From contig JAZRAL010000009.1 of NCBI GenBank assembly GCA_045634545.1, positions 6,470-70,469 of the forward strand: a DNA stretch of 64,000 nt, given 5' to 3'. The position numbers were made by a program, and so were the translations under genes. This document shows, one piece after another, positions 1 to 64,000 of this stretch. The notes beneath the pieces are model-generated. The model was given only the letters and a program-made list of their open reading frames with translations. It did no database searches and was not told where the DNA came from. This DNA is from Alphaproteobacteria bacterium. GTDB taxonomy: Bacteria > Pseudomonadota > Alphaproteobacteria > RF32 > CAG-239. Numbering within the stretch: the first letter of the stretch is position 1; each line of letters opens with the position of its first letter.

Positions 1-1
1 A

Positions 2-373
2 ACCATTGCTCCAAAACCAGCTACAGAAACAAACACAACTGATGTAAAAGAATTTCCGTCATTCCTCACATCAGAAAATTACTTAAAACAAGTAAAAACA
101 CCTAAAGCAGAAACTCCTTCAGAACCAATAAATATAGAAGAAGGCTTAAAAGCTATTCGCCAAGAACTTATCTCAGAAAAACCTAAATCAACACAAACAA
201 TAACCACCTTTGCAAGCACACAATCTGCTTTACGCAACATCAAACCAACAGTGCAAAAAGCAAAAGTGATTTCAGTTGATGAGCTAGAAAAAGAGATAAA
301 TGCATCTCCAGAAAACAATTATGACACATCAATTAGCCCTTTAGGGGATTGGTTAGATGAAAAAAAGAATTAG
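2..373 (+). CDS. 3' end of an upstream hypothetical protein, truncated at the 5' end by the window
   Basis: Frame 2 is open from the window edge to a TAG at 371-373, overlapping the next start by 17 nt. The sequence is low-complexity and K/E/T-rich. No family recognised. Confidence 0.3.
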   Translation, partial: TIAPKPATETNTTDVKEFPSFLTSENYLKQVKTPKAETPSEPINIEEGLKAIRQELISEKPKSTQTITTFASTQSALRNIKPTVQKAKVISVDELEKEINASPENNYDTSISPLGDWLDEKKN

Positions 374-2168
374 TCTAATCCTTTTTTCTTTTATATCTCT
401 ACTAAACATATCTTCTGCTAGCGCACTAGATAAAAATGTTCTAATCACAGATGTTCTAACCATAAATAGCGCACCAAAATACTCTTCTGATTTTACACAT
501 TTTGATTATACAAACCCCAATGCCCCTAAAAAAGGCAAAATAACTCTCCCAGCATATGGCACATTTGATAACTTTAACCCATATATATTCAAAGGTACAG
601 CCTCAACAGAAACCGCATCACTAACTTTAGATAGTCTAGCTATAACTCCAGCAGATGATATCGGTTCCGCCTATCCTCTTATTGCCGAAAAGTTTGAACT
701 ACCTAAAGACAAATCTTTCGTTGGATTCTTTATCAATCCAAATGCAAAGTTTCATGACGGCACACAAATCACCGCAGATGATGTAATTTTTAGCTTCAAT
801 TCACTAATCACCAAAGGATCACCAATCTATAAATTCTATTATCAAGATGTAGAAAAAGCAGTTAAAATATCCCCCTCACACGTTCGTTTTTATTTTAAAC
901 CTAATACCAAAAACAGAGAACTACCGTTAATCCTTGCGTCGCTTAAAATATTCTCTAAAGAAGATTTTAAAGACAAATCTTTTGACAAACCAACCCTAAC
1001 TCCCCCTCTTGGAAATGGTCCGTATCAAGTAAAATCATTTGATGCAGGTAAATATATAGTTTTAACAAGAAACCCAAATTACTGGGCAAAAGACCTTCCA
1101 TCACGTAGAGGTTTTTTCAATTTTGATGAAATAAAATATGATTACTATCAAGACACAACCGTAACCTTACAAGCTTTATTCTCAAAAAACATTGACCTAA
1201 GATTAGAATATATCGCAAAAACTTGGGCAACAGCCTACAATAACGAGCTCATAAATAGTGGAAAAATAAAAAAACAAGCCATTACCCACACTCGCCCTGC
1301 AACAAATCAGTTTTTTGCTTTCAACACTAGAAAAGAAAAATTTTCATCCCCAAAAGTTCGCAAAGCAATAGAGCTTGCCTTCAATTTCCCTTGGGCAAAT
1401 AAAAACCTTTTTTACAATCAATATCAAAGATTAAATAGCTTCTTTACCAACACACCATACCAAGCAACCAATACTCCAACAGATAAAGAGTTAGATATCT
1501 TATTACAATATGAAAAAGACCTTGATGAAAAGATATTTACAACACCAACTGAAGAATTTTTTAGAAACGACAATCTATCAGATAGAGAAAATCTAAAAAT
1601 AGCAGTCAAATTGTTACAATCCGCCGGTTATGATTTTATCAACGAAAAGATGTGTAATCTACAAACAGGCGCACCTCTAGAGTTCGAAATTGTAATAAAC
1701 TCTGCCAATGGTCATACATTTACCCGAGTATTACTACCATTTATCGAAAATCTTAGAAAAATTGGCATAAAAGCCACAACTCGCATATTAGAAATCAATA
1801 CCTATAAAAACAAACTAGATAATTTTGATTTTGATATCATTGTAGGAGGATTTGGCGGAATATCAATGCCTGGAACAGAACAATACGACCTATGGGGCTC
1901 ACAATCCGCAGATACCAAAGGCTCAAATAATCTAATCGGCATAAAAGACCCAATAATAGATGACCTAATCAAAAAAATCGTTGAAACCGAAGATGCAGAG
2001 CAATACACGGCCTATGTTAAAGCATTAGATAGAATTTTACTATTTAACCATTACGTTATCTTTAATTGGTACTCAGCAACAGACAGAATTGCATATTGGG
2101 ATAAATTTGATTTCCCCAAAAATCAAACAACTGGCGTAGATATAAATACTTGGTGGATGAAGGAATAA
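357..2168 (+). CDS. ABC transporter periplasmic substrate-binding protein, family 5 (OppA/DppA/YejA-like)
   Basis: 603 aa with an N-terminal signal peptide (LLNISSASA). Size and overall similarity fit SBP_bac_5 oligopeptide/microcin-type binders. It is followed 4 nt downstream by a permease gene. Confidence 0.8.
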   Translation: MKKRISLILFSFISLLNISSASALDKNVLITDVLTINSAPKYSSDFTHFDYTNPNAPKKGKITLPAYGTFDNFNPYIFKGTASTETASLTLDSLAITPADDIGSAYPLIAEKFELPKDKSFVGFFINPNAKFHDGTQITADDVIFSFNSLITKGSPIYKFYYQDVEKAVKISPSHVRFYFKPNTKNRELPLILASLKIFSKEDFKDKSFDKPTLTPPLGNGPYQVKSFDAGKYIVLTRNPNYWAKDLPSRRGFFNFDEIKYDYYQDTTVTLQALFSKNIDLRLEYIAKTWATAYNNELINSGKIKKQAITHTRPATNQFFAFNTRKEKFSSPKVRKAIELAFNFPWANKNLFYNQYQRLNSFFTNTPYQATNTPTDKELDILLQYEKDLDEKIFTTPTEEFFRNDNLSDRENLKIAVKLLQSAGYDFINEKMCNLQTGAPLEFEIVINSANGHTFTRVLLPFIENLRKIGIKATTRILEINTYKNKLDNFDFDIIVGGFGGISMPGTEQYDLWGSQSADTKGSNNLIGIKDPIIDDLIKKIVETEDAEQYTAYVKALDRILLFNHYVIFNWYSATDRIAYWDKFDFPKNQTTGVDINTWWMKE

Positions 2169-2172
2169 CATC

Positions 2173-3237
2173 ATGCGAAACTACATAATAAAAAGATTAT
2201 TGCTAATCCCCTTTACACTATTTGGAATATTGCTAATAAATTTTGCAATTGTACAACTAGCCCCAGGTGGCCCAGTTGAGTATATGCTTGCTCAATACAA
2301 AGGCATACAAACTTCTGCAACTGGAAATATCAATTCCGGAGTTCCAAACCTCAACGAACAAAAATACCAAGGCTCCAAAGGAGTGCCAGAAGATTTAGTA
2401 AAAGAACTAGAAAAACAATTTGGTTTTGATAAACCTGTACATATCCGCTTTATCAAAATGCTAAAAGATTATGCAACCTTTGATTTTGGAAAAAGCTACT
2501 ACAAAGACAAAACCGTAATACAGCTAATCAAAGAGCGTTTACCTATTTCAATTTCATTAGGTTTATGGTCAACCATTTTAATATATTTAATAGCAATCCC
2601 ACTTGGCATAAAAAAAGCTCGTCTAGATGGCGAACAATTTGATGTAATAAGCTCATTTATTATATTTATAGGCTCTGCTATTCCGGTCTTTTTATTCGCT
2701 GTGTTACTTATTGTTTTATTTGCTGGAGGAACATATTTTAACCTCTTCCCACTTCGTGGATTAACTTCAGATGGCTGGGAAAACTTTACCCTAATACACA
2801 AAATCCTAGATTATTTCTGGCATATAGCCCTACCAACAATCTGTATAGTAATCGGAGGAGTTGCCTCACTTACAATGCTAACCAAAAATTCTTTCATAGA
2901 TGAGCTTAGCAAACAATATGTTTTAACAGCCAAAGCCAAAGGCTTAAAAGATAAACAAATCCTTTACCACCACGTTTTTAGAAACGCTATGATGATAATA
3001 ATCGCAGGACTTCCTGCATTATTAATCAAAATCCTATTTACTGGCTCACTATTAATAGAAATAATCTTTAGCCTAAATGGTATGGGATTACTTGGATATG
3101 AAGCCATAATGACCAGAGATTACCCTGTAATTTTTGGCACGCTTTACATTTTTGCACTACTTGGTTTGGTGTTAAAACTAATAAGCGACCTAACATATTC
3201 ACTAGTAGATCCACGTATAAACTTTGATAAAATATAA
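2173..3237 (+). CDS. ABC transporter permease (OppB/DppB/YejB-like)
   Basis: 354 aa, multi-TM, typical BPD_transp_1 permease. N-terminus MRNYIIKRLLLIPFTLFGILLINFAIVQLAPGGP matches the Opp/Dpp/YejB family. Confidence 0.8.
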   Translation: MRNYIIKRLLLIPFTLFGILLINFAIVQLAPGGPVEYMLAQYKGIQTSATGNINSGVPNLNEQKYQGSKGVPEDLVKELEKQFGFDKPVHIRFIKMLKDYATFDFGKSYYKDKTVIQLIKERLPISISLGLWSTILIYLIAIPLGIKKARLDGEQFDVISSFIIFIGSAIPVFLFAVLLIVLFAGGTYFNLFPLRGLTSDGWENFTLIHKILDYFWHIALPTICIVIGGVASLTMLTKNSFIDELSKQYVLTAKAKGLKDKQILYHHVFRNAMMIIIAGLPALLIKILFTGSLLIEIIFSLNGMGLLGYEAIMTRDYPVIFGTLYIFALLGLVLKLISDLTYSLVDPRINFDKI

Positions 3238-3275
3238 AAAAAGCGGTAGTTTTACCTACCGCTTAAAATTTAATC
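3236..3275 (-). terminator. Rho-independent terminator: hairpin GCGGTAG-N6-CTACCGC followed by a T-run on the minus strand
   Basis: aaaaaaagcggtagttttacctaccgcttaaaattt. The minus strand reads hairpin plus TTTTTTT, directly after the ankyrin gene ending at 3284. It can also act weakly for yejB on the plus strand. Confidence 0.6.
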
Positions 3276-3283
3276 ATAAATTC

Positions 3284-4045
3284 TTATCTATCTAACTCAT
3301 TAAAACCAATCTTTTCACTTGTTTTTATATTTCTTTTCTTAACTGCATTAATTATCACTTTTCTTATTTTTACATCATCATTTGCATATAATATTGCCGA
3401 CTTTCCCCACCTATCTCTAGCATTAACATTTGCTCCATTTTGAATTAATAACCTTATAATATCCCTATAACCTCTGCGTGAAGCCTCCATCAAAACTGTT
3501 ACCCCATCTTTATCTCTAGCATTAACATTTGCTCCATTTTGAATTAATATTTCTACAATCTCTTTATGTCCATTCATTGCAGCTATAAAAATTGGCGTAT
3601 ATCTATAGTTATCCTTTGCATTAACATTAGCCCCTTTTTGAATTAATAACTCAACAACTTCCTTCAGACCTTTTTTTGACGCATCCATTAAAGTTGTTCT
3701 CCCCCACCAACCTTTGGCTTTAAGATATGCGCCCATATCAATCAATTCTTTAATTTCATTAATATCCGGATTTTCATCATCACAAATCAAACTTATTTTT
3801 TCGCCAATTTCTTTAGCTTTTTCTTCATCAAAAATTTCTTTTGCTCCATTTTTCTCAAGCAATTCACATATTCGATTAGCTTCTTTTGATTTTGCATACA
3901 AAAGAACCGAATTTGCCCCACACATAATATTAACATTCACCCCTAACTTAACAAGCATATCAATCTTAGCTAGCTTTAAATACTCCGCCATTTCTTTATC
4001 TTTGATTATATCGATTAATTGCTTTTCTAAGATATTCTCGCTCAT
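3284..4045 (-). CDS. Ankyrin-repeat protein (paralog 1)
   Basis: 253 aa. Multiple ANK repeats (e.g. GRTTLMDASKKGLKEVVELLIQKGANVNAKD, repeated about 4 times). N-terminus MSENILEKQLIDIIKDKEMAEYLKLAKIDMLVKLGVNVN is shared with four other ORFs in the window. Confidence 0.85.
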   Translation of the reverse strand: MSENILEKQLIDIIKDKEMAEYLKLAKIDMLVKLGVNVNIMCGANSVLLYAKSKEANRICELLEKNGAKEIFDEEKAKEIGEKISLICDDENPDINEIKELIDMGAYLKAKGWWGRTTLMDASKKGLKEVVELLIQKGANVNAKDNYRYTPIFIAAMNGHKEIVEILIQNGANVNARDKDGVTVLMEASRRGYRDIIRLLIQNGANVNARDRWGKSAILYANDDVKIRKVIINAVKKRNIKTSEKIGFNELDR

Positions 4046-4116
4046 TTTTGCCCCTTTTATCTCAAAACATAGCCTATTTTATCACAAAATCACCCACTTT
4101 GCAACAAATATCTCCT
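4046..4116 (-). promoter_or_regulatory. Conserved leader/5' UTR of the ankyrin paralog family
   Basis: ttttgcccc..ctcaaaacatagcctattttatcacaaaatcacccactttgcaacaaatatctcc recurs almost identically at 4947-5020 and, shortened, at 20452-20510. Each copy lies directly upstream of an ankyrin start codon. Confidence 0.55.
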
Positions 4117-4147
4117 CAAACGTCATCCTTGATTACATTCCTAACCT

Positions 4148-4186
4148 ATCATCCCTCGATTGCGTCTAGCAATCGTCAAGGGGGAT
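4148..4186. repeat. 38-bp palindromic repeat (copy A): tcatCCCTCGATTGCgtctaGCAATCGTCAAGGGgga
   Basis: Imperfect inverted repeat with arms CCCTCGATTGC and GCAATCGTCAAGGG. Near-identical copies lie at 17308-17345 and 20530-20567, with a degenerate copy at 5021-5045. About 100 bp upstream of the ankyrin 1 start codon. Confidence 0.6.
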
Positions 4187-4190
4187 CATT

Positions 4191-4946
4191 CTAGTCTCCC
4201 ATTCCAAAACCTTTTTTAATTTTATAAAGAAAACTATTCTTATTTCTAGCATCCTCTAACATTTTCTTTACTTTATCATTTTCTACCAAATCAAGAGCTG
4301 TTTTTCCTCTATTATCCTTAGCCTCAATGTCCGCCCCTTTTTCTAATAACAGTTCTACAACTTCACTATGACCTCTACGAGAAGCCCACATAAGCGAAGT
4401 CTGTCCATCTTCATCCTTAGCCTCAATATCCGCCCCTTTTTCTAATAACAATTTTACAGCTTCACTACACCCTCTGTAAGAAGCCCATATAAGCGAAGTA
4501 TCTCCATCTACATTTTTAGCCTCAATATCCGCCCCTTTTTCTAATAATACCTTAACTACATCACTATGACCATTTGATGAAGCCCATATAAGCGAAGTAT
4601 ATCCATTATTATCTTTAGCTTCAATATCCGCCCCTTTATTTATTAACTCTTTTACTTTTTCAAAATTTATTTCTTTCTGACCACATTCTTTAATCAACTC
4701 TTGCCCTAATTCTTCTGCCTTTTCTTCATCAATAAAATCTCTAGCCTTGTTGGCTTTTAGCATTTTTGCAATTTTAATTTCATTTAATTCATTTGCGAGC
4801 TTTAAGGCAGACTTTGCGCCATACAAAGCATTTACATCAACTCCAAGTTTAATTAGCATATCAAGTTTTGCAAGTTTAATATGCTCTGCCATATCCTCAT
4901 CTTTAATAATCTCAAATAACTGCTTTTCTAAGATATTTTCACTCAT
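4191..4946 (-). CDS. Ankyrin-repeat protein (paralog 2)
   Basis: 251 aa with the conserved N-terminal module MSENILEKQLFEIIKDEDMAEHIKLAKLDML. ANK repeats present (GYTSLIWASSNGHSDVVKVLLEKGADIEAK x4). C-terminal tail ends in KKGFGMGD. Confidence 0.85.
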   Translation of the reverse strand: MSENILEKQLFEIIKDEDMAEHIKLAKLDMLIKLGVDVNALYGAKSALKLANELNEIKIAKMLKANKARDFIDEEKAEELGQELIKECGQKEINFEKVKELINKGADIEAKDNNGYTSLIWASSNGHSDVVKVLLEKGADIEAKNVDGDTSLIWASYRGCSEAVKLLLEKGADIEAKDEDGQTSLMWASRRGHSEVVELLLEKGADIEAKDNRGKTALDLVENDKVKKMLEDARNKNSFLYKIKKGFGMGD

Positions 4947-5020
4947 TTTTGCCCCGTTTTTCTAAAAAACATAGCCTATTTTATCACAAAATCACCCACT
5001 TTGCAACAAATATCTCCCCC
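4947..5020 (-). promoter_or_regulatory. Conserved ankyrin-family leader (copy 2) followed by a degenerate palindrome remnant at 5021-5045
   Basis: ttttgccccgtttttctaaaaaacatagcctattttatcacaaaatcacccactttgcaacaaatatctcc, then aaagtcatcccacaattgctccctc, a decayed version of the 38-bp palindrome. Confidence 0.5.
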
Positions 5021-5100
5021 AAAAGTCATCCCACAATTGCTCCCTCTTTTTATTTATCACGCCTTGTTTTGCATCGAAATTATCAAAAAATCTACAATAT

Positions 5101-5135
5101 AAAAAAAGCGGTAGTTTTAGCTACCGCTCAATATT
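5101..5135 (-). terminator. Rho-independent terminator of the phosphofructokinase gene; same hairpin sequence as at 3236-3275
   Basis: aaaaaaagcggtagttttagctaccgctc: hairpin GCGGTAG/CTACCGC plus a T-run on the minus strand, directly after the pfk stop at 5154. Confidence 0.6.
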
Positions 5136-5153
5136 CAAAAATAAAGTACAATC

Positions 5154-6236
5154 TTATTTTACTTCACCAACATACATACCCATCTCAATAGCCGCTCTAA
5201 CATAAACGCTATCTTTATTAAGCATTGTTGTACCTTCTGCAACAACTTCTTCTAAAGGATATGTTTCAAGTTTATCACCATTTAAGGCAACCATAACATC
5301 TGTATGACCTTCTTTTAACAACTCAACAGCTTTAGCCCCAAAAGCACAAGCAAGAGCTCTATCAAAAGCAGTAGGATCACCAGCACGTTGAACGTGACCA
5401 AGTTTTGTAACTCTAGTTTGGAATTCACTATATTTAGCATTAATAGCAGAGCTCAAATATTCACCAATACCGCCATTAATTTTTTCACCAATAAGGTTCT
5501 TTGCACCAGAAACCATTTCGCCACTTTCTGTATGAACACCTTCAGAAACAACGATAACAGCATGTTTTCTACCACTTGCTTTAACAGCTTTCAATTTGTT
5601 AATAATACCATCAATTGTATATGGAATTTCAGGAACCAAACAAACATCCGCAAAACCAGCCACAGCAGAATGCATTGCCAAGTGACCTGTATCACGACCC
5701 ATAACTTCCAAAATCAAAGCTCTTTGGTGAGAACGAGCTGTTTTCCATAAAGCATCAACAGCTTCAACACAAACTTTGCAAGCAGAGTTAAAACCAACAG
5801 AATATTGTGTTAAAGGAGTATCGTTATCAATAGTTTTTGGAATACCAACCATTCTAACACCAGCATTTCGACAATAGTTGCTAACGATATTCATACTACC
5901 GTCACCACCAACTACAACAACAGCGTCCAAACCTAATTCACGAACACCATCGCCAAAACGTTTAGAAATTTCTGCTTGAGATTCCAACTTAACACCTTTA
6001 TTCAAAGAACCTAAGTATGAACCGGCAATTCTTGGCCATGGAGTATCAGAAAAATTACGTGTAGTCAAAAGCTCATAAGAAAGAGGAGCTTCTGTTAAAC
6101 CATCTGTACCATTGTGAATACCATAAACTTCCCAACCATATTTAGCTGCAGAATTAACCACAGACATCACAACAGCGTTAAGTCCTGCACAGTCACCACC
6201 ACTTGTTAAAATACCGATTTTTTTTATTTCAGTCAT
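5154..6236 (-). CDS. pfkA: 6-phosphofructokinase (PfkA family). The GGDGS motif suggests ATP dependence, but PPi dependence is not excluded.
   Basis: 360 aa. N-terminus MTEIKKIGILTSGGDCAGLNAVV carries the PFK signature. VVVVGGDGS and IPKTIDNDT motifs are present. Confidence 0.8.
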   Translation of the reverse strand: MTEIKKIGILTSGGDCAGLNAVVMSVVNSAAKYGWEVYGIHNGTDGLTEAPLSYELLTTRNFSDTPWPRIAGSYLGSLNKGVKLESQAEISKRFGDGVRELGLDAVVVVGGDGSMNIVSNYCRNAGVRMVGIPKTIDNDTPLTQYSVGFNSACKVCVEAVDALWKTARSHQRALILEVMGRDTGHLAMHSAVAGFADVCLVPEIPYTIDGIINKLKAVKASGRKHAVIVVSEGVHTESGEMVSGAKNLIGEKINGGIGEYLSSAINAKYSEFQTRVTKLGHVQRAGDPTAFDRALACAFGAKAVELLKEGHTDVMVALNGDKLETYPLEEVVAEGTTMLNKDSVYVRAAIEMGMYVGEVK

Positions 6237-6452
6237 ACTTTTTTCCTATTTCAAATAAAGTTCATTTTACATATTATTGCACTCATACTTTATATTTTTT
6301 ATATAAACTAGTATAAAAATACTTTTTTTCACTATTTTTTTAATTTTGCAATCAAAACTTCTTGATTTTTATCAAAAAATAGTGTATACTTAGCGCAGAA
6401 AATAAGAATCGCACTAACGCGACATAACAATTTATCGAGGAGTTAAAATAAA

Positions 6453-6665
6453 ATGGCTAATTCAAATTCTTTCAGTAAGCTACAAATCCAACTTTGTGAG
6501 CTTAAATTAGAAGAAAGAAGAGTTAAATCAGACATTACTAAATTAGTAAAAAATAAACAAATGATTGACTTTTATCAAGCTCAACAATTAAACAAACAAA
6601 AAACAAGTTTAAAAAACAAAATTCAAAGTTTGGAAACTATTGTAAACCCAAACATCATTGCGTAA
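6453..6665 (+). CDS. Small coiled-coil hypothetical protein, 70 aa (possibly DUF465-like)
   Basis: Strong RBS (cgaggag) 8 nt upstream of the ATG. Heptad-like K/L/Q-rich sequence. No family assigned with confidence. Confidence 0.35.
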   Translation: MANSNSFSKLQIQLCELKLEERRVKSDITKLVKNKQMIDFYQAQQLNKQKTSLKNKIQSLETIVNPNIIA

Positions 6666-6729
6666 TTGCCGTATAAAAAGGTTTTTATGTAAAAGCCCTT
6701 TTTTGCGCTAAAATTTTAGGTAACAGATT

Positions 6730-7884
6730 ATGAAAAACAGCAAATATAGCACATTTATTTACGTTATATTTGCTGTTTTTATTTTTGCCTCTGCTATATA
6801 CACTCTATTTTTCTACAAAACAGATTTCTTAAAAATTTTTGTAGTATACTACAAACCTGCTCCACTTATAAAAACAGAAATATTTGAACCTATTCAAGGT
6901 GGTCGAGCAATATCTAACACCCCGTCAAGGGCTGGAACATTTACAAACGAAGAAATCACTTGGCTAAAAAATAATATGATAGGTGATGACCAAAAAGATA
7001 ACATATCTCACCTAAATCGCTATTTTGCAGAAATAACCGCCCTTTATTGGATATATAAAAACACATCATCACCATATGTTGGAATGTTCCAGTATAGACG
7101 TTTTTTAAGCCTAAACAACAATGCAAAATATCCAATAAAAGAATTTCCATCTATGCGCTTTAGACATTTAGGGATAAACCACCTGAAAGGATTCTCCAAA
7201 GAATTCCTTCGAGATTTAGAGTTAGAAAAAAAATTCATTCTCCCATGGTTTGCAACACACGATATTTTGGTTTCAGAACCAATAAAACTAAACACCTATG
7301 AGCAATACCAAAAAGAGCACATCATATCAGACCTAGATAAAGCTCTAGAAATAATAAAACAAAAATACCCCGAAATGCACTCTTTTGCCATAGAAGAATT
7401 AAATAGTGATAGAGGCTTCTACCCAACAAATATGTTCATAACCAGAAGAGAAATCCTAAACAATTATGGTAATTGGCTTTTTAGCATTCTACTTCCACTG
7501 TATGAAGACATAAAAGAAGATTTAGAAACAAGAGACACTGAACAAAAATTAGCATTAGCTTATTTATCTGAAAGATTGTTTACTATATATTTTCGCTATC
7601 AACAAAAATTTAACGGTTTGCGCATAAAAGAATTTCCATTTGCACTTGCTTCAAACTTCTTTGAACCATCTCCAAACTCAGAAATAATCAACCTAAAAAC
7701 CTCAAATTGGCAAGATATTTTTGTAAAACAAGAAAATGATAGAATTTGTGGCTATAACAATCCAGACTTCTTCTGTGGCAAATTCAAAATATTACCGCCA
7801 AACAGATTACAAGTAAAATGGGATAACCACAAAACCACATACTTTAAACACACCAATCAAAACAACTTCGTTCTTGAAAAATAG
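6730..7884 (+). CDS. DUF4422-domain protein (putative polysaccharide-biosynthesis glycosyltransferase-like) with an N-terminal TM anchor
   Basis: IFVVYYKPAPL..IFEPIQGGRAISN..GDDQKDNISHLNRYFAEITALYWIYKN..YVGMFQYRRFL matches the DUF4422 consensus as I remember it (HK..PIQvGa..GD.tGDNIS..N..y.ElTa.YW.WKN..y.Gl.HYRR). Confidence 0.6.
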   Translation: MKNSKYSTFIYVIFAVFIFASAIYTLFFYKTDFLKIFVVYYKPAPLIKTEIFEPIQGGRAISNTPSRAGTFTNEEITWLKNNMIGDDQKDNISHLNRYFAEITALYWIYKNTSSPYVGMFQYRRFLSLNNNAKYPIKEFPSMRFRHLGINHLKGFSKEFLRDLELEKKFILPWFATHDILVSEPIKLNTYEQYQKEHIISDLDKALEIIKQKYPEMHSFAIEELNSDRGFYPTNMFITRREILNNYGNWLFSILLPLYEDIKEDLETRDTEQKLALAYLSERLFTIYFRYQQKFNGLRIKEFPFALASNFFEPSPNSEIINLKTSNWQDIFVKQENDRICGYNNPDFFCGKFKILPPNRLQVKWDNHKTTYFKHTNQNNFVLEK

Positions 7885-7984
7885 CTTAAAAATACTATTT
7901 ATTCCCCATAAATTAACACAACTTAAAGTTTTTTTCTTTATAAAATAACCAATATACTTAATTTTAATTAATTGGAAAAAACAA

Positions 7985-9934
7985 ATGCACTCAATACATC
8001 CTCTAATTATTGATTTAACCATGATTACAATTTATGCTGGTTTAACAACATTATTGTGCAAAAAACTAAAGCAACCAATAATTTTAGGATATATCCTAGC
8101 AGGAATACTTGTAGGCCCTCACTTTAACTTACTCCCAACTGTAACAGATAAAGAAGACCTAAACCTATGGGCAGATATTGGCGTTATATTCCTTCTCTTT
8201 GGTCTAGGCCTAGAATTTAGTTTCAAAAAAATGGTAAACGTTGGTAAATCAGCTATGATTACCGCCACTGCAAACATCTTATTTATGCTCTTCGTAGGAT
8301 ATAACACAGGTTTATTACTCGGCTGGTCAACCATGGATAGCTTCTTTTTAGGCTCTATGATATCAATGTCATCAACCACTATTATTATTAAAGCCTTTAA
8401 CGACCTAAATATTAGAAAACAAAAATTCGTAGACCTAGTCTTTGGCGTGCTTATTATTGAAGACTTAGTTGGTATTTTAATGCTCGTATTACTACCAACA
8501 ATTGCTATGGGTAAAAATATTAATGGTTTAGAATTAGCCCTAAGCACCTCAAAATTAATTTTCTTCCTAATTATTTGTTTTGTAATTGGAATTTATCTCG
8601 TTCCAACATATCTACAAAAAATCCATAAATTCCTAAGTGATGAAATGCTTATGTTAATAACCATAGGTATGTGTTTTGGCATGGTATGGCTTGCAACATC
8701 ATCAGGTTTTTCTTCAGCATTAGGTGCTTTTATTATGGGATCAATTTTATCTGAAACACCTCTTATAGAACGAATAGAAAAAAACCTCCAACCACTAAAA
8801 GACTTCTTCGGTGCTGTTTTCTTCGTTTCAGTTGGTATGATGGTAGACCCATCTATGTTTATAACCTATGCTAAACCTATTTTAGTTATAACACTTATCG
8901 TAATCATTGGAAAAGTATTATTCTCATGCTTTGGGTTCGTTGCCTCTGGACAACCATTAAAAACCTCTGTATATGGCGGTTTTTCTCTTGCACAAGTAGG
9001 TGAGTTTGCATTCATTATTGCATCTCTTGGTATGTCTTTAGGGGTGTTAAGCAACAAAGTTTATCCTATTATCGTTGCTGTATCTGTAATCACAACATTC
9101 TTAACCCCATTAATGATAAAATCCGCAGAACCCGCATATAAAAAACTTAAAAAAATTCTTCCAGAACGTTGGCTAAATTATATAGAAAAATATTCATCAA
9201 CACCAACCCTTACTTCTAGCGAAGAGCGTTTGTGGAGCGCTTTGTTTAAAAACTACTTTATACGTCTTTTTTTATTCTCATTCATTTTATATAGCATAAT
9301 TGCGCTAGCTACATTTGTTAGACCGTATATTAGAGAGCTCATACCATATCGCATCCCTGCAAACCTAGCAATAACCATGTGCACATTCTTATTAATGTCA
9401 CCATTCCTAAAAGCTCTAATTGGTTGGAATATCATTACAACAAAATTCCTAAAAGATAGACTATCATGGATATTTGCTAAAAAACAAGCCGAAGAAATTG
9501 AACTTGTAGCACAGTGCGCTCAAGAAGAAGAAACTCATTCACTAACAGAAACTCTTCACCTAGAAAATATCTGTAATACTCTTGACGAAAAAACCATTCG
9601 CTTGCGTAACTTCTTCTCTGGCAAAACTCAAGTATCAAAAATCTACTACAAATTATGGATGGCAAAAAAAGCTAATCGCTTACCATTAATTATCTTAACA
9701 AGTTTTAGAATTCTTGTTTGCTCATTCTTTATTGTAACTGTAGTACATAAATTCTTGACTGAAAACCCAAGAGTTACATTAGTATTATTACTAGCAACAA
9801 TCTTTTTTGTATCTCGTTCAAGATGGTTACTAGACCAATATGTAAAAATAGAAGCTCAATTCCTACAAAACCTCAAAGGTTCTAAAAAAGACGAAACCAA
9901 AGAAGATACAAAAGAAGAAGCTATTAAAAACTAA
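7985..9934 (+). CDS. Monovalent cation:proton antiporter (CPA2/Na+-H+ exchanger family) with an extended C-terminal membrane region
   Basis: 649 aa, polytopic. N-terminus LKQPIILGYILAGILVGPHFNLLP is typical of Na_H_exchanger/KefB-like antiporters. Confidence 0.8.
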   Translation: MHSIHPLIIDLTMITIYAGLTTLLCKKLKQPIILGYILAGILVGPHFNLLPTVTDKEDLNLWADIGVIFLLFGLGLEFSFKKMVNVGKSAMITATANILFMLFVGYNTGLLLGWSTMDSFFLGSMISMSSTTIIIKAFNDLNIRKQKFVDLVFGVLIIEDLVGILMLVLLPTIAMGKNINGLELALSTSKLIFFLIICFVIGIYLVPTYLQKIHKFLSDEMLMLITIGMCFGMVWLATSSGFSSALGAFIMGSILSETPLIERIEKNLQPLKDFFGAVFFVSVGMMVDPSMFITYAKPILVITLIVIIGKVLFSCFGFVASGQPLKTSVYGGFSLAQVGEFAFIIASLGMSLGVLSNKVYPIIVAVSVITTFLTPLMIKSAEPAYKKLKKILPERWLNYIEKYSSTPTLTSSEERLWSALFKNYFIRLFLFSFILYSIIALATFVRPYIRELIPYRIPANLAITMCTFLLMSPFLKALIGWNIITTKFLKDRLSWIFAKKQAEEIELVAQCAQEEETHSLTETLHLENICNTLDEKTIRLRNFFSGKTQVSKIYYKLWMAKKANRLPLIILTSFRILVCSFFIVTVVHKFLTENPRVTLVLLLATIFFVSRSRWLLDQYVKIEAQFLQNLKGSKKDETKEDTKEEAIKN

Positions 9935-10686
9935 TCATCCCAAACAAACGGGTAAATCTCTTCAAAACCACTATTATGGGTAGCACCTTCTACCACATAA
10001 ACCAAACTATTATCTTTAACAAAATCATACACTAGCGAAGGTGTAATGATTTTATCATTTTCAGCCACATAATGCATCTGTGGTATTTTCATATATTCAT
10101 CTCTATAATCAGCCAAATTCAAAGATTGATTTAGCAATCTAATCTTATGATATTTGCTCCATGCAACATGATCCAAATTTCCACCAATGGTAATTAGTTT
10201 TTTTACATTTAACCCTGTTCTTGCTACACTAACTAATCCAGCTACCTGCGCCCCACCAGAAAAACCAACCAACACAACCTCATTATCATCAGCAATTTCT
10301 TTTATTGCTTCATATGTAGCTCCAATAACTTCCACCGCAAAACGAGCATCAGTCCAATGCCTTTGAGAACACATTTCATCTTTTAAAAATTGACAAGGTC
10401 TTGCAAGATAAATCACATTAGAATTTTTATCACCAAATGCTATTTTTCTAAAAAAACCATTCCTTGGAGTAGGATTATCTGTTGGCATACCATACGCATC
10501 AAAAGAAGCCCCATCCCCCTCTATATAAATCTTAAATTTATCATTGGAGTTTGTAATTTTTTGCCAGCTTGCAAGTTTAAAAGTATTTGTTTTAATTTCT
10601 TTATAAACAAAATCATTTGGGATGACAACACTGTTGCACCCAGATAAAATAAAGCATAAAGCAAAAACAAATACCCTAAAAAACAT
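9931..10686 (-). CDS. Lipoprotein with an alpha/beta-hydrolase fold (putative esterase/lipase)
   Basis: Lipobox ILSGC at the N-terminus. GFSGGAQ is a G-x-S-x-G nucleophile elbow. 251 aa. Confidence 0.55.
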   Translation of the reverse strand: MFFRVFVFALCFILSGCNSVVIPNDFVYKEIKTNTFKLASWQKITNSNDKFKIYIEGDGASFDAYGMPTDNPTPRNGFFRKIAFGDKNSNVIYLARPCQFLKDEMCSQRHWTDARFAVEVIGATYEAIKEIADDNEVVLVGFSGGAQVAGLVSVARTGLNVKKLITIGGNLDHVAWSKYHKIRLLNQSLNLADYRDEYMKIPQMHYVAENDKIITPSLVYDFVKDNSLVYVVEGATHNSGFEEIYPFVWDD

Positions 10687-10729
10687 CTAAAAAAAGCCCC
10701 ACCTTTTAAGCAGGGCTAAATCCTAAAAA

Positions 10730-11038
10730 TTAATTAGCTACAGCGCCTAAATTCTTCAAATTTTGAATAATTGTTTGAGCTGTAGATTGAGATTCCTGAC
10801 TAATACCAGCAGATTCTAATGCTAATTTTTTCAAACAAACACTAACCAATTCATCAGAAGTAGCGCTAATAGATTGTGTAAACAATGTACCTGCTTGAAA
10901 TCTAGAATTTGCTTCACTTATCAAACATGCACGCATTTTTGTTTTTGCAGAAGCATTTGAATCAACTGTTGTATATTGAGATAAATCAGCACAACCACTT
11001 AACAACAAAAAAGCACAAAACAAAGCTTTTTTCATCAT
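10730..11038 (-). CDS. Small lipoprotein, hypothetical
   Basis: The start is probably MMKKALFCAFLLLSGC (lipobox LLSGC), with an RBS taggaga upstream. The longer ORF to 11107 lacks an RBS. Confidence 0.5.
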   Translation of the reverse strand: MMKKALFCAFLLLSGCADLSQYTTVDSNASAKTKMRACLISEANSRFQAGTLFTQSISATSDELVSVCLKKLALESAGISQESQSTAQTIIQNLKNLGAVAN

Positions 11039-11138
11039 ATTTCTCCTAAAAATTTCAACTAATATACACCTATTCCAAAAACAACGAACTGTCAAATTAT
11101 TTAACAAAAAAGCCCCCTTTAAAAGGAGGCTAATTCAG

Positions 11139-11729
11139 TTACCGCTTCAAAATCACATTGGCTCTATAAAATTCATCTATTACATCTTTTTTATAATGAT
11201 GAACCTCGAGAACACCATCAACTTCAGCCCAAAACCAAATCTTAGGCAGAGGAGTATCGCCAATATCAGTTCGCATTTTAGATACAATGTCCCATTTTTT
11301 TCTCAAAACTTTGACATCATTTTTATCAAGAAAACTACCGCAATACTTGTTTTTAAAAGCAATAGCATCTTTAACATCACAACAACTATTTCCTGCTATC
11401 ATACTATGAATAACAAGTGTCGGACTAATTCTATAACCAATTACTCGTCCACAAGATTTGTCATATGTTTCTTTTTCGACACAATTTTCATATACATAGC
11501 GAGGTTTTACATAATCATTCACCATCTTTGGTAAATTTCCTTTCCATACCGGCTCATCACCTAACCCAGAAAAATCACCAAACTGAGGATTTACAGGAAC
11601 GACCTTGTCGTTGCTCTCATGAACACTTTTTTCAATGCCCTTCCATCTCAAATGCGCAATCAAAATTGTCACTAAACAAGCTGATACAAAAAAAATTGCA
11701 CCAACAAAAACTAAATCATAAGCATTCAT
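11139..11729 (-). CDS. Hypothetical membrane-anchored protein, cysteine-containing, 196 aa
   Basis: N-terminal TM helix (LVFVGAIFFVSACLVTILIAHL). No recognisable domain. Confidence 0.45.
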   Translation of the reverse strand: MNAYDLVFVGAIFFVSACLVTILIAHLRWKGIEKSVHESNDKVVPVNPQFGDFSGLGDEPVWKGNLPKMVNDYVKPRYVYENCVEKETYDKSCGRVIGYRISPTLVIHSMIAGNSCCDVKDAIAFKNKYCGSFLDKNDVKVLRKKWDIVSKMRTDIGDTPLPKIWFWAEVDGVLEVHHYKKDVIDEFYRANVILKR

Positions 11730-11855
11730 AATAAAAATTTTTAATTAATAATAATTTTCAAGCAAAGCCAAACATATCTTAAAAAAAATATTTTTCAAGA
11801 ATTATTTATTCTTAAAATTACTAAAGCTTTCTAAAATTATTATCAATTATACAAC

Positions 11856-13028
11856 TTATCTTTGAGGCTGAATATGCTGCATCATTGCCATATTCACGTT
11901 GTTATTTCTTTCTGTTTTTGGATGAATATTTTTTAATTCTTTGTTCAAATCAATAGCCTTGCTATTGCTATTCTCTCCTCGAATATTATCACCCACTTCT
12001 TGCACCTTGTTTTCACCTTTTTTAGTCTCTTGATTAAAGCTAAAATACTTAGTATCTTTATCTTTATTAACCATAAAATCTAATACTCTATCAGCATTTT
12101 CTCTATCTTTTGGAGTAACCAATCTATCTTGAACATCTCTAGGCAAAGTATCTGCTTCTGCCAACATATATATTAATTGTTGAGCATCAACTTTTTCATC
12201 TCTAAAACCGAATTGTTCAGCAAGCTCTTTATCTGCAGTAAAAGCTCTAACAATCAATGCATTTGCATTCTCTCCGTATTTTTGATTAATTTTATCATAC
12301 ATTTCCATTGATTGTTCAAGACCAATAGATAGTCTTGCCCCACCTTCTGGCATTTCGCCTGCCATAGATAACTCTGGATATCTTTCTTGCATAACCCCCA
12401 TAGAAGACACTTGGTTTCTATATTCTTCATATCGACCATCTTGTCTTGCATCATTAAAAAGTTGCTCCTGCGCTTCTCTAGAAATTTCTGGGCCATATGC
12501 TAAAGCCATTGTTATATTTTCAGGTGTCATTTTGTCATCAGATAAACCTAAAGCTCTTCCAAGTTGTTTATCACCAGAAGTAGCTAAATATTCTAAGAAA
12601 TCTCCATAAACATTACCTTGTTGAGCATCATTACTAGCTCCATATCTTTGACTAATTCTATCATGTATCCCTTCTTGTTGAGTTAAACATTCAACAACAG
12701 CCCTTTGAGCACATTCATTTAATGGTACATTACCCTCTAATCTATCACTAACATCATTAAAAGCTTGCGCATCTTCACGCATACTCTCTGCAACATCTTC
12801 TCTTGAGCTATTTTCATTACTAGACGCCACATTCTCTGCAATGTTTCTAACTTCTTCCCAAGTAATAGCAGAATCCTCTCTTAATGTCTCTCTCGTGTTA
12901 TCTTGAACAACTTCAATTCTATCACGATTACCATTATCATCTCTATTATTATTTTCTACAGCTTGAGCATTCATTGATGATGACGACAAAAGTACCGCTA
13001 CAGCCAAAGATTCCCAATTCTTACTCAT
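11856..13028 (-). CDS. Secreted acidic hypothetical protein, 390 aa
   Basis: Signal peptide MSKNWESLAVAVLLSSSSMNAQA. D/E/N/R-rich. No recognisable domain. Confidence 0.5.
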   Translation of the reverse strand: MSKNWESLAVAVLLSSSSMNAQAVENNNRDDNGNRDRIEVVQDNTRETLREDSAITWEEVRNIAENVASSNENSSREDVAESMREDAQAFNDVSDRLEGNVPLNECAQRAVVECLTQQEGIHDRISQRYGASNDAQQGNVYGDFLEYLATSGDKQLGRALGLSDDKMTPENITMALAYGPEISREAQEQLFNDARQDGRYEEYRNQVSSMGVMQERYPELSMAGEMPEGGARLSIGLEQSMEMYDKINQKYGENANALIVRAFTADKELAEQFGFRDEKVDAQQLIYMLAEADTLPRDVQDRLVTPKDRENADRVLDFMVNKDKDTKYFSFNQETKKGENKVQEVGDNIRGENSNSKAIDLNKELKNIHPKTERNNNVNMAMMQHIQPQR

Positions 13029-13090
13029 AACAACCTCAATTCATATTATTATATGAAAAATTATACCCTAAAAAATACTTTTTGTAAACA

Positions 13091-15934
13091 TTAAAATAAC
13101 CATCTAAATCCGCCAGTAACAAGCACACCATCACGACCACCATCTTCAATCATGCTCTGACCATAAACCATAATTTGGTTATTAATATGCCCTTGAATAC
13201 CTAAACCATATTGCTCATAAGGTTTAACATACATACTAGGAAGCTTAACCCCATCAACAGCTGTCTGCCCTCTTTCACCAATATCCCAAACTTTACTTGC
13301 CTCAAAATATGGTTTCCATCCATTGCCTAAATCAAAAATAAATCTAACGCCGGGAGATATCTGAAGAGAATGTATAGCATCATTTTTAATATTTACACCC
13401 AACACATTTTTATAATCTTCAGTATTAATATAAGAATAAGCAAGCATTAACGATGGCTGAATAATAAACTTTCCACTATTAAACTCAAAATTATAACCTG
13501 TTTTATTACCAATACCCGCAAGAAATGTTGAATAATCCTCTTTACCAAAAATACTCTTACTTTCTGTTTCCAAAGCACCTACAGATAATGTTGTAGCACT
13601 AAAGAAATCCCCTCTATAAAATGACAATGTACCACCAATCAAACCACCTTTTTGATGAGCTTCAACACCATCATATTCTTGTGTTGCACCGCTATGACCA
13701 ATATAAGCAGTAAAAGCACCATCTAAACTAGCATTAATTTTTCTAACACCTGTATCATATCCAACAAGAGTACCATATGTCTTATTAGATATCTCTGCTC
13801 CATTTTTAAGAAGAATATCTTCATCAATAACATAAGGTTTTACCCAAACACTTGGTTTATTTTCTTTCATAAATGAAGGTAAAGGCTCTCCTGCGCTCAT
13901 AGATGTTTCATAGCTACTCAAATTATAAGCAAGCAAAATTCTTTCACCCATTGGAATATTCATATAATTATCTAAATTTTGGAAAGAATAATTAAGAGTT
14001 TGGCTTAAAACTCCTGTTGCACCTGCGTTTGTACTAATACCACTACCAACAACTGCTGGATTAAATCCACTCAACCCCTTAGAACCGCTTCCTCTTAAAA
14101 ATTCAAAATATCCCTCATCTCCGTTATTATTATAAGCAATATCATAAACATACAAAGGTGTTACAATTTTTGAAGTTCCTTTATAAACAACACTATCCTT
14201 TAACCCTTTTTCAGCAAACATTATAGATGTTTTGTCTTTTACAGGTTCATTTATCCAATTAAGATTCATAACATTTAATTTTGCATCATTTTCAACAATA
14301 ATTCCATTTTCAGTCTCAAATCTATCCATTACTTCTTTTTCAAAGTCAACCTCACTCACAAAATCAACATCACCACTCAATTTAAGCGAATTAAATTTGT
14401 AAATATGAGCCTTATTATCGTTTGTACTAAGAGTTATATTGCCAAAACCAACATCAGCTTTCCTGATATCATTTAATAAATAAACGTTATTCTTATTATT
14501 ACCAAATATGTTCACCCCATATCCTGTAACACCATCAAAATTATCAGCTAAAACCAAATCACCTGAACCGCTTAAATTAAAATTAAGTATCGCTTCATTA
14601 TTATCAACCCAAAAAGCATTATCATCTTTAACACCTTTAGATATAGTATAGTTATTAGCTACAACCATATCCTTATCTTTAATAACAAAATTTAAATTAC
14701 TATCAGTCCAAACAGCCCCACCTTTAGCTTCACCTTCTTCTGATATTACATAGTTACCATAAAAACTAGCCTCAATTTCATCAATTTCTGCAATATTATA
14801 TAAAGCTCCACCAAAACCATCACCATCTTTTATTTTTACATAATTATTATAAAAATCGCCAACAATAGAACCTATACTATTCGCAAAGGTTGTTCTACCA
14901 TCCGGCTCATTAGAAATTGCACCACCTATAGCTAAATAAGAAATAGAATCAACATAATTACCAATAAAATCACCTGTTATCGTATCAATTCGCCCGCCAT
15001 TATGAATAGCTCCTCCGCTTGCAAAACTAGCACCCAAAGCATAATTACCAATAAAATCACCCTCTAAATCAGTAATCTTACCATTCCAGTTAGTCTCTAT
15101 TGCTCCTCCAATTGCTTCTGCAAAAACAGACTCTGCATAATTTGAAATAAAATTACCTTTAAGTAATTTAATATCTGAACTATTTACAACAAAAATAGCT
15201 CCACCCCAACCAACTGAATTAGTACCTAAAACATAGTTTCCAATAAAATCACCCACTATAGAGTTAGGATTACAAACAGCAACAATAATAGCACCACCAG
15301 CACCCTCACCCTTCTCAGCTATTGCGCTATTATTTATAAAATCTGCATATATATTATCAGCCACACCTCTAACAACAATAGCACCACCCCAGGCTAAATC
15401 TGTTTTGGAATTAACAACACTATTGTTAACAAACATACCTGAAATGTCGCCAACTTTATAACCATAGTTAGTAAAAGCACCTCCAAGTAAGTATTTACCA
15501 TTTGGAGAAGGGGATGATAAATCAGCCCACGTACCACTATAATCAAGAATAGGCGTGTTTTTGTTTGTCGTAACATGAGACTTTAAATCAGAATTTGTAT
15601 ATTTAACTGTAAAAGTAACATTTTGATCTAAGGGAACATTATGCTGATATACTTTTTCTATATCACCAGAACCATAATTAGTTTTACTTATTTCTAATGT
15701 ATAGTTAATTGTTTCAAAAACACCTTTTTCTTTATCATAAATTAAAAAAGGAATACTGCCATTTGAAGAACTATTAGTTTTGGTAAGAGTATAAGCTGAA
15801 GCATTGCCTAATGTTGGGACAAAATCTGATGCATTTGCTGTTCTATAACCTAGTCCAGCATAGGCGCACAAGAGCAGAAACAACATTCTAAATACACTTA
15901 TCTCCCCTCTATATCTCATATAGTTCTCTTTCAA
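13091..15934 (-). CDS. Autotransporter (type Va) outer-membrane protein with a beta-helical passenger domain
   Basis: 947 aa with an N-terminal signal region. The passenger domain carries many G-x-F-I-G-N-Y-x..GGAI(xN) repeats (pectate-lyase-like beta-helix). The C-terminal roughly 280 aa form a beta-barrel ending GGFRWLF, with aromatic residues at the C-terminus. Confidence 0.8.
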   Translation of the reverse strand: MKENYMRYRGEISVFRMLFLLLCAYAGLGYRTANASDFVPTLGNASAYTLTKTNSSSNGSIPFLIYDKEKGVFETINYTLEISKTNYGSGDIEKVYQHNVPLDQNVTFTVKYTNSDLKSHVTTNKNTPILDYSGTWADLSSPSPNGKYLLGGAFTNYGYKVGDISGMFVNNSVVNSKTDLAWGGAIVVRGVADNIYADFINNSAIAEKGEGAGGAIIVAVCNPNSIVGDFIGNYVLGTNSVGWGGAIFVVNSSDIKLLKGNFISNYAESVFAEAIGGAIETNWNGKITDLEGDFIGNYALGASFASGGAIHNGGRIDTITGDFIGNYVDSISYLAIGGAISNEPDGRTTFANSIGSIVGDFYNNYVKIKDGDGFGGALYNIAEIDEIEASFYGNYVISEEGEAKGGAVWTDSNLNFVIKDKDMVVANNYTISKGVKDDNAFWVDNNEAILNFNLSGSGDLVLADNFDGVTGYGVNIFGNNKNNVYLLNDIRKADVGFGNITLSTNDNKAHIYKFNSLKLSGDVDFVSEVDFEKEVMDRFETENGIIVENDAKLNVMNLNWINEPVKDKTSIMFAEKGLKDSVVYKGTSKIVTPLYVYDIAYNNNGDEGYFEFLRGSGSKGLSGFNPAVVGSGISTNAGATGVLSQTLNYSFQNLDNYMNIPMGERILLAYNLSSYETSMSAGEPLPSFMKENKPSVWVKPYVIDEDILLKNGAEISNKTYGTLVGYDTGVRKINASLDGAFTAYIGHSGATQEYDGVEAHQKGGLIGGTLSFYRGDFFSATTLSVGALETESKSIFGKEDYSTFLAGIGNKTGYNFEFNSGKFIIQPSLMLAYSYINTEDYKNVLGVNIKNDAIHSLQISPGVRFIFDLGNGWKPYFEASKVWDIGERGQTAVDGVKLPSMYVKPYEQYGLGIQGHINNQIMVYGQSMIEDGGRDGVLVTGGFRWLF

Positions 15935-16111
15935 ATAATATTAAAAGCATTTCAAAACAACACATTGCTTTCCGATTATAATATCATATTTATTAAAAAA
16001 TTGCAAATAAAATCGACTTCAGCAACACTCCCCCTCTCCGAAGTTATCATATTGTTTTTAATGCATATTTTCACGCGTTTTGAATCTTCTTTAATTCTCA
16101 TCAATTTTGTA

Positions 16112-16138
16112 TAAAAAAAACACCCTTTCGGGTGTCCT
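16112..16138 (-). terminator. Rho-independent terminator downstream of tRNA-Leu
   Basis: aaaaaaaacaccctttcgggtgtcc: hairpin ACACCC/GGGTGT plus a T-run on the minus strand, immediately 3' of the tRNA. Confidence 0.5.
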
Positions 16139-16146
16139 AAAAGAAA

Positions 16147-16233
16147 TGGTGCGCTAGGCCGGAATCGAACCGGCACGAGGTTGCCCTCAACAGATTTTAA
16201 GTCTGCAGCGTCTACCAGTTCCGCCACAAGCGC
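16147..16233 (-). tRNA. tRNA-Leu (anticodon UAA), type II with a long variable arm, CCA encoded
   Basis: The reverse complement is gcgcttgtggcggaactggtagacgctgcagacttaaaatctgttgagggcaaccctcgtgccggttcgattccggcctagcgcacca. It has a D-arm, an anticodon loop cTTAAaa, a long variable arm, a T-arm GGTTCGATTCC and a 3' CCA. ORF 15976-16227 overlapping it is spurious. Confidence 0.9.
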
Positions 16234-16422
16234 AAATCCATAACAGAGACTCTTATATATATAAAAAAAAATAAATGCAACATATTTCTTGTATTTTTTT
16301 TATTTTTAATTACAATTTTTCACTGTAACCGAATATGCAGCGCATATTCTTGCTTAAAAATATATGGTATATACGGCAGAAACAGCGTTTCGGTATATAC
16401 CTTTTTGAAAGGTAAAACTTAG

Positions 16423-17214
16423 ATGAACCCTATAAACTCGAAGCTCAAGCTTCCAAAAAACAAGTTAAAAGAAATCCCTTTTCGCAAACTTGTTCCAAAT
16501 ATTGTAACTATGTTAGCATTATGCTCCGGACTAACCTCAATTCGCTATTCAGTACAAGAAGATTGGGGAAAAGCCATCCTCTTTATATTCCTAGCCGGAC
16601 TATTAGATGGCTTAGATGGTCGCCTAGCACGTATGCTAAAAGCATCAACCAAATTTGGTGCCGAACTCGATTCTCTATGTGATTTTGTAAGTTTTGGTAT
16701 TGCACCAGCAATTTTAATGTTCCAATGGTGCTTATTTGATTTACCCAAAATTGGTTGGTTCTTCTGTTTACTATATTCAATGGGAATGGCAATGCGCCTC
16801 GCACGTTTTAACACAATGTTAGAAGACGATACGATTCCCCCATATTGGTCACATTATTTTACAGGTGTTCCAGCTCCTGCCGCTGCCGCAATGGCAACAA
16901 TGCCAATTTTAATTACTTTTGACTTTGCTGATGCAGAACCATTTTTGCGCACACATTTATTCTGTGCTATTTGGATGTTGATAGTTGCATATCTTGAAAC
17001 AAGTAGAATCCCGACTCTTTCATTAAAAAAAGCCAAAGTAAAAACTGAACACATGATACCATTAGCATTTTGTGTTGCTTTAATAGCCACATTTTTATTT
17101 ACACAAACATGGCTAACATTTGGAGTTTTGGTAATTTTATATGCATTATCAATTCCATTTACAGTTTATCGTTTTGCAAAAGAAAAATCCGCATACGAAA
17201 AACAAAATGCTTAA
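16423..17214 (+). CDS. pssA: CDP-diacylglycerol--serine O-phosphatidyltransferase (CDP-alcohol phosphatidyltransferase family)
   Basis: DGLDGRLARM..G..LDSLCD matches the CDP-OH phosphatidyltransferase signature D-G-x2-A-R-x8-G-x3-D-x3-D. 263 aa, multi-TM, the typical alphaproteobacterial PssA size. Confidence 0.8.
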   Translation: MNPINSKLKLPKNKLKEIPFRKLVPNIVTMLALCSGLTSIRYSVQEDWGKAILFIFLAGLLDGLDGRLARMLKASTKFGAELDSLCDFVSFGIAPAILMFQWCLFDLPKIGWFFCLLYSMGMAMRLARFNTMLEDDTIPPYWSHYFTGVPAPAAAAMATMPILITFDFADAEPFLRTHLFCAIWMLIVAYLETSRIPTLSLKKAKVKTEHMIPLAFCVALIATFLFTQTWLTFGVLVILYALSIPFTVYRFAKEKSAYEKQNA

Positions 17215-17220
17215 AAATAT

Positions 17221-17250
17221 TAAAGGGGAGAAACTTCTCCCCTTTTTTAT
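17221..17250 (+). terminator. Rho-independent terminator of pssA
   Basis: aaaGGGGAGAAacTTCTCCCCtttttt: perfect 8-bp arms plus a T6 run. Confidence 0.65.
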
Positions 17251-17307
17251 TAATCTCACAACTTAACACTTGATCGCTTTTTTACTTCTCCACACACTCC
17301 CTTAGCC

Positions 17308-17345
17308 GTCATCCCTCGATTGCATTAAGCAATCGTCAAGGGATC
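17308..17345. repeat. 38-bp palindromic repeat (copy B)
   Basis: gtcatccctcgattgcattaagcaatcgtcaagggatc, located 15 bp downstream of the stop of ankyrin paralog 3. Confidence 0.6.
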
Positions 17346-17360
17346 TACGAATTAAAACCA

Positions 17361-26817: not shown

Positions 26818-27609
26818 TTGAAAAACACAAACAATCAGAAGATTATTATCCCTTTTTGGGGTGGTTGCCTTTACCCTTTTCAAAACATAAAAAATAATTT
26901 CATAAAATTTTTAAAATTAACGTCCTTATTCTCTTTAATAACAACCATTTTATCCTTTGTTTTAGGAAGATCTTTTGCATGCTCTATTAATTTAGATACA
27001 ATATTTTGCTCTTTTTCTCATATAAACTCCATTTCTTCTATAGTTATAACTATCGCTTGCTTATCTTTATATGTAAATAGATGGAATACAACATCTACTC
27101 AAGATATTGCAATCAAAAAGACTTTCTCAAAACCTTATTTAAAAAAAGACCTTAGAGCTCTTTTTATAATTTTTATAAATATATTAGCTTTTTCAACAAT
27201 GGGAGGAAGCATCTATTTGCTAAATCAACGAAAAGTAACTCCAAATTTTAATTTAGAACTTGGTTTATTTATACTATTTTCATTTTTAATAATTTTATCT
27301 TTAATTATTTTAGTAAACAATGTACTATTGCTACGCTTTCTCAATTCAAAGAAATTTTTAAACCTAAACAAGATATTCTGGCCAACATTTGATAATATCT
27401 ATAAATACATTTCCTGGTTTATAATCTTTTTTATATTATTTGCAGTTATTTTAAAAAATATATTTTTCAGTATATTATCATCAGGAGGAGCGATATTACA
27501 CATTATACTTGGAGAGTTTTTTATAAACTTTACTTTATACACAATAATGTCTTTTTGGATATCAAACCTACAATATCAAGAAAAATACTTATTTAAAGAA
27601 GACAAGTAA
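26818..27609 (+). CDS. Hypothetical polytopic membrane protein, 263 aa; probable TTG start
   Basis: aaaggagg RBS at 26805-26812, 5 nt upstream of the TTG. Several hydrophobic segments. No recognised family. Confidence 0.45.
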   Translation: MKNTNNQKIIIPFWGGCLYPFQNIKNNFIKFLKLTSLFSLITTILSFVLGRSFACSINLDTIFCSFSHINSISSIVITIACLSLYVNRWNTTSTQDIAIKKTFSKPYLKKDLRALFIIFINILAFSTMGGSIYLLNQRKVTPNFNLELGLFILFSFLIILSLIILVNNVLLLRFLNSKKFLNLNKIFWPTFDNIYKYISWFIIFFILFAVILKNIFFSILSSGGAILHIILGEFFINFTLYTIMSFWISNLQYQEKYLFKEDK

Positions 27610-28837
27610 AAAACTTTTGACGAATATCTTCATTTGAAACAAGAGATATAATTTCTTCCAAATGCGCGTCTATAAGCATATTAAACGCATCTTCTTTTGC
27701 TATTCCTCTTGATGTTAGATAAAACAACTGTTCCTTATCAATTTCACCCGAGCTTGCTCCATGAGAACATTTTACATCATCTGCATATATTTCAAGCTCT
27801 GGTTTGCAGTTAAGTTCCGCATCACCCAAATATAATGCTTTATGAAGTTGATTGCCTTCAGATTTCACTGCATCTTTTGCAATGTAAACTTTACCTTGAA
27901 AACTAGCCCCACAAGCTTCTTCTAAAACAGCTTTTGCATATTGGTTAGAATGAGTATTACCAACATTGTGATTAACGTTAGTTGTGATATTTGTCAAACA
28001 ACCTTTTCTAGCCTTATACATAGAAAAAACTTCAGCACAAGCATCATTATTATCAAGATTAATCAAAGTCTCATTTCTCGAAATTTTAGCCCCATTTGAT
28101 AAATAATATTGCTTATATTTTGCATTCTTATCAATTTTTACAGAATTTAGAGCTATATGATAAGCATTAAAGCTTTCTTTTTGCACTTTATAGTGATTAA
28201 AACAAGCGCCCTCTTTAATCATAAACTCATTAACAACATTCATAAAATACTTATTATCATTAGAAGATAAATATTCTTCCACTACTTCAATTTTAGAATT
28301 TTTATTTAACAAAAATAAATTATGCACGTTCATCATTAAATTGTTTGCATCATTATTGCGATATTTAATAACAATTGGTTTTTCGATTTTTTTATCAACA
28401 ATAAGACAAACACCTTGCTCCAAATAAACCCCATTTAATGCTGCAAAAAAATTCTTTTCCAAATCATATGTTTTATGAATATATTTCTTATATTCACCAT
28501 CATACAAAATTTCAGCCAAAGATATAATATTAACCCCTTTGGGTAAATTATATTCTTCTATATGAAGTCTTCCCTTGCAAAAAACAACATTTATAAAATT
28601 TTCATCTTCATGATGAACACAACACCCACATTTGCACTCGTCATGAGCATCATCTGTAAAAACATCAAAATCGCTTTCAATAATCTCTTTTACATTAGAG
28701 TATTTCCACGCTTCAATTTTCTTTGATAGAGCATTAGCATTCAAAAACACCTGTTTTGCTTTATTTCTAAGTGCAAAAACAGCTGGTTTATCATCTAAAA
28801 AAAGCTCCACATCTTTTATCAAAGAAACGCATGTCAT
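27593..28837 (-). CDS. sufD: Fe-S cluster assembly protein SufD (SufB/SufD family)
   Basis: 414 aa. C-terminal SufBD-domain sequence ..EQLFYLTSRGIAKEDAFNMLI.. Sits immediately downstream of sufC. The length fits SufD rather than SufB. Confidence 0.7.
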   Translation of the reverse strand: MTCVSLIKDVELFLDDKPAVFALRNKAKQVFLNANALSKKIEAWKYSNVKEIIESDFDVFTDDAHDECKCGCCVHHEDENFINVVFCKGRLHIEEYNLPKGVNIISLAEILYDGEYKKYIHKTYDLEKNFFAALNGVYLEQGVCLIVDKKIEKPIVIKYRNNDANNLMMNVHNLFLLNKNSKIEVVEEYLSSNDNKYFMNVVNEFMIKEGACFNHYKVQKESFNAYHIALNSVKIDKNAKYKQYYLSNGAKISRNETLINLDNNDACAEVFSMYKARKGCLTNITTNVNHNVGNTHSNQYAKAVLEEACGASFQGKVYIAKDAVKSEGNQLHKALYLGDAELNCKPELEIYADDVKCSHGASSGEIDKEQLFYLTSRGIAKEDAFNMLIDAHLEEIISLVSNEDIRQKFFTCLL

Positions 28838-28838
28838 A

Positions 28839-29594
28839 TTATTCGTCCTTTAAAAAAGATGCATAACCATTCTTCTCTAATTCTAAAGCAAGATTTTTAT
28901 CACCAGTTTTTACAATTTTACCATCTGCAAAAATATGAATAACATCAGGCACAATATAAGAAAGCAATCTTTGATAATGGGTAATAACCAAAAATGCATT
29001 TTTTTCATTTCTTAAAGCATTAACACCTTCTGAAACTGTTTTCAAAGCATCAATATCTAGCCCAGAATCTATTTCATCTAATATAGCAAAAGAGGGTTTC
29101 AAAAGCGCCATCTGTAGAGTTTCAAAGCGTTTTTTTTCACCACCCGAAAACCCTACATTAACAAACCTTTTTAACATCTCTTGATTAATACCTAAAGCCT
29201 CGGATTCTTTCCTCAACAACTTCATAAAACTTAACGTATCAAGCTCTTCTTCATTATTGTGCTTTCTAACGGCATTAAGAGAATGTTTCAAAAAATTAGA
29301 AACAACAACACCAGGTATCTCTGTTGGATATTGGAGTGATAAAAAAAGTCCATTTCTAGCTCTTTCTTCAACACTCATATCCAAAAGATTTTTACCCTTA
29401 AACAAAATTTCACCACTTGTTACAACATACCCATCTTTACCACTCAAAACATAAGACAAAGACGATTTACCTGCTCCATTAGGCCCCATTATTGCATGAA
29501 TTTCACCTTCATTAATCGTAAGATTAAGTCCTTTTATAATTTCTTTATCACCAACACAAGCATGTAAATTTTTTATTTCTAACAAATGATTCAT
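28839..29594 (-). CDS. sufC: Fe-S cluster assembly ATPase SufC
   Basis: 251 aa. Walker A GPNGAGKSS. ABC signature FSGGEKKR. Q-loop and H-loop (ITHYQRLL) present. Confidence 0.9.
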   Translation of the reverse strand: MNHLLEIKNLHACVGDKEIIKGLNLTINEGEIHAIMGPNGAGKSSLSYVLSGKDGYVVTSGEILFKGKNLLDMSVEERARNGLFLSLQYPTEIPGVVVSNFLKHSLNAVRKHNNEEELDTLSFMKLLRKESEALGINQEMLKRFVNVGFSGGEKKRFETLQMALLKPSFAILDEIDSGLDIDALKTVSEGVNALRNEKNAFLVITHYQRLLSYIVPDVIHIFADGKIVKTGDKNLALELEKNGYASFLKDE

Positions 29595-29613
29595 TTACAT
29601 TATATCCCAAAAT

Positions 29614-32310
29614 TTAAGCTACTTTTCCATGGCAATGTTTAAACTTCTTACCACTACCGCAAGGACAAGGACTATTTCTAGAAACATTACCCCACTCTGG
29701 ACGCTCAATTTTTACAGTTTCTTGAGCTGTTTTATTTTCAGGTGCTACACCTTCGCCCATAGATTCATGAATAGCTTCCATTTTTTGATTTCTTCTAGAA
29801 TCTTCCTGAGCTCTAACATCTTTTTCACTACTTTGTTGAATAACTGCTCGGCAAACAATTGTTGTTACTTTTTCTTTCAACAAATCAAGCATATCAGAAA
29901 ACATATTAAAAGCTTCTCTTTTATACTCATTAAGAGGGTCTTTTTGACCATAAGCACGAAGCACAATAGTATGTCTCATCAAATCAAGTGTTGCTATATG
30001 TTCTTTCCATAATTGGTCTAAAGTTTGCAAAACAATACTTTTTTCAACCAGTCTAACAATTTCTTGAGGAACATCCTTGTTCTTTTGTTCGATACTATTA
30101 TCAACCTCTTTAATTATTAGCTCTAACATATCTTCGCTATCTACTTCAGGTCTTTTTACCCATTCTTCTAAAGGCAAATTAATTCCTGTAACAGCAAAAA
30201 TATCCTGTTTTAATTTTGCAACATCCCACTCTTCAGGTACACTACCCATAACAATATTATTACAAACAATAGAAGCCAAATAATCATGACGCATATCAAT
30301 AACAGTTTCAGAAATATCATTAATAGACATGATTTCTTTTCTTTGTTCATAAATAACCTTACGTTGGTCATTCATAACATTATCATATTTCAACAAACTT
30401 TTACGAATATCAAAGTTACGCTCTTCTACTCTTTGTTGTGCCTTTTCTAAAGCTTTACTAATAAATGGATGAACAAGAGCTTCCCCTTCTGGCAAACCTA
30501 AACGTCTTAACATATCAGACATACGTTCAGACCCAAAGATTCTCATTAAATCATCTTCCAAAGATAAGAAAAATTTAGAACAACCAGGGTCACCTTGACG
30601 ACCAGAACGACCTCTTAATTGATTATCGATTCGTCTGCTTTCATGACGTTCTGTTCCAAGAATATATAAACCACCAGCACTTAAAACTTTTTCTTTATTT
30701 ATCTTTATTTCTTCTTCAATTTCTTTCTTTAAAGCATCAATTTCAGCTTCAGCTTCATTACCTGTTAAACGTTTATTCAAAGCAACTTGAGGATTACCTC
30801 CAAGCTGAATATCAGTACCACGACCAGCCATATTTGTTGCAATTGTTACAGCACCAAATCGTCCTGCTTCAGCTACAATCATTGCTTCACGTTCGTGATG
30901 TTTTGCATTCAAAACTTCAAACTTAATATTTGTCTGTGTTTTTAACAAATTAGCAATAGCTTCTGACTTTTCAACAGAAGTTGTACCAACCAAAACAGGT
31001 TGACCTTTAGCATTACAAGCCTTAATTGTCTCAACAATCGCTTTATACTTCTCAGCAACGGTTCTATAAATAAAATCTTCCTCATCTTTTCTCAAAACAG
31101 GACGATTCGTTGGAATTTCAACACATGACAAATTATAAATATCAGAAAACTCTGCTTCTTCTGTCATTGCTGTACCTGTCATACCAGCAAGTTTAGGATA
31201 TATTCTAAAGTAGTTTTGGAAGGTAATAGAAGCAAGAGTTTGGTTTTCAGATTGAATTTCAACACCCTCTTTTGCCTCTAAAGCTTGATGAAGACCATCG
31301 CTATAACGACGTCCTTCCATAACCCTTCCTGTAAATTCATCAATAATCATCACCTTATTATCTCTAACAAGATAATCAACATCTCTTTCAAACATAATAT
31401 TTGCACGCAATGCTTGATTTACATGATTAACCAAAGACACATTCTTTATATCATACAATCCCCCTTCAGCAATCAATCCAGCTTTTTTCAAAAGCTCTTC
31501 AACATGTTCCATACCAGTTTCAGTAAGAGTAACATTCTTAGCTTTTTCATCTTTTTCATAATCACTTGCGTTAATATCTTTAATAACTCTATTAACAAGT
31601 ACATATTTTTCAGATGAATCTTCGGCTGCACCAGAAATAATCAATGGTGTTCTTGCTTCATCAATCAAAATAGAGTCTACCTCATCTACGATAGCATAGT
31701 TAAAATCACGTTGTACACGCTCATCTAAAGAAAACTTCATATTGTCACGAAGATAATCAAAGCCTAATTCATTATTTGTACCATATGTAATATCCGCATT
31801 ATATGCAGCTTTACGTTCATCATCATTCTTTTCATGCACAATATAATCAACCGTTAAACCAAGAAAACGATAAACCTGTCCCATCCATTCAGCATCACGC
31901 TTTGCTAAATAGTCATTTACAGTAACAATATGCACACCTTTTTGTTCAATAGCATTCAAATAAGCAGCTAATGTTGCAACTAAAGTTTTACCCTCACCGG
32001 TCTTCATTTCAGAAATCATACCTTTGTGTAAAACAATACCACCAATGAGCTGAACATCATAGTGTCTTTGACCAAGAGTTCTTTTTGCAGCTTCTCTAAC
32101 TGTTGCAAATGCCTCAGGTAAAATATCATCTAACGTCTCACCTTCTTTAAGACGAGAGCGAAACTCTAAGGTTTTAGCTTTTAATTCTTCATCAGAAAGT
32201 TTTACAAAACTCTCTTCCAATGCATTAATTTGTTCTACAATTTTATTTTGTTTTTTTACAAAACGATCATTAGCTGATCCAAAAATCTTACGTGCAATAT
32301 CTGTTAACAT
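29614..32310 (-). CDS. secA: Preprotein translocase ATPase SecA
   Basis: 898 aa. The C-terminal zinc finger [14 protein letters not shown] and the DEAD-like motor motifs are present. Confidence 0.95.
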
Positions 32311-32482
32311 TTTTCTACCTTATATATTTTATCCTTATAGCTACATTTAGTGTTTATATGAAATAAAGTCAATACTATCAACAAAAGTTATAAACTCAAT
32401 TAAAAAATACTTGGAATATTTTATAAATAAGTATATATGTATAAAAGAATTAAAAATAAAACTTTTATTTTGGAGGTATTTT

Positions 32483-33334
32483 ATGAAAAAGAGACTTGTT
32501 GGTTTTGTTATAACCGCTGTTGCTGTAGTAGTTGTTGCTGTAGCATCATTTGTATCTTTTAAAGTATATAATGCAAACGCTGGAGCAAACAAAGGTATTG
32601 CTGCCAAAATTAACGGCGAAACAATTTATATTAACGATTTAAAACAAAGTTATGCAGATCATCCACAGATTAAAGATAGAGTTCCTTTTGAAGAATTCTA
32701 TGCAAAAACTTTAGACGTTTTTGTAAACTCTAAATTAGTTTACCAAGCTGCTAAAGCCGCAAAAATTGAAGAAACACCAGAATTTAATCGTCAATTAGTA
32801 ACAGCTAAAGAAGATTTAGCTCGTAAACTATATTTAGAAAAAATGGTTGCAGAAAAAGTAACAGATGAAGAAATTAAAAAATTATACAACGAATACACTT
32901 CAAAGTTTGAAAGCCAAAAAGAAGTAAAAGCAAAACACATCTTGGTTGATACAGAAGCAAAAGCTAAAGAAGTTATCGCAAAACTTAAAAAAGGTGAAGA
33001 CTTCGAAAAATTAGCTAGTCAATATTCAAAAGACCAAGTTGCAGATTTAGGATACTTCACAAAAGAAATGATGGTTCCAGAATTTTCAAAAGCAGCATTT
33101 TCTATGAATAAAGGCGAATACTCTAAAACTCCTGTTAAAACAGAGTTTGGATATCATGTAATTTTGGTAGATGATGCTAGAGCATCTAAACCATTAGAAT
33201 TAAAAGACGTAGAACCACAATTAAAAAATATGGTAACACAAAAAGTAGTTGCTGAAATTTTTGAAGAATTACGCAATTCTGCAAAAATTGAAAAATATAC
33301 TCTTGAAGGTGAAGAAATCACAGAAAAGAAATAA
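32483..33334 (+). CDS. Parvulin-type peptidyl-prolyl cis-trans isomerase (PpiC/SurA-like) with an N-terminal membrane anchor
   Basis: Start chosen at MKKRLVGFVITAVAVVVVAVA, with RBS ggaggt 5 nt upstream. The PpiC domain reads ..VKAKHILV..GEDFEKLA..LGYFTKEMMVPEF..FGYHVILV. Confidence 0.75.
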   Translation: MKKRLVGFVITAVAVVVVAVASFVSFKVYNANAGANKGIAAKINGETIYINDLKQSYADHPQIKDRVPFEEFYAKTLDVFVNSKLVYQAAKAAKIEETPEFNRQLVTAKEDLARKLYLEKMVAEKVTDEEIKKLYNEYTSKFESQKEVKAKHILVDTEAKAKEVIAKLKKGEDFEKLASQYSKDQVADLGYFTKEMMVPEFSKAAFSMNKGEYSKTPVKTEFGYHVILVDDARASKPLELKDVEPQLKNMVTQKVVAEIFEELRNSAKIEKYTLEGEEITEKK

Positions 33335-33351
33335 TTTTTACAAAAACCAAC

Positions 33352-33385
33352 ATAAAAAGCCCCAAACAATGGGGCTTTTTATTTT
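33352..33385 (+). terminator. Rho-independent terminator of the ppiC-like gene
   Basis: aaaAGCCCCaaacaatGGGGCTttttatttt. Confidence 0.55.
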
Positions 33386-33498
33386 ATAATCAAAATTTTC
33401 TTGATTTTTAAAATATTTCATACTAAAACGTACGACGTAAACAGCACCCCTGGAGGTTGTTTATAAAAAAATAAAACATAAATAAAAGGATTAAAAAA

Positions 33499-33789
33499 AT
33501 GTCAGATATTACATTTAATGCAAATTTACGTGAAAAAGCAGGTAAGGGGGCAGCTCGCGCATGTCGTAAAGAGGGTCGCGTTCCTGCAGTTATCTATGGT
33601 GGTAAAAAAGACGCTCTTAACATCAGTCTTCACCCAGTAGAATTAGAAAAAGCTTTAGATTTGAGCGATTTCTATAAATCTGTTATAACTGTTGTTGTAA
33701 ACGGCAAAAACGAAAAGGTTATCTGCAAAGATGTTCAATTCCATCCTGTATCAGATATGCCTATTCACGTTGACTTCTTACGTAAATAA
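33499..33789 (+). CDS. rplY: 50S ribosomal protein L25 (short form, N-terminal domain only)
   Basis: 96 aa with the L25/Ctc N-terminal domain. Followed by pth and ychF, the conserved L25-pth-ychF order. Confidence 0.8.
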   Translation: MSDITFNANLREKAGKGAARACRKEGRVPAVIYGGKKDALNISLHPVELEKALDLSDFYKSVITVVVNGKNEKVICKDVQFHPVSDMPIHVDFLRK

Positions 33790-33799
33790 GGAATAAAGA

Positions 33800-34372
33800 A
33801 TGTTTTTGGTGGTAGGATTAGGAAATCCCGGAGAGGAATATTCTAAAACCCGCCATAACATAGGATTTATGGCGGCTGATGAAATTCACAGTCGCCATAA
33901 TTTTTCACCATTTAAACAAAAGTTTGATGGTTTAATAGCAGAAGGCTCTATCGGGAAAGAAAAAGCTCTTTTATTAAAACCACAAACATATATGAACCTA
34001 TCAGGCAACTCCGTACAAAAAACTGCAAAGTTTTACAAAATCCCCCCTCAAAACATCGTTGTTATACATGATGATAAAGACCTTGCCCTAGGTAAACTAA
34101 AGGCCAAACGAGGTGGAAGTGCCGGCGGACATAACGGATTAAAAAATATCGATTCTCAAATAGGCAATGAATATAATAGAATTCGTATTGGTGTTGGCTC
34201 CCCAAAAGAACATAATACTGATACAATAAACTTTGTTTTATCTAGATTCTCAAAATCAGAATTACAAATTCTAGAGCCAAAATTAGAATTTATTGCATCA
34301 TCAATTACCGAACTAGTAGAAAAAGGTATAGATAGCTACTCAAACACAATCGGTATGTACAACGCAAAATAA
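33800..34372 (+). CDS. pth: Peptidyl-tRNA hydrolase
   Basis: 190 aa. N-terminus FLVVGLGNPGEEYSKTRHNIGF is the Pth signature. Confidence 0.9.
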   Translation: MFLVVGLGNPGEEYSKTRHNIGFMAADEIHSRHNFSPFKQKFDGLIAEGSIGKEKALLLKPQTYMNLSGNSVQKTAKFYKIPPQNIVVIHDDKDLALGKLKAKRGGSAGGHNGLKNIDSQIGNEYNRIRIGVGSPKEHNTDTINFVLSRFSKSELQILEPKLEFIASSITELVEKGIDSYSNTIGMYNAK

Positions 34373-34462
34373 TCTAACTTTTTATATAAAAATTCTTATT
34401 GCAAAACAAAGTTATCTCCTATATAACACTAAAAAATTAAACAATCTTTTAGGAGTAATAAA

Positions 34463-35575
34463 ATGGGATTTAATTGTGGTATTGTTGGTCTTCCAAACGT
34501 TGGCAAATCCACACTTTTTAATGCTTTAACACAAACAATACAAGCTCAAGCAGCAAACTTTCCTTTCTGCACAATAGAACCAAACACTGGTCGAGTTGCT
34601 GTGCCAGATAACCGTTTACAAGAATTAGCAAAAATTGTTAATCCTAAAAACATTATTCCTACACAACTAGAATTTGTGGATATTGCAGGTCTTGTAAAGG
34701 GTGCATCAAAAGGTGAAGGCTTAGGAAACCAATTTCTTGCCAATATTCGTGAAACAGATGCAATCATTCATGTTTTACGTTGTTTTGATGATGGAAACAT
34801 AACCCATGTTGAAGGTTCTGTTGACCCGATTCGTGATGCAGAAATTGTTGAAACAGAGCTTATGATTGCAGACCTTGAATCTTTAGAAAAGCGCTTTGAA
34901 CAAACAAAGAAAAAAGCTCAAACAGGTGGAGATAAAGAAGCTGGCCTAAGAGCAGAAGTAATGGAACCAATAATAAACGCACTAAGAGAAGGAAAACCAG
35001 CAAGAACCGCAGCTCCAGACCCTGCAAATAAAGATGCTTACAAACAATATCAAATGCTACAATTACTAACCTCAAAACCTGTTTTGTATGTATGTAATGT
35101 AGATGAAGACAGCGCATCTTCAGGAAATGAATATTCAAAGAAAGTTTTTGAAAAAGCATCTTCAGAAAATGCCAAAGCAGTTATAATTTCAGCCGCAATA
35201 GAATCAGAAGTTGCTCAATTAGATACCCAAGAAGAAAAACAAGAATTTTTATCAGCACTTGGCTTAGAAGAAACTGGTTTAACCAAAATTATCAAAGCAG
35301 GCTATGCTCTATTAGGCTTAGAAACATACTTTACTGCTGGACCAAAAGAAGTTCGTGCATGGACATTCCTAAAAGGCTCAAAAGCGCCACAATGTGCCGG
35401 CATAATTCACTCAGATTTTGAAAGAGGTTTCATTAGAGCCGAAACAATTGCTTATGATGATTATATCAAATTTGGAGGCGAACAAGGTTGTAAAGAGGCT
35501 GGCAAAATGCGCTCCGAAGGAAAAGAATATGTTGTAAAAGATGGTGATTTACTAAACTTCTTATTCAATGTATAA
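34463..35575 (+). CDS. ychF: Ribosome-binding ATPase YchF (Obg-like GTPase family)
   Basis: 370 aa. G1 motif GIVGLPNVGKSTLFNALT. C-terminal TGS domain present. Confidence 0.9.
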   Translation: MGFNCGIVGLPNVGKSTLFNALTQTIQAQAANFPFCTIEPNTGRVAVPDNRLQELAKIVNPKNIIPTQLEFVDIAGLVKGASKGEGLGNQFLANIRETDAIIHVLRCFDDGNITHVEGSVDPIRDAEIVETELMIADLESLEKRFEQTKKKAQTGGDKEAGLRAEVMEPIINALREGKPARTAAPDPANKDAYKQYQMLQLLTSKPVLYVCNVDEDSASSGNEYSKKVFEKASSENAKAVIISAAIESEVAQLDTQEEKQEFLSALGLEETGLTKIIKAGYALLGLETYFTAGPKEVRAWTFLKGSKAPQCAGIIHSDFERGFIRAETIAYDDYIKFGGEQGCKEAGKMRSEGKEYVVKDGDLLNFLFNV

Positions 35576-35584
35576 TAACTAACA

Positions 35585-35620
35585 AAAAAGAGCGCTTTTT
35601 TAAGCGCTCTTTTCTTTTGT
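35585..35620. terminator. Bidirectional terminator hairpin between ychF (+) and trxB (-)
   Basis: aaaAGAGCGCTTttttAAGCGCTCTtttctttt. Confidence 0.5.
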
Positions 35621-35630
35621 AATACAACTA

Positions 35631-36566
35631 CTACTCATTATCCAAAAATTCAACAGCATCCATAGCAGCCATAGCACCGCTACCTGCAGAAATCACAGCT
35701 TGTTTATATTTAGGATCTTTCACATCACCTGCTGCAAACACACCTTCAACATCTGTTTCTGAACTATTATCGTGAGTAACAATATATCCTTTACTATCAA
35801 GCACAAGGTTGCCTTTAAATATATCAGTATTAGGTTTATGGCCAACCGCTACAAAAACACCATCTAAAGCAATCTCTTTTACAACATCACTTTCAACGTT
35901 TTTAATTTTAATACCAGTAACTTTCTTAGGTTCATCTTGTCCCAAAATTTCTTCAACAACACTATTCCACTCAACAACAATTTTCTTATTATTAAGTACT
36001 CTATCTTGTAAAATTTTATCTGCTCTTAATTGGTCTCTTCTATGAACTAAAATTACTTTATCCGCAAGAGTTGCTAAATAAAGAGCCTCTGCCACAGCAG
36101 AATTACCACCGCCAATCACAGCAACTGTACGTCCTCTATAAAAGAAACCATCACAAGTAGCACAAGCAGAAACACCATAACCTAAATATTTTTTCTCAGA
36201 CTCAAGATTCAACCATTTTGCAGAAGACCCTGTCGCAACAATAATAGCTCTTGCTTTATAAGAGTGTCCATTTTCAGAACTACAAACAAACGGTCTATTA
36301 GAAAAATCAACTTCAACAATATAGTCATTAACAAATTCAACACCAAGTTTTATAGCTTGTTGCTTCATTTTATCCATTAATTCATATCCGCTAATGTCTT
36401 CAAAACCTGGAAAATTCTCAATACTTGCTGTCATTGTTAATTGTCCACCTTCTTGATTGCCAGAAACAATCATAACCTTAATTCCAGCACGAGCTGCATA
36501 AATACCCGCAGTATATCCTGCAGGACCAGAACCCAAAATTAACAAGTCAGTAGTATAAAGTGCCAT
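35631..36566 (-). CDS. trxB: Thioredoxin-disulfide reductase
   Basis: 311 aa. Redox-active CATCDG motif. FAD and NADPH GxGxxG/A motifs present. Confidence 0.9.
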   Translation of the reverse strand: MALYTTDLLILGSGPAGYTAGIYAARAGIKVMIVSGNQEGGQLTMTASIENFPGFEDISGYELMDKMKQQAIKLGVEFVNDYIVEVDFSNRPFVCSSENGHSYKARAIIVATGSSAKWLNLESEKKYLGYGVSACATCDGFFYRGRTVAVIGGGNSAVAEALYLATLADKVILVHRRDQLRADKILQDRVLNNKKIVVEWNSVVEEILGQDEPKKVTGIKIKNVESDVVKEIALDGVFVAVGHKPNTDIFKGNLVLDSKGYIVTHDNSSETDVEGVFAAGDVKDPKYKQAVISAGSGAMAAMDAVEFLDNE

Positions 36567-36576
36567 AATAGCCTCC

Positions 36577-37287
36577 CTAGTTTAATAGTTTTAATGTTTT
36601 TTCACGTAAATCTCTTACTCTTTTTACCTTATCGCTATCCCCTAATAATTCATATATTGCTATTAACTGACTACACACATATAAAGTATCTTGATATTTA
36701 GTATAAAAGCTCTCATCTTGACGCATTACTTCATCTAACGCTTTTTCTAAAAACAAAACCTTTATTTGCGGAATTTCTGCTGTTTTAGCAAGTAACATAT
36801 ATGCCGCAAATTTATCTTTTTCATTGTGATTTTCAGCCCAAGATTCTTCAATTTTTACTAAAGACTCTTCATCACCAATATAATAATATATATCCTTTAA
36901 AGCTAATAGCGCTCTATTTCTTTCTTCAGGATAACGAGCATACAAAAGAGATTGGTTATAATACCCTACTGCTAGGAAGTATTTACTATTATCTTGACTT
37001 TGTAAAGCCTCTTCATAATAAATATCGCCAAGTTTTACATAAATCCAAAATAATATAGTTCTAATATTTGGTGAAACACTTTCATTTTGTTGTAAAAACT
37101 TTATATAAAAATTCAAAATGACATTATATTGCACAATTTTAGCATCATTTGATAAAAACGATTCTCTTTCTTGCACAATTTTATATAAGTTAAAAAACTT
37201 ATTTTCACTATTTTGAGTTTTTAAATTTGCTTTATCACCCATATTTTCACCACAATAAATTACAAAACACCGCCTGTTGTTAAACAA
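36577..37287 (-). CDS. Hypothetical helical-repeat (TPR-like) protein. The start is uncertain and may be the internal Met at 37242.
   Basis: 236 aa, alpha-helical repeat-like (YY..AL..Y pattern). The 28-nt overlap with the upstream ORF disappears if the start is MGDKANLK at 37242. Confidence 0.45.
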   Translation of the reverse strand: MFNNRRCFVIYCGENMGDKANLKTQNSENKFFNLYKIVQERESFLSNDAKIVQYNVILNFYIKFLQQNESVSPNIRTILFWIYVKLGDIYYEEALQSQDNSKYFLAVGYYNQSLLYARYPEERNRALLALKDIYYYIGDEESLVKIEESWAENHNEKDKFAAYMLLAKTAEIPQIKVLFLEKALDEVMRQDESFYTKYQDTLYVCSQLIAIYELLGDSDKVKRVRDLREKTLKLLN

Positions 37288-37535
37288 TAGTCCTCACTAT
37301 TTAGTGCATACTTTTTATGTACAGGGCACTTCATACACAAACACCCTAAATTTTCATGAATACAATCACTTTTTTCAAAAGCACAAAACATCATCTCAAA
37401 GTGCCCTAATTTACTCATATCAATCTTATCATCAATCTCTTTGTAAGCATTCTTTTTCTTACAAAATTTAGTATAAGAAGGACACTCCAAGCATAAACAT
37501 TCTTTTAGATTTTCAATACTTTTCTCTACATGCAT
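37260..37535 (-). CDS. Small cysteine-rich protein with two C-x-C-x2-C-P motifs (putative metal-binding)
   Basis: 91 aa with 10 Cys. CLCLECPSYTKFC and CLCMKCPVHKK form an internally duplicated motif. First gene of an apparent operon that also contains the TPR-like gene and trxB. Confidence 0.5.
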   Translation of the reverse strand: MHVEKSIENLKECLCLECPSYTKFCKKKNAYKEIDDKIDMSKLGHFEMMFCAFEKSDCIHENLGCLCMKCPVHKKYALNSEDYCLTTGGVL

Positions 37536-37626
37536 ATTTTATCTCCTTATAAATTCATACAAAAAATAAATATGCAAAATTTTACTCAAAACAAGTATAC
37601 TTAAGCTTTATTTAGGTTATATACTC

Positions 37627-37917
37627 CTAAACTCTAATAAATTTACCTTCAACAATTGGTGGTAAAAAATAGTTTTTAACCCCTGGCAAAAAAGAAATTT
37701 TATCAACCCTAGCAAACAATGGACCTCGATAACAAGCCTCAATCATTTTATTTATATTATCATCATCTCCACTCATTAAAATCTCTACACTACCATCGTC
37801 TTCATTTCGAACCCAACCAGAAATTCCACCAATTTCAATAGCTTTAGAAACAGCCCATCTTCTATAACCAATTCCTTGAACTCGGCCATCAATCTTCAAA
37901 TATACTTCTTTTACCAT
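37627..37917 (-). CDS. acyP: Acylphosphatase
   Basis: VYLKIDGRVQGIGYRRWA..GWVRNEDDGSVEI matches the acylphosphatase signatures. Start taken at MVKEVY; the longer ORF start at 37968 is probably an upstream extension. Confidence 0.75.
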   Translation of the reverse strand: MVKEVYLKIDGRVQGIGYRRWAVSKAIEIGGISGWVRNEDDGSVEILMSGDDDNINKMIEACYRGPLFARVDKISFLPGVKNYFLPPIVEGKFIRV

Positions 37918-37977
37918 AACAACCTTCAATAAACTTAAAAAATTGGTTGCAATTTTTATTGCAACCAACCTTTTCTA

Positions 37978-40089
37978 CTACTTAGATTTTTTTACCGTCA
38001 AACCACCTGACAATAAGTTCAATAATCCTTTTGTTGTTTCTTTAACACTATCAACACTATCATCTAATATTTTACCAACATCCTCTGTTGTTGTAGAAAC
38101 AACATTCTTAGGTTCAGGAAATCTATTTTCATAACCTGTACCAACAAGAGCTGAATAACAAGGAGACCCATCACTTTCTAATAGCATTTGTGCTCCCAAA
38201 TAAACAGGCCCGGCTGTTGTCACACCAACAATAGTTTTTATTGCATTAGCACCATCAACACCAATCTTAGGATTTTGAACTGTACCTGTCAACTTAACTA
38301 AAGATGATAATGCTTTTGCAATATTTGTATCAGTAAGTTTGCCAGCAAAAGGCTTCACACTAATATTAAGCTTATCATTTTTAAGATTAACATCACCATC
38401 AGCTACAATTGTAAACTTATCTGCATTAACAACTATACCATTAGGAAATTTAGCTTTCTTATCTTTAAATTCAGCTCTAACAACAGCACAACTCATATTA
38501 AGTTCATCATTTCCCTTAGTTAAATTAAGAGTATTAATCAATTGAGAAATAATATTTCCTTTGAGCATACCAATATTACCCAAATGAAGTTTAGATTTAT
38601 CAACAATCAAAGCTATATTACCGTCTAAATCTTCAACCAAACTAGAATATGTATCTCCTTTACTTGTAAAGTCTAAATACAAATCAGTCATACCACCTTC
38701 AATAAAACTAAAATTATCGCTATTTGCTCCCAATGCGCTCATTAATTTCAATAAATCAACTTTAGCAACATCAACATCAACTTTTAAACCATGGGTTTTA
38801 GCATCAAGCAAAATATCTCCACCAATATTACCAGTTGCAATTTTTCCTTTAACAAAGTTCACATTAGCAACACCATTATTCAATATAGTTTTAACTTCTA
38901 AATCAGAAACCAAAACAGCACCATCATTAGATACTTGACCAATTTTTATAAGACCATCAACATTAACCTTATAAAAATCATTATATGGAACACTAATATC
39001 AGGAGCTAAAGTTGTAGCGTTTGCATTTTTTATAACCCCACCTAAAAATGCTGTCTTTTCTTTCTTTCCAAAAGAAGCGATGTCTATGTCAGCACTTCTA
39101 AATTCAGCCTTTACCAAAGGTACAACCTCTTCTAAAGAGGCATCAACCTCACCTTCAACAATATTACCAGCGATTTTCAACTCTCTAATTTTTAATAAAA
39201 TGTTTTTTAAACTACCCTTAAATACAACATCTAAGCTTTCATTAAAACCACTATTTTTTCCTAAGAATTTAGCAATTCTTGCATCACCCTTAAATTGCAA
39301 ATCCCCCATAACATCAAACAGCTTAACAGTAGTTAAAATATCAATTCCCTTTGCACTAACGTCTAGTTCAACAGGATATCCATCTTTTGCTTCTAATAGT
39401 TTTAATGCACCTAAAACACCTTTTCCTTTATATTCTCCATTATTAACATTAAAGCTCAAATCAATGTTATCGTCAGAGTTTTCATCAAGGTTAAAATTCT
39501 TTATATTGTAACTTTGTGTTTTTCCACTTTTATCAATGTAATTAACTTGAACATTATTTAGAGCAACTTCCTTAATTACCACAGATGACAATATTCCAAT
39601 ATCTTTAGGTTCACTTAATTCACCAGCATTGGCACTTTTAATTACTTCAAAATTAAAAGATGTTTTTTCTACTTTATTTTCTACTTTTTCAGCTAAGCCA
39701 AATTCCCAGTTAGCGCCATTATCAGCACTTTCTTCAAGATTAACAACCGCATCATTAATCTTAAATCTATTAATAACAACATTCTTGCTCAAAAGAGGAA
39801 TAACACTAACACTCAAATCAATTGTTTTTACACTAGCCATATTAGGATTTTTAGACCATTTTGCATTAGCAAATGTAACATCATTAATTTCAATTGTAGA
39901 ACTAAAAGAAGGTTTAACTTTAATATCACCAATAGCCAATTCTCTACCTGTTGTATCAAAAACAGCTTTTGAGATCATTGTTTTGTAATTATTAAAATCT
40001 ATTTGTGTTAAAGCAATATATCCAGCAATAACCACAAACAAAACCAAACAAACAACCGAAATCAAAATAATTTTAAGTGCTTTTTTCAT
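37978..40089 (-). CDS. AsmA-family outer-membrane biogenesis protein
   Basis: 703 aa. N-terminal TM anchor (ILISVVCLVLFVVIAGYIALT) followed by a long beta-rich periplasmic region typical of the AsmA/TamB-like family. Confidence 0.7.
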   Translation of the reverse strand: MKKALKIILISVVCLVLFVVIAGYIALTQIDFNNYKTMISKAVFDTTGRELAIGDIKVKPSFSSTIEINDVTFANAKWSKNPNMASVKTIDLSVSVIPLLSKNVVINRFKINDAVVNLEESADNGANWEFGLAEKVENKVEKTSFNFEVIKSANAGELSEPKDIGILSSVVIKEVALNNVQVNYIDKSGKTQSYNIKNFNLDENSDDNIDLSFNVNNGEYKGKGVLGALKLLEAKDGYPVELDVSAKGIDILTTVKLFDVMGDLQFKGDARIAKFLGKNSGFNESLDVVFKGSLKNILLKIRELKIAGNIVEGEVDASLEEVVPLVKAEFRSADIDIASFGKKEKTAFLGGVIKNANATTLAPDISVPYNDFYKVNVDGLIKIGQVSNDGAVLVSDLEVKTILNNGVANVNFVKGKIATGNIGGDILLDAKTHGLKVDVDVAKVDLLKLMSALGANSDNFSFIEGGMTDLYLDFTSKGDTYSSLVEDLDGNIALIVDKSKLHLGNIGMLKGNIISQLINTLNLTKGNDELNMSCAVVRAEFKDKKAKFPNGIVVNADKFTIVADGDVNLKNDKLNISVKPFAGKLTDTNIAKALSSLVKLTGTVQNPKIGVDGANAIKTIVGVTTAGPVYLGAQMLLESDGSPCYSALVGTGYENRFPEPKNVVSTTTEDVGKILDDSVDSVKETTKGLLNLLSGGLTVKKSK

Positions 40090-40095
40090 TACAAG

Positions 40096-41025
40096 TTACT
40101 CCTTAAAACTTAAACCTAATACCTTTATGCTCTCTTTAAAATAGTCTGGCAATTTTGCTTTAACAACCAATTTTTTACCATAAACAGAAGATAAATCTAT
40201 TTTATAAGCATGTAAGTGCAATTTTTTAGAAAACAAATCGTTTTTACTACGTTCTTTTCCAAAATACTTATCATCACCCAAAATTGGCATCCCAATATAT
40301 TCCATATGCGCTCTTATTTGATGAGTTCTACCAGTTAAAGGACTAGCCGATACAAGCGCATACTTATCACCAACATTGTCTAAAATCTCATATTCAGTAA
40401 CAGCGTTTTTACCACTCTCAATTACTTGAACTCGACCATCAATTTTTTCAAGAGGAGCTTTTATCTCACCAAACTCTTTGTCACACATACCACGCACAAG
40501 CGCCAAATATGTTTTTTGTAAAGTATGCTCTCTAAATGCTTTTGTTAAAATATCTGCCATTTTTCTATCACGAGCCAAAACCAAAATACCGCTAGTATCC
40601 TTATCGATTCTATGCACTAACTTTGGTTTTTCTTCCATTCCAAACTTCAAAGCTTCAAGCATACCATCAACATGGCGCTCAGTATTTGTACCACCTTGTA
40701 CAGCAAGTCCAGATGGTTTATTTATAACAATAATTTTCTCATCTTTATAGATAACCAAGCTCTCAATAAATTTCACATCATTTTGAGAAACACCAACATG
40801 TACTTGTTCTTTTTTCTCATTATCAAGAGGCGGTACTCTAACTTCAAAACCAGCCTCAAGTCTTGTATTAGCCTCAGCTTTTGCGCCATTAACCTTTATT
40901 TGTTTTGTTCTAACTAGTTTTTGGAATCTTCCCAAACTAAGTCCAGGATAATATTTCAAAAACCATCTATTTAAGCGCATGCCATCATCAGCATCTTTTA
41001 CTTTTATAATCTGCACACCAGACAT
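40096..41025 (-). CDS. rluC: 23S rRNA pseudouridine synthase, RluA family (RluC/RluD-like) with an S4 domain
   Basis: The HRIDKDTSGILVLA catalytic motif is present. Start taken at MSGVQIIKV. Confidence 0.8.
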   Translation of the reverse strand: MSGVQIIKVKDADDGMRLNRWFLKYYPGLSLGRFQKLVRTKQIKVNGAKAEANTRLEAGFEVRVPPLDNEKKEQVHVGVSQNDVKFIESLVIYKDEKIIVINKPSGLAVQGGTNTERHVDGMLEALKFGMEEKPKLVHRIDKDTSGILVLARDRKMADILTKAFREHTLQKTYLALVRGMCDKEFGEIKAPLEKIDGRVQVIESGKNAVTEYEILDNVGDKYALVSASPLTGRTHQIRAHMEYIGMPILGDDKYFGKERSKNDLFSKKLHLHAYKIDLSSVYGKKLVVKAKLPDYFKESIKVLGLSFKE

Positions 41026-41116
41026 ATAAAACCTCTTTAATGTTAAATTCCTAAAAATCATACTAAAATAAAACAAAAATACAAGTTTAAATTAAAAACA
41101 AAAAAGGCGATTCTTT

Positions 41117-41401
41117 CTAGAACCGCCCTTTTCTCTTTTGAGGTTTTCCTATTTTTTTAGGAACATTCCATTTACGCTTTGGTTGTTTTTTAGCTATTGG
41201 TTCAAATACAATTTTAACATCGTTCGCACTTTCGCTCATCTGTTTTATAACATCTTTAATATCAGATAGAGCAACTTCCGGTTTATAGAATATTATTCCA
41301 TACTTTTTTTCAAGCACCTCTATAATTGTTGTAAGCTCTTTTTCATCACAATAACTAACTCCCATAGCCGCCAAAGCCATTTTTAATCGATTATTTATCA
41401 T
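41117..41401 (-). CDS. Small hypothetical protein with a strongly basic C-terminal tail
   Basis: 94 aa. C-terminus KKQPKRKWNVPKKIGKPQKRKGRF. No family recognised. Confidence 0.4.
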   Translation of the reverse strand: MINNRLKMALAAMGVSYCDEKELTTIIEVLEKKYGIIFYKPEVALSDIKDVIKQMSESANDVKIVFEPIAKKQPKRKWNVPKKIGKPQKRKGRF

Positions 41402-41468
41402 ACATAAAAATTTTTAAATTATACAAAAGAAGCCCTAATATACTATATTTAAAGCATATTGTCAAATT

Positions 41469-42788
41469 TTAATTATTATTCTCTTTTCTTACTTTTTGCT
41501 TTTCACGACGAAGTTTATCAAAATAGTCGATTCTCTTTCTAATTTCTCTTTCAAAACCTCTATCAACTGGATGATAAAATCTTCTTCTCCCCATCTCTTC
41601 AGGAAAATAATTTTGCCCCGAAAAACCATCTTCTAAATCTTGGTCATAGATATATCCTTCTTTATAACCAAGTTCTTGCATCAATTTTGTTGGAGCATTC
41701 AAAATATGTTTAGGAGGCATTAAAGAACCTGTTTTTCTTGCCACATCAAAAACACTATGCATCGCCTTATAAACCGCCGCAGATTTTGGAGCAGTCGCCA
41801 AATATGCTGTAAGTTGCATAATCGCCAAGTCTCCCTCAGGGCTTCCAAGTCGTTCATATGTATCCGAACAAGCAATCGCTTGCACCACAGCATTAGGGTC
41901 AGCCAAAGAAACATCTTCCACTGCAAATCGAACTAATCTTCTTAAAATATATCTAGGGTCTTCACCAGATACAATCATTCTACCAACCCAATAAAGAGCC
42001 GCATCAACATCAGACCCTCTCAAAGATTTATGAACAGCAGATATCAGATTATAATGTCCATCTCTTCCTTTATCATAAACAGGCGAGCGAGAACGGATAA
42101 TCTTCATTAGTTTATCTTTACCAAAAACCTCACCTTCTTTAGCATATGCCCACACACTTTCTGCCAAATTTAGAATATATCTACCATCACCATCAGCAAT
42201 TGTTTTTAACAAATCTCTTGCTTCATCATCAATAGGAAGTTTTGTACCCTCTTCTTTTTCTGCTCTCTGTAAAAGCTCTTCAAAATTATCTTCAGTAAGC
42301 CTATTTAAAACAAAAACCTGACACCTTGATAAAAGCGCCGCATTTAGTTCAAAAGATGGATTCTCTGTTGTTGCACCAACAAGTATAACTGTACCATCCT
42401 CAACATAAGGCAAAAAGCCATCTTGTTGAGATTTATTAAACCTATGAATCTCATCTACAAATAAGAGCGTTCCCTTTCCTTGGGTTACTTTCCTATCATG
42501 CGCATATTGAAAAACTCTCTTTAAATCAGCCACCCCAGAAAACACTGCCGAAATTTGCTCAAAATAAAGATTAGTATGTTCCGCAATAAGTCTTGCAATC
42601 GTTGTTTTTCCACATCCAGGAGGTCCCCACAAAATAAAAGAAGAAACCTTTCCAGTAATAACCATTCTCCCCAAAGGAGAATCTTCCCCTAAAACCTGCT
42701 CTTGTCCAACCACATCTTCAAGTTTTTTAGGGCGCAATCTATCTGCGAGTGGGCGCTTAACCCTATTTGAAAACAACGTTTCTACCAT
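41469..42788 (-). CDS. rarA: Replication-associated recombination protein A (AAA+ ATPase RarA/MgsA)
   Basis: 439 aa. Walker A GPPGCGKTT. Walker B LFVDEIHRFNK. C-terminal MgsA domain present. Confidence 0.9.
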   Translation of the reverse strand: MVETLFSNRVKRPLADRLRPKKLEDVVGQEQVLGEDSPLGRMVITGKVSSFILWGPPGCGKTTIARLIAEHTNLYFEQISAVFSGVADLKRVFQYAHDRKVTQGKGTLLFVDEIHRFNKSQQDGFLPYVEDGTVILVGATTENPSFELNAALLSRCQVFVLNRLTEDNFEELLQRAEKEEGTKLPIDDEARDLLKTIADGDGRYILNLAESVWAYAKEGEVFGKDKLMKIIRSRSPVYDKGRDGHYNLISAVHKSLRGSDVDAALYWVGRMIVSGEDPRYILRRLVRFAVEDVSLADPNAVVQAIACSDTYERLGSPEGDLAIMQLTAYLATAPKSAAVYKAMHSVFDVARKTGSLMPPKHILNAPTKLMQELGYKEGYIYDQDLEDGFSGQNYFPEEMGRRRFYHPVDRGFEREIRKRIDYFDKLRREKQKVRKENNN

Positions 42789-42943
42789 TTTTTCTCTTCA
42801 ATTTATCAAAATATAGTAACCCTTAACACAAATTTTTCATTCCTACAACTAGATTCTTCACTAATTTTCACATATTACTTGACAGTTCCTTATAAAGTTA
42901 TACTATTCATATACTTTTAATAACAACGATTTAAGGAAAAATT

Positions 42944-43711
42944 ATGAGCTTTAAAGATTTAGGGTTAGACGAACATACAATTCATGCAATAGAAGATCTT
43001 GGCTACAAAGAGCCAACAACAGTACAAAAAGACGTTATACCATCTGTTCTAGCAGGCAAAGATATTTTTATAATAGCACCATCTGCTTGTGGCAAAACCT
43101 GTTCATACATTTTCCCATTAATTGATATTATTTCTAAAAAACAAGGTCAAAACATTCTAATTATTACTGCAGACGACAAAGAAGCTGTAAATGTTTCAGA
43201 CAAACTCTCAATTTTTAATAAATACCACGAGATAAAAGAAACCGAAACAGAAGCAAATGTTATCATTGGTGCACCTGCTCTCTTGTTAGAAAATATCTCA
43301 GAAGAACAAATAGATGTATCAAACACCAACATCCTCGTTGTAGATGATATAAACTTAATCAAAAAAAATCGCCAATTAAAAAATTTAGATAAAATTTTAG
43401 AATTATTACCTGTTAACAAACAAAACATTGTTTTCACAACTCGCAGATCAAAAGAAACTCAAGATACATTAAACAAAATTCTTAAAGCCCCTGCAGAGAT
43501 AAAAATAGATAAAAACAAAGAAAGCGAAGTAAAAGACGTTCAAAATGAACCAACTCTTCCTCAAGAAACCCAAAAACCTAAAAAGAAAAACAAAGACAAA
43601 ACACCTCTTGATAAAAAAGCAGTAGAAATTGCTAAAAAAGGTAAAGCTTTCGGTTTTAATCCTCCTCATTTCTTACTAACAGAATGTAAACTAATGGAAG
43701 GTGAAGATTAA
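42944..43711 (+). CDS. Degenerate DEAD-box helicase-like protein: only domain 1, with altered catalytic motifs and a Lys-rich tail
   Basis: The Q-motif-like region is GYKEPTTVQ. Motif I is altered to APSACGKT (normally AxTGSGKT). Motif II is VVDD instead of DEAD. There is no helicase C-terminal domain. The C-terminal 60 aa are K-rich. Confidence 0.55.
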   Translation: MSFKDLGLDEHTIHAIEDLGYKEPTTVQKDVIPSVLAGKDIFIIAPSACGKTCSYIFPLIDIISKKQGQNILIITADDKEAVNVSDKLSIFNKYHEIKETETEANVIIGAPALLLENISEEQIDVSNTNILVVDDINLIKKNRQLKNLDKILELLPVNKQNIVFTTRRSKETQDTLNKILKAPAEIKIDKNKESEVKDVQNEPTLPQETQKPKKKNKDKTPLDKKAVEIAKKGKAFGFNPPHFLLTECKLMEGED

Positions 43712-43787
43712 CAAAAAAATACTTGCGCTATTTAGATGCAAGTTCTATATAAATACAAAAATATTAACTTATAAACTGGAGATACAA

Positions 43788-44543
43788 ATGGCTGGACACT
43801 CCCAATTTAAAAACATCATGTACCGCAAAGGTGCACAAGATGCAAAAAAAGCTAGAGTTTTTGCAAAACTAGCTCGTGAAATTACTGTTGCTGCAAAATC
43901 AGGTCTTCCTGAACCAGATAAAAACCCTCGTTTAAGACTTGCAATACAAGCAGCACGTGCAGAAAGTATGCCAAAAGACAACATTGAGCGTGCTATTGCT
44001 AAAGCTACACAAACAGCAGGTGGTGCAGACTTCACAACTATGCGTTATGAAGGTTTTTCTGCAAGTAAAGTAGCTGTTATTGTAGAAGCTCTAACAGACA
44101 ATAAAAACCGTACAGCAAGTAACGTTCGCTCAATTTTCGGTAAACGTGGTGGAGCAATGGGTGAAACTGGTTCTGTAACATTTAACTTTGAACGTATTGG
44201 CTATATAGAATATCCATTATCTGTTACTGATAACGATACAATGTTTGAAGAAGCATTAAATGCTGGTGCAAATGAAGTTATTTCAGAAGATGAAATTCAC
44301 GCAATAGAAACTCTTCCAGATGACTTATCATCTGTAACAGAAGCTCTAGAGCAAAAATTTGGAACACCATCTGCTTCTCGTTTAGATTGGAAACCAACTG
44401 TTAAATCAGAAATAACAGACCTTGAAACTGCTAAAAAGTTTTTAGAGTTTATTGATGCTCTAGAAGAAGATGAAGATGTACAACACGTATATCACAATGC
44501 AGAAATCGCAGAAGACATTCTTGCTCAATTAGAGGCTGAATAA
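43788..44543 (+). CDS. yebC: YebC/PmpR-family transcriptional regulator
   Basis: Start at MAGHSQFKNIMYRKG, the YebC N-terminal signature. The longer ORF start at 43701 is probably an upstream extension. Confidence 0.9.
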   Translation: MAGHSQFKNIMYRKGAQDAKKARVFAKLAREITVAAKSGLPEPDKNPRLRLAIQAARAESMPKDNIERAIAKATQTAGGADFTTMRYEGFSASKVAVIVEALTDNKNRTASNVRSIFGKRGGAMGETGSVTFNFERIGYIEYPLSVTDNDTMFEEALNAGANEVISEDEIHAIETLPDDLSSVTEALEQKFGTPSASRLDWKPTVKSEITDLETAKKFLEFIDALEEDEDVQHVYHNAEIAEDILAQLEAE

Positions 44544-45032
44544 ATGCGTATATTAGGCCTAGACCCAAGTATATCATCAACAGGTTGGGGCATAATAAAT
44601 GTTGAACAAAACCGTTTGTCATACGTGGCAGACGGTTTTATTCCAACATCAAACAAATTACCATTATCAGAGCGCTTGCATATTATACATAACGAACTCC
44701 AAAAAGTTATAGAACAATACCGCCCTGATGAAGCATCTATCGAGGTTACATTCTTAAACTCAAACCCCGAAACATCATTAAAATTAAGCATGGCACGAGG
44801 TGTTGTTTTCCTAATGCCTTCTCTTTATAATATTCCACTTTATGAATACGAGCCAAATAAGGTAAAAAAAGCTCTAACCGGCGTAGGAAGAGCAGATAAA
44901 AACCAAGTAGAAACAATGGTAAAAATATTGCTACCTGGATGTAAACCAAAAAACAACGACTCATCAGATGCACTAGCAATCGCCATCACCCACGCAAACC
45001 TAAGAAATTCTTTCAATTCAAAAATAGCTTAA
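44544..45032 (+). CDS. ruvC: Holliday junction resolvase RuvC
   Basis: 162 aa. N-terminus ILGLDPSISSTGWGII has the catalytic Asp. Sits immediately after yebC, the conserved order. Confidence 0.85.
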   Translation: MRILGLDPSISSTGWGIINVEQNRLSYVADGFIPTSNKLPLSERLHIIHNELQKVIEQYRPDEASIEVTFLNSNPETSLKLSMARGVVFLMPSLYNIPLYEYEPNKVKKALTGVGRADKNQVETMVKILLPGCKPKNNDSSDALAIAITHANLRNSFNSKIA

Positions 45033-45056
45033 AAAAAAGGGTTACCCCCCTCCTTC

Positions 45057-46055
45057 TTACATATCCATCCCTCCGGTAGTATGAGAATGCCATGCCATTT
45101 CATATTGATACCCTGCATCATCATTTTCTTTTTCAAAGGATTTATCTTTAGATTTACTTTTCTCTATTCTTTCTTGCTCTTTCTTCCAGCCACGACTCCT
45201 TACTCTAGCCATTGATTTATGAGCTTCATGAACACCATCTTTTTCATTAACTTTATCACAAAACTCTATTGCTTTTCCTATCATTTCTGTTCCACTACCT
45301 TCAACCATATTAACAGTTTTATTAACTAGCTCACTACACTTTCCCGCCATTTCAGGATGATTTTGCACAATTTGAGTATAGGCATCAATTAACCCTGTAT
45401 CATACTCATATACACTCTGATTATTTTCTTCCATTTTATTTAGCATTTTTTCTGTATAAGCACAAAATCTCTCAGCCACCTTTTTATCATCTAAGCAAGT
45501 TGCAGCATTACTAAAAGCTATATCAGGATATTGGGTGTGCATAGCCAAATCATCAACATTATCCAACATAACCAACGCTTCTTTGGGTGTTAACTTTCCA
45601 TTATCAGCAGCAAAAGCATATGCAGTACATAAACATCCTGCAAATGTCTCTTTCTGTTCCTTTGTTCCATTTTCTAAAATTGATGTATCTTTCATAAGGT
45701 TATTAGCAATATTGTAAACTTCTTTTCCGTCTGCTTTTTCACTCAAATCAGCTAACTTATCTGCCATTAAAGCCTGTGCATCATAGTTTGCAAAACCTTT
45801 ATCATTTCTAGCATTATAATTATTAACCGCATCACGCATATTTTTCATATCATCAATGCCATCAATATACTTAATATCTTTGTTTTGCTTTTTTGCCTCT
45901 GCTTGCTTTTTTAAGCTATCTAATTGTGCTAAAACATCTTCACTACCACCTAATGCACTAGCTAATCCAATACCTAAATTAACAATCTTATCAACTTCCA
46001 TATCGCTTAAATTTTTCTCTGCTAATTTAGCAATCAAATCATCAAAAGCGCTCAT
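45057..46055 (-). CDS. Hypothetical protein without a signal peptide, 332 aa
   Basis: No recognisable domain. Acidic, with a Lys-rich region near the C-terminus (KKEQERIEKSKSKDKSFEKEND). Divergently oriented to an XRE regulator. Confidence 0.45.
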   Translation of the reverse strand: MSAFDDLIAKLAEKNLSDMEVDKIVNLGIGLASALGGSEDVLAQLDSLKKQAEAKKQNKDIKYIDGIDDMKNMRDAVNNYNARNDKGFANYDAQALMADKLADLSEKADGKEVYNIANNLMKDTSILENGTKEQKETFAGCLCTAYAFAADNGKLTPKEALVMLDNVDDLAMHTQYPDIAFSNAATCLDDKKVAERFCAYTEKMLNKMEENNQSVYEYDTGLIDAYTQIVQNHPEMAGKCSELVNKTVNMVEGSGTEMIGKAIEFCDKVNEKDGVHEAHKSMARVRSRGWKKEQERIEKSKSKDKSFEKENDDAGYQYEMAWHSHTTGGMDM

Positions 46056-46175
46056 CTCTCATCTCCTATAAAATAAAACTATATTATTATAATATCATAA
46101 ATGTTGGATATAGTCAACACATGATTTCATAAATAAATTATAATACCCTCAAACAAATTTTAATAAGGGTATATA

Positions 46176-46394
46176 TTGCAAAACAGACTCTTAACCATAG
46201 GCAAAAATATTCAAAACCAACGCAAAAAACAAAATTTAACACAAATAGAGCTTGCTGTTGAGGTTGGAATAGATAGAGCATATTTATCAGAGATAGAAAA
46301 CGGCAAAGCAAATATCTCTGTAAATATATTATATGCAATTGCAGATGCTCTGCACACTGATATAAAAGATTTTTTTAATACAAATCAATCATAA
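46176..46394 (+). CDS. XRE-family helix-turn-helix transcriptional regulator
   Basis: 72 aa. LTQIELAVEVGIDRAYLSEIENGKANISVNILYAIADAL is a canonical HTH_XRE (Cro/C1-type) motif. Confidence 0.75.
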   Translation: MQNRLLTIGKNIQNQRKKQNLTQIELAVEVGIDRAYLSEIENGKANISVNILYAIADALHTDIKDFFNTNQS

Positions 46395-46440
46395 AAAAGG
46401 AGGCTTCTCGCCCCCTCTTTCTTCTTAAATCAAATCTTTA

Positions 46441-47112
46441 TTACATATCAGCAATAACTTCCATGCTAACAATTACATCTGGGTCATAAACCATACCATT
46501 ATAACCACCGCCTTTTTTGATATTGTCAACATATTCCATACCGCTAACAACTTTACCCCAAACAGTATATTGACCATCCAAATGAGGTGCATCATTAAAA
46601 CAAATAAAGAATTGACTATCCGCAGAGTTAGGGTCCATAGCTCTAGCCATAGAAACCGTACCACGAGTATGAGGAACTCTATTAAATTCTGCTTTTAGTT
46701 TTTTACCACTACCACCAGTACCTGTTCCTAAAGGACAACCTGTTTGCGCCATAAAACCATCAATAACTCTATGGAACTTCAAACCATTGTAAAAACCTTC
46801 TCTAACCAATTCTTTAATTCTAGCAACATGGTTTGGTGCAACATCTGGAAGCATCTCAATAACCACTTCACCATCTTTAAGCTTCAAAACCAAAGCATTT
46901 TCTTGATCTTTAACATTATAAGAATGTTTCATTTTCTTTCCTCTCGTTTCACTAATTTCTAGTTTTTTTGTTTCTTCAATACCAATACTTTTAGTATCGC
47001 TTTTATCTAAACTTTTTGTTTCACTTTTAGCTAATACATTTCCCATCATAAAACCCTTTACAACTAAAACTAATATTAAAACTAAAACTATATTTAGGAA
47101 TTTATTTTTCAT
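46441..47112 (-). CDS. ppiB: Cyclophilin-type peptidyl-prolyl cis-trans isomerase, secreted/periplasmic
   Basis: 223 aa with a signal peptide. FHRVIDGFMAQTGCP and the SMAR..NSADSQFFI motif are present. Overlaps the RimK-like gene by 11 nt. Confidence 0.85.
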   Translation of the reverse strand: MKNKFLNIVLVLILVLVVKGFMMGNVLAKSETKSLDKSDTKSIGIEETKKLEISETRGKKMKHSYNVKDQENALVLKLKDGEVVIEMLPDVAPNHVARIKELVREGFYNGLKFHRVIDGFMAQTGCPLGTGTGGSGKKLKAEFNRVPHTRGTVSMARAMDPNSADSQFFICFNDAPHLDGQYTVWGKVVSGMEYVDNIKKGGGYNGMVYDPDVIVSMEVIADM

Positions 47113-48046
47113 AATTCAATACCCAATCAATTCGTTCTTCAGCAGTTAAACCCTGAGGAAAAGAATCAATAGCTTTTAATCTATCTCTTAACCCCACACC
47201 ATTTGCTATCTGTATAGCAAGCCCAGGTCTTGCATTTACTTCAAGCATCATAGGACCTCGTTCTTTATCAAGCACAATATCTGCGCCCAAATAACCAAGC
47301 CCTGTCATATCATAAGCCATAGCACCAATAAGCAAATGCTCCCTCCAAAAAGGAACTTTCAAATCCATAAGATTAGCCCCCGTATCTGGATGATGAGTTA
47401 CTTGTTTATTATGCATAACCGCATTTAGTGTTCTACCTGTTTTTACATCAAGCCCCACACCAACAGCGCCTTGGTGGAGATTTGCTCTTCCTCCAGACTC
47501 TTTTGTTGCCAATCTCATCATCACCATTGCAGGGTATCCTTTATAAACAATCACCCTAACATCAGGCACTCCGTGGTAGCTAAAATCTTTAAATACTTTA
47601 CTAAAATTAACTGTTTCCTCAATTAATGTTACATCATATTTTCCACCAAGACTAAAAAGCCCACTTAATGTATTAGAAATATGCTGATAAACATCATCAA
47701 ACGAAAGCACCTCACCAGAAGCATTAATAAACTCATTTTCGTTATATTCTTTTATAACCAAAACACCTTTGCCACCGCTACCATGCGCAGGTTTAATTAC
47801 AAACGTTTTATGCCCTTTAACAATCTCTAAAAGATTTTTAACCTCATATTGGTGTTCAATAATACCAATCATTTTCGGAGTATTAATATTAATACTATTA
47901 GCCAATCTTTTAGTTTTAACTTTATCATCAACAAGGGTATATAAAGAGCGTTTATTCTGCTTAGAAATCACGTCATAATTACGCTCATTCATTCCAAGCA
48001 CACCTTTTTCTTTAAGTTTTTTTGCTGTATTAAACCAACTAAACAT
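47102..48046 (-). CDS. Alpha-L-glutamate ligase-related protein (RimK-like ATP-grasp)
   Basis: 314 aa. The GMNERN motif near the N-terminus and ATP-grasp motifs (KPAHGSGGKGV; MLEVNARPG) are present. Confidence 0.85.
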   Translation of the reverse strand: MFSWFNTAKKLKEKGVLGMNERNYDVISKQNKRSLYTLVDDKVKTKRLANSININTPKMIGIIEHQYEVKNLLEIVKGHKTFVIKPAHGSGGKGVLVIKEYNENEFINASGEVLSFDDVYQHISNTLSGLFSLGGKYDVTLIEETVNFSKVFKDFSYHGVPDVRVIVYKGYPAMVMMRLATKESGGRANLHQGAVGVGLDVKTGRTLNAVMHNKQVTHHPDTGANLMDLKVPFWREHLLIGAMAYDMTGLGYLGADIVLDKERGPMMLEVNARPGLAIQIANGVGLRDRLKAIDSFPQGLTAEERIDWVLNYEK

Positions 48047-48047
48047 A

Positions 48048-49592
48048 CTACTTTTCCTTGTTTACCAAAGGTGCAAAACGCATCAACTCAGTTAATCTAT
48101 AACCAGTATAAGTACCAAGCAACATCACAATAAACATGATAACCAAGTTAAACTCATTAAATGCAAACATTACATGGTGAACATATTCACTACTAATTAC
48201 AACATAGGTCATCATCGCTGTAATCATTGTGTTAAAAATCTCTTTCAATGTATTTTTAGCCCCTTCTTCTTCCCAAGTAATAGAAGCTCTTTCAATAATC
48301 CATGCTGTAATAATTATTGGGAAAAAGATTGCAGAACTAATAATTTCATAATCTAGCCTATAACCAATAACGGTCAAAACTTGAATTAACAAAATAACAA
48401 ATATAACTACAAACGAAATTCTAGGAACAAGCAACAAATTAAGCTTAGCAACCAATGTTCTCATTAAAAGGCCTAAAAATATCATTATAGAAAAACAAAC
48501 AAGCCCTGGAACAAAACCAGTTTTTACCAAAGACATAGCAACAAGCATCGGTGTAAAGGTTCCCATAGTAGAAACACCAATCACGTTACGCATAATCACC
48601 ACCATCAAAATAGCAAGAGGAAAAATCATCAACCACTTCAAAGTATTTTGTTCCAAAACAGGAAGAGAATAGATACTATATTTATAAGGTACAAGCAAAG
48701 CACTATCTTTTGCTCTAAATTCAGCCATTTTCAAAGGTGTTGCAACAGACTTTAATACAGAGAACATAACTTTAGATTTTTCACCACCATAAACATCAAG
48801 CAAAGCCACTCCACCACGCTGAAAAACAACCCAATTCTCTGGCAAACCAATGTTTGCAGTATTCAAATCATATAAAATCCACTTATTATTAAAATAAGCC
48901 TCAAGCATAATATCTGGTTTATCTGTTTTTTTACCTTCTTCAAGCTTAATAGCTCTAACCAAACGAGCAGGAATTCTCTTATAAGACAATATATGAACAA
49001 TCTTTTCAGCAAATTCTTTTGGAGTATAATTTAATGGCAACACCAAACTCATTGTAGGGTTTGCCATTTCTTGATTTACTGTTTTAATAACTTTTTGAAC
49101 TTTATCACCTTTTTGTAATTCAGTAAGCTCCCAAATCTTTTTCATTTGAATTTTTTCATCATCATTTAAGATTGGTCTAGCAACCTTTTGAGGAGCCAAA
49201 ACGCCTTTTGCCTCCTTTTTATAGTCATCATAAATGTTCATACGATAATAAAGATTTTGTTTTCCGTTTTTATTTTTACCTTTAAAAACAATTACATTAT
49301 TCTTTTTGTCTTGAGTAAATTCATACCCATTTGCAACAATTTCTTCACTTAAAATCTCAAAATTATCATTATTAGTAGGAATACCAAGAACAGCCTCAAC
49401 ATCACCACCTAAAGCCTTAAAAGAAACTTTAGCATCAATAGTCCAAATATCTGTAACATCTTTAGGAGACATACTAAAATCCCAATACTTTATCTTGTAA
49501 TAACAACACATCCCCGCATACCACAAAGATAAAATAAGCAAATAACTTAAAACACATCTAACGCTAAAAAATTTCTTAAAAAATAGTCTCAT
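48048..49592 (-). CDS. 7TM membrane protein with an inactive transglutaminase-like N-terminal domain (RimK-system partner)
   Basis: 514 aa. The N-terminal roughly 300-aa extracytoplasmic domain is followed by about 7 TM helices in the C-terminal 200 aa. Sits between the retropepsin-like protease and RimK-like ligase genes. Confidence 0.65.
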   Translation of the reverse strand: MRLFFKKFFSVRCVLSYLLILSLWYAGMCCYYKIKYWDFSMSPKDVTDIWTIDAKVSFKALGGDVEAVLGIPTNNDNFEILSEEIVANGYEFTQDKKNNVIVFKGKNKNGKQNLYYRMNIYDDYKKEAKGVLAPQKVARPILNDDEKIQMKKIWELTELQKGDKVQKVIKTVNQEMANPTMSLVLPLNYTPKEFAEKIVHILSYKRIPARLVRAIKLEEGKKTDKPDIMLEAYFNNKWILYDLNTANIGLPENWVVFQRGGVALLDVYGGEKSKVMFSVLKSVATPLKMAEFRAKDSALLVPYKYSIYSLPVLEQNTLKWLMIFPLAILMVVIMRNVIGVSTMGTFTPMLVAMSLVKTGFVPGLVCFSIMIFLGLLMRTLVAKLNLLLVPRISFVVIFVILLIQVLTVIGYRLDYEIISSAIFFPIIITAWIIERASITWEEEGAKNTLKEIFNTMITAMMTYVVISSEYVHHVMFAFNEFNLVIMFIVMLLGTYTGYRLTELMRFAPLVNKEK

Positions 49593-49608
49593 TATTTTAT
49601 GTCCAAAA

Positions 49609-50142
49609 TTAATTCAAAGTATAAGAAGTAGATGTATCAACAATATATCTACCTGTTAAAATATTACGACCAATCAAACCTTGGTAGTCAAATTGCTCTC
49701 TATCTGCAATAGAAAATACAGCGCTAAAAACTTCTTTTCCCATCTTCACATCCATTTTTACCGCTTTTCTACGTTCATCTTCTCCAGCTCTTCTAACCTT
49801 AAAAGAACGCTCTACTTTTTTCTCAAAAACATGCTCTTCACCAGTTTTTCTGTTTTTAAGCTTAAAAGTAACCCATCTTTCGCCATCTCGCTCAAAATAC
49901 TCTACATCTTTACAATCAAGAGATGATGTAGTAGCGCCAGTATCAATTCTAGCTAAAAAAGGAGATTTCATTGGTAAAAAATAAATAGGCTCAACTTCAC
50001 CAATAATTGGCAAATGAGCCTTTTCAACAACGATTTCTTGTTTTGTTGTATTTACATTATGAACAACAGCTGGAACAATCACTTGCTTTGCTTGACAACC
50101 TGAAACAAGCAATGCGAGCAACACTAGATAGAATTTATGCAT
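49609..50142 (-). CDS. Retropepsin-like aspartic peptidase lipoprotein (DUF785, annotated as ATP-dependent zinc protease family)
   Basis: 177 aa. Lipobox LLVSGC. ARIDTGATTS carries the D-T-G-A aspartic-protease signature. Confidence 0.75.
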   Translation of the reverse strand: MHKFYLVLLALLVSGCQAKQVIVPAVVHNVNTTKQEIVVEKAHLPIIGEVEPIYFLPMKSPFLARIDTGATTSSLDCKDVEYFERDGERWVTFKLKNRKTGEEHVFEKKVERSFKVRRAGEDERRKAVKMDVKMGKEVFSAVFSIADREQFDYQGLIGRNILTGRYIVDTSTSYTLN

Positions 50143-50273
50143 TATTAAAAAACCTTCTTATTGTATGTTAACATTTCTTCAAAAGATAACTTCTTTTTAT
50201 ATAACAAACACCAATAAAATCAAACTAATGCACAAAGTTTTTTCTTTTTTTTGAATAATTATTTTTATACACT

Positions 50274-50317
50274 GTATTTAAACCATGTATTTAAATGTGA
50301 TTAACAATGTATTTAAA
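50274..50317. promoter_or_regulatory. Three direct repeats of TGTATTTAAA (spacings 13 and 21 bp), 130-175 bp upstream of the protease/7TM/RimK operon
   Basis: actgtatttaaaccatgtatttaaatgtgattaacaatgtatttaaaaca. The same decamer recurs at 60944-60953, 62016-62025 and 62029-62038, upstream of the two OMP cassette genes. Confidence 0.4.
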
Positions 50318-51458
50318 ACATTACTGTTGCTCTTATACTTGTTGCAAATCCATAATCAGATTTTTGATTAAGTGCAGGATTTATATATAATTGCACATCT
50401 GGTGTAATTGTTAGCATATCACCAATCCCCCAAGCCCAATAAGCTTCAATAACTTGTTCTGCTTTATGTTTAAGTTTTTCACCAACAGCCTTTTCATCTA
50501 ACTTATTATATGCATATGCAAGCCCAATTTGGTCCAATTCATTTCGTCCTAAAGGATTATTATACACTCCACCTAAAACCCAAGATTGGCGAATTTCCTC
50601 CACATCACCGCTTGTTTCATTAATTCTTGCAAATAGACTTAGTTTTTCACCAATATCTTGAGATAAATTAAGCGACCAACCATTTGTTGTTTGTCGTTGT
50701 TCCTTTACCCAAGGTTGATTATATACAAGTAAAGAAATTTCAGCATCACCTAAATTTTTGATTGTAGGAGTATACCCCACATATCCAAATGTTGTATAAT
50801 GCTTATCTCCCAAACTATTAAATCTTACACTCTGCGCATCAATATTTGTTCCATCTTGTCCACCAAATGCAAGTGTCCAATCATCATTTGGATTAAACTG
50901 CATATACATACCAATTCCCGCTTGCGTATATGATGCAGATGCATTTTGAGCCAAAGCTTCATTCAAAAAATTAACCTGCTGATTAGCATCATAATCTGTG
51001 CCGTCAAAATTATATATTGGAAACTGACCAACACCAACAGTCAGCCAATTCCATTTTCCACCAAATTGAAAAGTATAATATAATTCATTAAACTCATTTG
51101 TTTTATCATCATAGTCATTTATTGGCGTAACAAACCCAGAATTATTTGCTAAATCATTTGCATTATGATTACCATATCTAATCACTGTATATGCAAAATT
51201 AAGCATACCTGTCCCATATTTATTATCATTTAGCGTCCACTGAAAACTAGGATATAAATACCCTTGAACAGCGTTATTTTTCCCATTAGGACTAGTTCTT
51301 TGCTCCAAAATAGATAAATCAATACTATAATCTAACCCATACTTTTTATTAACCATGTTTTTAAAGTTCTGATAATCACTTTCTAGCCCTTGAGCTCTTG
51401 CATTTCCATACAAAAAGCTACCCATTAATCCCAATAAAAGAACATTATAAAACTTCAT
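50313..51458 (-). CDS. Outer-membrane porin (beta-barrel), family uncertain
   Basis: 381 aa. Signal peptide ..GSFLYGNARAQ. Amphipathic beta-strands throughout. C-terminus ..SIRATVMF with a terminal Phe. Confidence 0.6.
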   Translation of the reverse strand: MKFYNVLLLGLMGSFLYGNARAQGLESDYQNFKNMVNKKYGLDYSIDLSILEQRTSPNGKNNAVQGYLYPSFQWTLNDNKYGTGMLNFAYTVIRYGNHNANDLANNSGFVTPINDYDDKTNEFNELYYTFQFGGKWNWLTVGVGQFPIYNFDGTDYDANQQVNFLNEALAQNASASYTQAGIGMYMQFNPNDDWTLAFGGQDGTNIDAQSVRFNSLGDKHYTTFGYVGYTPTIKNLGDAEISLLVYNQPWVKEQRQTTNGWSLNLSQDIGEKLSLFARINETSGDVEEIRQSWVLGGVYNNPLGRNELDQIGLAYAYNKLDEKAVGEKLKHKAEQVIEAYWAWGIGDMLTITPDVQLYINPALNQKSDYGFATSIRATVMF

Positions 51459-51595
51459 ATTATTAATCCTTTAAACTAATTAAACATCATTTTTGATATA
51501 TATTTAAAAAGCACGAAAAAAAGGGGGTATAGAAAAAAAGCTCTTGAAACCAAACATAAAACCTTTTAAGATACAAAAAAACAAAAGGGAAACAT

Positions 51596-52255
51596 ATGAT
51601 AGCAAAACTCAAAGGAATTATAGAAAATATTGGTGAAGACTGTTGCATTATAGATGTCAACGGAGTTGGTTATTTAGTAAACATGTCATCACGCTCATTA
51701 TCAAAATTACATCAAGGAGAACATGCCTCTCTTTTAATCGAAACAGTTATAAAAGAAGATAGCATTACTCTTTTTGGTTTCCAATCACCTTGGGAAAAAG
51801 AATGGTTTAATACTTTAACTAAAATACAAGGCGTTGGCGGAAAAGTTTGCTTAAGCATCCTATCTGTTCTATCACCAGCAGAGCTATCACAAGCAGTTTC
51901 AGCACAAGATAAAACTTTATTCTTAAGAGCAAATGGTGTTGGCCCTAAACTTGCCGCAAGATTGATAACTGAACTAAAAGACAAAATAGTTACAATTCCA
52001 ACAGAATATCTTGCTTCAAAAGATTTAAACACTGTTATAAATGAAGATACAAAACAAACCACATCTTACCAAACACCAAAACAAGAAGAAAATGATAACA
52101 CTTATAAAGCAACCGAAGATGTTACATCAGCATTATCAAATCTTGGCTATCAAAAAATAGATGCCTACAGAGTAGCATCAGAAGTGTGCCTTAAAAATCC
52201 AGATAAAGATTTAGCGACATTAATTAGGTTAGCATTAAAAGAATTTAATCAATAG
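51596..52255 (+). CDS. ruvA: Holliday junction DNA helicase RuvA
   Basis: 219 aa. N-terminus [25 protein letters not shown] is the RuvA signature. Confidence 0.9.
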
Positions 52256-52263
52256 GAGTTCAT

Positions 52264-53322
52264 ATGTTTGAAGAAAAAGAAAGAATTTTAAGTGCCGATA
52301 AAATTTCAACAGATGAACAAAATTCTCCTGTTGCAATCAATTTACGTCCATCAACTTTAGATGAATTTGTAGGACAAGACAAAGTCTGCCAAAACTTAAA
52401 AGTTTTCATCCAATCCGCTAAACAAAGGGGCGAAGTTTTAGACCATGTTTTGCTATATGGCCCTCCAGGTCTTGGAAAAACAACCCTATCAAACATTATC
52501 TCAAAAGAACTAGGTGTTGGTTTTAAAGCAACATCAGCTCCAATGATTACTAAATCTGGTGATTTAGCAGCAATTTTAACTAATCTAGAAGCAAGAGATG
52601 TTTTATTTATAGATGAAATACATCGCCTAAATCCTGCAATAGAAGAAGTTTTGTATTCTGCAATGGAAGATTTTCAACTAGATATCATCATTGGCGAAGG
52701 TCCTTCTGCTCGTTCAGTAAAAATAGATTTACAACCATTCACTCTAGTTGGCGCAACAACTCGTTCAGGACTTGTTTCTACCCCATTAAGAGAGCGCTTT
52801 GGAATACCTTTAAGAATGGATTTTTATAACCATGATGACTTACAAAAAATCGTTTTACGTGGTGCAAACATCTTAAATATGCCAATTTCAAAAGACGGCG
52901 CAATGGAAATAGCCAAACGTTCACGAGGAACGCCTCGTATAGCAGGCAGATTGCTAAAAAGAGTACGTGACTTTGGTGCTGTAGCCGGCAATGTAGAAAT
53001 AGATTCTTCTATTGCAGATAAGGCATTAGGCTTGCTTGATGTAGACCCATATGGTTTAGATGAATTTGACCGTAGATACTTAAATTGTATTGCTAAAAAC
53101 TATGGAGGAGGTCCTGTTGGCGCAGATACACTAGCCGCAGCCCTTTCCGAAGAAAGAGATACAATAGAAGAAGTAATAGAACCATATTTACTAAAACTAG
53201 GATTTTTACAAAGAACCCCTAGAGGAAGAGTTTTATCAGAACAAGGATGTAAATATCTTGGCATTAGCAAGTTCAAAAACACAAACAACCAATTTAGTTT
53301 TATTGATGATTTAGGATTTTAA
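52264..53322 (+). CDS. ruvB: Holliday junction DNA helicase RuvB
   Basis: 352 aa. [12 protein letters not shown], Walker [10 protein letters not shown] and FIDEIHRL are present. Confidence 0.95.
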
Positions 53323-53325
53323 ACT

Positions 53326-53763
53326 ATGACATACCAAACCCCAACAATCAAAGGCGAGCTTTTTGAAGATAAAACATTTTCATTCCCTATACGTGTTTAT
53401 TATGAAGACACAGATGCAGGAGGAATTGTTTATTATGCAAATTACCTAAGATTTGCAGAACGTGCCAGAACAGAATACCTTCGTCACATAGGTTTTAATC
53501 AAGACGACCTATTAAAAAACAAAGGTGTTGGTTTTGTTGTAAGAGAATGTAAAGTTAGCTACAAAACTCCCGCTAAACTAGATGATGCGCTAAACATAAC
53601 TTGCAAAATAACAGAGCTAAAAGGTGTTTCATTAAAAATGGAGCAAACACTATATCGAAACGATACAATTTTGGCTCAAATAGAAGTAACATTAGTATTT
53701 TTAAGTATACAAACAATGCGCCCAACTAAAATACCACAAGAAATTATAAATTTAATACAATAA
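53326..53763 (+). CDS. ybgC: Tol-Pal-associated acyl-CoA thioesterase YbgC (4HBT family)
   Basis: 145 aa. YYEDTDAGGIVYYANYLRF is the 4HBT hot-dog motif. Lies directly after ruvB. Confidence 0.8.
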   Translation: MTYQTPTIKGELFEDKTFSFPIRVYYEDTDAGGIVYYANYLRFAERARTEYLRHIGFNQDDLLKNKGVGFVVRECKVSYKTPAKLDDALNITCKITELKGVSLKMEQTLYRNDTILAQIEVTLVFLSIQTMRPTKIPQEIINLIQ

Positions 53764-53797
53764 AAAAGGCACGATTTTTCGTGCCTTTCTTTTTTAC
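53762..53797. terminator. Bidirectional terminator hairpin between ybgC (+) and lptF/G (-)
   Basis: aaaaaaGGCACGAttttTCGTGCCtttctttttt. Confidence 0.5.
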
Positions 53798-54900
53798 TCT
53801 TCTCTATGCAGATACACAGATATACTTATAGATGCAACAATAATCGTTGGCGCCCAAACTGCAAACCAAACAGGTATATACGAATTTAACCCAAAAGCAG
53901 AAATAACTTGTGATGTAAAATAAACAGTAAAGCCCGTTGCAATACCAAAAATTATCATCCATAAAACACCGCCTTGTCTTTGGCTTGCTTTAAGCGAGAA
54001 TATACCTGCAACCAAAACCATTGCCATAAGCAAAAAAGGAAGCGCAAGCAAACTAATATAACGCATCTTATACCTTAAAACACTAAAACCAGATGCTTCA
54101 TAAAAATCAATAGTATCAGGTAAATTCCAAAAAGAAATAGCCTCAGGATCAACAAAGTTATCTCTTATTCTTTGTATATTCATCTCTGTAGGATATGACA
54201 TACTACTAATAATCTCAGCCTTTTGTCCCGATTTATAAATTCGAACATCCTTTAAATTGAGATTTCCATCTTCTAACGTTGCAACAAACGCCTCTATTCT
54301 TCTATTTACTTGAGTTCTTTCATCAACCTCAATCACACTCACATCATGAAGCCACAACACATCATCTTTCAAATTAAGATTACTAGCATTTATGATTGCA
54401 ACAACATTATCGTCTTTTCCTTCTCTAATCCAAAGCCCTTTATTCGAAAACAAAAAAGCATTTGGATTATTTGTTGATAACCTATAAGACAAAGTTTCCC
54501 TAAGCTCAAACATTTTCGCAGAAAAAGGATTAACCACCATAATCCAAAAAGCGCCTATCATAAAAACAGCAAGCAACACTGGAGCCAAAACTCCCCAAAT
54601 AGACACACCCGCCGCTCTAATAATTACAAATTCATTGGTTTTACTAATTCTCCAAAAGGTAATCATTGTAGAAATCATCACAATAAACGGAACAACCTTA
54701 TCAACCGTTTCCGGCAATTTTGCTACAACATATTGAATTAAAAAACCAATAGAAACCTCATATCTACCAGATGTTCTACGCAAAATTTCTATCATATCAA
54801 ACATCATGATAATAGCGCAAATAACACCTAAAACACCCAAAAAACACATAACTGTTTGTTTAATCAAATAAGTGCCTAAAATAGAATTTGGTTTCATCAT
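53794..54900 (-). CDS. LPS export ABC permease, LptF/LptG (YjgP/YjgQ) family
   Basis: 368 aa with about 6 TM helices and a central periplasmic domain. Confidence 0.7.
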   Translation of the reverse strand: MMKPNSILGTYLIKQTVMCFLGVLGVICAIIMMFDMIEILRRTSGRYEVSIGFLIQYVVAKLPETVDKVVPFIVMISTMITFWRISKTNEFVIIRAAGVSIWGVLAPVLLAVFMIGAFWIMVVNPFSAKMFELRETLSYRLSTNNPNAFLFSNKGLWIREGKDDNVVAIINASNLNLKDDVLWLHDVSVIEVDERTQVNRRIEAFVATLEDGNLNLKDVRIYKSGQKAEIISSMSYPTEMNIQRIRDNFVDPEAISFWNLPDTIDFYEASGFSVLRYKMRYISLLALPFLLMAMVLVAGIFSLKASQRQGGVLWMIIFGIATGFTVYFTSQVISAFGLNSYIPVWFAVWAPTIIVASISISVYLHREE

Positions 54901-54912
54901 AGTAGTGTTTCC

Positions 54913-55836
54913 TTAAAAATATCCTGTAGATAAATAACGCTCAATACTGTCTGGTAAAATAACAACCACTCTTTTATTTGTAAACTCTTTTCTTTTAGCA
55001 ACCTCAATTGCGCCAACAATAGAAGCTCCAGAAGATATACCAACAGGTAATCCTTCAATTTTTGCAACACCTTTAGCCATTTCTATTGCATCTTCGTCGC
55101 TTATTTTTATAACTTCATTTACCAACTTTTTATCATAAAGAGGTGGCACAAATCCAGCCCCAATACCTTGAATTTTATGACTTCCTTTAGATTCGCCACT
55201 CAAAACAGCACTACCTTCAGGCTCAACCGCAACAACATACAAATCTTTATTATATGTTTTTAAAACAGAAGCAATCCCTGTTATAGTTCCAGAAGTCCCA
55301 ACAGCAACAACTAATACATCAAAATCGCCACCTGTATCTTCCAAAATCTCCATAGCAGTACCCATTCTATGGGCGTTAGGGTTTGCATCATTTTCAAACT
55401 GGCTAAGAATAACTACATTATCATTTCTTTCTTTTAATATTTTAGCCTTATTAATAGCTCCATCCATTCCCTCTTCTTTAGGTGTTAATATAACCTCAGC
55501 CCCTAAATGTCTCATTATTTTTATTCTCTCTTCAGACATATTTTCAGGCATAATTATAATGAGCTTATACCCTTTAGCCGCACAAACCCCTGCAAGGCCA
55601 ATTCCTGTATTACCAGACGTTGCCTCAACAAAAATTGTCCCTTCTTTAATACCTTTCTTTTCTTCATTTTCAATTAAAGACAAAGCTACCCTATCTTTAA
55701 CCGAAAACCAAGGATTATACATTTCGCATTTAGCTAAAATTTCAGCATTCAAACGAAGACGTGTTGTGAGCTTTCCAAGTCTCAACAAAGGTGTATGCCC
55801 CACCATCTCTGTTATAGAATTATAAATATTTCCCAT
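54913..55836 (-). CDS. cysK: Cysteine synthase A (O-acetylserine sulfhydrylase)
   Basis: 307 aa. The PLP-lysine region NPWFSVKDR and the SGNTG glycine loop are present. Confidence 0.9.
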   Translation of the reverse strand: MGNIYNSITEMVGHTPLLRLGKLTTRLRLNAEILAKCEMYNPWFSVKDRVALSLIENEEKKGIKEGTIFVEATSGNTGIGLAGVCAAKGYKLIIIMPENMSEERIKIMRHLGAEVILTPKEEGMDGAINKAKILKERNDNVVILSQFENDANPNAHRMGTAMEILEDTGGDFDVLVVAVGTSGTITGIASVLKTYNKDLYVVAVEPEGSAVLSGESKGSHKIQGIGAGFVPPLYDKKLVNEVIKISDEDAIEMAKGVAKIEGLPVGISSGASIVGAIEVAKRKEFTNKRVVVILPDSIERYLSTGYF

Positions 55837-56477
55837 TATTTTTCATCCACTACTTTTTGAATAAACTCATTCAAACCAGATAAATTTTTCTTTTCCAAAC
55901 GAGCACTCTCAATAATGCATTTAACATCATAAACAGCTCTGTCCAAATCATCATTAATTACTACATAATCGTAAAATTCAGCCTCTTTAATACGGCTTTC
56001 AGCTTTACTCATTCTTTTTTCAATAACTTCTACGCTATCTGTCTTTCTACCTTCTAACCTTTCTCTTAAAATTTTAATAGAAGGAGGAATAAAAGAAATA
56101 GCCTTAACTCTATCTTTAGCTAATTTTCTTAATTGTTGAACACCAGGATAATCTAAATCTAAAATAACATCTTTCCCTTCTCTAAGCAACTCATCAACTT
56201 TTGCTTTAGGAGTTCCATACTTAGGTCCAAAATCAGAATTAACATATTCATATAAATTATTACTATCCACTAGTTCCTTAAATTTCTCTTCTGTAATAAA
56301 ATAATAGTCTTTTCCTTCAACTTCACCTTCTCTCATTCCTCGAGTAGTAACAGAAACAGAAAGCTCTATATCTTCCATTTCATTTAATATTTTTTTTATA
56401 ACTGAACTCTTTCCGCATCCACTTGGTCCAGAAAAAATAAACATTGTTCCTTGTCTTTGTATTTTATCACTATTCAT
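55836..56477 (-). CDS. gmk: Guanylate kinase
   Basis: 213 aa. P-loop GPSGCGKSS and the S.TTR motif are present. Confidence 0.9.
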   Translation of the reverse strand: MNSDKIQRQGTMFIFSGPSGCGKSSVIKKILNEMEDIELSVSVTTRGMREGEVEGKDYYFITEEKFKELVDSNNLYEYVNSDFGPKYGTPKAKVDELLREGKDVILDLDYPGVQQLRKLAKDRVKAISFIPPSIKILRERLEGRKTDSVEVIEKRMSKAESRIKEAEFYDYVVINDDLDRAVYDVKCIIESARLEKKNLSGLNEFIQKVVDEK

Positions 56478-56576
56478 CTCAGTTATACCTCAATAAAACT
56501 ATTATTCTTTACAAAATTGTTATCTTAATATAAACCATATTATACATAAATAAAGCATTATTTTAAGGATTACACC

Positions 56577-57338
56577 ATGATTATTAAAAATATTCTACTA
56601 ACAGGCGCATCTTCTGGTATTGGAGAAGCTTTAGCCCTTTATTACGCAAAACAACCATCAACAGAAAATATTTTTATTTGCGGAAGAAATAAAGAACGCC
56701 TAAACGCAGTAAAAAAAGCTTGTGAAAAACTAGGAAAAGCAACTATTCATGCCGAAATTTTAGATGTTTCAAACAAACAAGCATTAGAATATTGGATAAA
56801 TGATGCAGAAAAAATAGCTCCACTAAATCTTGTTTTTGCTAATGCCGGTGTTGCAACACTAGAAGAAACTCCAAACAATATTTTTAATACTTTTAACATC
56901 AATGTTATGGGTGTAATCAACACTATATGTCCAACCGTAGAAATCTATAAAAAGCGCAAAGACAAAGACAAAATCATAGCAATCACCTCATCAATTGCAG
57001 GTTATCATGGTTTGCCATCATGTCCATCATATAGCGCATCAAAAGCATGCGTAAAAGCCTATGGTGAAGCTCTTCGCTTAGATTTATTAAAATACGACAT
57101 CCAAGTAAACACTATCTGCCCAGGATTTATTCGTTCCCGTATTACAGATAAAAACAAATGCCCAATGCCATTTTTTATGGAAACAGAACCTGCCGCAGAA
57201 TTAATTGCAAAACGTATAGAAAAAAACGTTGGATTAATAGCATTTCCTTGGCCTATGCGACTTGCAACATGGTTTTTAAGCATCTTACCAAACGTTGTTA
57301 GCGACTTCATATACAAAAGACTACCTCACAAGGTATAA
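56577..57338 (+). CDS. Short-chain dehydrogenase/reductase (SDR)
   Basis: 253 aa. TGASSGIGEALA cofactor motif and YSASKA catalytic motif are present. Confidence 0.8.
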   Translation: MIIKNILLTGASSGIGEALALYYAKQPSTENIFICGRNKERLNAVKKACEKLGKATIHAEILDVSNKQALEYWINDAEKIAPLNLVFANAGVATLEETPNNIFNTFNINVMGVINTICPTVEIYKKRKDKDKIIAITSSIAGYHGLPSCPSYSASKACVKAYGEALRLDLLKYDIQVNTICPGFIRSRITDKNKCPMPFFMETEPAAELIAKRIEKNVGLIAFPWPMRLATWFLSILPNVVSDFIYKRLPHKV

Positions 57339-57504
57339 AAAACGCTTTAAAAACCTATGTTTTCAGCATATTTTTCTTGACTTTTTAATATTTTAGGCCT
57401 AAAAACCTAACAACTCTTTTATGTGGTGCAACAAAAAGATGTTTTTTAACCATGCACAAGTCCGCCTCAAAATGAGGGTCTGGCATTTTTTGAAAATAAA
57501 TATA

Positions 57505-64000: not shown

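What the first reader, a model, noticed from the sequence alone, without database searches (positions are those of the whole stretch)
3236..5135. ANK1-ANK2 block is flanked by direct copies of the same terminator hairpin and appears inserted between pfk and a truncated ABC transporter operon
The hairpin aaaaaaaGCGGTAGtttta(c/g)CTACCGCt occurs at 3242-3263 and again at 5108-5126, in the same orientation. The two copies bracket exactly the 1.8-kb segment that holds two ANK genes with their leaders. On the minus strand both copies are functional-looking terminators, one for pfk and one for ANK1. This arrangement is what is expected if an ANK cassette pair was inserted or duplicated together with a copy of the terminator, or if the hairpin is the target or boundary of the insertion. 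On the other side, the yejA/yejB-like transporter genes (357-3237) lack the second permease and ATPase genes expected for this ABC family, consistent with disruption of an ancestral operon at this point.
Basis: partly seen in the sequence, partly recalled or inferred. Interest (0 to 1): 0.55.

Follow-up and report, generated by a model that had tools for sequence, protein, structure and literature searches.

The report
Ankyrin gene islet bracketed by duplicated terminator
Two ankyrin-repeat genes sit as a strain-variable insert between the converging yejB and pfk genes of an uncultured alphaproteobacterium, bracketed by two copies of the spacer's terminator hairpin; it is a clear but fairly ordinary case of accessory-gene gain, exchange and loss at a hotspot.

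Summary
GCGGTAG-N6-CTACCGC occurs only at 3243-3262 and 5108-5127 in the 64 kb window. It lies inside a 33-nt direct repeat (3231-3263 and 5096-5128, one mismatch). Both copies are canonical minus-strand terminators with a 9-bp stem and a U7 tail.

Related metagenome contigs show that the 1.8-kb ANK block is an insert.
- Distant lineages have yejB and pfk converging directly, or carry a different small cargo gene there.
- One contig with the same last 1000 nt of yejB as an occupied contig has an empty site with one hairpin. That site is exactly the product expected from recombination between the two repeat copies.
- A lineage whose yejB is 17% divergent carries the same hairpin-ANK-hairpin unit at 94-97% identity, beside an empty allele with an unrelated spacer. 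The unit therefore moved between lineages.

The hairpin belongs to this spacer, not to the ANK cassette. Family members at other loci follow other terminators.

The "disrupted ABC operon" idea is refuted. The same unknown gene-yejA-yejB arrangement, with no second permease or ATPase gene beside it, is present in relatives that have no ANK genes.

How the repeat first arose is inferred, not shown. This is a new member of a known kind, of modest interest.

The parts
357..2168 (+). yejA-like periplasmic solute-binding protein (603 aa)
   Evidence: Pfam SBP_bac_5, 4e-67. Conserved in all relatives just upstream of yejB.
2173..3237 (+). yejB permease (354 aa). Its last two codons and stop (AAA ATA TAA) lie inside the left repeat copy.
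   Evidence: NCBIfam PRK15133 YejB, 492 bits against a cutoff of 445. An identical protein is found on many contigs.
3231..3263 (.). Left copy of the 33-nt direct repeat, AATATAAAAAAA-GCGGTAG-TTTTAC-CTACCGC-T. It is the terminator of ANK1 on the minus strand (U7 tail) and sits directly after the yejB stop.
   Evidence: (family D5). The loop is TTTTAC in all 17 left copies seen in lineages A and B (window; L134-140, L142-145, L149, L159, L161).
3284..4045 (-). ANK1 (253 aa), the yejB-proximal ankyrin gene. It is the conserved member of the islet.
   Evidence: Pfam Ank, 2e-30. 94-96% aa identity to the orthologues in L134 and L144. Reduced to a 55-aa internal-deletion remnant in L159.
4046..4190 (-). 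ANK1 leader. It holds a promoter-like site (TTGCAA, 17 nt, TG-TAAAAT, at 4104-4076), a 49-nt block identical to the ANK2 leader (4067-4115), and the bulged hairpin H2 at 4149-4182 directly after the ANK2 stop.
4191..4946 (-). ANK2 (251 aa), the pfk-proximal ankyrin gene. This is the variable slot of the islet.
   Evidence: Pfam Ank, 1e-33. Only 43% aa identity to ANK1. The same slot holds a 350-aa ANK in L144 (58% identity), a different gene in L005-7 and a 485-aa ANK in L159.
4947..5095 (-). ANK2 leader. It has the same promoter block (5006-4978; identical 49 nt at 4969-5017) and only the 3' half of H2 (about 5025-5040).
5096..5128 (.). Right copy of the 33-nt direct repeat (loop TTTTAG). It is the terminator of pfk on the minus strand and the copy that stays in the ancestral position.
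   Evidence: A hairpin with the same stem follows pfk in the lineage A and lineage C contigs that reach this junction and in the occupied lineage B contig L159.
5154..6236 (-). pfk, ATP-dependent 6-phosphofructokinase (360 aa)
   Evidence: Pfam PFK, 1e-87. NCBIfam PRK03202, 338 bits against a cutoff of 253.

Best explanation
The yejB-pfk convergent spacer is a gene-insertion hotspot in this group of uncultured Alphaproteobacteria.

In the window's lineage (A), an array of family-specific ankyrin genes lies in the spacer, oriented like pfk. Each gene has its own promoter-bearing leader. The native spacer segment (A-run, GCGGTAG hairpin, TCAA) is present on both sides of the array: at least 33 nt in the window, and about 62 nt when the longer left junction of other strains is used.

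Functionally, the two copies give each of the three transcription units its own stop. The right copy terminates pfk and insulates the ANK promoters from pfk read-through. The left copy terminates the ANK array just before it would run into yejB.

Evolutionarily, the unit hairpin-ANK array-hairpin behaves as one islet.
- It is exchanged between lineages by homologous recombination in the flanking core genes.
- Its pfk-proximal slot is reshuffled with paralogous ANK cassettes.
- It can be lost precisely by recombination between the two repeat copies, which restores a one-hairpin spacer.

Shown: the insert status, the repeat, the terminator anatomy, the presence/absence polymorphism, the empty allele that has the recombinant structure, the cross-lineage similarity of the islet, and that the hairpin is local to this spacer.

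Inferred: that the hairpins terminate in vivo; that loss happened by repeat recombination rather than L141 never having had the islet; and how the repeat first arose. My preferred origin is a single-crossover (Campbell-type) integration of a circular or looped intermediate that carried one spacer copy.
For: 1. Repeat and terminators.

2. Insert status. Empty sites: L002 (66-nt spacer, one GCGGTAG hairpin), L004 (96 nt, another hairpin) and L154-157 (265 nt, two other hairpins). A different 0.7-kb cargo with its own TGGGGAtttcTCCCCA terminator sits between the yejB stop and the same hairpin in L001 and L003.

3. Within lineage A (at most 3.8% yejB divergence), 13 contigs are occupied and one (L141) is empty. 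L141 reads yejB-TAA-A5-GCGGTAGTTTTACCTACCGC-TCAATAACC...-pfk, a 50-nt spacer. Its last 1000 nt of yejB are identical to occupied L142 and differ at 5 sites from the window. Its first 200 nt or so of pfk are also cluster-like. It is a k141 MEGAHIT contig, so a repeat of at most 62 nt cannot have caused a false join.

4. The repeat unit is larger than the hairpin. The L137 left junction aligns with the window's right junction over about 60 nt at roughly 85% identity, with one 1-nt gap. The L159 left flank ATCTACAATATAAAAAAA equals the window's right flank.

5. Transfer of the whole unit. L159 (lineage B) has both hairpins. Its islet is 97% identical to the window over the hairpin plus the ANK1 3' end (199 nt) and 95% identical to L144 over the right spacer. 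Its flanks are only 83% (yejB) and 90% (pfk) identical to the window. Its sister contig L160 (2/1000 and 4/460 differences) is empty, with an unrelated 115-nt spacer. L161 keeps a lineage-A-like patch in yejB, at 16 of 19 sites.

6. The hairpin is not part of the ANK cassette. Family members at window 20.5 kb and in L151 follow other terminators.

7. No mobile-element genes were found in the genes scanned on either side (positions 357-32310), and the block has no plasmid or phage similarity.
Against: - The origin of the repeat is not observed. A 33- to 62-nt flanking duplication could also come from an unknown insertion mechanism.
- L141 could be an allele that never had the islet rather than a loss. 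Its pfk is mosaic beyond 200 nt from the stop, so recombination has acted nearby and flank identity is an imperfect guide to ancestry.
- The right-hand flank similarity of the two copies is only modest (16/25, p about 0.009).
- The borders of the islet in lineage B are sharp at both stop codons, with no adjacent lineage-A tract. Under homologous-recombination transfer this needs later erosion of the imported flanks.
- All comparison sequences are metagenome contigs, and many break inside the ANK array.
- The genome-wide copy number of the hairpin in this organism is untested beyond 64 kb.
Confidence: 0.7

Rival explanations
1. The hairpin is the specific target of an insertion mechanism. For example, the palindrome extrudes as a cruciform and is cut at its base, or a site-specific recombinase acts on the folded hairpin. 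Repair would then duplicate the whole palindrome as an unusually long target-site duplication, and the ANK array would be a true mobile cassette.
For: The repeat is centred on a perfect palindrome and includes its A/T-run. Two unrelated cargos, the ANK array and the L001/L003 gene, entered the same spacer next to the same hairpin. The islet borders in lineage B are sharp. A second ANK block in the window is also bounded by direct repeats of a hairpin element, H2.
Against: No transposase, integrase or resolvase was found in the genes scanned on either side, positions 357-32310. No inverted repeats were found at the insert ends. The L001/L003 cargo entered without duplicating the hairpin. The lineage-B empty site has a different hairpin, so the islet there replaced the whole spacer rather than inserting at a GCGGTAG site. 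ANK cassettes at other loci sit after other hairpins. Thirty-three nt is far beyond known target-site duplication lengths (my own knowledge).
Confidence: 0.12
2. This is the reader's alternative: one ANK gene plus its terminator was tandemly duplicated, so the two hairpins are the terminators of the two ANK copies.
For: ANK1 and ANK2 are paralogues with a 49-nt identical leader block and similar N-termini, spaced 901-902 nt apart.
Against: A tandem duplication of gene plus terminator would leave a hairpin between ANK2 and ANK1, and none is there. The right hairpin is the pfk terminator and is present in relatives that have no ANK genes. The coding bodies are only 43% identical.
Confidence: 0.04
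3. The hairpin is a generic, genome-wide repeated terminator or REP-like palindrome, so two copies 1.9 kb apart carry no historical information.
For: An identical 22-nt hairpin occurs in contigs that share no other similarity with the window (L146, L147, L150). The stem motif hits more than 120 stretches across phyla in the genome scan. This shows that such stems arise independently.
Against: Only two copies exist in 64 kb, and the other terminators read in the window and in related loci differ. The similarity extends 12-15 nt to the left of the hairpin, and up to about 60 nt when strain variants are compared. The empty allele L141 is the exact one-copy recombinant.
Confidence: 0.03
4. The ANK array with two hairpins is ancestral to the whole group, and all empty sites are secondary deletions. 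In that case there was no insertion.
For: Repeat-mediated deletion is plausible, and L141 looks like its product. The GCGGTAG hairpin is also present in lineage C.
Against: Lineages D, E and the empty lineage-B allele have unrelated spacers with other terminators and no ANK remnant. Islet DNA is far more similar between lineages A and B (94-97%) than their core flanks are (83-90%), which indicates transfer rather than vertical descent.
Confidence: 0.05

Closest known systems
Chromosomal HGT hotspots or genomic islets between conserved core genes, turned over by homologous recombination in the flanks (the concept described by Oliveira, Touchon and Rocha; cited from my own knowledge)
   Same: A fixed site between two conserved genes. 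Different cargos in different lineages. Presence/absence polymorphism among near-identical strains. No integrase. Traces of recombination in the flanks (L161, L141).
   Different: The islet carries a duplicated copy of the native spacer and terminator at both ends. This gives it a built-in route to precise loss and a terminator for each transcription unit.
Direct-repeat-flanked islands formed by Campbell-type integration (attL/attR of integrative elements)
   Same: The cargo is flanked by direct repeats of a sequence that is single-copy in the empty site. The empty allele equals the recombinant of the two copies.
   Different: No integrase or excisionase gene is present. The repeat is a terminator and spacer, not a tRNA or att core. 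The contents are two to three small ANK genes only.
Integron gene cassettes with attC hairpins
   Same: An array of single-gene units separated or bounded by imperfect or bulged hairpins (H2). The slot next to the fixed upstream boundary is the most variable. Half-site scars are present.
   Different: No intI gene and no R'/R'' core (GTTRRRY) at the hairpins. Each ANK unit has its own promoter. The GCGGTAG hairpin is a canonical terminator with a U-tract. Membership was tested and is not met.
Expanded, strain-variable ankyrin-repeat gene families of host-associated bacteria, such as Wolbachia, Rickettsiales and Legionella (my own knowledge; the Wolbachia genome papers PMC2515876 and PMC1069646 turned up but were not read)
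   Same: Paralogous ANK genes with variable repeat number and rapid strain-level turnover, often in clusters.
   Different: Here the host organism and any secretion route are unknown, and no prophage association was found. The family has a shared promoter leader and a conserved N-terminal 40 aa.

Membership tests
Intrinsic (Rho-independent) terminator | G+C-rich stem-loop | tested here: met
   9-bp stem with 5 G-C pairs and a 6-nt loop. Folding energy -13.8 and -14.1 kcal/mol, z -4.5 to -5.9.
Intrinsic (Rho-independent) terminator | U-tract immediately 3' of the stem on the transcribed strand | tested here: met
   Minus strand: U7 after both copies. Plus strand (yejB): only UU or UC followed by A-rich sequence, so termination of yejB would be weak.
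Intrinsic (Rho-independent) terminator | Located shortly after a stop codon of a co-oriented gene | tested here: met
   The gap between hairpin and stop codon is 25 nt for pfk (stop at 5154-5156) and 20 nt for ANK1 (stop at 3284-3286).
Intrinsic (Rho-independent) terminator | Transcripts end there in vivo | not testable with these tools
   Needs 3'-end mapping.
Genomic islet in a recombination or HGT hotspot | Presence/absence polymorphism among close relatives, with conserved flanking core genes | tested here: met
   Lineage A: 13 occupied contigs and 1 empty. Lineage B: occupied L159 and L161 against empty L160. Flanks are syntenic in all.
Genomic islet in a recombination or HGT hotspot | Different cargo at the same site in different lineages | tested here: met
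   ANK arrays of differing content in lineages A and B. An unrelated 130-138-aa gene in L001 and L003. A 206-aa gene after pfk in L008-13.
Genomic islet in a recombination or HGT hotspot | Islet more similar between lineages than the flanking core genes are | tested here: met
   94-97% for the islet against 83% (yejB) and 90% (pfk).
Integron cassette / attC | Adjacent intI tyrosine recombinase and attI site | tested here: not met
   No recombinase domain in the ORFs scanned between positions 357 and 32310.
Integron cassette / attC | attC with RYYYAAC ... GTTRRRY core sites bounding promoterless genes | tested here: not met
   The hairpin borders read AAAGCGGTAG and CTACCGCTCAA. H2 reads TCCCTTGACG...CGAGGGATGAC. 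Each ANK gene has its own -35/-10-like site.
Transposon or IS with target-site duplication | Transposase gene and terminal inverted repeats at the insert ends | tested here: not met
   The insert holds only the two ANK genes. No inverted repeat pairs 3264-3300 with 5060-5095.
REP/BIME-like dispersed palindromes | Many copies dispersed in intergenic regions of the genome | tested here: inconclusive
   Two copies in 64 kb and none elsewhere in about 40 related loci except at this site. No whole genome could be scanned, because the genome scan was swamped by chance hits.
YejABEF peptide / microcin C ABC importer | YejA binding protein and YejB permease | tested here: met
   SBP_bac_5, 4e-67. PRK15133 YejB above its cutoff.
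YejABEF peptide / microcin C ABC importer | Second permease YejE and ATPase YejF in the same operon | tested here: not met
   Absent next to yejAB in the window and in all relatives. No YejB paralogue and no LSGGQ-motif ATPase was found anywhere in the 64 kb; the one ABC ATPase domain seen (28839-29594) adjoins a SufBD gene. They may lie elsewhere in the genome.
Ankyrin-repeat proteins | Tandem 33-residue ANK repeats | tested here: met
   Pfam Ank and Ank_2, 1e-27 to 1e-33. A 99-nt DNA periodicity.
Secreted ANK effectors of host-associated bacteria | Secretion signal or secretion system and a host target | not tested
   No secretion-system genes were looked for. Function is inferred only by analogy.

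The most novel reading that the evidence does not exclude
The ANK genes of this organism may be true mobile cassettes moved by a hairpin-based recombination process with no recognisable recombinase nearby. Each cassette would be delimited by the bulged hairpin H2 (TCCCT-TGA-CGATTGC-loop-GCAATCG-AGGGA). Whole arrays are bounded by direct repeats of a hairpin: H2 at 17308-17352 and 20530-20574, and the spacer terminator at 3231-3263 and 5096-5128. Half-H2 scars and mismatched H2 halves at the pfk-proximal end would record serial cassette exchange. That would be an integron-like system for eukaryote-like effector genes in Alphaproteobacteria.
Probability: 0.1. Interest if true: 0.7.

Novelty: new member of a known kind. 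Interest (0 to 1): 0.35.

Why it matters
This locus documents, at nucleotide resolution and across natural strains, how a small eukaryote-like (ankyrin) gene array is gained, passed between species-level lineages, reshuffled and precisely lost at a convergent-gene spacer without any mobile-element genes. It also shows how duplicating the spacer terminator keeps three transcription units insulated. It gives a concrete, testable example of direct repeats of at least 33 nt acting as excision points. It also flags a family-specific leader and hairpin (H2) that may organise ANK cassettes in an uncultured alphaproteobacterial group, probably gut- or rumen-associated. It does not change any general principle.

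Tried and rejected
- Exact look-up of the window's own pfk product, and of the 100%-identical P0001, found no contig. Relatives had to be reached through near-identical homologues.
None shares other similarity with the window. The single genome scan was therefore spent without giving the copy number in this organism.
- The metagenome scan with the 36-nt leader pattern found nothing.
- The second metagenome scan, with the hairpin, found 5 loci: this site (L149), one other locus present in three contigs that match the window only at the hairpin (L146, L147, L150), and one more contig with 44.5% GC (L148).
- Rfam gave no family for the hairpins, the leaders or H2, only sub-threshold terminator-like hits.
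- Plasmid and phage collections gave no meaningful match to the 1.96-kb block.
- Two literature searches found nothing on this organism, the ANK family or terminator-flanked inserts.
- I considered whether the window's right junction holds a decayed copy of the yejB 3' end. Similarity stops about 8 nt left of ATCTAC and was not significant by eye, so I dropped the idea.
- A 12-nt motif (CTTAATGTTTTG) is shared between the L160 spacer and the islet's right edge. I estimate the chance probability at about 0.08, so I did not use it.
- H2 stem covariation rests on a single event (A-T to T-A plus one inserted pair, in L134 and L144). That is too little to call a structure.
- Look-up of the CDP-alcohol phosphatidyltransferase protein, tried to see the second ANK block in other strains, returned only one 1.2-kb contig.

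Full report
**1. What is in the window**

Positions 357-6236 encode five genes. They are a YejA-like binding protein (357-2168, +), YejB permease (2173-3237, +), two ankyrin-repeat genes on the minus strand (3284-4045 'ANK1', 253 aa; 4191-4946 'ANK2', 251 aa) and ATP-dependent phosphofructokinase (5154-6236, -).

The hairpin GCGGTAG-N6-CTACCGC occurs exactly twice in the 64 kb, at 3243-3262 and 5108-5127, in the same orientation. The chance expectation is 0.02, and the half-site AGCGGTAG occurs nowhere else.

The identity is wider than the hairpin. AATATAAAAAAAGCGGTAGTTTTA[C/G]CTACCGCT spans 3231-3263 and 5096-5128, 33 nt with one loop mismatch. Anchored flank matches are 11/12 to 13/15 on the left (p about 0.001) and 16/25 on the right (p about 0.009).

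On the minus strand both copies are textbook intrinsic terminators: a 9-bp stem, a 6-nt loop and U7. Hairpin folding energy is about -14 kcal/mol, z -4.5 to -5.9. The right copy is separated from the pfk stop by 25 nt. The left copy is separated from the ANK1 stop by 20 nt, and its A-run begins inside the yejB stop codon.

**2. The organism and the comparison set**

The pfk and yejB products have many near-identical relatives. Those that carry a source name are mostly labelled 'MAG: Alphaproteobacteria bacterium'. Scaffold labels such as XIEF21 and TONG22 suggest ruminant gut metagenome studies. That link is my inference and is not verified.

Using differences in the last 1000 nt of yejB, I distinguish five lineages:
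- A: the window cluster, at most 3.8% apart.
- B: L159-162, 17% from A.
- C: L001-3, 18-19% from A.
- D: L004, 21% from A.
- E: L154-157, 26% from A.

**3. The ANK block is an insert in a hotspot**

- In C (L002), D (L004) and E (L156), yejB and pfk converge directly, with spacers of 66, 96 and 265 nt and no ANK genes.
- L002 has one GCGGTAG hairpin (loop TTAAAA). D and E have unrelated terminators.
- In L001 and L003 (lineage C) a different 0.7-kb cargo lies between the yejB stop and the same single hairpin. It is a 130-138-aa gene with no family match, and it brings its own terminator, TGGGGAtttcTCCCCA.
- In L008-13, pfk is followed by yet another gene and then ackA-pta.

So the space downstream of pfk is a variable site. 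The GCGGTAG hairpin next to pfk is the native terminator of lineages A and C.

**4. Polymorphism inside lineage A**

Thirteen lineage-A contigs carry the left junction yejB-hairpin-ANK1 (window, L134-140, L142-145, L149). L144 spans the whole site: yejB, hairpin (TTTTAC), ANK of 253 aa, ANK-like gene of 350 aa, hairpin (TTTCAC), pfk. That layout stands for 21 further contigs that were not shown. L005-7 show the pfk-side junction with yet another ANK gene.

One contig, L141, is empty: yejB-TAA-AAAAA-GCGGTAGTTTTACCTACCGC-TCAATAACCAAAAATAAAATAACTC-pfk, a 50-nt spacer. This is the left part of the left junction joined to the right part of the right junction.

L141 is identical over 1000 nt of yejB to the occupied contig L142 and differs at 5 sites from the window. 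Its first 200 nt or so of pfk are also cluster-like. Beyond that point its pfk is a divergent mosaic, with 40 differences in 260 nt.

L141 is a k=141 assembly contig and the repeat is at most 62 nt, so the junction cannot be an assembly collapse.

The simplest reading is precise loss by recombination between the two repeat copies. An allele that never had the islet, kept in a recombining population, cannot be excluded.

**5. The repeat unit is essentially the native spacer**

In L137, L143, L159 and L161 the left junction is longer: TAA-AAA(A)CAAGAAATCTA(A/C)AATATAAAAAA(A)-hairpin. The L137 version aligns with the window's right junction over about 60 nt at roughly 85% identity, with one 1-nt gap. 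The L159 left flank ATCTACAATATAAAAAAA is identical to the window's right flank. The ATCTAC motif is also in the lineage-C spacer (CTCATCTACCAAAACAAAAA-hairpin).

The window's short left junction can be derived from the long form by loss of 25 nt between two AAAATATAAAAA repeats. That derivation is my inference.

**6. The unit hairpin-ANK-hairpin moves between lineages**

L159 (lineage B) has both hairpins, with identical TTTTAC loops. It also has an ANK1 remnant of 55 aa (an internal deletion) and a 485-aa ANK.

- Its islet is 97% identical to the window over the hairpin plus the ANK1 3' end (199 nt).
- It is 96% identical over the ANK1 5' part.
- It is 95% identical to L144 over the right spacer.
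- Its flanks are only 83% (yejB) and 90% (pfk) identical to the window.

L160 differs from L159 at 2/1000 (yejB) and 4/460 (pfk) sites. It is empty and has an unrelated 115-nt spacer with another hairpin, GCGGC...GCCGC. In lineage B the islet therefore replaced the whole native spacer, with borders at the two stop codons.

L161 retains a lineage-A-like patch in yejB, 205-355 nt from the stop, at 16 of 19 variable sites. This fits import by homologous recombination in the flanks followed by erosion of the imported flanks.

**7. The hairpin is local to this spacer, not part of the ANK cassette**

The ANK genes belong to a narrow family. Members share a promoter-bearing leader (-10 block GTGATAAAATAGGCTATG; a 49-nt block identical between the ANK1 and ANK2 leaders) and a conserved N-terminus (MSE..LE.QL.EII...MAE..KLAK.DML.KLGV.VNA).

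A third member in the window (19300-20451) follows the sua5 terminator (AAACAC...GTGTTT). A member in L151-153 follows another terminator (AGCGACC...GGTCGCT). None of these loci has a GCGGTAG hairpin.

Within the islet, ANK1 is conserved (94-96% aa). The pfk-proximal slot holds very different genes in different strains (54-58% aa; 251, 350 or 485 aa). The 3' end of one such gene (L144) recurs at the second ANK locus of another strain (L158). This suggests exchange among paralogous cassettes.

**8. The transporter claim**

The same arrangement is found in every relative, with or without ANK genes, down to 88% YejB identity. It consists of an unknown 354-378-aa gene, then yejA, then yejB, with no yejE or yejF beside them. 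The window contains no YejB paralogue and no ORF with an LSGGQ motif. The one ABC ATPase domain found (28839-29594) sits next to a SufBD gene and is probably SufC.

The description 'incomplete operon' is correct.

**9. Mechanism**

Shown:
- The insert status.
- A direct repeat of at least 33 nt, probably about 60 nt, made of the native spacer and terminator.
- Canonical terminator anatomy on the pfk/ANK strand.
- An empty allele with exactly the recombinant structure.
- Cross-lineage transfer of the whole unit.

Inferred:
- The right copy stops pfk transcripts and insulates the ANK promoters. The left copy stops the ANK array before yejB.
- Loss occurs by repeat recombination.
- The duplication arose in one step, when a circular or looped intermediate carrying one spacer copy integrated by a single crossover.

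A tandem duplication of 'ANK plus terminator' is excluded, because no hairpin lies between the two ANK genes. A dedicated hairpin-targeting mechanism is not excluded, but it lacks any enzyme candidate in the genes scanned on either side of the block, positions 357-32310. It also does not fit the lineage-B replacement or the L001 cargo, which entered without duplicating the hairpin.

**10. Comparison and verdict**

The locus works like a genomic islet in a recombination hotspot, with att-like direct repeats, but it has no integrase. The defining features of integron cassettes and of transposons were tested and are not met. It matches no Rfam family and no plasmid or phage sequence, and two literature searches found no description of it.

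It is a new member of a known kind and of modest interest. The most novel open possibility concerns the H2 hairpin that accompanies the ANK cassettes; see the items noticed in passing.

Noticed in passing
window 4149-4182, 17309-17342, 20531-20564 (all minus strand); half copy at about 5025-5040: A second, family-specific bulged hairpin, 'H2': (A)TCCCT-TGA-CGATTGC-loop5-GCAATCG-AGGGA-TGAC. It has 3 complete copies against 0 expected. In L144, L151 and at window 20.5 kb it lies 16-22 nt upstream of the promoter-like -35 of a family ANK gene; upstream of ANK1 it is about 45 nt away. It also lies directly after the stop codons of ANK2 and of the last ANK gene of the second block. In L134 and L144 the inner stem is CGTTTTGC/GCAAAACG, one compensatory change plus one added pair. 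It matches no Rfam family. It could be an operator, an mRNA 3' hairpin or a cassette boundary.
   Followed up: partly
window 17308-20574: A second ANK block on the minus strand: ANK 383 aa (19300-20451), ANK 217 aa (18641-19294) and ANK 425 aa (17361-18638). It lies between sua5 (20648-21592) and a CDP-alcohol phosphatidyltransferase gene (16423-17214). It is bounded by a 45-nt direct repeat of H2 (17308-17352 and 20530-20574, 93% identical, family D7). In relatives L001 and L004 an OMP beta-barrel gene follows sua5 instead. In strain L158 the last ANK gene before the terminal H2 is a different one.
   Followed up: partly
window 4067-4115 and 4969-5017: A 49-nt block is perfectly identical between the two ANK leaders, covering the -35 and -10 and the start of the transcript. 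The coding bodies are only 43% identical at the protein level. This suggests gene conversion or strong selection on the regulatory region.
   Followed up: partly
L144 10140-10235; L005 about 11100-11190; L159 3600-3640: The leaders next to pfk carry tandem or mismatched H2 3' halves (GCAAAACGAGGGATGACGGGTTAGGAGTATGGGG twice; GTTTTGC-tttaa-GCA(A/G)TCGAGGG). The sequence read in L005-7 and L159 can be derived from the L151 form by a deletion between TTTAA and TTAAT (my inference). These may be scars of repeated recombination at H2.
   Followed up: partly
L001 about 11262-11284 versus L003 about 5405-5412: A (GT)n tract lies a little over 100 nt upstream of the start codon of the alternative cargo gene. 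It has about 11 repeats in L001 and about 3 in L003. This could be a phase-variable promoter.
   Followed up: no
L159 1816-1983: ANK1 is reduced to a 55-aa in-frame remnant, with the N-terminal MLVKLGANVNA fused to the C-terminal RDRWEKSAILYANDD... segment. The cause is a deletion between ANK repeat motifs. This is direct evidence for repeat-mediated contraction.
   Followed up: partly
L141 pfk beyond 204 nt from the stop; L161 yejB 205-355 nt from the stop: Mosaic tracts occur in the flanking core genes. L141 pfk switches from cluster-like (2-3 differences in 200 nt) to highly divergent (40 in 260 nt). L161 yejB carries a lineage-A-like patch in a lineage-B background.
   Followed up: partly
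L144 4116-5201 and L156 4068-5204; the gene would run off the left end of the window, before position 357: A conserved 354-378-aa gene with no Pfam or NCBIfam match overlaps the yejA start by 17-20 nt in all lineages. It may be an unrecognised partner of the YejAB pair, which lacks YejE and YejF here.
   Followed up: partly
L001 5717-6313, L002 5715-6323, L154-157 13026-13652: A serine recombinase (Pfam Resolvase) gene sits next to the Na+/H+ exchanger gene in lineages C and E. It is absent at that position in the window and in lineage A.
   Followed up: no
window 10730-15934 (minus strand): Four consecutive ORFs (125, 196, 390 and 947 aa) have no Pfam match. Relatives have different genes here, including Peptidase_S41. 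This looks like another variable region.
   Followed up: no
L146 3133-3154, L147 3258-3279, L150 3691-3712: An identical 22-nt hairpin (AGCGGTAGGTAAAACTACCGCT) occurs at one locus seen in three low-GC contigs; L146 is labelled a marine metagenome. The contigs match the window only over 38 nt around the hairpin. This shows that identical terminator stems can arise independently.
   Followed up: partly

Follow-up and report, generated by a model that had tools for sequence, protein, structure and literature searches.

Five envelope-protein genes beside a tRNA-Leu gene in an uncultured gut alphaproteobacterium: probable content of a chromosomal gene-turnover hotspot

Five co-oriented genes for envelope or secreted proteins occupy positions 9931-16146 of the DNA studied here, with a CPA2 antiporter on one side and a tRNA-pssA pair on the other. 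An earlier note on this DNA took the 3' side of the tRNA gene for a candidate genomic island, and the question is whether the five genes arrived there as one integrated element or in some other way. We analysed a stretch of 64 kb of this genome (the window, W) together with related loci, which are given L-numbers. Gene content was compared across 18 genomes, that is W and 17 species-level relatives. Each species was represented by one comparison genome, either metagenome-assembled or a single contig, and the comparison is at species level, not strain level. The features of the region are as follows.

7985..9934, plus strand: CPA2 monovalent cation:proton antiporter (Na+/H+ exchanger), PF00999 E 3.9e-65; conserved left anchor of the variable interval
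9931..10686, minus strand: hydrolase lipoprotein (ABH), a lipoprotein serine hydrolase of alpha/beta-hydrolase fold, from weak Pfam matches and invariant motifs
10695..10717, minus strand: intrinsic-terminator-like hairpin 3' of the small lipoprotein gene
10730..11038, minus strand: small lipoprotein (LIPO), 102 aa, from the start aligned in relatives and invariant Cys
11111..11131, minus strand: intrinsic-terminator-like hairpin 3' of the 196-aa gene
11139..11729, minus strand: membrane-anchored protein of 196 aa (CYS), 47 homologues and an AlphaFold model
11856..13028, minus strand: secreted acidic protein of 390 aa (ACID), orphan family
13060..13088, minus strand: sigma-70-like promoter TTTACA-17-TATAAT, 11/12 matches, upstream of the acidic-protein gene, consensus match only
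13091..14374, minus strand: autotransporter (AT), 3' part, residues ~521-947, beta-barrel translocator and proximal passenger, TIGR01414
14375..15919, minus strand: AT, 5' part, residues 1 to ~520, signal peptide and Pmp-like beta-helix repeats, recombinant segment
15978..16006, minus strand: sigma-70-like promoter TTGCAA-17-TATTAT with upstream TG, before the autotransporter gene, consensus match only
16110..17307, strand not assigned: conserved right anchor, made up of the tRNA terminator, tRNA-Leu(UAA) and pssA
16117-16138: tRNA terminator, part of the right anchor
16147-16233, minus strand: tRNA-Leu(UAA), ARAGORN and Rfam
16423-17214, plus strand: pssA, TIGR00473 E 1.6e-31

The basic anatomy is as the earlier note had read it. 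ARAGORN identified tRNA-Leu(taa) on the minus strand as the sole tRNA of the window, in agreement with Rfam, and minus-strand ORFs of 251, 125, 196, 390 and 947 aa were present at 9931-10686, 10730-11107, 11139-11729, 11856-13028 and 13091-15934. The two flanking housekeeping genes, the cation antiporter (PF00999) and pssA (TIGR00473), were confirmed as well. CPA2 was found at the equivalent place in 25 related loci with 74-94% amino acid identity, and its stop shares 4 bp with that of the hydrolase gene. At the other end, the last position of the block, 16146, directly adjoins the tRNA 3' end at 16147; the 212 bp from the tRNA to the first gene carry only the terminator and the AT promoter region. 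Terminator-like hairpins lie 3' of the tRNA, of the 196-aa gene and of the small lipoprotein gene, and the one at 11111..11131 (minus strand) is probably the end of a transcription unit for the acidic protein and the 196-aa protein. The five genes are not a single operon; they form several independent transcription units. The two promoters listed should be read with the fact that the number of sigma-70-like sites in the region was not above that of shuffled sequence. The order AT-ACID-CYS recurs in the independent assembly L040, so it is not a binning artefact.

The two genes nearest to CPA2 encode lipoproteins. ABH scored below the Pfam thresholds (Abhydrolase_1 21.0 bits with a cut-off of 25.8, FSH1 20.1 with a cut-off of 21), and a PDB sequence search gave no match. 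The name alpha/beta-hydrolase lipoprotein, given from sequence alone, thus has no Pfam score above threshold behind it, but is borne out by the family of 14 members, in which the GFSGGAQV nucleophile elbow, one Asp, one His and the lipobox Cys are all invariant. Its dN/dS against L003 was 0.18. The small lipoprotein had been read as 125 aa; the gene and its lipobox are there, while the start most likely is the ATG at 11038 (102 aa, MMKKALFCAFLLLSGC), which is where the alignments with all relatives begin. It has the lipobox LSGC and two more invariant Cys, belongs to no family in Pfam, NCBIfam or PHROG, and is described here as a small disulfide-bonded lipoprotein.

The 196-aa protein has an N-terminal transmembrane helix and a conserved C-terminal domain of ~140 aa with the motifs PRYVYE, GYRISPTLVIH and C-terminal ILKR. 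It had been called a Cys-containing membrane-anchored protein. The membrane helix is conserved, but in the 47-member family no Cys column is invariant or close to it. None of the 47 homologues carried a Pfam domain. The AlphaFold model (pLDDT 91) had no significant match in PDB and BFVD, only weak recurring C-type-lectin-like matches. The acidic protein fits its description as secreted and without recognisable domain: it has a signal peptide (...MNAQA), a pI of 4.6 and an all-helical core at about residues 100-340, and no Pfam domain was found in its 23 homologues. The core was modelled with pLDDT ~90, and the model had no PDB match. ACID was found in W, L003, L004, L005 and L037, and its family counts 12 representatives among 1.84e9 clusters (1.84 billion). 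This fits the earlier description of the ORFs as only lineage-specific, which fails for the autotransporter with its more than 1000 homologues.

AT is single-copy within the 64 kb. Its barrel at residues 691-947 matched TIGR01414 (E 5.9e-16, 58.5 bits vs a cut-off of 16), which upholds the call of an autotransporter of 947 aa except for its length: the start most likely is the ATG at 15919, giving a predicted 942 aa in agreement with database protein P0001. The passenger contains 9 GGA[ILVF] motifs at residues 151-405, alternating with 8 FxxN, vs 0.23 +/- 0.48 GGA[ILVF] expected by chance from shuffled sequences. The spacing of ~30 residues is as expected for the coils of a beta-helix. Many of the homologues carry the Chlamydia Pmp repeat PF02415, including some at E <= 1e-170. 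AT itself was below threshold for the curated Pmp repeat models PF02415 and TIGR01376, with no match even at E <= 1, and is therefore named Pmp-like and not classed as Pmp. It is an autotransporter of type Va whose passenger is a Pmp-like beta-helix, and it probably serves as an adhesin at the cell surface.

The earlier note proposed to look for deviating GC, GC3 and codon usage and for a direct repeat of the tRNA 3' end. Neither was there. Against the 58 genes of the window, the five genes had z scores of -0.9 to +0.3 for GC, -1.1 to +0.3 for GC3 and -0.5 to +1.1 for synonymous-codon likelihood, so that |z| did not exceed 1.1 in any of them. The last 12-25 nt of the tRNA did not recur in the whole 64 kb, even with 6 mismatches allowed in 25 nt, and no direct or inverted repeats bounding the block were found in the window. 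The observation that no integrase is seen was corroborated: Pfam, NCBIfam and PHROGs scans of the five proteins gave no recombinase or remnant, the PHROGs scan having no hits at all, and tblastn of the relatives' recombinase against the 64-kb window gave no match. Divergence from the closest relative, L003, was also alike, with dS of 0.43-0.71 for genes of the block and 0.53-0.78 for flanking genes; dN/dS was 0.14-0.30 in the block vs 0.06-0.09 in the flanks. Over the relatives, AT identity (71, 71, 56, 56 and 50%) declines in step with CPA2 identity (94, 90, 83, 81 and 78%), and the identities of ABH and LIPO likewise follow that of CPA2. The genes of the block are most likely old, vertically inherited residents of native composition, which evolve faster than housekeeping genes.

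The interval that holds them is nevertheless variable among relatives. Of 24 species-level relatives, 17 keep the frame of CPA2, tRNA-Leu and pssA. The distance by which the tRNA precedes pssA is ~190 bp in every case, and between the anchors lie 2.9-8.6 kb with 3-10 genes. Across the 18 genomes these make 48 gene families, 26 with several members and 22 singletons, some of which may be spurious ORFs (>=75 aa). The four neighbouring intervals (PFK-DUF4422, DUF4422-CPA2, Sua5-M17 and M17-DnaE) contain no gene in any of the 18 genomes; another variable spot, of lesser size, lies between pssA and Sua5. The cargo of relatives includes GtrII and GT92 glycosyltransferases, Acyl_transf_3 acyltransferase, S41 peptidase and GDSL lipase, and further EEP, MatE, a zeta-toxin-like kinase, Fic and WYL, and is typical of hotspots and surface variation.

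Even between closest relatives the architectures are unlike each other. Read from CPA2 towards the tRNA, they are:

W: ABH LIPO CYS ACID AT
L003: ABH LIPO S41 ACID acyltransferase AT
L035: ABH LIPO AT CYS
L026: ABH LIPO AT ... S41
L033: ABH LIPO, three genes, AT, two genes
L008 and L011: like L033, without AT

The variation consists of gene-by-gene replacement, insertion and reordering, and never of the block being there or missing as one unit. In L003 the place of CYS is taken by an S41 peptidase gene (W 11105-11855 corresponds to L003 2574-4223), and CYS is present in the same interval of L035 and L037 in a different gene order. ABH and LIPO, adjoining CPA2, keep their positions in 9 and 11 of 18 genomes as semi-conserved anchors; ABH is always beside CPA2 or beside a recombinase, and no gene of the interval is retained more widely than LIPO. 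AT, ACID and CYS recur patchily and in shuffled order. Their recurrence is biased in ascertainment, because loci L026-L040 were fetched for containing AT, CYS or ACID; of the 17 relatives in the unbiased set, 1 has AT, 3 have ACID and none has CYS. None of the five genes is present in six relatives (L010, L014, L018, L019, L020 and L022), nor in L024. The comparison at orthologous loci that the earlier note called for therefore gives a divided answer, patchy for AT, ACID and CYS and in place for ABH and LIPO.

Two exchanges could be followed directly in the sequence. The 3' part of AT (13091..14374) has 84-98% nucleotide identity to L003 vs 68-82% to L030 and L035, and its nearest allele is that of L003. 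The 5' part (14375..15919) has 82-90% identity to L030 vs 53-78% to L003, and residues ~41-520 are nearest to the alleles of L030, which stands in another genomic context, and L035. Against L003, the barrel has a dS of 0.34 and the 5' part one of 1.1-1.3. AT is a recombinant chimera with a breakpoint near residue 520, its two halves having different nearest relatives. The other exchange is in the right anchor. Most of a patch of ~1.2 kb at 16110-17307 matches L003 with 98-100% identity (~99% overall), although L003 is otherwise ~85% identical and its DNA around the patch 50-87% identical; dS of pssA against L003 is 0.023, vs 0.4-0.8 in neighbouring genes. The patch is a recent homologous-recombination tract. 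Its left edge, 16110, is immediately 3' of the tRNA terminator and is at once the edge of the variable interval. In the flanks, this is the one clear event, seen in one window compared with L003.

We conclude, with a probability of about 0.75, that these five genes are what a chromosomal gene-turnover (HGT) hotspot contains at present; the hotspot reaches from CPA2 to tRNA-Leu(UAA)-pssA in this uncultured gut Alphaproteobacteria clade. On this reading the interval is remodelled piece by piece in three modes: single genes of the interval are replaced, inserted or reordered, the exposed half of the autotransporter is swapped by recombination between divergent alleles, and homologous recombination works through the conserved flanks. 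In other lineages, an integrase-bearing element at the same tRNA adds to the turnover.

A different, older history would be that a single integrase-bearing insertion at the tRNA 3' end, carrying the envelope genes, later lost integrase and att sites while its composition ameliorated. L013 and L017 have a 515-aa tyrosine integrase directly 3' of the same tRNA-Leu, with Fic and AAA-ATPase cargo behind it, so the tRNA is a real integration site in the lineage. The block adjoins the tRNA 3' side in the orientation of the tRNA, AT, ACID and CYS are patchy, and the contigs of 5/24 relatives stop at most 5 kb from the tRNA 3' side. The cargo of the integrase element in L017, however, has nothing in common with the W block. 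The window has no att repeat or integrase, and the intergenic gaps of the block (<=212 bp) are too small for a remnant. Composition and dS cannot be told from the flanks, ABH and LIPO are kept in place over the clade, AT identity tracks species distance, and the nearest relatives differ by single-gene events and an intragenic chimera, never by a whole unit. We consider this history unlikely, although the tRNA-proximal genes may have such an ancient origin with every signature since lost. On the same grounds of missing att and recombinase, native composition, flank-like dS and piecemeal variation, the reading of the five-gene block as a single integrated island, even an old one, finds no support. 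Of the earlier proposal, what stands is that the DNA beside the tRNA is accessory and variable and that this tRNA is an integration site, as seen in L013 and L017.

The opposite extreme, an ordinary conserved core envelope cluster beside the tRNA by chance and without accessory character, would account for native composition, for purifying divergence and for the synteny of ABH and LIPO in many relatives. The earlier note named the same genes in the same place, without deviation or att-like repeat, as the sign of such a cluster. This was found for composition, for att and for the two CPA2-proximal genes, and not for the three patchy tRNA-proximal ones. The 48 families of the interval vs none in its four neighbours, the rarity of AT, ACID and CYS in the unbiased relatives and the seven loci lacking all five genes already contradict this explanation, which we regard as very improbable. 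Hardly more can be said for a locus at which a serine recombinase at the CPA2 edge drives inversion, phase variation or cassette exchange and was lost from W. A recombinase of ~206 aa (Resolvase and HTH_7, catalytic YIRVSTDKQ; best PHROG "DNA invertase", E 4e-45) does adjoin CPA2 in 12/17 relatives and is vertically inherited, its identity between pairs of relatives being correlated with CPA2 identity (r = 0.94). It is absent from W and from the closest relatives L003 and L035, however, and intervals without it are equally variable. No conserved inverted repeats flanking promoters or genes were found in ten recombinase-bearing loci, no convincing ones in the W window, and closely related assemblies did not differ in orientation.

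Chromosomal HGT hotspots also go by the name of regions of genomic plasticity. In the survey of Oliveira, Touchon, Cury and Rocha (2017, Nat Commun 8:841, PMC5635113), many hotspots were without mobile elements, less than half encoded an integrase, a gene for tRNA or tmRNA was present in 29%, and the core genes at their flanks recombined at an elevated level. The present interval is alike in that accessory-gene diversity is concentrated between syntenic core genes, bounded by CPA2 and tRNA-Leu-pssA in W and 17 relatives; a tRNA is present, most genomes have no integrase or recognisable mobile element in the interval, one clear event of homologous recombination lies in a flanking core gene, and the cargo is rich in envelope and defence-type functions. 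It differs in that species-level genomes, not strains of one species, were compared, diversity was judged against four neighbouring intervals and not by the formal hotspot statistic of that paper, and two genes of the interval, those for the hydrolase and the small lipoprotein, are semi-conserved.

Classical tRNA-linked genomic or pathogenicity islands are integrase-mediated. The 3' side of the tRNA, surface and secreted cargo with an autotransporter, patchy distribution and the integrase in L013 and L017 recall them, but W lacks integrase, att direct repeats and compositional deviation, its divergence equals that of the flanks, and variation is piecemeal. Phase-variable surface loci of the Hin/Gin/Mpi type are controlled by an invertase. 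The small invertase-type serine recombinase at the interval edge in 12 relatives, beside surface-related genes, is similar, whereas the W window has no recombinase and neither W nor the ten recombinase-bearing relatives showed an invertible segment or inverted repeats.

Chlamydial Pmp proteins, whose repeats are GGA(I,L,V)/FxxN, belong to the type Va autotransporters (PMC11166332, PMC2997323). AT shares with them the signal peptide, the alternating motifs at a ~30-residue period, the C-terminal barrel and a fast-evolving, recombining passenger, and many AT homologues score PF02415. AT is unlike them in staying below the PF02415/TIGR01376 thresholds, in its alphaproteobacterial host, in being single in 64 kb and not part of a paralogue array, and in that its adhesion is putative.

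It is improbable that the CPA2/tRNA-Leu interval is a dedicated lineage-wide site for surface-variation cassettes, originally serviced by the serine recombinase, with ACID and CYS as new host-interaction factors of gut Alphaproteobacteria; if it were, the interval would represent an as yet undescribed kind of gene-cassette system associated with a recombinase. The gene-turnover hotspot is an ordinary, well-known kind of genome plasticity, and a discrete or recently inserted mobile island is not the case here. Exchange in the interval would be mainly by flank-anchored recombination, and selection for surface diversity may drive its turnover.

Five open reading frames on the minus strand occupy 9931-16146, between a CPA2 antiporter gene and the tRNA-Leu(UAA)-pssA pair, where the earlier note had placed them, and the tRNA and both flanking genes were also confirmed. 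From the CPA2 side, this block and its frame are as follows.

Features of the block and its flanks
7985-9934, plus strand, CPA2 antiporter gene (PF00999, E 4e-65)
minus strand, ABH, 251 aa, putative hydrolase lipoprotein with lipobox LSGC; its alpha/beta-hydrolase scores are below threshold
start ATG 11038, minus strand, LIPO, 102 aa, small lipoprotein with lipobox and two other invariant Cys
minus strand, CYS, 196 aa, N-terminal membrane helix and conserved C-terminal domain
minus strand, ACID, 390 aa, signal peptide, pI 4.6
start ATG 15919, minus strand, AT, 942 aa, autotransporter with barrel TIGR01414 (E 5.9e-16)
16117-16138, terminator-like hairpin and T-run 3' of tRNA-Leu
16147-16233, minus strand, tRNA-Leu(taa), sole tRNA in the window (ARAGORN; Rfam agrees)
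16423-17214, plus strand, pssA (TIGR00473), on the opposite side of the tRNA from the block

The first description of the proteins was right with minor corrections. The autotransporter has the expected barrel but is most likely 942 aa long instead of the 947 aa ascribed to it, and the secreted, acidic nature of ACID is matched with its signal peptide and pI. CYS, called a Cys-containing membrane-anchored protein, does have the membrane helix, but none of the columns that are invariant or nearly so in its family is a cysteine. In ABH the GFSGGAQV elbow, an Asp, a His and the lipobox Cys are invariant in 14 homologues. The passenger of AT carries nine GGA[ILVF] motifs with about 30-residue spacing, alternating with eight FxxN motifs, against 0.23 +/- 0.48 GGA[ILVF] in shuffled AT sequences. 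This pattern characterises beta-helix autotransporters of the Pmp type (PMC11166332), and by analogy with Pmps AT may be an adhesin (PMC2997323). PDB sequence searches with AT and with ABH gave no match.

Hairpins resembling terminators follow CYS and LIPO, and promoter-like sites precede AT and ACID, all as consensus matches only, which suggests about four transcription units rather than one operon. The single-operon reading was dropped because there are three terminator-like hairpins inside the block. The order AT-ACID-CYS recurs in an independent assembly (L040).

A scan with the pssA protein, taking one genome per bacterial species, gave 24 loci (pssA identity to the window 72-99%), all from metagenome-assembled genomes of uncultured gut Alphaproteobacteria, with deer colon and other gut samples among the sources. 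All 24 loci had tRNA-Leu(taa) some 190 bp upstream of pssA, with the same orientation, and CPA2 was visible on the other side in 17. CPA2 and the tRNA enclosed an interval of 2.9-8.6 kb with 3-10 genes. Over 18 genomes this interval held 48 gene families, 22 of them singletons and the other 26 with more than one member, while the nearby PFK-DUF4422, DUF4422-CPA2, Sua5-M17 and M17-DnaE intervals had no gene in any of the 18. The reading of the block as a plain core envelope cluster therefore fails on the comparative data. The proposed comparison with tRNA-Leu loci of relatives found ACID in 4, AT in 2 and CYS in 1 of the 18 genomes of this unbiased set; ABH (9/18) and LIPO (11/18) were commoner. 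In contexts of more distant homologues, AT, CYS and ACID reappear in the same interval, in varied order and company.

Interval content in related loci
L035: ABH LIPO AT CYS
L026: ABH LIPO AT ... S41
L027-29: ABH LIPO GtrII S41 AT
L033/34: ABH LIPO, three genes, AT, two genes
L008, L011: arrangement of L033/34 without AT
L037: ABH LIPO flavodoxin-like CYS ACID

Close homologues of AT were also found outside the interval in unrelated contexts (L030, 74%; L031, 52%). Other cargo of the interval in relatives included GT92 and GtrII glycosyltransferases, an acyltransferase (Acyl_transf_3), S41 peptidase, GDSL lipase, an EEP phosphatase or nuclease, histidine phosphatase, MatE and DMT transporters and a zeta-toxin-like kinase. 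Cargo of defence or addiction type (L005:9205-9678, L004:7610-8083, L012:1914-4331, L006:7851-8422) in the same interval comprised, for example, a zeta-toxin-like P-loop kinase, a WYL regulator together with DUF6994, and two ribbon-helix-helix genes in tandem. The contig ended 60-4549 bp from the 3' side of tRNA-Leu in 5 of the 24 relatives (L015, L016, L021, L013 and L012). Such breaks are typical where strain-variable or mobile DNA is assembled.

The block had been proposed as an old or degenerate island integrated at the tRNA. Of five defining features of a classical island, it has the position at the 3' side of a tRNA but lacks four, namely a recombinase, an att repeat, foreign composition and presence or absence as one unit among close relatives. 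No second copy of the last 12-25 nt of tRNA-Leu was found in the 64-kb window, even with 6 mismatches allowed per 25 nt, and the same search (up to 6 mismatches) over the loci of all relatives returned the tRNA itself only. Scans for direct or inverted repeats bounding the block gave only short AT-rich matches. The statement that no integrase is present was borne out: there is no recombinase in the window, the five proteins matched no phage family in PHROGs, and since gaps within the block are at most 212 bp, there is no space for a recombinase remnant. Tblastn of the relatives' recombinase, S41 peptidase and other families against the window left no trace, and the tRNA was the sole hit of an Rfam E-value scan over 9-18 kb. 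The expected compositional deviation did not appear either, all five genes lying within about 1.1 SD of the 58-gene window mean in GC, GC3 and synonymous codon choice. The test is able to detect outliers, because two genes at 59.7-61.8 kb were off by 3-4 SD. These two (59684-60685 and 61046-61759, both minus strand; GC 0.42-0.45, GC3 z about +4, codon-use z about -3), one with a weak OMP beta-barrel match, may have come in horizontally or be highly expressed OMPs with their own codon bias.

One part of the island proposal is supported. A 515-aa tyrosine recombinase (PF00589; PHROG integrase, E 1e-23) sits directly 3' of the same tRNA-Leu in L013 (1066-2613) and L017 (8085-9632), so this tRNA appears to be a genuine integration site in the clade. 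Fic and AAA-ATPase genes come after the integrase in L017, and within the 9.7 kb examined no second att was found for this element; L012 has WYL and DUF6994 genes 3' of the tRNA. At the far edge of the interval, a serine recombinase, about 206 aa long, adjoins CPA2 in 12/17 relatives (L010:6764-7393, with equivalents in L002, L004, L005, L007, L009 (two copies), L014, L018, L019, L020, L022 and L024). It has Resolvase and HTH_7 domains, a catalytic YIRVSTDKQ and the best PHROG match 'DNA invertase' (E 4e-45), which would favour surface genes serviced by an invertase. However, the recombinase is absent from the window, and in ten recombinase-bearing relatives neither an invertible segment nor conserved inverted repeats turned up, only short AT-rich matches. 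A repeat pair common to L010 and L019 was discounted, because these loci are nearly identical and hence not independent. Pairwise identities of the recombinase and of CPA2 are correlated (r = 0.94), which marks the recombinase as a vertically inherited resident. The invertase reading has no support in this genome and is at best a slight possibility for relatives, and we consider it very improbable that the interval is a surface-cassette site serviced by a recombinase, with new host-interaction proteins.

Divergence was measured against the closest relative, L003 (SUUK01000002.1; CPA2 94% identical). The block genes had dS of 0.43-0.71 and dN/dS of 0.14-0.30, comparable in dS with CPA2 (0.53; dN/dS 0.06) and the flank gene 21726-23198 (0.78; dN/dS 0.09). 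It means that the block diverged jointly with its flanks, under relaxed yet purifying selection. Across relatives, identities of AT, ABH and LIPO fall in step with that of CPA2. The alignment with L003 is collinear apart from three local events: CYS (11105-11855) stands in place of an S41 peptidase of L003, L003 has an additional acyltransferase gene between ACID and AT, and the 5' half of AT differs. Elsewhere, the ORF at 26818-27609 (plus strand; GC 0.24, no Pfam family) has 41-46% identity to syntenic counterparts against 64-95% for its neighbours, and is another fast-evolving gene.

Two parts of AT
13091-14374, residues 521-947: nucleotide identity 84-98% to L003 and 70-81% to L030; dS against L003 0.34 (barrel)
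14375-15814, residues about 41-520: nucleotide identity 53-78% to L003 and 69-90% to L030; dS against L003 1.1-1.3

Judged from these alignments the AT gene is a chimera, and its L030-like stretch stops inside the signal-peptide region. At 16110 the identity to L003 leaps from below 70% to 98-100%, and stays so over most of the 1.2 kb of 16110-17307 (terminator, tRNA-Leu and pssA), while adjoining L003 DNA has 50-87% identity to the window. The dS of pssA is 0.023, and that of nearby genes 0.4-0.8. This indicates a recent tract of homologous recombination between lineages. Its edges are sharp at both neighbouring variable regions, and the edge at 16110 is that of the variable interval.

The window holds five ankyrin-repeat genes (17361-20451 and 3284-4946). 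Three of them lie beyond the tract, between pssA and Sua5, and form a second variable interval, occupied in relatives by other ankyrin genes or by an OMP beta-barrel gene; dN/dS against L003 is 0.36-0.53. Repeat proteins of this eukaryote-like type hint that a eukaryotic host or a protist is an interaction partner.

ACID and CYS are orphans. Only 12 of 1.84 billion cluster representatives belong to ACID, whose predicted structure has an all-helical core (pLDDT about 90); CYS had 47 homologues, none with a Pfam domain, and a model of pLDDT 91. Neither model significantly matched PDB or BFVD. The CYS model gave recurring weak C-type-lectin-like matches (surfactant protein A, Ly-49I, the invasin-family adhesin InvE, DUF1566 and viral C-type lectin proteins); because all had E > 1e-3, this possible resemblance is a lead only. 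A toxin-immunity pair was considered and dropped, each being found without the other in relatives; neither matches any toxin or immunity family. Within the interval of L037, a 459-aa protein (7226-8605) has about 30% identity to the N-terminal 136 residues of ACID and a 202-aa protein (2868-3476) has distant similarity (29%) to CYS, which suggests small paralogous families with common N-terminal modules.

HGT hotspots are core-gene intervals that concentrate accessory-gene turnover; fewer than half have an integrase, 29% have a tRNA/tmRNA gene, many show no recognisable mobile element, and recombination is more frequent in the core genes that flank them (Oliveira et al., PMC5635113). The CPA2-tRNA-Leu interval is like them in its conserved core frame, accessory turnover, tRNA and, in the window, the lack of a recognisable mobile element. 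So the observation of the earlier note stands and its island interpretation is partly supported: on gene content and alignments, we read the block as what a gene-turnover hotspot beside the tRNA holds at present, its genes being long resident there. As such it is a further case of a known kind of feature and leaves current understanding unchallenged. Exposed parts of these envelope proteins evolve fast and are exchanged by recombination; the main route of exchange may be anchored in the flanks, and the driver may be selection for surface diversity.

Adjacency to a tRNA and surface-protein cargo are together insufficient for calling an integrated island. The locus documents a turnover hotspot beside a tRNA in gut Alphaproteobacteria of an uncultured and little-known clade. 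The chimeric Pmp-like AT and the two orphans are the proteins likeliest to be exposed at the cell surface and to vary between lineages, and they are natural candidates for studies of host or phage interaction and for strain typing.

Follow-up and report, generated by a model that had tools for sequence, protein, structure and literature searches.

The rlo genes encode a retropepsin-like osmotic-stress-tolerance system. The triad was first predicted in comparative genomics by Iyer et al. (2009), as cited in the study in which the rloABC operon was named and RloA structures were solved (Lormand et al., mBio 2025; PMC12239564). In Pseudomonas aeruginosa, RloA was shown to cleave poly-glutamate, and cells devoid of all RloA paralogues have hypo-osmotic, β-lactam, biofilm, and cell-shape defects, which are suppressed by deletion of rloB or rloC (PMC12239564). 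This epistasis would be explained if the untrimmed RloB/RloC product were harmful. An earlier sequence-only reading of the locus described here stated that neither a substrate nor a physiological role had been established for such a triad; with regard to the substrate, this stands, whereas the part concerning the role is superseded by the P. aeruginosa work (Lormand et al., 2025; PMC12239564). In Vibrio cholerae, rloABC orthologues are under the control of the envelope-stress two-component system VxrAB, as summarised in PMC12239564. In Shewanella, disruption of hm2192, which encodes an inactive transglutaminase fused to a 7TM domain and shares this annotation with RloB, alters membrane-vesicle output, i.e., causes an envelope phenotype (PMC12096838); in the portion of that study available to us, only the RloB-type gene is covered and no link to a cyclophilin or a porin is reported. 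A similar logic of adding and then removing, as proposed below, is known from RimABK, the ribosomal protein S6 poly-glutamylation system of Pseudomonas fluorescens, in which an ATP-grasp glutamate-ligase relative, RimK, is paired with the poly-Glu-trimming retropepsin-like protease RimB (PMC4741518, PMC7343187, PMC11957791). A conceptual analogue for RloB/RloC is the membrane-associated poly-γ-glutamate synthetase PgsBCA/CapBCA, which makes and externalises a glutamate polymer.

Within the window, i.e., the whole 64-kb stretch of DNA that was analysed, rloA (49609-50142), rloB (48048-49592), and rloC (47102-48046) follow each other on the minus strand with gaps of 16 nt (rloA-rloB) and 1 nt (rloB-rloC), and a gene for a cyclophilin (cyp; 46441-47112, minus strand) comes next. 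The coordinates given for these four genes in the sequence-only reading were exact, and its domain calls are all supported by Pfam and NCBIfam (PF05618, PF14400 plus PF14402, a TIGR02291 ATP-grasp, and PF00160), as is its view of the triad as the retropepsin-like protease/7TM transglutaminase-like/RimK-like ATP-grasp system predicted in surveys, with the specification that the transglutaminase part is inactive. The three rlo genes sit side by side on one strand with little space between them, the arrangement by which an rlo triad is recognised, and similar spacing is found across 80 loci (median gaps of 18 nt for rloA-rloB and 1 nt for rloB-rloC). With regard to the three domain architectures, their order, and their tight packing, the locus resembles rloABC of P. 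aeruginosa PA14 (rloB, PA14_41710; rloC, PA14_41730; PMC12239564), and the likeness extends to an RloA with signal sequence, DTGA motif, and adjoining basic residues, an RloB combining an inactive transglutaminase with a 7TM domain, and a cytoplasmic ATP-grasp RloC. The host differs, as the operon is widespread in Gammaproteobacteria (PMC12239564) whereas the window stems from a gut alphaproteobacterium. Further differences are that RloA of the window is predicted to be a lipoprotein and that the triad is accompanied by an appended cyclophilin gene and, upstream, by a conserved porin gene; the words "cyclophilin" and "prolyl" do not occur in the text of PMC12239564. NCBIfam now holds RloA and RloB models, and the curated cutoffs of these narrow equivalog/exception models (RloA1/2/3 and RloB), which are built around Pseudomonas proteins, are missed by RloA (RloA3, 106.6 versus 210) and RloB (272.5 versus 900), suggesting a distant orthologue whose membership is not excluded by such models. 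Consistent with this distance, RloB is about 31-32% identical to the two gammaproteobacterial RloB proteins compared, those of Aeromonas and Legionella. Paralogous rloA2 or rloA3 genes were not seen within the 64-kb window. It seems fairly probable that the locus is an rloABC orthologue of an uncultured low-GC gut/rumen alphaproteobacterium, extended by two clade-specific companions and operating by the mechanism proposed below. rloABC is an already characterised system, and the one new feature here is that the cyclophilin and porin genes accompany it throughout about 70 related species.

The rloA product, a retropepsin-like aspartic protease of 177 aa (PF05618, 5e-29), has RloA3 as its best NCBIfam model (1e-30). 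Its N-terminus, MHKFYLVLLALLVSGC, contains the lipobox LVSGC (Cys16), and a DTGA motif at residues 67-70, with D67 as catalytic residue, and LIGRN at residues 156-160 follow. A strict lipobox pattern is present in 58 of 78 unique RloA orthologues, nearly all others having a similar hydrophobic stretch and a Cys, and DTGA is invariant in 77 of the 78, the lone exception being a truncated fragment. Judged by this sequence pattern, RloA is a protein exported by means of an N-terminal signal sequence, unlike the cytoplasmic RimB. In alignments of RloA with 9g59 and 9g58, which we take to be crystal structures of RloA-type proteins, and with 2pma, the DTGA motif and flanking basic residues are conserved. 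Poly-Glu is coordinated in P. aeruginosa RloA by the basic residues K46, R114, and R137 (PMC12239564), and in the window RloA, R65, which lies two positions ahead of D67, as well as R124/R125 and R148 are matched in the alignment by K/R positions in 9g59 and 9g58 and may correspond to K46/R114/R137 in the P. aeruginosa numbering.

RloB, an inner-membrane protein of 514 aa (PF14400, 1e-25; PF14402, 2e-75; NCBIfam RloB, 6.5e-81), consists of an N-terminal TM helix, a periplasmic part with a β-rich and a transglutaminase-like domain, and a C-terminal 7TM domain. The AlphaFold model (pLDDT 81.8) has the published RloB architecture, and the seven TM helices of the sequence-only reading are found at its C-terminus, with an additional N-terminal TM helix bringing the total to eight. 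Foldseek searches with the model returned 3isr, a transglutaminase-like fold, as top match (E 5e-9) and no solved relative of the 7TM part. No Cys or His is conserved at 70% or more in residues 38-305, the periplasmic domain, of the orthologue alignment, and by this criterion the transglutaminase-like domain is devoid of a catalytic triad. When the RloB profile was compared by hhalign with an 18-sequence alignment of PgsC/CapC (PF14102 family), no homology was detectable (E = 0.36, probability 0.16%), and the ligase families differ as well, PgsB being Mur-ligase-like and RloC belonging to the ATP-grasp enzymes.

RloC, a predicted cytoplasmic ATP-grasp ligase of 314 aa from an α-L-glutamate-ligase-like family (PF14397, 7e-88), passes the TIGR02291 cutoff (425.3 bits versus 314.2) and stays below those of the RimK families (TIGR00768, 40.6 versus 143.4; NF007764, 22.7 versus 331). 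A profile of RloC orthologues matches RimK first (5zct, 4iwx; 3e-7), followed by TTLL7 and cyanophycin synthetase. RimB and RimK are both cytoplasmic, target RpsF, and lack a membrane component, whereas in the window the protease is a predicted exported lipoprotein, RloB stands between protease and ligase, and the ligase fails the RimK cutoff.

The triple TGTATTTAAA site that had been pointed out upstream of the operon is real, with exact copies at 50273, 50286, and 50308 in the stretch that separates the porin stop codon from rloA. Read on the gene strand, these are three exact TTTAAATACA repeats (50273-50317, minus strand), spaced 13 and 22 nt from start to start; the first overlaps the porin stop codon. 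The whole window contains six exact copies in three clusters, where about one would be expected by chance, and two outer-membrane-protein genes of the window likewise have the motif at the head of their promoters. Two to three copies, mostly with a 13-nt period, precede rloA in loci L001-L028 and L040, and the motif is enriched 137-fold in rloA-upstream DNA (51 copies in 9.3 kb) over other DNA (18 copies in 450 kb). The TTTAAATACA array is a candidate regulator-binding site. As with VxrAB in V. cholerae, dedicated envelope-tied transcriptional control apparently exists here, the conserved array being shared with the two outer-membrane-protein promoters. Between the array and rloA, a promoter-like site was read by eye (50196-50223, minus strand), with a -35 element TTGATT (50223-50218), a 16-nt spacer, and a -10 element TATAAA (50201-50196), and might serve as rlo promoter; a consensus scan omits it because the scan accepts only -10 hexamers with a T in sixth place. 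At the other end, an intrinsic terminator hairpin (46393-46421, minus strand; GAAAGAGGGGGC-GAGAA-GCCUCCUUUUUU), shared with a convergent XRE-family gene (46176-46394), closes the operon, its RNA fold of -17.8 kcal/mol (z = -4.0) being equalled in stability by none of 200 shuffles.

The cyclophilin-type peptidyl-prolyl isomerase, 223 aa in its longest ORF (46441-47112; PF00160, 5.5e-44, 150.6 bits versus a cutoff of 21.7), has 2mvz as nearest solved structure (4e-31) with FHRVIxGFMAQ conserved, and FHRVIDGFMAQTG, the segment with the catalytic Arg, Phe, and Gln, is invariant across orthologues. It scores 83 against each of the PpiA and PpiB equivalogs, whose cutoffs are around 300. Across 80 species-level genomes of uncultured gut/rumen Alphaproteobacteria, the genes keep the order porin-rloA-rloB-rloC-cyclophilin, although their flanks differ. 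The cyclophilin gene lies at most 117 nt after rloC in 71 of 76 related species-level genomes, in which RloB identity falls from 94% to 51%, and the linkage, whose conservation in relatives had been put forward as a check, is thus confirmed. No terminator was found between rloC and cyp, and together with the strong one after cyp and the conserved linkage, this makes it most likely that the cyclophilin gene is co-transcribed with rloC, as had been suggested. Outside the clade, cyclophilin and porin are both absent from all 10 informative rlo loci (RloB identity roughly 30-50%).

It is possible, though rather doubtful, that the cyclophilin is a housekeeping cytoplasmic PPIase of the PpiB type, which sits at the end of the rlo unit through inherited gene order in compact genomes and has no functional tie to it. 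Its catalytic core is standard and highly conserved, with a mean column identity of 77%, as for a housekeeping enzyme, and no second cyclophilin was seen in the 64-kb window; however, the core is preceded by an unusual Lys/Ser/Thr/Glu-rich N-terminal tail of about 45 residues, conserved position by position in all orthologues, in which [E]-T-K-x-L occurs three times and is followed by S-x-x-R-x-K-K, suggesting a specialised role. Rlo operons beyond the clade work without a cyclophilin, and in sister lineages the slot after rloC holds unrelated genes for a GNAT acetyltransferase or a polysaccharide flippase, but within the clade the adjacency persists across about 70 species despite rearrangement of both flanks, and at one locus (L038) the cyclophilin is still the next conserved gene in spite of a phage-like insertion. 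The short rloC-cyp spacer also harbours a conserved element, TTCCTAAATA (47091-47100, minus strand), 2 nt past the rloC stop codon, and among the related loci displayed, the majority have a yCCTAAATA motif there. The element may pair with the Shine-Dalgarno sequence of the cyclophilin gene; the duplex is stronger than that of shuffled sequence (-6.5 versus -4.3 kcal/mol), yet no stronger than with partners swapped between loci (p = 0.19), and covariation was not seen.

The cyclophilin had also been described as secreted and as overlapping rloC by 11 nt. The overlap is present only with the longest ORF, i.e., with ATG 47112, and its use is doubtful given that most orthologues, of about 201 aa, have no signal peptide and start 40-57 nt past rloC behind a strong Shine-Dalgarno sequence. 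In the window, an internal ATG (47049/47046; about 202 aa) is retained together with the Shine-Dalgarno sequence AAAGGG (47059-47054) and is likely the ancestral start. Because most orthologues lack a signal peptide, the cyclophilin is, on this comparison, ancestrally cytoplasmic, and secretion, for which the signal peptide arises only from ATG 47112 and is absent in about 66 orthologues, is in doubt as well. Export from the 47112 start, with action in the periplasm alongside RloA and the periplasmic domain of RloB, seems unlikely to us. The hydrophobic 22-residue extension on which it depends, which occurs only in the window and eight close variants and covers the ancestral Shine-Dalgarno sequence, does resemble a Sec signal (MKNK, a 14-residue hydrophobic core, and VLA|K), but T-rich spacer DNA yields hydrophobic residues by default when translated, and within the supposed signal peptide the retained AAAGGG is simply read as KG. 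Its frame is open in all nine distinct subclade sequences and T is preferentially retained at codon position 2 (9/3/7 variable sites by codon position), a bias that is not significant (chi-square, p ~0.2). Likewise, an ATG overlapping the rloC stop codon would permit translational coupling, yet no clear Shine-Dalgarno sequence precedes 47112, and the roughly 66 orthologues elsewhere in the clade lack the extension and start at the internal ATG, with a strong AGGAG ahead of it. That the triad is instead a RimK/RimB-type system for glutamylation of ribosomal protein S6 is highly improbable, for the distant relationship of RloC to RimK, along with that RloA is related to RimB (NCBIfam RimB, 3.8e-15), is outweighed by the family scores, in which RloC misses the RimK cutoff and passes TIGR02291, by a lipoprotein signal in essentially all RloA orthologues, which places RloA outside the cytoplasm, by the gene for the membrane protein RloB between those for RloA and RloC, and by the lack of genetic interaction between rimB and rloA in Pseudomonas (PMC12239564).

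Upstream of rloA, an outer-membrane porin of 381 aa with a signal peptide is encoded (50313-51458, minus strand; PF04966, 9e-16). It passes the PF04966 cutoff (58.6 versus 22.9) but, despite an E-value of 7e-83 with NCBIfam AaxA, reaches only 279 bits of the equivalog cutoff of 600, and is thus an AaxA-related porin of the OprB family and not AaxA itself. Among the related loci, 67 have the porin gene upstream of rloA; it is directly adjacent in 47 of them (63-314 nt), and in the other 20 an opposite-strand ORF intervenes, which places the porin outside the operon there; it probably forms a separate transcription unit. This conserved neighbour had not been mentioned in the sequence-only reading.

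Taking rloABC with its two companions as the preferred reading, transcription would proceed from the promoter behind the TTTAAATACA array through rloA, rloB, rloC, and cyp to the strong terminator. Cytoplasmic RloC, whose nearest solved relatives are the RimK glutamate ligases, would build a glutamate-type peptide or tail, RloB, with its eight helices and its dead transglutaminase-like periplasmic domain, would pass or present this product at the periplasmic face of the inner membrane, and the lipoprotein RloA would trim it; where trimming fails, the product would harm the envelope. This chain of synthesis, export, and trimming is a model in which each step is drawn by homology from the work on P. 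aeruginosa. The tailed cyclophilin might serve the part of the system that lies in the cytoplasm, RloC or the cytoplasm-facing side of RloB, as a dedicated accessory, and possibly bind the acidic product by its basic tail, and the OprB/AaxA-like porin may give substrate or product passage across the outer membrane. A bolder version, which we consider quite unlikely, would unite all five proteins in a trans-envelope module, with the cyclophilin as cytoplasmic partner of RloC/RloB, its tail repeats binding the acidic product or being modified themselves, and the porin as outer-membrane conduit; in the subclade of the window, the cyclophilin would recently have gained a signal peptide from the rloC-cyp spacer by way of a new upstream ATG and have moved, or become dual-targeted, to the periplasm. 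If any part of this five-part module were true, it would offer a first handle on the product of RloB and RloC.

ORF listing gives the four minus-strand genes at exactly the positions of the sequence-only reading, and each of its domain calls is supported by Pfam and NCBIfam. The 177-aa product of rloA (49609-50142) matches PF05618 (5e-29), the 514-aa product of rloB (48048-49592) PF14400 and PF14402, the 314-aa product of rloC (47102-48046) TIGR02291 and PF14397, and the 223-aa product of the cyclophilin gene cyp (46441-47112) PF00160 (5.5e-44); the junctions within the triad measure 16 and 1 nt. Through the names of the NCBIfam models, the triad is recognised as the system that Lormand et al. 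(mBio 2025; PMC12239564) recently characterised. In P. aeruginosa, rloA encodes a secreted retropepsin-like protease, rloB an inner-membrane protein of the inactive-transglutaminase/7TM type, and rloC a cytoplasmic ATP-grasp protein; RloA structures have been solved and runs of at least eight glutamate residues are cleaved in vitro (PMC12239564). Without its three RloA paralogues the bacterium no longer grows in hypo-osmotic medium, and β-lactam resistance, biofilm formation, and cell shape are impaired; deletion of rloB or rloC suppresses these defects (PMC12239564). With these phenotypes and this epistasis published, the earlier statement that no physiological role had been established is outdated, while its companion, that no substrate had been established, still holds after that work (PMC12239564). 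The words "cyclophilin" and "prolyl" do not occur in the Pseudomonas paper (PMC12239564). A Shewanella gene is linked to membrane-vesicle production in another report (PMC12096838), and its annotation there, an inactive transglutaminase fused to 7TM, describes the RloB architecture.

For the 177-aa protein the top NCBIfam model is "retropepsin-like aspartic peptidase RloA3" (1e-30). DTGA occupies residues 67-70 and a retropepsin-type LIGRN residues 156-160, and a lipobox (LVSGC) is present; the protein can be aligned to the PDB structures 9g59, 9g58, and 2pma with conservation of the catalytic DTGA and of the adjoining basic residues R65, R124/125, and R148. The 514-aa protein matches the NCBIfam model "RloB" (6.5e-81), a family of 1,653 clusters at 50% identity. 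Its AlphaFold model (pLDDT 81.8) consists of one N-terminal TM helix, a β-rich, transglutaminase-like periplasmic domain, and then seven more TM helices. Foldseek relates the periplasmic part to the transglutaminase-like protein 3isr (E 5e-9) and finds no solved relative for the 7TM part. The periplasmic domain lacks any Cys or His conserved across orthologues, which is consistent with the label of an "inactive" transglutaminase. GxxP-type motifs had prompted the idea that the 7TM domain of RloB is homologous to PgsC/CapC; this was rejected both when a single sequence was compared with a profile (E = 0.33) and when profiles were compared using authentic PgsC sequences (E = 0.36).

Scanning the genome collection with RloB gave 80 loci, each from a different species, with RloB identities from 94% (MAG SIG44, SUUK01000002.1) to 51%. 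Almost all of them are recorded as uncultured Alphaproteobacteria, with a few generic or evidently mislabelled titles, and the stated sources are human or animal gut, rumen, and faeces. Synteny mapping by tblastn recovers the order porin-rloA-rloB-rloC-cyclophilin throughout this clade. The cyclophilin linkage is indeed conserved in the relatives: among the 76 loci retaining DNA downstream of rloC, the gene lies within 117 nt of rloC in 71 and at 0.45-2.8 kb in four, one of them (L038) owing to a phage-tail-fibre-like insertion, and it is missing in one (L033), where the assembly has a gap at that spot. The OprB/AaxA-like porin gene (50313-51458 in the window) was found in 67 loci and directly adjoins rloA in 47 of these (63-314 nt); in the other 20 an opposite-strand ORF, mostly of ~300-350 aa, intervenes. 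A systematic count revealed no sixth conserved gene, flanking ORFs being common to at most 35 of the 80 loci, and the flanks ruvAB on one side and ruvC-yebC on the other are retained in closer relatives only. Outside the clade, ten informative rlo loci were compared, each with the triad (eight metagenomic or genomic RloB relatives of ~30-50% identity, Aeromonas caviae, and Legionella adelaidensis), and in none of the ten does a cyclophilin or porin gene stand next to the triad. What is new here is the form of rlo linked to cyclophilin and porin genes, which persists throughout a gut alphaproteobacterial clade.

Several features around this block vary. The uncharacterised intervening ORF belongs to the distant subclade (L029, L034, L046, L047, L050, L051, L059-L062, L064, L067, L068, L070, L072, L073, L078-L080), has a basic N-terminus, is longer (up to ~510 aa) in three loci, and is present twice in L046 and L051. 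In sister lineages, same-strand genes follow closely after rloC (L087 7497-7955, L088 2529-2987; L084-L086 8543-9880): a GNAT acetyltransferase gene 11 nt after rloC in one (RloB identity 50%) and a Polysacc_synt-family flippase gene 24 nt after it in another (RloB identity 38%), so the slot after rloC seems to gather lineage-specific accessory genes. One of the ten loci outside the clade (L140, 4001-7293) has the order rloB-rloC-rloA, and gene order is thus not universal across the family. The stretch between cyp and ruvC (45057-46394) is also variable, with a plus-strand XRE-family HTH gene (46176-46394) matched in L001 and L015 only and a 332-aa protein without family match (45057-46055) matched in L001, L014, L015, and L020 only; together with the L038 insertion between rloC and cyp (10640-13130), this region looks like an insertion hotspot.

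Transcription signals frame the operon. A promoter-like TTGATT-16 nt-TATAAA was recognised by eye at 50223-50196, and a terminator hairpin (46393-46421; -17.8 kcal/mol, z = -4.0) directly follows the cyp stop. There is no convincing terminator inside the operon; a terminator-like match within rloC (47356-47338) was taken as a false positive because it lacks a T-rich tail and lies in a conserved coding region. An Rfam scan of 45000-52000 gave no match. In most loci examined among the 80, an element yCCTAAATA (47091-47100 in the window) occurs 2-10 nt past the rloC stop; it can pair with the cyp Shine-Dalgarno sequence, and many loci fold in this way. This does not demonstrate an anti-Shine-Dalgarno hairpin: duplexes with the own partner (-6.5 kcal/mol) are not significantly stronger than swapped ones (-6.3 kcal/mol; p = 0.19), and this swap test showed no covariation.

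The triple site announced earlier upstream of the operon is real, with three exact TGTATTTAAA copies at 50273, 50286, and 50308. Repeats of TTTAAATACA are located 50-95 nt upstream of the predicted rlo -35 element, and throughout the closer subclade (RloB identity ≥ 67%) each locus has two to three copies, mostly with a 13-nt period; in these loci their density upstream of rloA is 137-fold that elsewhere. The distant subclade lacks them. One to two copies also head a ~110-nt promoter-like module repeated on the minus strand (60850-60960 and 61925-62040), which contains TTGACA and TTGAAA-N17-TGGTATAGT elements and precedes two paralogous outer-membrane β-barrel genes (61046-61759 and 59684-60685) whose products have nearly identical signal peptides. 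The β-barrel gene modules and the rlo operon probably form part of one regulon, and the common motif points to one candidate regulator shared by rlo and outer-membrane-protein genes, reminiscent of the control by VxrB in Vibrio (PMC12239564). Just upstream of the first module, on the minus strand, the genes for an MltA-type lytic transglycosylase (62539-63702) and an Smr-domain protein (62043-62546) overlap, so that this part of the window is envelope-rich. The window has a GC content of ~33%, and its GC skew is negative in nearly all 2-kb bins (cumulative -7.7 over the 64 kb), which fits a location on one replichore.

That the cyclophilin is a housekeeping passenger of the operon is possible, if somewhat doubtful; its core, which includes the catalytic FHRVIxGFMAQ segment, is that of an ordinary cyclophilin. 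All orthologues carry ~45 residues ahead of the catalytic domain, and this tail is conserved position by position (L6, T11, K16, T19, K20, K28, S33, R36, K38, K39, and Y44 in alignment numbering), being laid out as three [E]-T-K-x-[L/I] units followed by S-x-x-R-x-K-K. Used alone as query, it returned six fragments and nothing else. The acceptor end of RpsF is Glu-rich; a similar role of the cyclophilin C-terminus was rejected, since it ends in a hydrophobic ...VIADL/M.

The cyclophilin had been described as secreted and as overlapping rloC by 11 nt. The typical orthologue (~66, the majority) has ~201 aa, begins with M-[S/T]-x-[V/L]-L-x-K-S-E-T-K without any hydrophobic segment, and has its start codon, preceded by a strong Shine-Dalgarno sequence of the AGGAG type, 40-57 nt past the rloC stop. 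Judged from these orthologues, a cytoplasmic cyclophilin is the ancestral and prevalent state; the overlap exists in the longest ORF and is not a conserved arrangement, and secretion stays an unproven possibility for the subclade of the window only. In the window and eight close variants alone, an upstream ATG overlapping rloC adds 22 Sec-signal-like residues (MKNKFLNIVLVLILVLVVKGFM; window 47047-47112, and L001, L002, L008, L014, L015, L020, L025, and L136). True export in this subclade appears rather unlikely: the extension frame is open in all nine variants, but the ancestral ATG (47049/47046) and its Shine-Dalgarno sequence (AAAGGG, reading "KG" in the long frame) are retained, and T-rich spacers yield hydrophobic residues on translation anyway. 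Variable sites in the extension (9/3/7 by codon position, with a tendency of T to persist at position 2) are suggestive of coding-type evolution without a significant bias, and a metagenome scan for extra rloC-cyp junctions gave three true ones only, one of them new. The extension may be a signal peptide born of the intergenic spacer through a new ATG inside the 3' end of rloC, and with the old start signals retained, dual initiation is conceivable in this subclade.

Protein identities and architecture, conserved linkage, and transcription signals are what the analysis shows. RloC lies above the cutoff of TIGR02291, "alpha-L-glutamate ligase-like" (425 vs 314 bits), and its orthologue profile first matches RimK (5zct and 4iwx, 3e-7; Pseudomonas RimK 7qys), followed by TTLL7 and cyanophycin synthetase, all of them ligases attaching acidic amino acids to peptides. 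A RimK/RimB-type ribosome-modification system is nevertheless highly improbable, as RloC falls below the RimK family cutoff (40.6 vs 143.4) and RloA is exported. By analogy with Pseudomonas, RloC would synthesise in the cytoplasm a product of the glutamate type, which RloB would convey or present at the periplasmic face and the lipoprotein RloA would trim; left untrimmed, it would damage the envelope. We propose that the cyclophilin is co-expressed with RloC and serves the cytoplasmic part of the Rlo machinery, perhaps via its basic tail, and that the porin may provide passage through the outer membrane.

An abundant, uncultured group of Alphaproteobacteria from gut and rumen has the Rlo system as a stable trait, and the conserved TTTAAATACA array, as a cis-element, could lead to its regulator. 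In P. aeruginosa, Rlo influences cell shape and biofilm formation as well as osmotic tolerance and sensitivity to β-lactams. A lineage in which a cyclophilin with a conserved basic tail and a porin have stayed attached across ~70 species offers candidate partners that are directly testable, and this linked variant is a useful lead on Rlo biochemistry.
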